DNA from: a virus
Taxonomy: Duplodnaviria; Heunggongvirae; Uroviricota; Caudoviricetes
Length of the DNA: 5,018 nucleotides
Direction: 5' to 3' (one strand)
IMG/VR virus record: IMGVR_UViG_641736116_000018
Shown here: positions 1 through 5,018 of the stretch, one piece after another
How the letters are laid out: each line of letters begins with the position of its first letter
Numbering within the stretch: the stretch's first letter is position 1
Notes under the pieces: model-generated
Seen by the model: only the letters and a program-made list of their open reading frames with translations
What the model was told of the DNA's origin: nothing
Database searches by the model: none
Program-made: the position numbers and the translations under genes

Positions 1-119
1 CTTGAACAGCAGGAAGGTTTTATCGTTGACGGCGTGGCCTGGAAAGTCCGTATTGATGCAGGTGTGGCAGCTCTGGATTATCGCGGTATGGTCAAATCAG
101 GCGGGACAGATTCACTCTG
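1..119 (+). CDS. 3' end of an unidentified protein-coding gene (partial; start lies upstream of the window)
   Basis: Frame 1 is open from position 1 to a TGA at 117-119 (…GFIVDGVAWKVRIDAGVAALDYRGMVKSGGTDSL*) and is followed 6 nt later by an intrinsic terminator. No open frame on the minus strand. The track ORF 2..214 is in another frame and reads through the terminator hairpin. Product not recognised. Confidence 0.3.
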
Positions 120-124
120 ACAAC

Positions 125-148
125 AAGGCGGCACCAGCCGCCTTTTTT
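125..148 (+). terminator. Rho-independent terminator (stem AAGGCGGC / GCCGCCTT, loop ACCA, then T6)
   Basis: Seen directly: aaggcggc-acca-gccgcctttttt immediately downstream of the frame-1 stop codon. Confidence 0.6.
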
Positions 149-375
149 GCGGTCCTCCAGGTGGGGTGGGCTGAACACGGGGCGGGCGGCGCGGAAAAAA
201 ACGCATTTTTTTGATTTTATCGTCATCATCATCATGTTTGTAAGTGATTGTTTTTAATTGCTTTGATGTAAAAAAGATGATGAAGAAGGTTGTTTTTTGT
301 TCGACATCTTTTAGCGTGACAGATTCTTTACAAAAAATCTGAGCTTGTTTTCTTCACCAGCGCGATGGGGGCACA

Positions 376-657
376 ATGACAGAAGCCGAAATACTGGGAT
401 TAATCCGCCGCGTCGCCGGAATCAGCCAGCAGGTTGACGAACAGGCCACGCAGCCGGACAGCATGACCGCAGATAATTATGTGCGTGTAGTGGTGGAGGT
501 GATGCGCCGTGATGGTATCCAGCTTAATGATGTGGATATGCGCAATATACGAACCAGAGTCCTTGAGTTGCTGGCATACCGTCGCCGTTCTCAACAACGG
601 AGGGAGAGCGCGAAAAATACTTACCAGTGGAAGACGCCGGAACGGCTGCGGAGGTAA
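376..657 (+). CDS. Hypothetical small protein, 93 aa, basic Arg-rich C-terminus, function unknown
   Basis: ATG at 376 preceded by a G-rich stretch (GGGGG 367-371). Balanced charged/hydrophobic composition, unlike the overlapping antisense ORF 400..672. Several rare codons (ATA, AGA, AGG, CGA, GGA). No family recognised from sequence alone. Confidence 0.4.
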   Translation: MTEAEILGLIRRVAGISQQVDEQATQPDSMTADNYVRVVVEVMRRDGIQLNDVDMRNIRTRVLELLAYRRRSQQRRESAKNTYQWKTPERLRR

Positions 658-660
658 CTT

Positions 661-690
661 GTTGATATTCACGATAACGCAAAATTGCGT
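661..690. repeat. Composite repeat copy A: GTTGATATT (661-669) + dyad ACGCAAAATTGCGT (677-690)
   Basis: Exact 9-mer GTTGATATT and exact 10-mer core GCAAAATTGC, both recurring at 919-950 and (9-mer only) 963-971. Confidence 0.5.
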
Positions 691-702
691 TGGCTGGTGG
701 GG

Positions 703-722
703 GAGTTGCAGATCTGCAACTC
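703..722. repeat. Perfect 20-bp palindrome GAGTTGCAGATCTGCAACTC
   Basis: The sequence equals its own reverse complement over 20 bp; lies 46 bp downstream of the 93-aa ORF stop. Confidence 0.6.
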
Positions 723-894
723 GATCATGAAATTACGGAAACTACCCGTAGTTTGGGTAGTAAGAGCAACACCCAGATTTTGGGGCTTACTTGCGATACC
801 CAAATAAAGGGTATCGGTGGAAGAAATATCGTTTCTCATATGTGAGTACCGAGGGCGTAATTCCACCTTCGGTTACTCGCTGAACTTAAAGCAA

Positions 895-910
895 AGCGCA
901 AAATTGCGCT
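895..910. repeat. Dyad AGCGCAAAATTGCGCT (second copy of the GCAAAATTGC core, no adjacent GTTGATATT)
   Basis: Exact 10-mer core GCAAAATTGC at 898-907 with complementary flanks. Confidence 0.5.
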
Positions 911-918
911 GATAACTG

Positions 919-950
919 GTTGATATTGTTACAGAGTGCAAAATTGCACT
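919..950. repeat. Composite repeat copy B: GTTGATATT (919-927) + dyad AGTGCAAAATTGCACT (935-950)
   Basis: Same 9-mer and same 10-mer core as copy A, with the same ~18-19 bp offset between them. Confidence 0.5.
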
Positions 951-962
951 ATGGCCTAACCC

Positions 963-992
963 GTTGATATTTCCGGCAACCTCAATTTGAGG
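963..992. repeat. Composite repeat copy C (diverged): GTTGATATT (963-971) + dyad CCTCAATTTGAGG (980-992)
   Basis: Third exact GTTGATATT followed at the same offset by a different but analogous CAATTTG-centred dyad. Confidence 0.4.
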
Positions 993-1267
993 AGATCGGA
1001 AACATCACCCTTCAAATTCTGAATGGTCATAATGACCACGCAGACCATCAAGGCAACCACAACGAACATCGTTACGGTTGGAGCTTTTACCACACTGGGG
1101 AAAAGGTACGCACCTGAATCATCATTACCGTGATCAAGGGTATGTAAAGCCCACCAGCCTGATTAACGTTTAACCGGAAAAAAATTCCGGTAGGTGGGGA
1201 TCCCCATATCGGGGAACATCCACCAGCTTCATAACGGATAGCCGGAAAATGATAACGGTTAAAGCGT

Positions 1268-1332
1268 GTTGATCTTTGTTCGTGGTTGTTCGATATTGTT
1301 CGTGAAACGGTGTAGTTAATGGTGTAGTTAAT
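1268..1332. repeat. Iteron-like direct repeats: GTTGATCTT / GTTCGATATT variants, TTGTTCGTG x2 (1276-1284, 1296-1304), GGTGTAGTTAAT x2 in perfect tandem (1309-1320, 1321-1332)
   Basis: Seen directly; the 12-bp tandem is exact, and the 9-bp repeat recurs at a 20-bp period. Confidence 0.5.
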
Positions 1333-1403
1333 TTCGCTGTTTTTGACAGGGTTGTTATTTGTAACGCAATGAAAAATAAAGACTAATCAATGAAATGTTA
1401 TAA

Positions 1404-1421
1404 ATGATAGTTATCTATCAT
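1404..1421. promoter_or_regulatory. Perfect inverted repeat ATGATAG-TTAT-CTATCAT about 85 bp upstream of the clpS start; candidate operator
   Basis: 7-bp arms exactly reverse-complementary with a 4-bp spacer, in an AT-rich stretch of the clpS 5' region. Confidence 0.3.
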
Positions 1422-1505
1422 GTGGAGTAGATTGGTCAGGCAAATAAGCTCTTGTCAGCGGCAGGGCGTTCTGCCGATAACCGTAACCGAAGATGATAAC
1501 TGACA

Positions 1506-1826
1506 ATGGGTAAAACGAACGACTGGCTGGACTTTGATCAACTGGCGGAAGAAAAAGTTCGCGACGCGCTAAAACCGCCATCTATGTATAAAGTGATATT
1601 AGTCAATGATGATTACACTCCGATGGAGTTTGTTATTGACGTGTTACAAAAATTCTTTTCTTATGATGTAGAACGTGCAACGCAATTGATGCTCGCTGTT
1701 CACTACCAGGGGAAGGCCATTTGCGGAGTCTTTACCGCCGAGGTTGCAGAAACCAAAGTGGCGATGGTGAACAAGTACGCGAGGGAGAATGAGCATCCAT
1801 TGCTGTGTACGCTAGAAAAAGCCTGA
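1506..1826 (+). CDS. clpS: ClpS, ATP-dependent Clp protease adaptor (N-degron recognition), 106 aa
   Basis: The full-length translation ([51 protein letters not shown]…) matches E. coli ClpS as I recall it. It ends 30 bp before clpA, the conserved clpS-clpA arrangement. Confidence 0.96.
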
Positions 1827-1856
1827 ATGCAGGCATAAAAATTGGGGGAGGTGCCT

Positions 1857-4133
1857 ATGCTCAATCAAGAACTGGAACTCAGTTTAAATATGGCTTTCGC
1901 CAGAGCGCGCGAGCACCGTCATGAGTTTATGACCGTCGAGCACTTGTTACTGGCGCTGCTCAGTAACCCATCTGCCCGGGAGGCGCTGGAAGCGTGTTCT
2001 GTGGATTTGGTTGCGCTCCGTCAGGAACTGGAAGCCTTTATTGAACAAACCACACCCGTTCTGCCTGCCAGTGAAGAGGAGCGCGACACACAGCCGACGC
2101 TGAGTTTTCAGCGTGTACTGCAACGTGCGGTCTTCCATGTCCAGTCCTCCGGTCGCAATGAGGTTACCGGTGCAAACGTTCTGGTCGCTATCTTTAGCGA
2201 ACAGGAGTCGCAGGCGGCATATCTGTTGCGTAAACATGAAGTCAGCCGTCTCGATGTGGTGAACTTTATCTCTCATGGCACGCGTAAAGACGAGCCGACA
2301 CAGTCTTCTGATCCTGGCAGCCAGCCAAACAGCGAAGAACAAGCTGGTGGGGAGGAACGTATGGAGAATTTCACGACGAACCTGAATCAGCTTGCGCGCG
2401 TGGGCGGAATCGACCCACTGATTGGTCGTGAGAAGGAGCTGGAGCGTGCTATTCAGGTTCTCTGCCGTCGCCGTAAAAACAACCCGCTGCTAGTGGGGGA
2501 ATCTGGTGTCGGTAAAACCGCGATTGCAGAAGGTCTTGCCTGGCGAATTGTTCAGGGCGATGTGCCGGAAGTGATGGCTGACTGTACGATTTACTCTCTC
2601 GATATCGGTTCTCTGTTAGCGGGCACAAAATATCGCGGCGACTTTGAAAAACGTTTTAAAGCGTTGCTCAAGCAGCTGGAGCAGGACACTAACAGCATCC
2701 TGTTTATTGATGAGATCCACACCATTATCGGTGCGGGTGCAGCGTCTGGTGGTCAGGTTGATGCGGCTAACCTAATCAAACCGTTGCTCTCCAGCGGTAA
2801 AATTCGCGTAATTGGTTCGACAACCTATCAGGAGTTCAGCAACATTTTCGAGAAAGACCGTGCTCTGGCGCGTCGCTTCCAGAAAATTGATATTACTGAA
2901 CCGTCGATCGAAGAAACTGTTCAAATCATCAATGGCCTGAAACCGAAGTATGAAGCACACCACGACGTGCGTTATACCGCAAAAGCGGTGCGTGCGGCGG
3001 TAGAGCTGGCGGTGAAATACATTAACGATCGTCATCTGCCGGATAAAGCCATTGATGTTATCGACGAAGCGGGCGCTCGCGCACGTCTGATGCCGGTAAG
3101 CAAACGCAAGAAAACCGTTAATGTGGCGGATATTGAGTCCGTGGTGGCCCGTATTGCACGCATTCCAGAGAAGAGTGTTTCTCAGAGTGACCGCGATACC
3201 CTGAAAAACCTCGGCGATCGCCTGAAAATGCTGGTCTTCGGTCAGGATAAAGCCATTGAGGCGCTGACTGAAGCCATTAAGATGGCGCGTGCAGGTTTAG
3301 GTCACGAACATAAACCGGTCGGTTCGTTCCTGTTTGCCGGCCCTACCGGGGTCGGGAAAACAGAGGTGACGGTACAGCTTTCGAAAGCTTTGGGCATTGA
3401 GCTTCTGCGCTTTGATATGTCCGAGTATATGGAACGCCATACCGTCAGCCGTCTTATTGGTGCGCCTCCGGGATACGTTGGTTTTGATCAGGGCGGTTTG
3501 CTGACTGATGCGGTCATCAAGCATCCACATGCGGTGCTGCTGCTGGACGAAATCGAGAAAGCGCACCCGGACGTGTTCAATATTCTGTTGCAGGTGATGG
3601 ACAACGGTACGCTGACCGATAACAACGGACGCAAAGCGGACTTCCGTAACGTGGTACTGGTGATGACCACTAACGCCGGGGTACGGGAAACTGAGCGCAA
3701 ATCCATTGGTCTTATCCACCAGGATAACAGCACCGATGCGATGGAAGAGATCAAGAAGATCTTTACACCGGAATTCCGTAACCGTCTCGACAACATTATC
3801 TGGTTCGATCATCTGTCAACTGACGTGATCCATCAGGTGGTGGATAAATTCATCGTCGAGTTGCAGGTTCAGCTGGATCAGAAAGGTGTTTCTCTGGAAG
3901 TGAGCCAGGAAGCGCGTAACTGGCTGGCCGAGAAAGGTTACGACCGGGCAATGGGCGCACGTCCGATGGCGCGTGTCATCCAGGACAACCTGAAAAAACC
4001 GCTCGCCAACGAACTGCTGTTTGGTTCGCTGGTGGACGGCGGTCAGGTCACCGTCGCGCTGGATAAAGAGAAAAATGAGCTGACTTACGGATTCCAGAGT
4101 GCACAAAAGCACAAGGCGGAAGCAGCGCATTAA
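1857..4133 (+). CDS. clpA: ClpA, ATP-dependent Clp protease ATP-binding (AAA+ unfoldase) subunit, 758 aa
   Basis: ATG at 1857 with GGGGAG Shine-Dalgarno at 1845-1850. N-terminus [24 protein letters not shown]… Two Walker A motifs (GESGVGKT encoded near 2504-2527, GPTGVGKT near 3340-3363). C-terminus …QKHKAEAAH. The track ORF starting at 1842 is an in-frame TTG extension and is not used. Confidence 0.97.
2351..2363 (+). promoter_or_regulatory. clpA: Internal ribosome-binding site and in-frame ATG (codon 169) inside clpA; candidate start of the shorter ClpA65 form
   Basis: GGAGG at 2351-2355 lies 5 nt before the ATG at 2361-2363 (Met169). An internal initiation product of clpA is described for E. 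coli. Confidence 0.5.
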
Positions 4134-4158
4134 TCTGATTGTCAGGTAGGTTGGTGAA

Positions 4159-4195
4159 GTCCGTAATCTCGAAAGAGGTTACGGACTTTTTATTT
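4159..4195 (+). terminator. clpA Rho-independent terminator (about 12-bp stem GTCCGTAATCTC / GAGGTTACGGAC, GAAA loop, T-run)
   Basis: Seen directly, 26 nt downstream of the clpA stop codon. Confidence 0.75.
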
Positions 4196-4347
4196 ATGGG
4201 GTGGAACGGTGAAAACCCTATTTTTGGAGGTGAAGGTAATTTGTTGATAATTAGTGCTGCTGGAAAAGGTAAGGATAAAAAAGGGTGACAGCAGGAAAAT
4301 GAGATGGTTTTGCTTTATTAACAACGGGCTAAACGTGTAGTATTTGA
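4196..4347 (+). promoter_or_regulatory. AT-rich putative CRISPR leader
   Basis: AT-rich segment immediately upstream of the intact repeat. Its position on the side opposite the degenerate terminal repeat fits a leader. Confidence 0.4.
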
Positions 4348-4435
4348 GTTCACTGCCGTACAGGCAGCTTAGAAATTCACTGGTAACATACTCCACCCGC
4401 CCACCATGTTCACTGCCGTACAGGCAGATAAAATG
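4348..4435 (+). CRISPR. Orphan type I-F-style CRISPR mini-array: repeat (4348-4375), 32-nt spacer (4376-4407), degenerate terminal repeat (4408-4435)
   Basis: Repeat 1 GTTCACTGCCGTACAGGCAGCTTAGAAA is the canonical 28-nt I-F (Yersinia-subtype) repeat with the Cas6f hairpin GTTCACTGCCGTACAGGCAG and the CTTAGAAA handle. Repeat 2 keeps the first 20 nt and diverges over the last 8. The spacer is exactly 32 nt, the I-F length. No cas gene in the window. Confidence 0.8.
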
Positions 4436-4437
4436 CG

Positions 4438-4465
4438 AAAAAAAAGCCCGTACTTTCGTACGAGC
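4438..4465 (-). terminator. serW Rho-independent terminator (8-bp stem, GAAA tetraloop, U8 on the minus strand)
   Basis: Minus-strand RNA GCUCGUAC-GAAA-GUACGGGC-UUUUUUUU, 13 nt downstream of the tRNA 3' end. Confidence 0.7.
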
Positions 4466-4478
4466 TCTTCTTTAAATA

Positions 4479-4566
4479 TGGCGGTGAGGGGGGGATTCGA
4501 ACCCCCGATACGTTGCCGTATACACACTTTCCAGGCGTGCTCCTTCAGCCACTCGGACACCTCACC
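4479..4566 (-). tRNA. serW: tRNA-Ser, anticodon GGA, 88 nt with encoded CCA
   Basis: Reverse complement reads GGTGAGGTGTCCGAGTGGCTGAAGGAGCACGCCTGGAAAGTGTGTATACGGCAACGTATCGGGGGTTCGAATCCCCCCCTCACCGCCA: GGA anticodon loop, long variable arm, GGTTCGAATCC T-arm. Confidence 0.95.
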
Positions 4567-4609
4567 AAATTGTTTTGCTGCCAAACCTCATGGGTGGCAA
4601 CGGGGCGCT

Positions 4610-4638
4610 ACTATAGGGAGTTGGAGTAAAACGGTCAA
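4610..4638 (-). promoter_or_regulatory. Candidate sigma-70 promoter for serW: -35 TTGACC (4633-4638), 17-bp spacer, -10 TATAGT (4610-4615), GC-rich discriminator
   Basis: Hexamers read on the minus strand; the GCGCCCC stretch after the -10 resembles the discriminator of stringently controlled stable-RNA promoters. Confidence 0.45.
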
Positions 4639-4750
4639 GAAGAATTTTAATGATAATTATTGTTTGCTCATACTGTAAACAACTTGTGCAGTATATCTAC
4701 ATCGAGACAAGTTATGGACTTATACTTCCAAAGTACTTCATGCATATCAC

Positions 4751-4777
4751 AAAATAAAAAGGCCGGTTAAACCGACC
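4751..4777 (-). terminator. infA Rho-independent terminator (stem AGGTCGG / CCGGCCT with one wobble pair, then UUUUUAUUUU)
   Basis: Hairpin at 4760-4777 followed on the minus strand by a T-run (plus-strand AAAATAAAAA at 4751-4760), about 45 nt downstream of the infA stop. Confidence 0.55.
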
Positions 4778-4819
4778 TTTTACTCGTTCTTTCTCTTCGC
4801 CCATCAGGCGGTAAAACAA

Positions 4820-5018
<199 letters not shown>

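Follow-up and report, generated by a model that had tools for sequence, protein, structure and literature searches.

An inserted gene-poor segment upstream of clpS in E. coli as the probable end of a phage satellite with a hairpin-dense stretch

What is the gene-poor stretch of about 1.4 kb that precedes clpS in this DNA, and how did it come to lie there? The window, the whole 5,018-nucleotide stretch that we analysed, is filed as a Caudoviricetes record (IMGVR_UViG_641736116_000018), and its clpS–clpA segment resembles that of E. coli. A first-pass annotation, made from the letters alone, had expected cspD directly before clpS, as in the K-12 map, and proposed that a segment at a hotspot was either accessory or replaced. 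The gene-poor 1.4 kb is an insertion, not a replacement, and window positions 1–1414 very probably represent the right end of a lambdoid-phage satellite, a Gram-negative phage-inducible chromosomal island (PICI) of 11.1 kb.

The expected adjacency is essentially right, except that a small gene, yljB, sits between the two: the K-12 order is cspD (−), yljB (+), clpS (+), with a cspD–clpS gap of 322 bp. At this locus, K-12 has nothing of window 1–1403; in place of attR, it has a lone copy of an att core, which overlaps the stop codon of yljB. The genome closest to the window is that of E. coli O145:H28 RM12581 (99.6–99.8% identity), in which cspD and yljB stand intact 11 kb upstream of clpS, with the 11.1-kb PICI in between. 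The 'replaced' half of the proposal is wrong for that reason, the two genes having been displaced by an insertion. The 'accessory at a hotspot' half stands, because the segment is absent from K-12, the junction between the island and the clpS-upstream sequence occurs in 366 of 5,426 complete E. coli genomes (~7%), and cspD–clpS with the core ATGATAGTTAT is a published PICI attachment site (Table S1 of Fillol-Salom et al. 2018, PMC6092414). The native sequence upstream of clpS (1415–1505) is found in 5,425 of the same 5,426 genomes. Beyond E. coli, a one-genome-per-species collection contains one related locus only, in Shigella flexneri. The junction is made up of the following parts.

1266–1403, no strand assigned: satellite-side arm of attR, with arm-type repeats, matching the inner side of attL.
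1404–1414, no strand assigned: attR copy of the att core ATGATAGTTAT, identical to the published core, with a second copy at attL.
1415–1505, + strand: native chromosome upstream of clpS, identical to K-12.

The attL copy of the core lies at 10281–10291 of the RM12581 locus (L001). The attR arm carries TGTTCG three times (1275–1301) and GGTGTAGTTAAT twice (1309–1332), and this repeat block recurs in the same orientation inside attL (window 1276–1334 against L001 10385–10443, 78%). The arm is unvarying among elements at the cspD–clpS site, and the integrase of the island has an Arm-DNA-bind_3 domain (Pfam). Very probably, a tyrosine integrase inserted the island at the 11-bp core, overlapping the yljB stop, and this step moved cspD and yljB 11 kb away from clpS. 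cspD itself is missing from the window, as had been noticed, a tblastn search with CspD against the whole window giving only a 9-residue match (E = 1.7). The accompanying statement that no minus-strand ORF of such size lies before clpS does not hold, as ORFs of 90 aa (400–672) and 65 aa (669–866) exist there; neither resembles anything known, and the longer is antisense to a real gene at 376–657. GC content, suggested as a way to tell the segment from its neighbours, fails to do so (45.6% in 120–1403, 45.2% in clpS and 52.6% in clpA).

The window opens with the end of an island gene and its terminator, both of which had been recognised at first pass.

1–120, + strand: 3′ end of a ClpP-like prohead protease/major capsid protein fusion, stop codon TGA at 118–120 (RefSeq annotation of RM12581).
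125–148, + strand: intrinsic-terminator-like hairpin AAGGCGGC-ACCA-GCCGCCTT running into a T-run (−17.2 kcal/mol, z = −3.9).

In RM12581, the island encodes an integrase, AlpA, RgdR/DUF4222, a D5-type primase and the ClpP-protease/capsid fusion, with Pfam matches to Phage_integrase plus the arm-binding domain, Phage_AlpA, DUF4222, D5_N/Pox_D5 and CLP_protease plus capsid, respectively; its ssb is a pseudogene there. Over its full length, the fusion protein matches CLP_protease and Phage_capsid_4. We compared this content with the PICI criteria of Fillol-Salom et al. 2018. The element spans 11.1 kb (about 8–15 kb expected) between two copies of ATGATAGTTAT at a site listed for PICIs, and has an integrase, an AlpA regulator and a primase in a mostly rightward arrangement, the YlcI/YnfO gene being the only one annotated on the minus strand. 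The RM12581 annotation holds no tail, lysis or full structural set: tail, lysis, portal and terminase genes are all lacking from the annotation of L001 10465–20659, and from the ORFs of 16500–18300, which were also checked. As packaging signal, for which terS or a helper pac or cos is expected, the island has a putative cos region at 149–343.

A decayed lambdoid prophage remnant beside clpS, reduced to a cos and a head gene and with no satellite involved, would fit the homology of both the cos region and the protease/capsid gene to Stx phages, and OI-51-type relatives were for a long time annotated as cryptic prophages (PMC3378721). We consider such a remnant highly improbable, given that the whole element is 11.1 kb long with clean att repeats and a P4-type int-alpA-primase backbone common to the PICI EcCIIHE3034, and that its architecture recurs at several att sites. 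The identity to phage, 52% for the capsid gene against ~85% for cos, also fits a satellite lineage that has long been separate. The cos region has the following layout.

149–343, + strand: candidate cos packaging site, by homology to phage cos regions.
151–156, + strand: cosQ-like GGTCCT, part of this site.
177–194, + strand: cosN-like ACG/GGGCGGGCGGCGCGG, with the cut mark after ACG, part of this site.
195–343, + strand: cosB-like part, with inverted R-like repeats TCATCATCATCATG (223–236) and GATGATGAAGA (277–287).

This region is 82–85% identical to the stretch upstream of terS in VT1-Sakai and eight Stx2 phages, and 77–80% identical to Fels-1 and mEp460. The phage counterpart, which comes after the lysis genes in each of three phages examined, ends 37–42 nt before terS; of the 16 phage records that match, most leave it unannotated. 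The elements occur in the lambda-type order cosQ, cosN, cosB, which in the phages lies directly upstream of terS, and cosQ and cosN are spaced by 20 nt, as in lambda; between them, the window has lost 1 nt that is present in RM12581 and the phages. Phage Stx2_95 has exactly the same cosN string, the island's cosN variant is also present in 21 related loci, and the other cos copies have a hairpin and T-run at the matching place. From this homology, we infer that 149–343 is a candidate lambda-type cos site of the Stx/Fels-1-type lambdoid kind. Because a helper-like cosB is kept and there is no Rpp gene, the island probably relies on unmodified helper terminase.

By analogy with EcCICFT073 and SaPIbov5, the island would excise once a helper prophage with a VT1-Sakai/Stx2_95-type head is induced, would replicate from its own primase and origin, and would have its concatemers cut and packaged at cos 149–343 by the helper terminase. 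The protease/capsid fusion, which shares 51.7% amino acid identity with the corresponding gene of Stx2_95 over 99% of its length, has diverged, and analogy makes it the likeliest source of any interference or small capsids.

Downstream of cos lies the only gene of the segment that we could assign to a family.

376–657, + strand: conserved PICI gene of 93 aa, c1505-like, phrog_1561 (E = 5e-56).

Its codon usage sets it apart, as had been noticed, with 9.7% AGG/AGA/CGA/CGG/ATA/CTA, compared with 0.9% in clpA and 3.8% in clpS. The 842 homologues are near-constant in length and all 'hypothetical', and c1505 of EcCICFT073 is 93 aa long too. The N-terminal half of the protein is acidic and its C-terminal helix is rich in arginine, with a pI of 10.4 overall and 11.6 for residues 51–93. 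An AF2 model predicts three helices (pLDDT 68); Foldseek of this model against the PDB gave no match below E = 1, and an exhaustive profile search with the protein returned only 46 clusters, all short and uninformative. Two identities were tried and rejected: RgdR is a different gene, the 99-aa DUF4222 gene c1493/ECs1581, and the protein shows no similarity to Rpp or a truncated TerS, with no PDB sequence match to Rpp.

The remaining interval before the att arm consists of hairpins, including ~500 nt of shuffled hairpin modules with four 'box + variable hairpin' units.

655–697, + strand: unit U1, box TAACTTGTTGATATT followed by hairpin AACGCA-AAAT-TGCGTT (repeat search, nhmmer, fold z = −3.2).
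698–869, + strand: hairpin module A, six consecutive hairpins (repeat search, folding).
870–1003, + strand: units U2 (870–912), U3 (913–956) and U4 (957–1003), a tandem of box plus variable hairpin (repeats, nhmmer, folding).
1004–1162, + strand: hairpin module B, with TGGTCAT-A-ATGACCA, CAACC..ACGA-ACA-TCGT..GGTTG and others (alignment of relatives).
1163–1265, + strand: conserved block by the att arm, with ACCGGAA-AAAAA-TTCCGGT and a nested hairpin GGTGGGGATCCCC... (alignment of elements).

The first-pass description of a palindrome-dense stretch without a convincing ORF is borne out. Between 658 and 1265, there are 17 perfect hairpin seeds with stems of at least 6 bp, compared with 0.9 ± 1.1 (maximum 6) in 200 shuffles, a density of 28 per kb, where clpS–clpA has 2.3 per kb. 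The RNA folding energy of 650–1270 is −225 kcal/mol, compared with −167 ± 7 for shuffled sequences (z = −8.0). None of the ORFs in 658–1505 matches a family, and the four of 40–65 aa in 669–1093 have no PHROG match. Rfam 15 covariance models, run on 120–1510 at permissive thresholds, gave nothing near a gathering score, the best hit (E = 0.64) being an unrelated plant-virus pseudoknot. A search of the + strand found neither a promoter nor a T-tract terminator for the hairpin stretch.

The box of U1 begins at the stop codon of the 93-aa ORF. Module A contains a 20-bp perfect palindrome (703–722) and TACCC-N7-GGGTA palindromes at 743–759 and 797–813, and 698–820 is found in other PICIs at 92–93% identity but in changed order. 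In the module B alignment, entire hairpins are swapped for different hairpins at one place; one-sided changes are nearly all G·U-compatible on the + strand, and covariation is weak, with a double change in 3 of 37 pairs. The block at 1163–1265 is nearly invariant in the four elements at the cspD–clpS att site, and parts of it also occur in PICIs at other att sites. The interval 658–1162 is gene-free here; relatives carry cargo in it, perC and another gene.

Such an interval could be functionless debris, the scars of recombination and gene loss in a cargo region, as the differing module order, the genes that relatives carry between 658 and 1265, and the absence of both an Rfam and an ORF family might suggest. 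We find this possible but doubtful: debris is unlikely to retain 17 hairpins where about one is expected, or to keep pairing through stem changes. Furthermore, the modules are 92–95% identical, against 84% for the adjacent coding gene at the same loci, and portions of the region are present in 1,273 of the 5,426 genomes.

The box + hairpin units were compared across islands by nhmmer, which identified 106 copies, 1–4 per island, all on the + strand and all 0–363 nt past the 93-aa gene. No units were found elsewhere in the island upstream of that gene, and the candidate helper phage Stx2_95 has three weak pattern matches but none by the unit profile. The apex CA-AAAT-TG stays constant while the stems change compensatorily: in a loop-anchored alignment of units, the stems come in 16 versions, with pairs 2–6 paired in 87.6%, compared with at most 74.7% in 2,000 shuffles. 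RNAalifold found no structure in a MAFFT alignment of the units, since the two stem classes are offset by one column in it. The + strand fold beats the − strand fold in 31 of 45 units (p = 0.005).

These observations also bear on whether 658–1265 is a set of protein-binding sites at the DNA level, IHF sites and palindromic operators of an extended recombination or regulatory region, for example. The IHF consensus is YAANNNNTTGATW, three copies of TAACnnGTTGATA fit it, IHF sites are typical of integrase arms, and there are three of the 17-bp TACCC-N7-GGGTA palindromes. We nevertheless regard this as unlikely, since the box of relatives frequently reads GCTGAACTT or GCTGATATT, in conflict with the consensus, and compensatory stems around a constant apex are the pattern of a folded strand rather than of an operator with two half-sites. 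Wobble pairs are, in addition, biased to one strand, and the modules are present in PICIs whose integrases and att sites are unrelated.

A reading at the RNA level, which draws on paralogous, non-independent units with few substitutions, agrees better with these patterns. Most likely, 658–1162 is transcribed rightward and forms a structured 3′ part that follows the 93-aa gene. At the RNA level, the hairpins probably serve as stops or stabilisers; the repeated units are probably recombination points at which modules are shuffled between co-resident PICIs. A more adventurous idea, for which we hold out little hope, is that the arginine-rich 93-aa protein and its trailing units form an undescribed RNA–protein module of enterobacterial PICIs. 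By analogy with N and nut, the protein might bind the hairpins on its own transcript and control read-through into perC-type cargo or clpS; alternatively, the array might be a decoy for an RNA-binding factor of the helper phage. The orphan gene and the hairpin array occur in more than 1,200 genomes.

Lambda nut, in which boxA, a spacer and boxB follow each other, is similar to the units in that these have a single-stranded box, a 6–10-nt spacer and a 5–7-bp hairpin, with a conserved A-rich loop, variable stems and, nearby, a small protein with an arginine-rich helix. The differences from nut are that nothing here resembles boxA, boxB or N in sequence, that the loop of the units is AAAU or AUU instead of GAAAA, that they sit downstream of the 93-aa gene, and that none of them was found in Stx2_95. 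We treat the likeness as a resemblance only.

Apart from the hairpin-rich non-coding stretch, the island belongs to a known kind of mobile element and is unexceptional within it, and a puzzling gene-poor stretch beside clpS can now be annotated as a defined element with cos, attR arm and core. Phage P4 shares with it a P4-type integrase, an AlpA/Vis-like regulator, an Icd-like gene, an alpha-like D5 primase, a size of ~11 kb and, as predicted for the island, cos-based packaging. The cos of P4 is of the 19-nt P2 type, whereas that of the island matches Stx/Fels-1-type lambdoid phages in a lambda cosQ–cosN layout, and psu, delta and sid are not annotated in the island. cf-PICIs such as EcCIEDL933 likewise encode a major capsid protein and a prohead protease. 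Their gene sets include portal, head–tail connectors and TerS, and packaging is of the pac type. The island has only the protease/capsid fusion, plus a cos site; portal, head–tail connectors and TerS are neither annotated nor found as ORFs. cf-PICIs encode every protein required to build and fill their own capsids (10.1101/2022.09.08.507074). SaPIbov5, a cos SaPI of S. aureus, is alike on paper, as it carries the helper cos, lacks terS and has a capsid-protein homologue, Ccm, which makes small capsids (PMC6092414), but its lineage, host and proteins are unrelated.

EcCICFT073, the prototype Gram-negative cos PICI, has the same order of int, alpA, pri, packaging genes and 93-aa gene (c1505), two cos sites, lambdoid helpers and dependence on helper terminase, which in the island is presumed. 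It differs in its att site (ycfD–phoQ), its lambda cosN GGGCGGCGACCT, its own cosB and its requirement for Rpp to retarget TerS, whereas the island has cosN GGGCGGGCGGCG.., a helper-like cosB and no Rpp homologue; a tblastn search of the island with the TerS-like protein of EcCIIHE3034 found nothing.

The closest relatives are EcCIIHE3034 and EcCI18098, the cspD–clpS PICIs in Table S1 of Fillol-Salom et al. 2018, which have the same att core and location, a similar size (10.5–10.8 kb against 11.1 kb), an Icd-like gene, DUF4222/RgdR and the attR arm. A search of main texts for EcCIIHE3034, and of the literature for sRNAs in CP-933C, found nothing. EcCIIHE3034 has in common with the island int (92% aa), alpA (98%), pri (90%), ssb and the 93-aa gene (80%). 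It alone carries a lambda-type packaging module, with an E-like capsid, a D-like decoration protein and a TerS-like gene at the Rpp position; the island alone has the ClpP-protease/capsid fusion, with an Stx-phage-type cos copy on either side, the upstream one at 1005842–1005956 of RM12581. Islands with one att site and one backbone carry interchangeable packaging modules that mirror lambdoid head types: a lambda-like capsid with Rpp, terS with a capsid or, in the present island, a ClpP/capsid fusion together with the cosN of an Stx phage. The pattern points to satellites dedicated to the Stx-type phages of pathogenic E. coli, which could influence toxin-phage yield.

The first-pass annotation described window 120–1505 accurately, as a stretch that lacks cspD and holds one 93-aa ORF and palindrome-dense sequence. 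A tblastn check matches CspD nowhere in the window, the ORF at 376–657 is the sole one having relatives, and 658–1265 contains 17 perfect stems, each 6 bp or longer, compared with 0.9 ± 1.1 in shuffles. The finding stands, and its interpretation, an accessory or replaced segment at a hotspot, is essentially right: the accessory part holds, as an 11.1-kb phage-inducible chromosomal island (PICI) sitting at a published site, which is an explanation already known, but nothing was replaced. The features are as follows.

Features of the window and of the inserted island
1–120, + strand: 3′ end of a gene
149–343: cos site
376–657, + strand: 93-aa gene
655–697, 870–912, 913–956 and 957–1003, + strand: four copies of a roughly 43-nt unit
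658–1162: hairpin stretch
1266–1414: attR arm and core
1506–1826: clpS
3′ of clpS, in order: clpA, two-repeat CRISPR remnant, tRNA-Ser, infA
Inserted genes in RM12581, in the order listed: integrase, hypothetical, AlpA-type regulator, YlcI/YnfO gene, Icd-like gene, small ORFs, DUF4222, primase, SSB pseudogene, ClpP-protease/capsid fusion, 93-aa gene

Window 1–1505 shares 99.8% identity with E. coli O145:H28 RM12581 and RM13514 (entire window, 99.6%). The gene order in RM12581 is macB, cspD (− strand), yljB, 11 kb of inserted genes and clpS; in K-12, cspD, yljB and clpS are adjacent. Junctions were derived from a three-way comparison: K-12 reads ..CGATAG-ATGATAGTTAT-CTATCATGTGG.., the RM12581 left junction retains the K-12 sequence through ATGATAGTTAT and diverges beyond it, and the window is divergent through 1403 and K-12-like from ATGATAGTTAT (1404–1414) on. 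This comparison indicates that the 11.1-kb element went into an 11-bp core overlapping the yljB stop codon, with nothing replaced. The overlapped gene (core at window 1404–1414; 3812–3822 in the K-12 locus) has 24 codons and is regenerated at attL, the left junction, and the native sequence remaining 5′ of clpS is just 91 bp long. Since the + strand of 658–1505 showed no T-tract terminator, transcription from the island could continue into clpS. The PICI–clpS junction occurs in 366 of 5,426 complete E. coli genomes, the full 1–1505 combination in only 5 of them. Further downstream, between clpA and tRNA-Ser, lie two CRISPR repeats (Rfam CRISPR-DR4, GTTCACTGCCGTACAGGCAG...; 4348–4375 and 4408–4435) with one spacer and no cas genes within the window. 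RM12581 carries those same two repeats, together with ~180 extra bases adjoining tRNA-Ser (24430–24670 in its locus, L001) that are absent from the window (about 4433–4497); they duplicate the tRNA gene flank and are labelled ‘RtT sRNA’ in RefSeq. Their absence shows that the window derives from a near relative of RM12581 and not from RM12581 itself.

Pfam identifies a tyrosine integrase with an arm-binding domain, AlpA, DUF4222, a D5-type primase and a CLP_protease + capsid fusion on the island, and annotation and an ORF check find no tail, lysis, portal or terminase genes in it; these are hallmarks of Gram-negative PICIs. RgdR, a regulator of type III secretion, is a DUF4222 protein (PMC3378721). 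Two PICIs, EcCIIHE3034 and EcCI18098, are listed at ‘cspD-clpS’ with core ATGATAGTTAT (Fillol-Salom et al. 2018, Table S1). EcCIIHE3034 has int (92%), alpA (98%), primase (90%), SSB, the 93-aa gene (80%) and the attR arm in common with the present island, whereas its packaging module consists of a lambda-like capsid gene, a decoration gene and a TerS-like gene. The islands of O157:H7 PV15-279, E. coli 042 and IHE3034 have one att site, one backbone and three packaging modules: terS + capsid gene; ClpP/capsid fusion; and lambda-like capsid, decoration and TerS-like genes. The packaging module is swapped as a unit, tracking helper head types.

The attR arm, invariant among four islands at the cspD–clpS site despite their differing interiors, contains TGTTCG three times and GGTGTAGTTAAT twice at 1275–1332, and the same block lies inside attL in unchanged orientation. 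These repeats look like arm-type integrase sites, which the arm-binding domain of the island integrase matches. One arm-type repeat of the present island, CGGTGTAGTTAATGGTGTAGTTAATT (window 1308–1333), is the string listed for EcCIDI14 under ‘att site core’, within an IS110 transposase gene (Fillol-Salom et al. 2018, Table S1); what is listed there may be an arm repeat instead of a crossover core.

Window 120–868 recurs at 96–98% identity in IMG/VR contigs L014–L028 (from about 2243–2993 onward). In L014, the sole contig examined, a 373-aa ORF comes after this stretch, at about 3157; judged by eye, it may be part of a terminase large subunit. Such an arrangement would fit ‘helper-embedded’ PICIs, which integrate within prophage late genes (PMC10111431).

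The 93-aa gene (phrog_1561) matches c1505 of EcCICFT073 in size and position. Its 842 homologs are constant in length, and none has a name. In PICIs at several att sites no conserved gene follows it, whichever packaging module they carry. The family is narrow (46 clusters among 1.84 billion representatives). A model of modest confidence has three helices, for which a structural search found no match; the C-terminal half is strongly basic. The protein is neither RgdR, which belongs to DUF4222, nor Rpp (the TerS-like packaging protein of EcCICFT073-type PICIs) or TerS, to which it has no similarity.

The fold energy of the hairpin stretch lies eight standard deviations below shuffles. The window has no gene within 658–1162; relatives carry cargo in the matching interval: strain 2011C-4251 has perC and another gene there, and IHE3034 has a small gene on the minus strand. 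The stretch is a mosaic of short modules, reordered in other PICIs, also at other att sites, and often better conserved (92–95%) than the adjoining coding gene (about 84%). Three 17-bp palindromes, TACC(C/G)-N7-(C/G)GGTA, lie at 743–759, 797–813 and 1126–1142, and in loci L039, L048 and L071 module B (1004–1162) opens with a related GATACCC-N7-GGGTATC hairpin in place of a different one.

Each unit consists of the box TAACnnGYTGAWMTT and, after it, a hairpin, with 106 copies (45 distinct) across 93 loci, all on the + strand and 0–363 nt 3′ of the 93-aa gene; 39 start at its stop codon. The stems occur in 16 versions (for example, CCTCA/TGAGG, GCGCA/TGCGC, GCCCA/TGGGT and CAGCC/GGCTG), whereas the apex above them (C-A, loop AAAU or AUU, U-G) hardly varies. 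Stem pairing is preserved at 87.6% of positions; shuffling the arms gives no more than 74.7%. Wobble pairs favour the + strand. In module B, entire hairpins are exchanged for different ones with position unchanged, covariation is weak and one-sided changes are nearly all G·U-compatible on the + strand. Taken together, the preserved pairing, the wobble bias and the module B changes are moderate evidence for a folded + strand transcript over protein-binding duplex sites, limited by the units being paralogs and by the weak covariation in module B. The box agrees with the IHF consensus in the window copies and disagrees in many relatives. No Rfam family matches the stretch, and neither a promoter nor a T-tract terminator was found for it. 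The array, uncharacterised, widespread and tied to an orphan gene, is a modest new point.

When 120–1420 was searched against 50,697 phage records, only 149–343 matched, with 82–85% identity to VT1-Sakai and eight Stx2 phages and 77–80% to Fels-1 and mEp460, mostly where no feature is annotated (a hypothetical protein in two records). In VT1-Sakai, Fels-1 and Stx2_95, the phages inspected for context, the match is placed between the lysis genes and terS and stops 37–42 nt upstream of the terS start; in mEp460 it sits at the end of the record, about 106 nt short. Lambda cos occupies the equivalent place. The window reads GGTCCT, 20 nt, ACG-GGGCGGGCGGCGCGG, and lambda reads GGGTCCT (cosQ), 20 nt, ACG-GGGCGGCGACCTCGCGG. 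The window cosN string is identical to that of Stx2_95; this type occurs in 21 related satellite loci and exact lambda cosN in another 28. Downstream of cosN, two inverted repeats conserved in the phages, TCATCATCATCATG and GATGATGA, are kept, which makes the cosB part look helper-like as well. A second cos-like copy upstream of the capsid gene in RM12581 (L001 17600–17714, 78% identical to window 138–250) has cosQ and cosN motifs and degenerate cosB repeats, so direct cos copies lie on both sides of the capsid fusion gene; the equivalent upstream copy of EcCIIHE3034 is at 6702–6890 in its locus, L095. The protease/capsid protein is 51.7% identical to its Stx2_95 homolog over the full length. 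From these sequences we infer that a helper terminase of the VT1-Sakai/Stx2_95 type would package the island. The packaging-module variant matched to Shiga-toxin-type phages and the precise cos and attR map are further, modest new points. The two cos copies recall cos1 and cos2 of EcCICFT073. No Rpp was found in the island with the EcCIIHE3034 TerS-like protein as query, nor does the 93-aa protein match Rpp; by this lack, the working mode of the island would be nearer that of SaPIbov5 than that of EcCICFT073.

Follow-up and report, generated by a model that had tools for sequence, protein, structure and literature searches.

Box-and-hairpin repeat units with candidate IHF sites between the late genes and the attachment site of PICI-type phage satellites

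Organization of the satellite end

The window (the whole 5,018-nt stretch of DNA analyzed here) contains the right end of a PICI-type phage satellite of about 11 kb, which is inserted between cspD/yljB and clpS in E. coli. The island matching the window encodes int, a primase, a prohead protease-capsid fusion and a 93-aa ORF (hereafter ORF93); this ORF and the spacer behind it likewise form the right end of EcCICFT073, a PICI that has been studied experimentally. The repeats described below are located in this untranslated spacer of ~750 nt, with ORF93 on one side and the attP arm on the other (Table 1). The array lies between the late operon and attP, so that the order on the excised circle is late operon, array, attP and int, and a 10.8-kb circular record (L104) has the order ORF93, array, attP and int. 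Sequence resembling the spacer was found in 1681 of 5426 complete E. coli genomes (~31%). A blastn search of positions 640-1340 against 50,697 phage genomes returned no match, and a phage origin of the repeat region was rejected on this ground.

The spacer itself is a mosaic dense in hairpins, of which the repeats occupy the variable left part. From 655 to about 850 it is common to helper-embedded PICIs, and the palindromes of 703-878 are near-identical in such islands (L004-L018) up to approximately position 850; the remainder is common to clpS-type PICIs. Mosaic breakpoints fall inside the spacer, where late-gene and att/int modules meet. Folding of the whole spacer is significant on both strands (z = -6.7 and -8.3), and neither an intrinsic terminator nor a strong promoter was predicted in it.

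The stop codon of ORF93 (TAA) provides the first three bases of unit 1. Homologs of this ORF occupy the same position in EcCICFT073 (L002, 13671-13952) and in an O157 PICI (L003, 13737-14018), whereas none was found beside the Xenorhabdus units described below; a first peptide search of genome contigs gave no match. The protein is small and basic, with an arginine-rich C-terminus. Its AlphaFold2 model contains three helices (pLDDT 66.6) and has no fold match at E < 1, the PDB profile search was empty, and the sole Pfam match is a weak one to DUF3140. Across Pfam, PHROGs, the PDB profile search and the AlphaFold2 model, neither an HTH nor any other recognizable DNA-binding fold or signature was detected.

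On the other side of the spacer, the attachment-site arm agrees in geometry with that reported in PMC10111431, in which the conserved arms extend over -81/+132 bp. The ATGATAGTTAT identity common to attL likely marks the crossover region and the end of the island. The 17-mer AATGGTGTAGTTAATTT was considered as the att core and rejected: it is present in both arms of the circular record, and is therefore an arm motif. Experimentally defined cos1/cos2 sites of PICIs have been published (PMC6092414, PMC6739421). The cosN of EcCICFT073, GGGCGGCGACCT, lies upstream of ORF93 (L002, 12856 on the + strand and 13595 on the - strand; the array of that island is at 13950-14160), as does cosN of the O157 PICI, and a search tolerating up to 3 mismatches found no lambda-type cosN in the present island.

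Table 1. Features of the spacer and its flanks (positions in the window)
Feature	Position	Strand	Remarks
Last ORF of the satellite (ORF93)	376-657	+	93 aa; phrog_1561 (PHROGs: family of unknown function)
Unit 1	655-700	+	Box TAACTTGTTGATATTC (655-670); hairpin AACGCAAAATTGCGTT (676-691)
IHF consensus match, unit 1	655-667	-	TATCAACAAGTTA
Chi site	693-700		GCTGGTGG; directly after the unit 1 hairpin
Hairpin palindromes without box (n=6)	703-722, 741-761, 760-790, 795-815, 822-836, 844-878		703-722 a perfect 20-mer; 760-790 two-tier
Unit 2'	873-912	+	Degenerate box TTACTCGCTGAACTT (873-887); hairpin AGCGCAAAATTGCGCT (895-910)
Unit 3	913-952	+	Box TAACTGGTTGATATTG (913-928); hairpin AGTGCAAAATTGCACT (935-950)
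IHF consensus match, unit 3	913-925	-	TATCAACCAGTTA
Unit 4	957-1002	+	Type-B, kept across genera; box TAACCCGTTGATATTT (957-972); two-tier hairpin (970-1002)
IHF consensus match, unit 4	957-969	-	TATCAACGGGTTA
Hairpin block kept among PICIs	1018-1205
Two-tier hairpins of the block	1018-1044, 1054-1080		Geometry 4-3-5-3-5-3-4
Further hairpins of the block	1085-1106, 1173-1191
Chi sites	1151-1158, 1220-1227	-
Palindrome	1196-1205		GGGGATCCCC
Int-distal attachment-site arm	1268-1414	+
TTGTTCG, three copies	1276-1302		Starts at 1276, 1286, 1296
Doubled arm motif	1306-1332		AACGGTGTAGTTAATGGTGTAGTTAAT
11-bp identity common to attL	1404-1414		ATGATAGTTAT

Repeat units and the IHF consensus

The first-pass annotation had pointed out an exact 9-mer and an exact 10-mer, each recurring three times and beyond chance, and both observations were reproduced. 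The 9-mer GTTGATATT occurs at 661, 919 and 963, always on the + strand (0.07 copies expected), and the 10-mer GCAAAATTGC at 679, 898 and 938 (0.01 expected); for each of them, three copies were reached in 0 of 200 shuffles. The spacing from 9-mer to 10-mer is 18 and 19 nt. The conserved box exceeds the 9-mer, with the 15-nt sequence TAACNNGTTGATATT present at 655, 913 and 957. More generally, the 9-mer sits at the core of a 13-nt box, TAA-NNNN-YTGAT-W. In its full form of 13-16 nt (TAA-NNNN-YTGAT-W-N-TT), the box has behind it, at a fixed distance, a palindrome of 14-33 nt that is free in sequence but constant in geometry. Four such units of box plus hairpin make up the array.

For the third 9-mer copy an analogous dyad had been proposed. 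The dyad does exist (CCTCAATTTGAGG, 980-992), but it is the inner stem of the two-tier hairpin of unit 4, and that at 895-910 is part of a fourth unit, 2'. The unit 4 hairpin consists of the outer stem UUUCCGG/UCGGAAA, a 3x3 internal loop, the inner stem CCUCA/UGAGG and the loop AUU, and this unit matches our covariance model of the units (R1) with 69.9 bits (E 1e-18). The diverged 9-mer copies noted near 1268 and 1288 turned out to be a different repeat, namely the three TTGTTCG copies of the attachment-site arm.

The reverse complement of the box is exactly the 13-bp IHF consensus WATCARNNNNTTR, as defined in PMC9820253. The first-pass annotation had not recognized the 9-mer as the core of such a site. 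Five matches to this consensus are present in the window where 0.42 would be expected (0 of 200 shuffles), three of them being the repeated 9-mers; another, TATCAACAAATTA (4237-4249), is located about 100 bp upstream of the first I-F CRISPR repeat. EcCICFT073 has 11 matches versus 2.1 expected, three inside its array. Moreover, all 27 aligned distinct type-B units fit the consensus and vary only as IHF allows, with T/C at Y, A/T at W and any base at N. Departures are found in unit 2', whose box does not fit, and in Xenorhabdus units of the form TAAC-NNN-TTGTTC; an intact version of the unit 2' subtype (TAACTCGCTGAACTT...) is present in two other loci (L058 and L062). On the - strand of the box, an AAA(A) run abuts W, with a TTT run 8-10 nt upstream (alignment A1, columns 19-21 and 25-27), a spacing of A/T runs that differs from that of the lambda H' site. 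IHF sites are bound with nanomolar affinity and bent by ~160 degrees. IHF also binds four-way junctions (PMC9820253). By their match to the consensus, the boxes are candidate IHF sites.

Conservation, covariation and distribution of the units

Comparison with homologous loci had been set beforehand as the check that could overturn the modular reading, and both motifs and spacing are conserved there: the same units recur at fixed spacing, and the first-pass view of a non-random, modular combination of short box and dyad was right. Units are present in related E. coli PICIs including EcCICFT073, in 1-7 copies and a single orientation, and their number and order vary among close relatives. Across the oriented loci (L001-L083), 88 of 88 unit occurrences are on the + strand. 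Near-identical units were also detected in Xenorhabdus and Morganella islands. In Xenorhabdus, a Peptidase_C58 cargo gene has units on both sides; these are antisense to it and directed away from the neighboring island genes, while no cargo flanked by units was found in the E. coli loci. Both in E. coli and in Xenorhabdus, the array always occupies the end of the island away from int and faces the att site.

Full-length R1 matches (at least 15.9 bits) were confined to satellite spacers across the 252 kb scanned, which include only a sample of the chromosome; elsewhere in these 252 kb, matches did not exceed 15.8 bits (E >= 0.018), and a scan of K-12 CP4-57 gave none. An Rfam search of the whole window (E <= 1) returned only tRNA-Ser, CRISPR-DR4 and weak chance matches, none of them in 650-1400, in line with the first impression that the repeats belong to no known family. 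Full-text literature searching revealed no description of the motifs or of PICI arrays of IHF sites and palindromes. These units are a conserved, satellite-borne family that spans genera and for which we found no earlier description.

A covariation analysis of the units supports the stems by compensatory change. The type-A dyad arms vary with compensation (ACGCA/TGCGT, GCGCA/TGCGC, GTGCA/TGCAC, GCCCA/TGGGT), and additional covarying pairs (CCTCA/TGAGG, CCCCC/GGGGG, CCTGC/GCAGG, CAGCC/GGCTG) bring the number of unrelated stems to at least 8 overall. Because the arms covary, the pattern fits a structure and not a sequence-specific half-site. In the unit alignment 92% of cells pair, and the covariation score is 0.439, compared with 0.207 in shuffles (0 of 500 reach the observed score) and no more than 0.152 after sliding of the partner columns. 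Pairs 30:38 (UA/CG/GC) and 32:36 (CG/AU) are examples, and the unselected outer stem alternates between GC, AU and GU.

The outer stem of type-B units also carries a strand signal: pairing is 85.8% on the + strand vs 57.4%, with 49 G.U against 3 A.C. This wobble bias favors a role as RNA or single strand over one as duplex DNA. Generic spacer hairpins show no strand asymmetry (11 vs 11), and for unit 4 the better fold is that of the - strand. The units retain symmetric 3x3 internal loops rich in purines. The fixed spacing from box to hairpin points to joint action of the two within one molecule, either DNA or RNA.

Several known elements were compared with the units and rejected. Arm-type sites of attP are fixed in number and position within about 150 bp of the crossover, whereas the units lie 400-750 bp from the identity at 1404-1414 and number 1-7 in islands that share the doubled arm motif, with only one unit in a circular PICI. 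A lambda-type cos site (cosB R elements plus I1), which would directly adjoin cosN, was rejected since cosN is absent from the array in a search allowing up to 3 mismatches. Replication-origin iterons are identical direct repeats beside the initiator gene, with an AT-rich region for unwinding; they were rejected since only the 13-16-nt box is conserved and the array is ~4 kb from the primase gene. Functional PICI origins have been cloned together with pri, as pri-ori constructs (PMC6092414). The EHEC sRNA Esr41 maps to OI-43, not to this island. CsrA-type GGA enrichment, sigma-54 promoter spacing, hammerhead or K-turn motifs and Ter were dismissed by eye as non-matching.

Possible roles and comparison with known systems

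Tentatively, and with less than even confidence, we favor the view that the array is specific to satellites and, like BIME/RIP, combines IHF sites with structural palindromes to punctuate the passage from the late operon to attP/int. IHF would bind and bend each box, and the role of the palindromes would be structural, whether they form hairpins in read-through RNA or make the DNA prone to cruciforms, which IHF may bind as well. Like REP/BIME-1 (RIP) elements, the array might buffer or terminate late transcription before it reaches attP/int and the flanking host gene, and it might supply repeated homology for the exchange of late-gene and integration modules.

The main rival, possible but on balance unlikely, is a cis-acting structured RNA, which would be the 3' UTR of the late operon and, on the circle, a leader into attP/int. 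In that case the box would be read as single-stranded RNA, and a protein or RNase would recognize the two-tier hairpin; 3'-end protection, processing, Rho exclusion or antitermination could be the roles of such an RNA, and the arginine-rich C-terminus of ORF93 is a candidate binder. All 88 units run in the direction of the upstream late operon, unit 1 begins at the ORF93 stop codon, and the stretch from ORF93 to the array has no terminator; the covariation-supported stems, the G.U excess (49 vs 3 A.C) and the retained purine-rich internal loops point the same way, and the first-pass suggestion of repeated hairpin units is compatible with the data. On the other hand, the Xenorhabdus units face away from the island genes, lie antisense to the cargo gene and lack an ORF93 homolog, the other spacer hairpins are strand-symmetric, and there is no Rfam match. 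Moreover, a pure RNA model would leave it to chance that the box fits the IHF consensus even at its degenerate positions. Alternatively, the array could extend the int-distal arm as a distal accessory part of the attachment site, loading IHF (with or without Int or AlpA) and shaping the recombination complex or its directionality. IHF sites are classic components of attP, the array is always int-distal and points to att in both E. coli and Xenorhabdus, and the variant Xenorhabdus boxes (TTGTTC) resemble the TTGTTCG repeats of the E. coli att arm. Such a part is nevertheless improbable, as the units lie 400-750 bp from the crossover, beyond the conserved -81/+132 bp arms, and islands sharing one arm motif carry anywhere from 1 to 7 of them. 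A circular PICI has just one. To our knowledge, palindromes have no role in the intasome.

Differences in unit number and order among close relatives, together with the breakpoints inside the spacer, would be expected of neutral or selfish filler, in which a tolerated recombination junction lets palindromic units duplicate and shuffle without benefit to the satellite; yet box and hairpin geometry is kept across Escherichia, Xenorhabdus and Morganella while the stems covary, orientation is invariant, and short palindromes are normally selected against, which makes this a quite improbable account. Signals in single-stranded DNA, with the hairpin and 5' guide box recognized by a structure-specific enzyme (of the attC/IntI, REP/RAYT or IS200-IS605-like type) or serving priming or an origin, are very unlikely. 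Such units could mediate cassette exchange or replication, and the two-tier hairpin with symmetric internal loop and 3-nt loop resembles folded attC/REP architecture, a conserved 5' box adjoins the stem, the Xenorhabdus cargo gene is flanked by units, and the wobble pairs favor the + strand; however, the island has no HUH transposase, IntI or RAYT gene, the stems have no AAC/GTT core pair, the E. coli loci have no unit-flanked cargo, and the published PICI origin adjoins pri (PMC6092414). Least credible of all are repeated operators for a dimeric regulator such as ORF93, an idea put forward at first sight. In its favor, GCAAAATTGC recurs in three exact dyads, similarly spaced from a conserved box and adjacent to a small basic ORF. 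The proposal fails on the dyad arms, which change by compensatory substitution into at least 8 unrelated sequences across units and loci where operators would be conserved, on the missing HTH or other DNA-binding signature of ORF93, and on the units that occur without this ORF.

We would also mention a bolder and improbable reading: that Enterobacterales phage satellites use box and two-tier hairpin as a cis signal of their own, with the IHF-like box as an integral part, and that this signal is read as a single strand, be it RNA or folded DNA. One possibility is that it would be a new recombination or exchange site through which integration modules and cargo are swapped; another, that it would control read-through of the late operon across attP into int by means of the nascent RNA, on the excised circle only.

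PICIs are widespread drivers of gene transfer and phage interference, and in the PICI literature examined we found no analysis of the stretch of ~0.5-0.9 kb from the last gene to attP. The array is a concrete, testable candidate for a cis element in the well-studied EcCICFT073, and it could explain both the insulation of int and host genes from late transcription and the clustering of satellite module exchange at this place.

Among known systems, the boundary or linker sequences of lambdoid phages are similar in being short conserved sequences at module junctions with clustered mosaic breakpoints, although we know of none that pair an IHF consensus with covarying hairpins. The IHF sites of lambdoid attP, cosB and CRISPR leaders share the same 13-bp consensus WATCARNNNNTTR with the boxes, but they are single and precisely placed in a nucleoprotein complex, whereas the boxes are repeated 1-7 times, each fused to a palindrome; they lie 400-750 bp from the crossover and across ORF93 from the cos sites of relatives. 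Integron attC sites are likewise folded imperfect palindromes with two stems, an unpaired center and a small variable loop, in which structure is kept and sequence is free, and their arrays adjoin a tyrosine-recombinase site. However, attC has RYYYAAC/GTTRRRY cores that form its outer stem, carries extrahelical bases, is at least 57 nt long, needs a cognate IntI and holds gene cassettes in its arrays, whereas the units have YCGR/YCGG outer stems without such cores, are ~31 nt long and have no cassettes between them in E. coli, and the annotation of the island integrase is that of a generic tyrosine recombinase, with no IntI seen.

Most defining features of REP/BIME are absent from the units. 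The 5' tetranucleotide GTAG/GTGG (PMC2817692) is replaced by TAAC-NNN-YTGATW; REP stems follow one species-wide consensus, while unit stems differ from unit to unit; BIMEs alternate in orientation, whereas the units are direct repeats (88 of 88 co-oriented); REP/BIME exceed 100 copies per genome in core intergenic regions, whereas the units are few and confined to satellite islands in the 252-kb R1 scan; and no RAYT (TnpA-REP) or transposase gene is annotated in the island. At 16-35 nt, the unit hairpins (the four in Table 1 and others) do have the palindromes of REP/BIME. In BIME-1, palindromes and an IHF site occur together, and transcription termination is influenced by REPs (PMC2817692). 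The likeness to BIME-1/RIP (RIB) extends further, to extragenic imperfect palindromes of 20-40 nt with an IHF consensus, clustered in variable number at the 3' ends of transcription units, and to an architectural or termination-type function that is incompletely understood (PMC2817692). The question of why IHF sites are paired with palindromes in BIME/RIP is thus extended to mobile elements with easily scored deletion phenotypes.

Repeated units in the spacer

Two short sequences recur in the spacer, the untranslated stretch from the 93-aa ORF93 (376-657) to the attachment-site (att) arm. The 9-mer GTTGATATT has three exact copies (661, 919 and 963), all on the + strand (0.07 expected; none of 200 shuffles reached three), and the 10-mer GCAAAATTGC also has three (679, 898 and 938; 0.01 expected from shuffles). 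These counts, far above the shuffles, confirm the repeats and dyads described in the first-pass annotation. A repeat finder placed the 9-mer inside a longer repeat of 15 nt, with the copies TAACTTGTTGATATT, TAACTGGTTGATATT and TAACCCGTTGATATT at 655, 913 and 957. Two details were revised: the second 10-mer dyad is real but belongs to a fourth unit (unit 2') with the degenerate box TTACTCGCTGAACTT at 873-887, and the supposed diverged copies of the 9-mer at 1268 and 1288 are a separate repeat, three copies of TTGTTCG adjoining the att arm motif. About 10 hairpins without a box lie between or after the four units; two of these hairpins (1018-1044 and 1054-1080) share the type-B geometry described below. 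The whole spacer folds much better than shuffled sequence on both strands (z = -6.7 and -8.3).

Features of the window
Feature	Position	Strand	Remark
16-nt dyads holding the 10-mers	676-691, 895-910, 935-950		
CCTCAATTTGAGG dyad	980-992		
Four units	655-700, 873-912, 913-952, 957-1002		
Chi sites	693-700, 1151-1158, 1220-1227		
att arm motif	1306-1332		
11-bp attL/attR identity	1404-1414		
IHF consensus TATCAACAAATTA	4237-4249	-	~100 bp upstream of first CRISPR repeat
CRISPR repeats	4348-4375, 4408-4435		Rfam CRISPR-DR4

Unit grammar, stems and the IHF consensus

In 83 related loci, every island compared carried one to seven units of a single grammar between ORF93 and the att arm: a box, TAAC-NNN-YTGAT-W-N-TT, and then a palindrome at a fixed distance. 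Type-A units, which correspond to the dyads first noticed, have a stem of 5-7 bp flanking CAAAAWTG, with ACGCA, GCGCA, GTGCA or GCCCA as arm sequences and complementary changes in the opposite arm. Type-B units (in the window, unit 4) form a two-tier hairpin with a fixed 4-3-5-3-5-3-4 geometry. When 27 distinct type-B units of E. coli and Xenorhabdus were aligned, standard pairs occupied 92% of cells, and the covariation score was 0.439, compared with 0.207 for shuffled alignments (0/500 reached the observed value) and at most 0.152 with partner columns slid. The 100% pairing of the inner stem is partly by construction, because this stem served to select type-B units; its pair types nonetheless switch (UA/CG/GC and CG/AU). 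The outer stem, not used in selection, is 86% paired, with one pair alternating between GC (10), AU (6) and GU (5). The unit stems are structural.

Read on the opposite strand, TAA-NNNN-YTGAT-W becomes WATCARNNNNTTR, the 13-bp IHF consensus (PMC9820253). Five matches occur in the window (0.42 expected; 0/200 shuffles reached five): the three repeated 9-mers, one site upstream of a CRISPR array and one in clpA. TAA and TGAT are invariant across the 27 units, partly by construction: unit collection demanded TAA and TGA but left Y, the T of TGAT and W free. Position Y is only T or C, W is only A or T, and the three central N positions are free, so that box variation is confined to what IHF tolerates; the first N (the C of TAAC) is conserved at 90% or above. 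By consensus, the box is a candidate IHF site. Departures from the consensus are unit 2' and a 'TTGTTC' subtype in Xenorhabdus.

Distribution and source islands

With loci oriented by ORF93, all 88 unit occurrences lie on the + strand. A covariance model derived from the 27-unit alignment, searched against 252 kb including three complete islands and their chromosomal flanks, gave full-length hits (up to 73 bits) inside these spacers only; hits elsewhere stayed at or below 15.8 bits (E >= 0.018), and K-12 CP4-57 gave none. Scanning 185,579 species-representative genomes for the pattern gave roughly as many hits as chance predicts; of the 20, six lay in Xenorhabdus or Morganella. These six are bona fide units, and some of them share the inner stems CCTCAATTTGAGG and CCCCCATTGGGGG with E. 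coli. The Xenorhabdus units stand at the end of P4-like islands (Ash, DUF927 primase), pointing outward, and flank a Peptidase_C58 (YopT-like) cargo gene (L084 472-1890; L098 6442-7278). They are interleaved with a second type, TTAAC-NNN-TTGYTCTTCTT plus hairpin, which does not fit the IHF consensus. The Morganella locus (L086 171-2745) also has short Csy1/Csy2/Csy3 genes (type I-F-like Cas), and about six GTCTACC repeats lie directly upstream of its unit.

The first 1500 bases of the window match E. coli O145:H28 RM12581 at 99.8%, and the counterpart there is the right end of an ~11-kb island between cspD/yljB and clpS. Its genes (integrase, HTH protein, Icd-like protein, primase, SSB, ClpP-like prohead protease/major capsid fusion and 93-aa hypothetical protein) follow the order of Gram-negative phage-inducible chromosomal islands (PICIs). 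ORF93 is phrog_1561; together with the following non-coding DNA, it also forms the right end of EcCICFT073, an experimentally studied E. coli PICI, and of the O157:H7 island, both of which occupy the same roxA-phoQ site. Similar sequence, in mosaic pieces, occurs in 1681 of 5426 complete E. coli genomes.

NZ_CP148328.1, a 10,790-bp circle listed as a 'plasmid' in PLSDB, is evidently an excised island of the same family. It contains int, alpA, primase, protease-capsid fusion, DUF1441, ORF93 and an intact attP, in the circular order late genes, ORF93, spacer, attP, int. Both att arms contain the doubled motif CGGTGTAGTTAATGGTGTAGTTAAT; TGTTCG-type repeats with a doubled GGTGTAGT motif are also seen in both arms of attP (~4 int-proximal, 3 distal). 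Crossover maps to the host-identical block separating the two arms, which places the repeats 400-750 bp away, within the untranslated spacer. The window arrangement agrees with the att geometry of related PICIs, -81/+132 (PMC10111431).

The window island is mosaic, resembling helper-embedded PICIs from 655 to ~850 and clpS-type PICIs in the remainder. The helper-embedded islands (L004-L018) are integrated in phage terminase genes and encode a 93-aa ORF 98-100% identical; the first ~190 nt of their spacer are near-identical to the window and diverge abruptly within the hairpin at 844-878, a recombination breakpoint inside the spacer. Chi (GCTGGTGG) is very abundant in the island (L001 7465-18336), with six + and seven - strand sites in 10.9 kb (~1 per 0.84 kb), several times the density of the E. 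coli chromosome. In most related islands, one - strand Chi, within the block AAGCCCACCAGCCTGATTAAC, keeps a conserved position 150-173 nt ahead of the arm motif. Such richness may shield the island from RecBCD or promote recombination.

Between clpA and tRNA-Ser the window holds a short type I-F CRISPR array, with repeats at 4348-4375 and 4408-4435. In RM12581, tRNA-Ser is 176 bp further from clpA, so the window may come from a close relative with fewer CRISPR spacers.

Possible roles and comparison with known elements

The analysis shows that the units exist, are conserved and covary, match the IHF consensus, and have a set position and orientation. We tentatively favor a satellite-specific array similar to BIME-1/RIP, in which IHF sites fused to structural palindromes would punctuate the untranslated stretch from the late operon to attP/int. 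IHF would occupy the boxes and the hairpins would form in vivo; in the integrated state, the array would sit between the late operon and clpS, perhaps as an insulator, and it could also serve as the point at which the late-gene module and the integration module recombine and are exchanged. That the distance from box to stem is fixed suggests that the two work together in one complex.

A cis-acting RNA is less probable but the leading alternative, and evidence on DNA versus RNA action is mixed. Invariant orientation, a first unit beginning at the ORF93 stop codon, and type-B outer stems that pair in 85.8% of cells on the + strand versus 57.4% on the - strand, with G.U in 49 cells versus A.C in 3, all point to a + strand single-stranded form. 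Other observations tell against such a form or are neutral: the T-run behind most wobble pairs doubles as the A/T tract abutting the IHF consensus, the remaining spacer hairpins are balanced (11 G.T versus 11 A.C mismatches), unit 4 folds better on the - strand, the Xenorhabdus units are antisense to neighboring genes, and no promoter or intrinsic terminator was predicted. Since IHF also binds four-way junctions (PMC9820253), a duplex or cruciform model is coherent too. With the crossover so distant, a distal attP accessory region is unlikely; neutral filler, considered beside the covarying stems, is slightly less likely again, and a single-strand DNA recombination or priming signal is quite improbable. 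The first-pass annotation proposed half-sites for one dimeric DNA-binding protein or repeated small RNA hairpins. The dyad arms vary freely across units yet stay complementary, which argues against half-sites of one sequence-specific dimer; an operator array for the ORF93 product, whose homolog is absent from the Xenorhabdus loci carrying units, is the least credible reading.

Several known identities were rejected. The units are neither cos nor the replication origin: the lambda-type cosN sites of EcCICFT073 (L002 12856, +; 13595, -) flank rpp and lie upstream of ORF93 (cos sites described in PMC6092414 and PMC6739421), and the PICI origin was cloned together with pri (pri-ori constructs, PMC6092414). 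As attP arm sites, the units are too far from the crossover and vary in number among islands sharing the arm motif. They are neither a catalogued RNA nor derived from phage: region 650-1400 has no Rfam match, and blastn of 640-1340 found no match to the spacer among 50,697 phage genomes. Neither a lambda-type cosN (GGGCGGCGACCT) nor a terminase/Rpp gene is present in the window island itself; at 177-194, between the capsid genes and ORF93, where EcCICFT073 has cos, lies a GC-rich ACGGGGCGGGCGGCGCGG with an A-run after it, possibly a divergent cos that serves another helper phage.

No published description of the units was found in the PICI literature or by full-text search. They make up a well-defined and widespread element that can be tested directly in EcCICFT073. 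When tested for membership, they do not qualify as REP/BIME, attC, cos or iterons; unlike strict REP/BIME, they have no GTAG and no RAYT, are low in copy number, are direct rather than alternating in orientation, and have unit-specific stems. Conceptually, they vary in a new way the known pairing of an IHF site with an extragenic palindrome.

Follow-up and report, generated by a model that had tools for sequence, protein, structure and literature searches.

Direct repeats upstream of clpS as a predicted attR arm of an Escherichia coli phage-inducible chromosomal island

Gene content of the window

The window (the whole stretch of 5,018 nucleotides analysed here) is E. coli DNA. It opens with the end of a capsid gene and a small ORF; some 850 bp free of ORFs follow, and after them come clpS, clpA, tRNA-Ser and infA. 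The direct repeats that are the subject of this analysis lie in the ORF-free stretch ahead of clpS. The features that define the locus are collected in Table 1. No relative of the 93-residue product of the small ORF was found among solved structures. An Rfam scan of the whole window at E <= 1 gave no RNA family at or near 1268-1332, which ruled out an RNA element at that place; the only matches at gathering score were a tRNA and one CRISPR repeat.

Table 1. Coordinates of features in the window
Feature	Position	Strand	Basis or assignment
ClpP-like prohead protease / major capsid protein fusion gene, 3' end	1..120	+	stop codon 118-120; RefSeq annotation of the 99.8%-identical locus L002; Pfam Phage_capsid_4, CLP_protease
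Last island ORF, 93 aa, phrog_1561	376..657	+	terminal gene in every island variant examined
TTGTTCG x3 (1276-1282, 1286-1292, 1296-1302)	1276..1302	+	predicted sites of an AlpA-family (TorI/Xis-like) excision factor/activator
GGTGTAGTTAAT x2	1309..1332	+	predicted integrase arm-type sites of attR, equivalent to P1/P2
AT-rich spacer, 71 bp, between arm sites and core	1333..1403	.	28% GC; holds an IHF-like site
att core identity block ATGATAGTTATCTATCA, right boundary of island	1404..1420	.	comparison of K-12, attL and attR
clpS, host gene downstream of the insertion, outside the element	1506..1826	+	ORF and annotation of related locus

The repeat array

The array has the order GTGTTGATCT TTGTTCGTGG TTGTTCGATA TTGTTCGTGA AAC GGTGTAGTTAAT GGTGTAGTTAAT TTCGC. 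It combines two kinds of repeat. The heptamer TTGTTCG recurs three times with an exact period of 10 bp, for which Tandem Repeats Finder gives 3.0 copies of a 10-nt unit over 1276-1305. A degenerate fourth heptamer, GTGTTGA at 1266-1272, stands in register with these three. Six bp beyond the heptamer array begins the 12-mer pair, two abutting copies at 1309-1320 and 1321-1332 (12-nt unit, 2.0 copies), and the AT-rich spacer follows on its 3' side.

In 1000 dinucleotide-preserving shuffles of the window, neither a perfect tandem duplication of 12 nt nor a heptamer in three copies with a 10-nt period arose even once. When up to 2 mismatches were allowed, GGTGTAGTTAAT was found 3 times in the window against 0.2 expected. 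The repeat pattern at 1276-1332 is real and beyond chance.

The original prediction had described a 12-mer twice in perfect tandem, a neighboring AT-rich stretch and a distance to clpS of about 170-240 bp. The sequence and Tandem Repeats Finder agree with the first, the base composition of the spacer with the second, and the repeats do lie 174-238 bp upstream of the clpS ATG. It had also described a second motif repeated twice with a 20-bp period. The two copies of TTGTTCGTG at 1276 and 1296 are present as described, but the middle copy, TTGTTCGAT at 1286, had been missed, and the period is therefore 10 bp and not 20 bp.

The island and its insertion site

Homology of the window to K-12 MG1655 starts only at about position 1400, and the yljB-clpS spacer of K-12 is uninterrupted. 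In L002, the corresponding locus of the O145:H28 strain RM12581, an island of 11,125 bp, bounded by two copies of ATGATAGTTAT, separates yljB from clpS. It carries genes for a tyrosine integrase, an AlpA-family helix-turn-helix (HTH) protein, an Icd-like protein, a D5/P4-type primase and the ClpP-like protease/major-capsid fusion, together with an SSB pseudogene and the 93-residue ORF. By its sequence, the element to the left of about 1400 is a Gram-negative phage-inducible chromosomal island (PICI).

PICIs at cspD-clpS with the att site ATGATAGTTAT are entered in Table S1 of Fillol-Salom et al. 2018 (PMC6092414). This published site corresponds to window 1404-1414, the first 11 bp of the core block. 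Because attB and attR have C at position 1415 where attL has T, the crossover is placed within 1404-1414. The core is 86 bp from the clpS ATG, and the repeats are 72-128 bp inside the right end of the island.

Of 5426 complete E. coli genomes, 367 contain the attR arm together with the junction (window 1262-1440), and the others match the host part only. Wherever the repeats occur upstream of clpS the island is there as well, and about 93% of the complete genomes lack them. A search of genome contigs for relatives of the integrase outside the species yielded one useful locus, from Shigella flexneri. It is of the same type as the O157:H7 island at roxA-phoQ described below and added nothing new.

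The att core (window 1404-1420) extends over the stop codon of yljB (2241-2315 in the K-12 locus, L001) and the codons just before it. Integration regenerates an intact yljB 3' end in attL, as tRNA-targeting islands regenerate their tRNA. The RM12581-type island carries, between int and alpA, an extra ORF of 257 aa (L002 9685-10458) that has no Pfam or PHROG match and is missing from the sister islands; it may be an accessory or defence gene.

Repeats at both ends of the island

The attL of L002 holds the same two kinds of repeat. It reads from the core ATGATAGTTATTTATCA through GTTA GTGTTCGTGG GTGTTCGTCA, 55 bp of AT-rich DNA, CTTGTTCGCC CTTGTTCGTCA CAGTTCGCC CTTGTACGATG, CAC GGTGTAGTCAAT GGTGTAGTTAAT and a further 26 bp to the int ATG. 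In other words, the core is followed by GTGTTCG twice, a 55-bp AT-rich spacer, four TTGTTCG-like heptamers, GGTGTAGTYAAT twice and the start of int, with two heptamers near the core and four further on. All repeat copies at both ends of the island are on the + strand and in the same orientation.

These motifs are confined to few places. Within 37.5 kb, GGTGTAG occurs 4 times, as two GGTGTAGTYAAT pairs, one at each island end. GTTCG pairs 10 bp apart occur in the same 37.5 kb only in attL, in attR and upstream of alpA. When the two ends are joined as attP, each arm consists of three or four heptamers and then two 12-mers. On one arm the unit stops 71 bp short of the core. On the other arm, counted from the start of the core, the unit starts after about 95 bp and its 12-mers after 137 bp.

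Two island proteins have domains that suit such sites. The integrase has a Pfam Arm-DNA-bind_3 domain (residues 8-95, E 2e-16) in addition to Phage_integrase. The HTH protein matches Phage_AlpA (E 3e-16) and falls in a PHROG family named "excisionase and transcriptional regulator". At 1385-1397, in the spacer that separates the 12-mers from the core, one IHF-like site departs from the consensus at a single position, and the count of IHF sites across the window is not clearly greater than chance. The equivalent spacer in two paralogous islands (L009 and L014, below) has a perfect IHF consensus, and the spacer length in paralogous islands is 71-74 bp.

Exchange of replicase, integrase and AlpA between islands

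Natural variants of the island show with which genes the repeats change. Five further copies at the same site (L003-L006 and L010) have integrases that are 91-98% identical, and their replicases are of three types: two primases, 47% identical to each other, and a RepA-family helicase with about 20% identity to either. The positions of the heptamer and 12-mer motifs are identical across these copies despite the three replicase types. Within the repeat block only the linker positions 1283 and 1307 vary, both in L010, and the spacer beside the block is more variable. Across seven island copies, 0 of 45 motif positions within 1222-1403 vary versus 21 of 137 other positions (one-sided Fisher p = 0.0017, which is only indicative since the copies are related).

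The opposite exchange is found in strain UTME-3, where a sister island at tRNA-Pro (L007) matches the window at 99.8% identity as far as position 1094. L007 and L004 have replicases that are 99% identical, and the integrase and AlpA of L007 have 23% and 26-30% identity, respectively, to the window type. The repeats of L007 keep the layout seen in the window but differ in sequence: they are TTTAGTTATACG as a perfect tandem pair on each arm, placed in attR at 63 bp from the core, and heptamers of the form CACCGRA at a 10-bp period, beside the core and further along attL. Because replacement of the replicase leaves the repeats in place and replacement of the integrase/AlpA module changes them, the repeats follow the module and not the replicase.

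A third set of islands uncouples integrase from AlpA. It consists of L009 (roxA-phoQ, O157:H7), L011 (abgR-smrA) and L014, which is EcCICFT073. Their integrases are 75-77% identical to the window type (76-79% over the N-terminal 100 residues) and their AlpA proteins only about 50%. All three keep GGTGTAGTYAAT twice, exactly, on both arms, at 71-74 bp from cores that differ. The heptamer is altered to TTGT[TG][TC]C. Taken with the more distant integrases, the 12-mer is kept at 75-77% integrase identity and is different at 23% (L007) and about 20% (KplE1, below).

Assignment of the binding proteins

In all three AlpA types the intergenic region between int and alpA, upstream of alpA, carries a phased pair or array of the heptamer specific to that type. 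In L003-L006 and L010 it is CGAAC-N5-CGAAC, in L007 it is CACCGGA-N3-CACCGGA, 30 bp before alpA, and in L009, L011 and CFT073 it is formed by arrays of GGAACAA/GACACAA. Three AlpA types thus pair with three heptamer types. Outside the att arms and the int-alpA region, phased heptamer pairs are essentially absent from the 28-37-kb loci, with a single exception in L009. No 12-mer was found between int and alpA in any of the three AlpA types, EcCICFT073 included. In the RM12581-type variant (L002) the GTTCG pair upstream of alpA lies inside a terminator-like hairpin.

Genetic data are available for EcCICFT073, where AlpA activates its own promoter and its overexpression gives rise to excised circular island DNA (PMC6092414). 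In the same study AlpA was without effect on Pint; it was described as an activator of the island cycle and contrasted with the P4 excision protein Vis.

The co-variation, the heptamers upstream of alpA and the Arm-DNA-bind_3 domain together point to the N-terminal domain of the integrase as the likely binder of the 12-mers and to AlpA as that of the heptamers. The best assignment, which we infer from the co-variation among the three module types and from analogy to KplE1, has the 12-mers as integrase arm-type sites and the heptamers as AlpA sites. The segment 1276-1332 would then be the int-distal arm, attR, of an integrated E. coli PICI with predicted docking sites for integrase and AlpA, a reading that we consider likely from the sequence comparisons. 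The Icd-like protein was also considered as the binder of the heptamers and was ruled out; the same RefSeq accession is present in L002 and L007 and yet their heptamers differ.

The main competing assignment is the reverse one, in which the heptamers are the arm-type sites of the integrase and the 12-mer pair is bound by AlpA. Both motifs flank the core on both arms and position alone cannot assign the binder, and the arm-type sites P'1-P'3 of lambda, which are tandem repeats at close spacing, offer a precedent for closely set sites like the heptamers. Yet the 12-mer is identical where AlpA is only about 50% identical, and it is the heptamer that changes there; EcCICFT073 AlpA activates its own promoter, PalpA, from an int-alpA region that holds heptamer arrays and no 12-mer; and the TorI sites of KplE1, which are experimentally defined, have a GTTCG core too. 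The reverse assignment is on these grounds unlikely.

With the 12-mers assigned to integrase and the heptamers to AlpA, a mechanism can be proposed. The integrase would hold the 12-mers with its N-terminal arm-binding domain and the core with its catalytic domain, bridging the two across the AT-rich spacer, which would be bent, probably around IHF. Once a helper phage has induced the island, newly made AlpA would assemble head-to-tail along the phased heptamers beside the arm sites, on both arms, and the resulting polymer could shape or favor the excisive intasome. The heptamer operator at PalpA would at the same time provide positive feedback and tie induction of the island to excision. AlpA, the master activator of Gram-negative PICIs, would then also be an excision factor, and a single operator motif would serve it at the alpA promoter and on the two att arms. 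We regard the chances for and against this dual role as about even. The arrangement suggests that AlpA couples island induction to excision.

Effects on clpS and on replication

The original prediction had offered three roles for the repeats: regulation of clpS-clpA, perhaps through phased sites of the response-regulator type; replicon iterons; or membership in an inserted element. The last of these held, as the repeats are inside an 11.1-kb PICI without counterpart in K-12 and in most other complete genomes. Regulation of clpS-clpA was not borne out in the conservation check, since most orthologous loci lack the repeats. In spirit the idea of phased sites for proteins survives, but the likely binders are the island integrase and an AlpA-family protein and not a host response regulator.

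It is conceivable that the arrays at 1276-1332, when bound by AlpA and integrase, also gate transcription into clpS-clpA, either through read-through or through an array-dependent promoter. The island is transcribed toward clpS. If such gating occurred, induction of the PICI by a helper phage would alter proteolysis by host ClpAP/ClpS. We consider it very unlikely. Promoter consensus scans gave no match on the + strand of 640-1520 and none in attL of L002, and in K-12 the only match was on the minus strand, presumably on the cspD side. A mapped transcription start for clpS or clpA was not found in a literature search.

Control of clpS-clpA by a host transcription factor, for example a response regulator, acting at the repeats is still less probable. 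The repeats are phased, direct and on the clpS strand at a suitable distance upstream, and an island inserted so near the clpS ATG may have some effect on clpS expression. But K-12 and the great majority of complete E. coli genomes are without the repeats, no sigma-70-like promoter was found on the + strand of 640-1520, and the repeats also adjoin phoQ, smrA and the int end, always with this integrase family and whatever the host neighbor.

The iterons of P4 ori/crr are TGTTCACC. Like them and like plasmid iterons, the island repeats are short, direct, helically phased and set beside AT-rich DNA, and TGTTC is common to the heptamer and the P4 iterons; the proposal that they are iterons of an island origin, bound by the primase/helicase initiator, is nevertheless rejected as the least credible of all, because the repeats track the integrase/AlpA module and do not co-vary with the replicase (the block is the same with three unrelated replicases, and in L007 a 99%-identical primase with another integrase goes with different repeats), no perfect DnaA box is near them, and they are divided between the two island ends, where they flank the att core.

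The repeats at 1268-1332 are in this way removed as a lead for clpS regulation or for a hidden replicon; they would form the attR arm in a phage satellite of a known class. They offer a concrete map, open to experimental test, of recombination sites for the most common integrase family of E. coli PICIs, to which the model island EcCICFT073 belongs. The map comprises the 12-mer as integrase arm-type site and type-specific heptamers common to the att arms and the alpA promoter.

Comparison with known recombination modules

The closest parallel is the module of the KplE1/HK620/Sf6 type. In KplE1 (CPS-53), mutagenesis and binding studies defined five TorI sites in attL with the core GTTCG/GATCG/GTCCG (Panis et al., PMC2951348, PMC3509656). 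Two of them are beside the att core and three form a second block, and the arm-type sites of IntS overlap the intS promoter, just before the intS ATG (PMC2951348). In the K-12 sequence the TorI sites of the second block start 10 bp apart, and attR of KplE1 contains a tandem pair, GGGTAAAATAGC GGGTAAAATATT, with a 12-bp period, 55 bp from the core. TorI and the island AlpA are 31% identical (E 3e-5).

The likeness extends over the whole module. IntS also has an Arm-DNA-bind_3 domain, the integrase gene is transcribed from within attL, and the excision factor is a small winged-helix protein. The order in attL is in both cases core, two excision-factor sites, a 10-bp-phased block with GTTCG core and arm-type sites before the int ATG, and attR has in both a tandem arm-type pair with a 12-bp period, 55-74 bp from the core.

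There are also clear differences. The island integrase is only about 20-21% identical to IntS, and the 12-mer is GGTGTAGTTAAT here versus a GGGTAAAAT-type sequence in KplE1. The island core is at the 3' end of yljB, whereas that of KplE1 is in a tRNA gene. The island has three extra heptamers in attR, abutting the arm-type pair, whereas TorI sites of KplE1 are reported only in attL (PMC2951348, PMC3509656). The island attL lacks inverted arm-type copies. Finally, binding was measured in KplE1 and is predicted here.

The island resembles the Gram-negative PICIs at cspD-clpS, EcCIIHE3034 and EcCI18098 (PMC6092414), in its integration site, in the core ATGATAGTTAT and in the gene order int, alpA, Icd-like, primase and capsid genes. 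Like EcCICFT073, it carries the same 12-mer pair on each arm, and phased heptamers are found in both islands on the two arms and between int and alpA. The two differ in that EcCICFT073 has capsid and decoration genes where the window's island has a protease-capsid fusion.

The attP arms of lambda (P1, P2 and P'1-P'3, with the Xis sites X1, X1.5 and X2 and with IHF) are alike in that a heterobivalent integrase bridges arm and core. In lambda, the excision factor binds head-to-tail beside an arm-type site, and AT-rich spacers between arm and core are bent by IHF. The island integrase is of another subfamily, with a P4/IntS-like N-terminal domain. Sites of the excision-factor type are on both arms of the island but only on the P arm of lambda, and the island int is transcribed across attL, whereas that of lambda is transcribed away from attP.

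The island family, the integration site and the core are already published, and the kind of module is known from KplE1 and lambda. A reading of these repeats as integrase arm-type and AlpA sites was not found in the papers searched; a term search of the main text and two supplementary files of PMC6092414 found neither arm-type nor AlpA sites described. For EcCIDI14 and the yejM-luxR islands, Table S1 of that paper gives the tandem pairs "CGGTGTAGTTAATGGTGTAGTTAATT" and "TTTGTAGTTATACGTTTGTAGTTATACGG" themselves as the att site. In L007 it is the 3' end of tRNA-Pro (CTCGTGC...ACCA) that is repeated at the junctions, and the pairs of 12-mers (5963-5986 and 16139-16162) are 63-144 bp inside the island; in L014 the tandem 12-mer pairs are at 585-608 and 11804-11827. 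As judged from these positions, the two entries are probably arm-type repeats and not crossover cores.

Other features of the window

Just 3' of the capsid gene, the non-coding stretch 144-343 resembles unannotated DNA of lambdoid phages, Stx-converting ones among them (VT1-Sakai, Stx2a phages), at 82-85% identity. A further match lies near the right end of the linear phage mEp460 record, and a second copy of the stretch, about 73% identical, is upstream of the capsid gene in sister islands. The stretch is probably an island copy of the packaging (cos) region of a helper phage. A supposed resemblance to the lambda cosN 12-mer was dropped, that 12-mer being absent within 3 mismatches near 160-200. 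EcCICFT073 has been reported to have two cos sites (PMC6092414).

The long ORF-free tail of the island contains further repeats. The sequence TAACNNGTTGATATT, a perfect IHF consensus, occurs three times on the minus strand, at 655-667, 913-925 and 957-969. Each copy is 10-25 bp from a copy of GCAAAATTGC (at 679, 898 and 938), so that the set spans window 655-971. The tail has no phage match and is mosaic among island variants. The same non-coding tail also has a perfect 20-bp palindrome, GAGTTGCAGATCTGCAACTC, at 703-722.

On the host side, between clpA and tRNA-Ser, two type I-F-like CRISPR repeats with one spacer are found at 4348-4435 (Rfam CRISPR-DR4, 50.1 and 29.7 bits). They look like a small array, and the window has no cas genes. 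RefSeq annotates an "RtT sRNA" in L002 (22481-22616) just before tRNA-Ser, roughly where the CRISPR repeats fall.

What the first reader, a model, noticed from the sequence alone, without database searches (positions are those of the whole stretch)
4348..4435. Orphan type I-F CRISPR mini-array between clpA and serW, with no cas genes
One canonical 28-nt I-F repeat, one 32-nt spacer and one terminally degenerate repeat sit behind an AT-rich leader, flanked directly by clpA and a tRNA. The clpA-infA interval is, as I recall, where I-F-type arrays are found in E. coli. An array without adjacent cas genes is either a remnant or is served by cas genes elsewhere.
Basis: partly seen in the sequence, partly recalled or inferred. 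Interest (0 to 1): 0.55.

Follow-up and report, generated by a model that had tools for sequence, protein, structure and literature searches.

The report
Known E. coli orphan anti-cas CRISPR array
This is the well-described one-spacer type I-F CRISPR array that most E. coli strains keep between clpA and infA without any cas genes; its single spacer targets the I-F cas1 gene itself, a published "anti-cas" device, so the finding is real but already known.

Summary
Positions 4348-4375 hold a canonical 28-nt I-F repeat (Rfam CRISPR-DR4, 50.1 bits against a cut-off of 35). Positions 4376-4407 are a 32-nt spacer. Positions 4408-4435 are a second repeat: its first 20 nt, including the hairpin, are identical and its last 8 nt are degenerate. 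clpA ends 214 nt upstream and serW starts 43 nt downstream. There are no cas genes between clpA and infA.

It matches cas1f of Escherichia ruysiae 32/32 and cas1f of I-F-positive E. coli 31/32. Both protospacers carry the I-F 5'-CC PAM. Other E. coli strains carry cas3f-matching spacers in the same slot.

This is the "CRISPR4.1-2" (or "CRISPR3") orphan array described in 2010. Reviews from the authors' laboratory report that it blocks uptake of I-F cas operons (Almendros et al. 2016). The most likely mechanism is that incoming I-F Cas proteins load the resident crRNA and destroy their own genes. Novelty: already known. Interest is low.

The parts
1857..4133 (+). clpA (upstream flanking core gene)
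   Evidence: Pfam AAA_2, Clp_N and ClpB_D2-small domains; annotated clpA in near-identical E. coli loci.
4156..4189 (+). clpA intrinsic terminator (15-bp stem followed by a T-run). It separates clpA transcription from the leader.
   Evidence: Terminator scan; inverted repeat I1.
4190..4347 (+). CRISPR leader (37% GC), homologous to the leader of the active CRISPR4.1 array of I-F-positive strains
   Evidence: GC content. The full clpA-stop-to-repeat interval (4134-4347), of which this leader is the larger part, is about 86% identical to I-F+ E. coli FDAARGOS_1284, about 80% to E. ruysiae and about 89% to K-12. The last ~60 nt before R1 are nearly invariant. No consensus sigma-70 promoter was found by the simple scan.
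4348..4375 (+). Repeat 1, a canonical 28-nt I-F (CRISPR-4 type) repeat
   Evidence: Rfam RF01317, 50.1 bits against gathering 35; hairpin at 4353-4367, -8.6 kcal/mol.
4376..4407 (+). 32-nt anti-cas1 spacer
   Evidence: 32/32 match with 5'-CC PAM in cas1f of Escherichia ruysiae (L014 1912-1943). 31/32 match with CC PAM in cas1f of E. coli FDAARGOS_1284 (L001 12001-12032). No match in phages and no significant match in plasmids.
4408..4435 (+). Terminal repeat: first 20 nt (with hairpin) intact, last 8 nt degenerate (ATAAAATG)
   Evidence: The same degenerate ATAAAATG end is present in the four cas-less E. coli arrays aligned and the others read.
4368..4427 (+). Predicted 60-nt mature crRNA if Cas6f is supplied: 8-nt 5' handle CUUAGAAA, 32-nt spacer, 20-nt 3' hairpin handle
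   Evidence: Inference from the established Cas6f/Csy4 cleavage site at the 3' base of the repeat hairpin (own knowledge: Haurwitz et al. 2010). Both handles are intact in the sequence. Not tested experimentally here.
4438..4473 (-). serW terminator hairpin. It may also stop the CRISPR transcript on the + strand.
   Evidence: Terminator scan: 16-bp stem with T-run on the - strand, and a weaker + strand hit at 4449-4462.
4479..4566 (-). tRNA-Ser (GGA), serW (downstream flank)
   Evidence: ARAGORN; Rfam tRNA, 53.8 bits.
4820..5018 (-). infA (partial; the gene runs off the window), the far boundary of the CRISPR-III locus
   Evidence: ORF 4820..5014; annotated infA in matching loci.

Best explanation
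This is the orphan type I-F array of cas-F-less E. coli, called CRISPR4.1-2 in the CRISPR-III locus by Mojica's group and CRISPR3 by Touchon and Rocha. It encodes one crRNA, and its guide is a 32-nt piece of the I-F cas1 gene. In this cell, which lacks Cas6f and the Csy complex, the transcript does nothing. If DNA carrying a cognate I-F cas operon enters, the newly made Cas6f would cut the resident transcript into a complete 60-nt crRNA. The Csy complex would load it and recognise the CC-flanked protospacer in the incoming cas1f. Cas2-3 would then degrade the incoming element, with primed spacer acquisition reinforcing the attack. The array therefore acts as a standing vaccination against establishment of an I-F CRISPR-Cas system. 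What is shown here: the anatomy, the I-F identity, the absence of cas genes at the locus, the cas1f origin of the spacer with the correct PAM, the intact handles, and the population pattern. What is taken from the literature: constitutive expression and interference against cas-F plasmids. What is inferred: that this particular allele is active.
For: The repeat is I-F, and both crRNA handles and hairpins are intact. The spacer matches cas1f with a 5'-CC PAM: 32/32 in E. ruysiae and 31/32 in E. coli, where the one difference is a synonymous Ser codon change at spacer position 4. In other strains the same slot holds different spacers that match cas3f with one mismatch and a CC PAM, and one of these has an exact cas3f match (H151). 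So the anti-cas content recurs with independent spacers. Among 5426 complete E. coli genomes, cas1f is present in 241, all on chromosomes. This spacer or its protospacer is in 2579 genomes, with at most 4 genomes holding two copies. The spacer has no phage hit and no significant plasmid hit; the only relevant plasmid hit is a weak match to another cas1f. The leader is homologous to that of active CRISPR4.1 arrays. Literature: the anti-CRISPR hypothesis for exactly this array is in PMC2886076. Experimental interference by native orphan arrays against plasmids carrying the I-F cas set, with priming and constitutive expression, is summarised in PMC8616872 and PMC5972030, which cite Almendros et al. 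2016.
Against: No consensus sigma-70 promoter was found in the leader by the simple scan, so expression rests on the literature. Against the common E. coli cas1f allele the spacer has a mismatch at position 4, inside the I-F seed as I know it, which should weaken direct interference (priming would still be expected). The K-12-type allele has drifted further, with 2 mismatches and a G-to-A change in the terminal-repeat stem, which suggests that selection on the array is not uniformly strong. The near-exclusion of spacer and cas1f is confounded by locus structure and by phylogeny (I-F is mostly in phylogroup B2), so it is not independent proof. The primary experimental paper could not be read here.
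Confidence: 0.8

Rival explanations
1. The array is an inert scar. An ancestral I-F system acquired a self-targeting spacer against its own cas1, and this selected for deletion of the cas operon. The array is the fossil of that event and has no present function.
For: The locus looks like a deletion: the terminal repeat abuts the serW terminator, at the position where I-F+ strains have cas1f through cas6f. The K-12-type copies show decay, with 2 mismatches and a broken terminal hairpin. No consensus promoter was found. PMC8616872 notes that acquisition of cas-targeting spacers may have caused the loss of the genes.
Against: Spacers are easily lost by recombination between repeats, yet an anti-cas spacer persists in most lineages; this argument is made in PMC2886076. 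Three different anti-cas spacers together account for most of the 5426 genomes. The window's allele is still a perfect guide with intact handles. The reviews report experimental interference. The scar origin and a present anti-cas function are not mutually exclusive.
Confidence: 0.17
2. The array is a working array served in trans by I-F cas genes located elsewhere in the same genome, providing ordinary immunity.
For: Trans use of orphan arrays by a cognate system is known in other bacteria. The genome outside this 5-kb window was not available.
Against: The only spacer would target the cas1 gene of that very system. In 5426 complete E. coli genomes all 244 cas1f places are chromosomal, and in the I-F+ loci examined the operon sits in this same interval (PMC3903273). 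At most 4 of 2579 genomes have both the spacer and a protospacer. The spacer matches no phage or plasmid target.
Confidence: 0.02
3. The array produces a Cas-independent small RNA that regulates a host gene, or it is a chance repeat that is not a CRISPR.
For: Orphan CRISPR loci have been proposed as regulators in other species (PMC8616872).
Against: The Rfam match has E 6.7e-10 and no shuffle reproduced the repeat. Apart from one weak partial hit (23 nt, E = 6) in a restriction-modification gene, the spacer matches in E. coli genomes lie in arrays or in cas1f.
Confidence: 0.01

Closest known systems
[quoted passage not shown] 2016
   Same: Same locus, same repeat, same leader, same conserved degenerate terminal repeat, a single spacer matching cas1 of the I-F system, and no cas-F genes (PMC3903273, PMC2886076, PMC8616872).
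   Different: Nothing of substance. The window's spacer allele (TTCACTGG...) differs by one base from the K-12 allele (TTCACAGG...), and its terminal-repeat hairpin is intact where K-12's carries a G-to-A change.
Active I-F CRISPR-Cas locus of E. coli B2 strains (e.g. LF82, FDAARGOS_1284) and of Escherichia ruysiae
   Same: Same chromosomal site, homologous leader and identical repeat.
   Different: Those loci carry cas1f, cas3f, csy1-3 and cas6f, multi-spacer CRISPR4.1 arrays (3 and 29 spacers in the loci read here), and, in the E. coli strain read, a second array (CRISPR4.2) between serW and infA. The window has one spacer, no cas genes, and no array between serW and infA.
Single-spacer mini-arrays carried by phages and mobile elements
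   Same: One spacer, one full repeat and one truncated or degenerate repeat, dependent on Cas proteins supplied in trans (PMC8616872).
   Different: This array is chromosomal, sits at a fixed core-genome site, and is inherited vertically across most of the species. Its target is a cas gene, not a competing mobile element.

Membership tests
Type I-F CRISPR array (Rfam CRISPR-DR4 / CRISPR-4 repeat type) | 28-nt repeat matching the I-F consensus GTTCACTGCCG[C/T]ACAGGCAGCTTAGAAA | tested here: met
   R1 scores 50.1 bits against gathering 35. R2 scores 29.7 bits, below gathering, with a degenerate 3' end.
Type I-F CRISPR array (Rfam CRISPR-DR4 / CRISPR-4 repeat type) | 5-bp stem / 5-nt loop hairpin at repeat positions 6-20 (the Cas6f recognition element) | tested here: met
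   Both repeats fold as .....(((((.....)))))........ at -8.6 kcal/mol.
Type I-F CRISPR array (Rfam CRISPR-DR4 / CRISPR-4 repeat type) | 32-nt spacers and 60-nt periodicity | tested here: met
   Start-to-start spacing is 60 nt. A periodicity of 60 for I-F is stated in PMC3506596.
Type I-F CRISPR array (Rfam CRISPR-DR4 / CRISPR-4 repeat type) | AT-rich leader upstream of the first repeat and a degenerate repeat at the distal end | tested here: met
   The leader has 37% GC and is homologous to the leader of active arrays. The degenerate repeat is distal.
Complete type I-F CRISPR-Cas system | Adjacent cas1f, cas2-3, csy1-3 and cas6f | tested here: not met
   The window runs from clpA to infA with only the array and serW between them. 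In I-F+ strains the operon lies in this interval. The array is therefore orphan.
E. coli orphan anti-cas CRISPR4 array | Located between clpA and infA in a strain without cas-F genes at the locus | tested here: met
   definition in PMC3903273.
E. coli orphan anti-cas CRISPR4 array | Spacer matches an I-F cas gene next to a functional PAM (CC 5' on the spacer-sense strand, equivalent to GG on the target strand) | tested here: met
   cas1f nt 98-129: 31/32 with CC in E. coli and 32/32 with CC in E. ruysiae. PAM definition from PMC3506596.
E. coli orphan anti-cas CRISPR4 array | Array is transcribed constitutively | not testable with these tools
   Stated in PMC5972030 and PMC8616872. The simple promoter scan found no consensus + strand promoter in the leader.
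E. coli orphan anti-cas CRISPR4 array | Interferes with incoming DNA that carries the I-F cas operon | not testable with these tools
   Reported for native orphan arrays by Almendros et al. 2016, as summarised in PMC8616872. The primary paper is not held.

The most novel reading that the evidence does not exclude
The window's spacer allele is a perfect guide with the correct PAM for the cas1f allele of the sister species Escherichia ruysiae, but has a seed mismatch against the E. coli B2 allele. This is compatible with allele-specific tuning of orphan arrays: different E. coli lineages might keep guides sharp against the I-F systems they actually meet by inter-species transfer. It might also mean that mobile I-F-derived machines, such as I-F CRISPR-associated transposons or phage- and plasmid-borne I-F systems, can borrow this resident crRNA. 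None of this is excluded, but nothing here supports it beyond the single exact match.
Probability: 0.1. Interest if true: 0.35.

Novelty: already known. Interest (0 to 1): 0.1.

Why it matters
The array is a textbook example of a CRISPR array that outlives its cas genes and is turned against them. It shows that bacteria can be selected to keep an adaptive immune system out. For this genome scan, the practical value is correct annotation. RefSeq annotates no CRISPR here in any orphan-array locus I inspected, and lists no annotated feature under the match for most. The array is a useful typing marker, and its spacer allele indicates the lineage. Nothing new about biology follows from this window.

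Tried and rejected
1. Promoter scan of the leader: no + strand sigma-70 consensus site. By eye the best candidate (TAGTAT, just before R1) lacks a good -35. I did not pursue this further because expression is reported in the literature.

2. Spacer search against phages (no match) and plasmids (only weak partial hits with E of 3 or more, one of them a Vitreoscilla plasmid cas1f). An ordinary mobile-element target was therefore rejected.

3. Sub-threshold Rfam hits overlapping the region (sX4, Thr_leader, Plastid-psbl-rps4) are far below gathering, and all three overlap the tRNA gene and/or the serW terminator. I dismissed them as chance.

4. Mechanical ORFs over the array (4344-4475 +, 4190-4396 -, 4369-4584 -) were dismissed. 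RefSeq lists no annotated feature under the match in the great majority of listed records (one record has a 'hypothetical protein' over the leader part), and these ORFs overlap a repeat array and a tRNA.

5. The primary paper, Almendros et al. 2016, is not held. I relied on two reviews from the same laboratory.

6. I could not identify the exact source genome. The best complete genome is O145:H28 RM12581 at 99.6% identity, and it differs by a 181-bp insertion. A direct whole-genome check for I-F cas genes in the source strain was therefore not possible. It was replaced by the population statistic.

7. Co-occurrence statistics of spacer and cas1f were considered as evidence of function. I down-weighted them because they are confounded by locus structure and phylogeny.

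Full report
OBSERVATION

The window reads GTTCACTGCCGTACAGGCAGCTTAGAAA at 4348-4375. A 32-nt unique segment, TTCACTGGTAACATACTCCACCCGCCCACCAT, follows at 4376-4407. Then comes GTTCACTGCCGTACAGGCAGATAAAATG at 4408-4435.

- The repeat finder reports the 20-nt exact direct repeat with 60-nt spacing.
- The first copy matches Rfam CRISPR-DR4 (RF01317) on the + strand over all 28 positions at 50.1 bits (gathering 35, E 6.7e-10).
- The second copy reaches 29.7 bits, below gathering, because its last eight bases are degenerate.
- The R1 pattern found only R1 itself and occurred in none of 200 shuffles, even with up to 3 mismatches allowed.
- Both copies fold into the 5-bp stem / 5-nt loop hairpin at repeat positions 6-20.
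clpS is 1506-1826 and clpA is 1857-4133 (Pfam; RefSeq annotation of matching loci).
- The clpA terminator is at 4156-4189.
- A 37% GC interval runs up to the first repeat.
- The serW terminator is at 4438-4473 (-).
- tRNA-Ser(GGA) is at 4479-4566 (-).
- infA starts at 4820 (-).

The coordinates and the description are therefore exact, and the feature is not a chance repeat.

WHAT THE SPACER IS

A search of the 32-nt spacer against 5426 complete E. coli genomes finds it in 2579 of them. In most, the hit lies in an unannotated intergenic site, which is the same array. In a subset, the hit lies inside the gene annotated cas1f.

In strain FDAARGOS_1284 the locus reads clpA, leader, CRISPR4.1 array, cas1f, cas3f, csy1-3, cas6f, serW, second array, infA. 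The protospacer there is ...tttaCC|TTCGCTGGTAACATACTCCACCCGCCCACCAT|tcacc. That is a 31/32 match, with the dinucleotide CC immediately 5' on the spacer-sense strand. This is the I-F PAM, given as GG on the complementary strand at the leader-proximal end in PMC3506596. The protospacer is nt 98-129 of cas1f. The single difference, at spacer position 4, is a synonymous AGC/AGT serine codon change.

A scan of one genome per bacterial species found an exact 32/32 match, again preceded by CC, in Escherichia ruysiae. The match lies in a gene 95.7% identical in protein to E. coli Cas1f. That gene sits in the same clpA-array-cas1f-cas3f arrangement, behind a 29-spacer array. The spacer has no match in 50,697 phage records. 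In 72,556 plasmid records it gives only weak partial hits, one of which is another cas1f.

THE SAME SLOT IN OTHER STRAINS

I read the interval in seven other E. coli genomes.

- K-12 has the same spacer with one further change (TTCACAGG...), giving two mismatches to cas1f. It also has a G-to-A change in the stem of the terminal repeat.
- Strains AVS0093 and CREC7837 carry TTGCCGCGGATCCTGTCTGCCAATAATGACAA.
- Strains D6 and 1943 carry TCGACGGGGTGCGGTAAAACCTTTGCGAACGC.
- Both of these spacers match cas3f of the I-F operon with one mismatch and a CC PAM.
- They occur in 915 and 1801 genomes respectively, counting arrays and protospacers together, and one has an exact cas3f match.
- The cas1f gene itself is present in only 241 of 5426 genomes, always on the chromosome.
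- At most four genomes have two places matching the anti-cas1 spacer.

Roughly speaking, then, three anti-cas spacers account for most of the species, and the spacer and its target almost never coexist. I treat that exclusion as descriptive only. The orphan configuration is by definition the cas-less state of the same locus, and I-F is concentrated in one phylogroup.

LITERATURE

All of this is published.

- PMC3903273 defines the CRISPR-III locus between clpA and infA. It holds arrays CRISPR4.1 and CRISPR4.2 flanking six cas-F genes, and a single array, 'CRISPR4.1-2', when the cas genes are absent. [quoted passage not shown]
- Touchon and Rocha (PMC2886076) found that the short array (their CRISPR3) in all E. 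coli lacking the Ypest (I-F) cas genes contains spacers matching Cas1, Cas3 or Csy2 of that subtype. They proposed that it acts as an 'anti-CRISPR' that prevents invasion by elements carrying a functional system. They also noted the conserved terminal repeat.
- Two reviews from Mojica's laboratory (PMC8616872; PMC5972030) summarise Almendros et al. 2016 (Nat Microbiol 1:16081). According to them, native orphan arrays are constitutively expressed and elicit interference against plasmids carrying the complete I-F cas set. The targeting also primes acquisition of further plasmid-derived spacers.
- I could not read the primary paper.

MECHANISM

Shown by the sequence: the one crRNA this array can encode is complete. 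By established knowledge of I-F processing (Haurwitz et al. 2010; my own knowledge), Cas6f cuts at the 3' base of each repeat hairpin. The mature product would therefore be the last 8 nt of repeat 1 (CUUAGAAA, 4368-4375), the 32-nt spacer, and the first 20 nt of repeat 2 (4408-4427). The degenerate last 8 nt of the terminal repeat are not part of it, so their decay costs nothing. In the window both handles and both hairpins are intact, unlike in K-12.

Inferred: in this cell the transcript is inert, because no Cas6f or Csy complex is encoded at the locus.

Taken from the literature: when a cognate I-F operon enters, its own proteins process and load the resident crRNA. They find the CC-flanked protospacer in the incoming cas1f and recruit Cas2-3 to destroy the element.

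The window's allele should be fully effective against an E. ruysiae-type operon (perfect match). It should be weaker against the common E. coli allele, where the mismatch lies at seed position 4; priming would still be expected. I put 0.8 on this account.

The main rival (0.17) is that the array is only the scar of an ancestral self-targeting event that selected for loss of the cas operon. The two readings are compatible as origin and present function. Service by I-F cas genes elsewhere in the genome is very unlikely (0.02), because the only guide would hit that system's own cas1. A chance repeat or a Cas-independent RNA is negligible.

WEAK POINTS

- The simple scan finds no consensus sigma-70 promoter in the leader, although the 60 nt before the first repeat are almost invariant between orphan and active arrays.
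- I could not identify the exact source genome. The best complete genome is O145:H28 RM12581 at 99.6% identity, and it differs by a 181-bp insertion next to serW. The absence of I-F cas genes elsewhere in the source strain is therefore inferred from the population data, not checked directly.

VERDICT

The identification as an orphan I-F mini-array is supported. The functional reading needs the addition that the spacer targets cas1f. The feature is already known in location, content and function, so interest is low. The only small addition here is that the pattern holds across 5426 complete genomes and that this spacer allele matches the E. ruysiae cas1f allele exactly.

Noticed in passing
window 1-1420: This is the right end of an integrated island of about 11 kb inserted at the 3' end of yljB, between cspD and clpS. 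In the near-identical O145:H28 RM12581 locus the island encodes a tyrosine integrase, an Icd-like protein, a primase, SSB and a ClpP-like prohead protease/major capsid fusion protein, which resembles a capsid-forming phage satellite (PICI-like). The window holds the last 39 codons of the capsid-fusion gene (2-121) and a 93-aa ORF (376-657; phrog_1561, unknown function, no Pfam hit). The att direct repeat ATA[G/A]ATGATAGTTAT[C/T]TATCA forms attR at window 1400-1420. K-12 has the empty site.
   Followed up: partly
window 647-1000 and 1268-1332: The non-coding tail of the island holds three copies of TAAC-N2-3-GTTGATATT (655, 913, 957), each followed by a small palindrome (CGCAAAATTGCG twice, TGCAAAATTGCA once). 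It also has GTTCG-rich repeats (1268-1305) and a tandem GGTGTAGTTAAT x2 (1309-1332). A near-copy of the tandem lies next to attL in RM12581. These are probably integrase arm, replication or packaging sites. They were not analysed.
   Followed up: no
L010 18481-18660 (E. coli O145:H28 RM12581), corresponding to window 4478/4479: The O145 strains closest to the window carry a 181-bp insertion next to the 3' end of serW, with its central part annotated 'RtT sRNA'. It consists of that RtT-like segment plus a second copy of a ~60-nt segment (the serW terminator and the last ~20 nt of the tRNA). The window lacks this insertion.
   Followed up: partly
L003 573-600 (K-12 MG1655), equivalent to window 4408-4435: The K-12-type orphan arrays have a G-to-A change in the stem of the terminal repeat (GGCAG to GACAG) and a second spacer mismatch to cas1f. 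The laboratory-strain copy is therefore more decayed than the copy in the window.
   Followed up: partly
L001 2915-3243 and 6279-7586 (E. coli FDAARGOS_1284): In this I-F-positive strain the second array (between serW and infA) uses a variant repeat 3' end (TCTTCAAA instead of CTTAGAAA), and csy1 is annotated as a pseudogene with an internal stop. The system in this strain may therefore be inactive.
   Followed up: no
L006 543-574 (E. coli EC476) and L007 541-572 (CREC7837): Some cas-less strains have a second, leader-proximal spacer. EC476's matches cas3f with 3 mismatches and a TC rather than CC flank. CREC7837's (GCACACGTCGAGCTGGTGGGGATTAATGCTGG) has no match of 6 or fewer mismatches in the FDAARGOS_1284 cas operon.
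   Followed up: partly

Follow-up and report, generated by a model that had tools for sequence, protein, structure and literature searches.

The 32-nt sequence at 4376–4407 (+ strand) of the window, the whole 5,018-nucleotide stretch of DNA that was analyzed, is probably a genuine type I-F CRISPR spacer taken from an Escherichia cas1f gene. The single-spacer, cas-less array that holds it is likely to be a trap, in which an incoming I-F system would be made to destroy itself. The initial annotation had asked whether the mini-array is a passive relic or functional, and had mentioned, unconfirmed, reports that cas-less I-F-type arrays at this E. coli locus can carry spacers matching I-F cas genes. 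The idea was borne out, the spacer matching cas1f at 30/32 to 32/32 positions, and the mini-array reads as a cas1f-directed anti-cas array and not as a random relic.

The spacer reads exactly TTCACTGGTAACATACTCCACCCGCCCACCAT, as first annotated, and lies between two in-register I-F repeats spaced 60 nt apart from start to start. Repeat 1 (4348–4375, + strand; GTTCACTGCCGTACAGGCAGCTTAGAAA) is a canonical type I-F (CRISPR-DR4) repeat and scores 50.1 bits against Rfam RF01317 (gathering threshold 35). Its 28 nt are identical to the repeats of arrays in I-F-positive E. coli, contain the Cas6f hairpin and end in an intact 8-nt 5' handle, CUUAGAAA. The terminal repeat (4408–4435, + strand; GTTCACTGCCGTACAGGCAGATAAAATG) is intact over its first 20 nt, which take in the Cas6f hairpin CTGCCGTACAGGCAG, and degenerate over the final 8 (ATAAAATG), so that it scores 29.7 bits, below the gathering threshold. 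A degenerate 3' end is usual for the terminal repeats of CRISPR arrays.

Cas6f of type I-F systems cleaves at the 3' base of the repeat hairpin. From this known cut site, a mature crRNA of 60 nt is predicted at 4368–4427 (+ strand), consisting of CUUAGAAA, the spacer and GUUCACUGCCGUACAGGCAG; the sequence elements for it are intact, and Cas6f would be needed in trans. The global MFE structure predicted for the pre-crRNA pairs the two repeats together and is uninformative on the individual Cas6f hairpins. With a hairpin-bearing 28-nt repeat, a 32-nt spacer in a 60-nt period and a leader of the cas-linked type, the element has the make-up of a type I-F array. I-F cas genes are absent beside it, serW following directly after the terminal repeat, and it is therefore an orphan array and not a complete CRISPR-Cas locus. 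Its position between clpA and infA, the match to a cognate cas gene and the leader-proximal PAM are those of an anti-cas orphan array.

The spacer target is nt 98–129 of cas1f, antisense strand, covering codons N33–E43 (NGGRVEYVTSE), and the GG of the PAM is the Gly44 codon. The type I-F PAM reads CC on the 5' side of the spacer-sense sequence and, correspondingly, GG on the 3' side in the target strand. The I-F PAM (CC/GG), to which the initial annotation had drawn attention, is present: a 5'-CC precedes the spacer-sense strand on the leader-proximal side in the cas1f genes of E. coli W224N (L001), E. coli CFSAN064035 (L002), a metagenomic Escherichia-like I-F locus (L014) and Escherichia ruysiae (L015). 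Both the 32-nt length and the leader-proximal PAM agree with what is established for the spacers of E. coli I-F arrays (PMC3506596).

All positions agree (32/32), and GCC precedes them, in E. ruysiae cas1f (L015 1598–1629) and in the metagenomic locus (L014 10718–10749). The latter is one contig, which came up when metagenome contigs were scanned by pattern for the protospacer with A at position 4 together with cas1f flanks; it has the order clpA – array – I-F operon – serW – array – infA and is ~88–90% identical to the E. coli locus. The W224N gene matches at 31/32, with the mismatch at spacer position 4 (context ...TTTACC|TTCGCTGGTAACATACTCCACCCGCCCACCAT|TCACC), and the CFSAN064035 gene at 30/32, with a second mismatch at position 11; in both, the protospacer context reads CC|TTCGCTGG.... 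All differences between the protospacer alleles are synonymous (Ser42 AGT vs AGC; Val40 GTT vs GTC). Among the cas1f matches listed by BLAST of E. coli genomes, five are 31/32 and two are 30/32. A Cas1f protein search of species-representative genomes gave 35 loci, in which E. whittamii has one mismatch to the spacer (position 28) and distant genera have 4–12. Three proteins were checked and are Cas1f by NCBIfam TIGR03637, at 543–550 bits.

Chance is excluded as an explanation for this agreement. The probability of at least 31/32 on either strand of the 8.4-kb cas operon is ~9e-14 without requiring the adjacent CC, and the BLAST E-value of the spacer against cas1f is 6e-6 in a search space of 28 Gb. 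For the initial annotation, the absence of a protospacer, or matches confined to the same locus in other strains, would have spoken against the idea; instead, a protospacer was found in cas1f.

The first seven letters of the spacer, TTCACTG, do equal positions 2–8 of the repeat, as had been pointed out along with the suggestion of a recombination scar. Since cas1f adjoins the array in I-F-positive strains, the 32-mer might also be no spacer at all, but a scar or a piece of cas1f left in place between repeat fragments by a deletion, with TTCACTG derived from the repeat. This account is scarcely credible. The cas1f gene of E. ruysiae itself has the 7-mer (...CC|TTCACTGG...; sense-strand codons ACC AGT GAA GG), as does that of the metagenomic locus, and TTCACTG was thus copied from the target and not produced by recombination. 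Furthermore, the spacer runs opposite to native cas1f and derives from nt 98–129, ~270 nt from the array end; as the reverse complement of a stretch that lies ~100 nt into the gene, it cannot have been left behind by a deletion. An in-situ remnant or scar was accordingly rejected on orientation, on length (exactly 32 nt between in-register repeats), on the CC PAM at the correct side of the protospacer and on the E. ruysiae sequence.

Most CRISPR spacers target mobile elements, and the I-F arrays of I-F-positive strains had many plasmid matches (Touchon & Rocha, PMC2886076), which would favor a phage or plasmid as the real target, the likeness to cas1f being incidental. The searches make this highly improbable. 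BLAST of 50,697 phage records gave no match, and the 72,556 plasmids of PLSDB gave only chance-level hits (E at least 3), the sole cas-related one being to a Vitreoscilla cas1f (22/25). A pattern scan of IMG/VR returned two matches, on contigs labelled viral, and these are one cas1f gene and one orphan array. None of this competes with a perfect 32/32 match with a PAM in cas1f. As to other chromosomal self-targets in E. coli, a single chance-level hit of 23 nt (E = 6) appeared among the matches listed.

Over its whole length, the window shares 99.6% identity with E. coli O145:H28, the nearest genomes being O145:H28 and O157:H7, and O157:H7 genomes have its 171-nt array region without any difference (100%). 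The conserved left flank is clpA (1857–4133, + strand), an ORF whose homologous region is annotated clpA in O157:H7 (L004) and in K-12 and which ends 214 nt before the array. An intrinsic terminator (4156–4189, + strand) with a 15-bp stem followed by a T-run parts clpA transcription from the CRISPR leader (4190–4347, + strand). Its homologue in I-F-positive strains is the leader of the clpA-proximal I-F array: window 4134–4347 aligns with that of W224N from clpA to the first repeat, and the repeat-proximal ~70 nt are nearly identical. A scan of 4190–4347 found no consensus sigma-70 promoter, and the case for array expression therefore rests on the literature, in which orphan arrays are described as "constitutively expressed" (PMC8616872).

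Past the terminal repeat lies the serW terminator hairpin (4438–4473, – strand), with a 16-bp stem and a shorter + strand version at 4449–4462; it may act bidirectionally, and the array transcript is likely to end there. The conserved right flank is made up of serW, a tRNA-Ser(GGA) gene (4479–4566, – strand; ARAGORN and Rfam tRNA), and infA (4820–5018, – strand; an ORF, named from the O157:H7 annotation), which is cut off at the window end.

I-F-positive strains have the order clpA – leader – array – cas1f – cas3f – csy1-3 – cas6f – serW – second leader and array – infA. The array of the window thus sits at the site of their cas operon, and close relatives of this strain type lack any cas1f. 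The nearest genomes, O145:H28 and O157:H7, show a single spacer match each, as would be expected of a cas-less state. Comparison of window 4567–4819 with L001 2861–3583 revealed no trace of the second leader and array that I-F-positive strains carry between serW and infA; the gap in the window has only ~110 nt of AT-rich, unrelated sequence (4640–4750).

Two features of the W224N operon were seen alongside. The gap between cas3f and csy1 (L001 7885–7912) contains, in opposite orientation to the cas genes, a repeat-like element with a full Cas6f-type hairpin, GTAAACTGCCGTACAGGCAG. It could serve in Cas6f binding or in regulation, or be a repeat that has degenerated. In addition, csy2 (L001 5359–6282) is annotated as a pseudogene with an internal stop, and the system may thus be inactive in some I-F-positive E. 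coli.

At the other end of the window, positions 1–1500 are the edge of a phage-related island adjoining clpS, with a 93-aa ORF at 376–657. A capsid gene lies upstream of this ORF in O157:H7, and the same side of clpS in W224N has P4/PICI-like genes (small terminase, capsid, primase, Icd-like). The region contains the direct repeats TAACnnGTTGATATT, in three copies (655–669, 913–927 and 957–971), and CGCAAAATTGCG, in two (678–692 and 897–911), which could be recombinase or packaging sites.

The spacer is common in the species. Short-query BLAST of the 32-mer against 5,426 complete E. coli genomes matched 2,579 of them, mostly at the same intergenic array and in a subset inside genes annotated cas1f. 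Near-full-length matches occur in 2,568 genomes; less those with cas1f, this leaves ~2,300 genomes (~43% of 5,426) whose cas-less array holds the anti-cas1 spacer. The array locus itself occurs in 5,414 of the 5,426. A cas1f gene is present in 241, on a plasmid in none; its alleles form two classes, one sharing at least 99% and the other ~96% identity with that of W224N. The exact spacer of the window was found in 546 complete genomes, with the array as the sole match in 13/13 sampled; at most four genomes have two spacer matches. The K-12 variant of the spacer is TTCACAGG (T6A).

Fifteen other cas-less arrays were sampled (L005–L011, L013 and L050–L056). Nine of their ten distinct spacers match cas1f, cas3f or csy3, with four different spacers against cas3f and two variants of one spacer against csy3. 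The corresponding protospacers are mostly CC-flanked; in one case the E. coli allele has TC instead. In DETEC-P836 (L053), the leader-proximal spacer GCACACGTCGAGCTGGTGGGGATTAATGCTGG occurs only in CRISPR arrays, in 211 E. coli genomes, and a search for it in I-F cas genes and plasmids gave no match.

Where these arrays have several spacers, the anti-cas1 spacer is trailer-proximal (7/7: L008, L009, L011, L013, L050, L051 and L052), and the leader-side spacers target cas3f. The trailer-proximal spacer of an array is its oldest, and those on the leader side are newer. An anti-cas1 spacer at the trailer end, joined by newer cas3f spacers, is the pattern expected of primed adaptation. The downstream junction, GGCAG|ATAAAATGCGAAAAAAA, is common to all sampled cas-less arrays. 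From sequence comparison, this suggests one ancient deletion with the anti-cas1 spacer as founder; the later, polarized acquisitions from neighboring cas3f were probably primed and would have followed or accompanied the deletion.

The same data lend themselves to a second account, in which an I-F-positive ancestor took up a self-targeting cas1f spacer, the resulting autoimmunity favored loss of the cas operon together with most of the array, and an inert remainder was left. The leader and position are those of a clpA-proximal I-F array, the one shared downstream junction suggests a single ancient deletion, and spacer acquisition may have caused cas loss (PMC8616872). Signs of decay also exist. 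The terminal repeat of K-12 (L003 1533–1560) has G17A in the stem of the Cas6f hairpin, two arrays (L009 and L011) retain only 28 nt of the anti-cas1 spacer, and a solitary repeat is left in another (L056), which fits a partial relaxation of selection in some lineages. Together with the lack of a predicted promoter and of a plasmid target, this decay leaves the account of a passive relic with some weight.

Nevertheless, a passive relic was considered unlikely as a description of the present array. The spacer is unchanged in 546 genomes and matches a living cas1f allele at 32/32, and most of the other ~1,800 arrays with the spacer show one change only. In crRNAs of types I-E and I-F, the nucleotide at position 6 is flipped out and unpaired. 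The common change, T6A of K-12, sits at precisely this non-pairing position. The hairpin and 5' handle are intact in the window. Spacers are otherwise quickly lost in E. coli, according to Touchon & Rocha (PMC2886076), and experiments with native orphan arrays are reported to have shown interference, as summarized in PMC8616872 and PMC7145637. As an origin story, moreover, the relic account is compatible with a present anti-cas function.

The anti-cas trap is proposed to operate as follows. The leader would drive transcription of the repeat-spacer-repeat unit, giving a transcript that is inert alone. On entry of an I-F operon, its Cas6f would cut the resident transcript to the 60-nt crRNA, which the incoming Csy (Cascade-like) complex would load. 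The complex would then bind the incomer's own cas1f beside the PAM and recruit Cas2/3, leading to degradation of the incoming DNA. Imperfectly matched targets would instead promote priming, by which more anti-cas spacers would be acquired. Loss of the resident cas operon may at first have been caused, or accompanied, by this same spacer.

The spacer matches E. ruysiae-type operons perfectly. Both sampled allele classes of E. coli cas1f have G at spacer position 4, within the I-F seed. Mismatches in the I-F seed weaken direct interference and favor priming. Direct interference against E. coli-type operons should consequently be weaker, and priming likelier. An I-F operon that arrived by homologous replacement between clpA and infA would remove the array as well; since the spacer also has no known plasmid or phage target, the range of realistic invaders is uncertain.

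A more elaborate version was also weighed, in which the O145/O157-type array is the unmutated founder and a trap still under selection, the spacer having come from the I-F system of a non-coli, E. ruysiae-like Escherichia and the synonymous AGT-to-AGC change at position 4 of E. coli cas1f blunting it. If true, circulating E. coli I-F systems would survive partly through AGT to AGC, and orphan arrays and cas operons would be engaged in an arms race. The E. coli cas protospacers showed no enrichment of escape changes beyond the ~10% background divergence between the W224N and metagenomic loci. Without excess change at the protospacers, the arms-race reading is not favored, and it appears distinctly improbable.

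Deletions of genome regions by self-targeting spacers have reportedly been described by Vercoe et al. in 2013, for example with the I-F system of Pectobacterium. That case and the array of the window share a spacer against own or chromosomal DNA and a link to the loss of the targeted region. The target is presumably gone from the genome here, so the spacer, unlike that of Pectobacterium, is not self-targeting now.

Compared with the I-F systems of E. coli LF82, ED1a and UTI89 (CRISPR4.1 – cas1, cas2/3, csy1-3, cas6f – CRISPR4.2), the window has the same repeat, a homologous leader, a spacer of the same length (32 nt) and the same GG/CC PAM. It differs in having no cas genes, one spacer and no array between serW and infA, and in that the spacer targets a gene of the system itself. 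The mini-arrays of phages and mobile elements likewise have a single spacer between a full and a degenerate repeat and depend on Cas proteins in trans (PMC8616872); the array of the window differs from them in being chromosomal, fixed at a core-genome site and aimed at cas genes instead of competitors.

The closest relatives are the anti-cas orphan I-F arrays between clpA and infA, termed CRISPR3 by Touchon & Rocha (2010) and orphan CRISPR4 by Almendros, Guzman, Garcia-Martinez & Mojica (2016). Touchon & Rocha found that all E. coli without I-F (Ypest) cas genes have a short array of I-F type, with spacers matching Cas1, Cas3 and Csy2 of the Ypest subtype, the Cas1-matching spacer being among the two commonest, and proposed an "anti-CRISPR" role (PMC2886076). 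Diez-Villasenor et al. (2010), as cited in PMC8616872 and PMC2886076, held that such spacers caused the loss of cas genes. Almendros et al., as summarized in PMC8616872 and PMC7145637, found native orphan arrays to be expressed and to give interference and priming against plasmids with I-F cas genes. The array of the window has the same locus, repeat, cas-less state, spacer against Cas1 of the I-F (Ypest) subtype and proposed mechanism, with no essential difference from these arrays as they are portrayed in those sources.

The anti-cas1 array is therefore already known, its principle and spacer class having been published in 2010 and tested in 2016. Minor additions are the donor allele of E. 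ruysiae type with an exact match, the synonymous mismatch at seed position 4 in both E. coli classes, the founder (trailer-proximal) position of the spacer and its prevalence of ~43% among 5,426 complete genomes. The array illustrates that CRISPR memory can be used by bacteria to exclude a CRISPR-Cas system.
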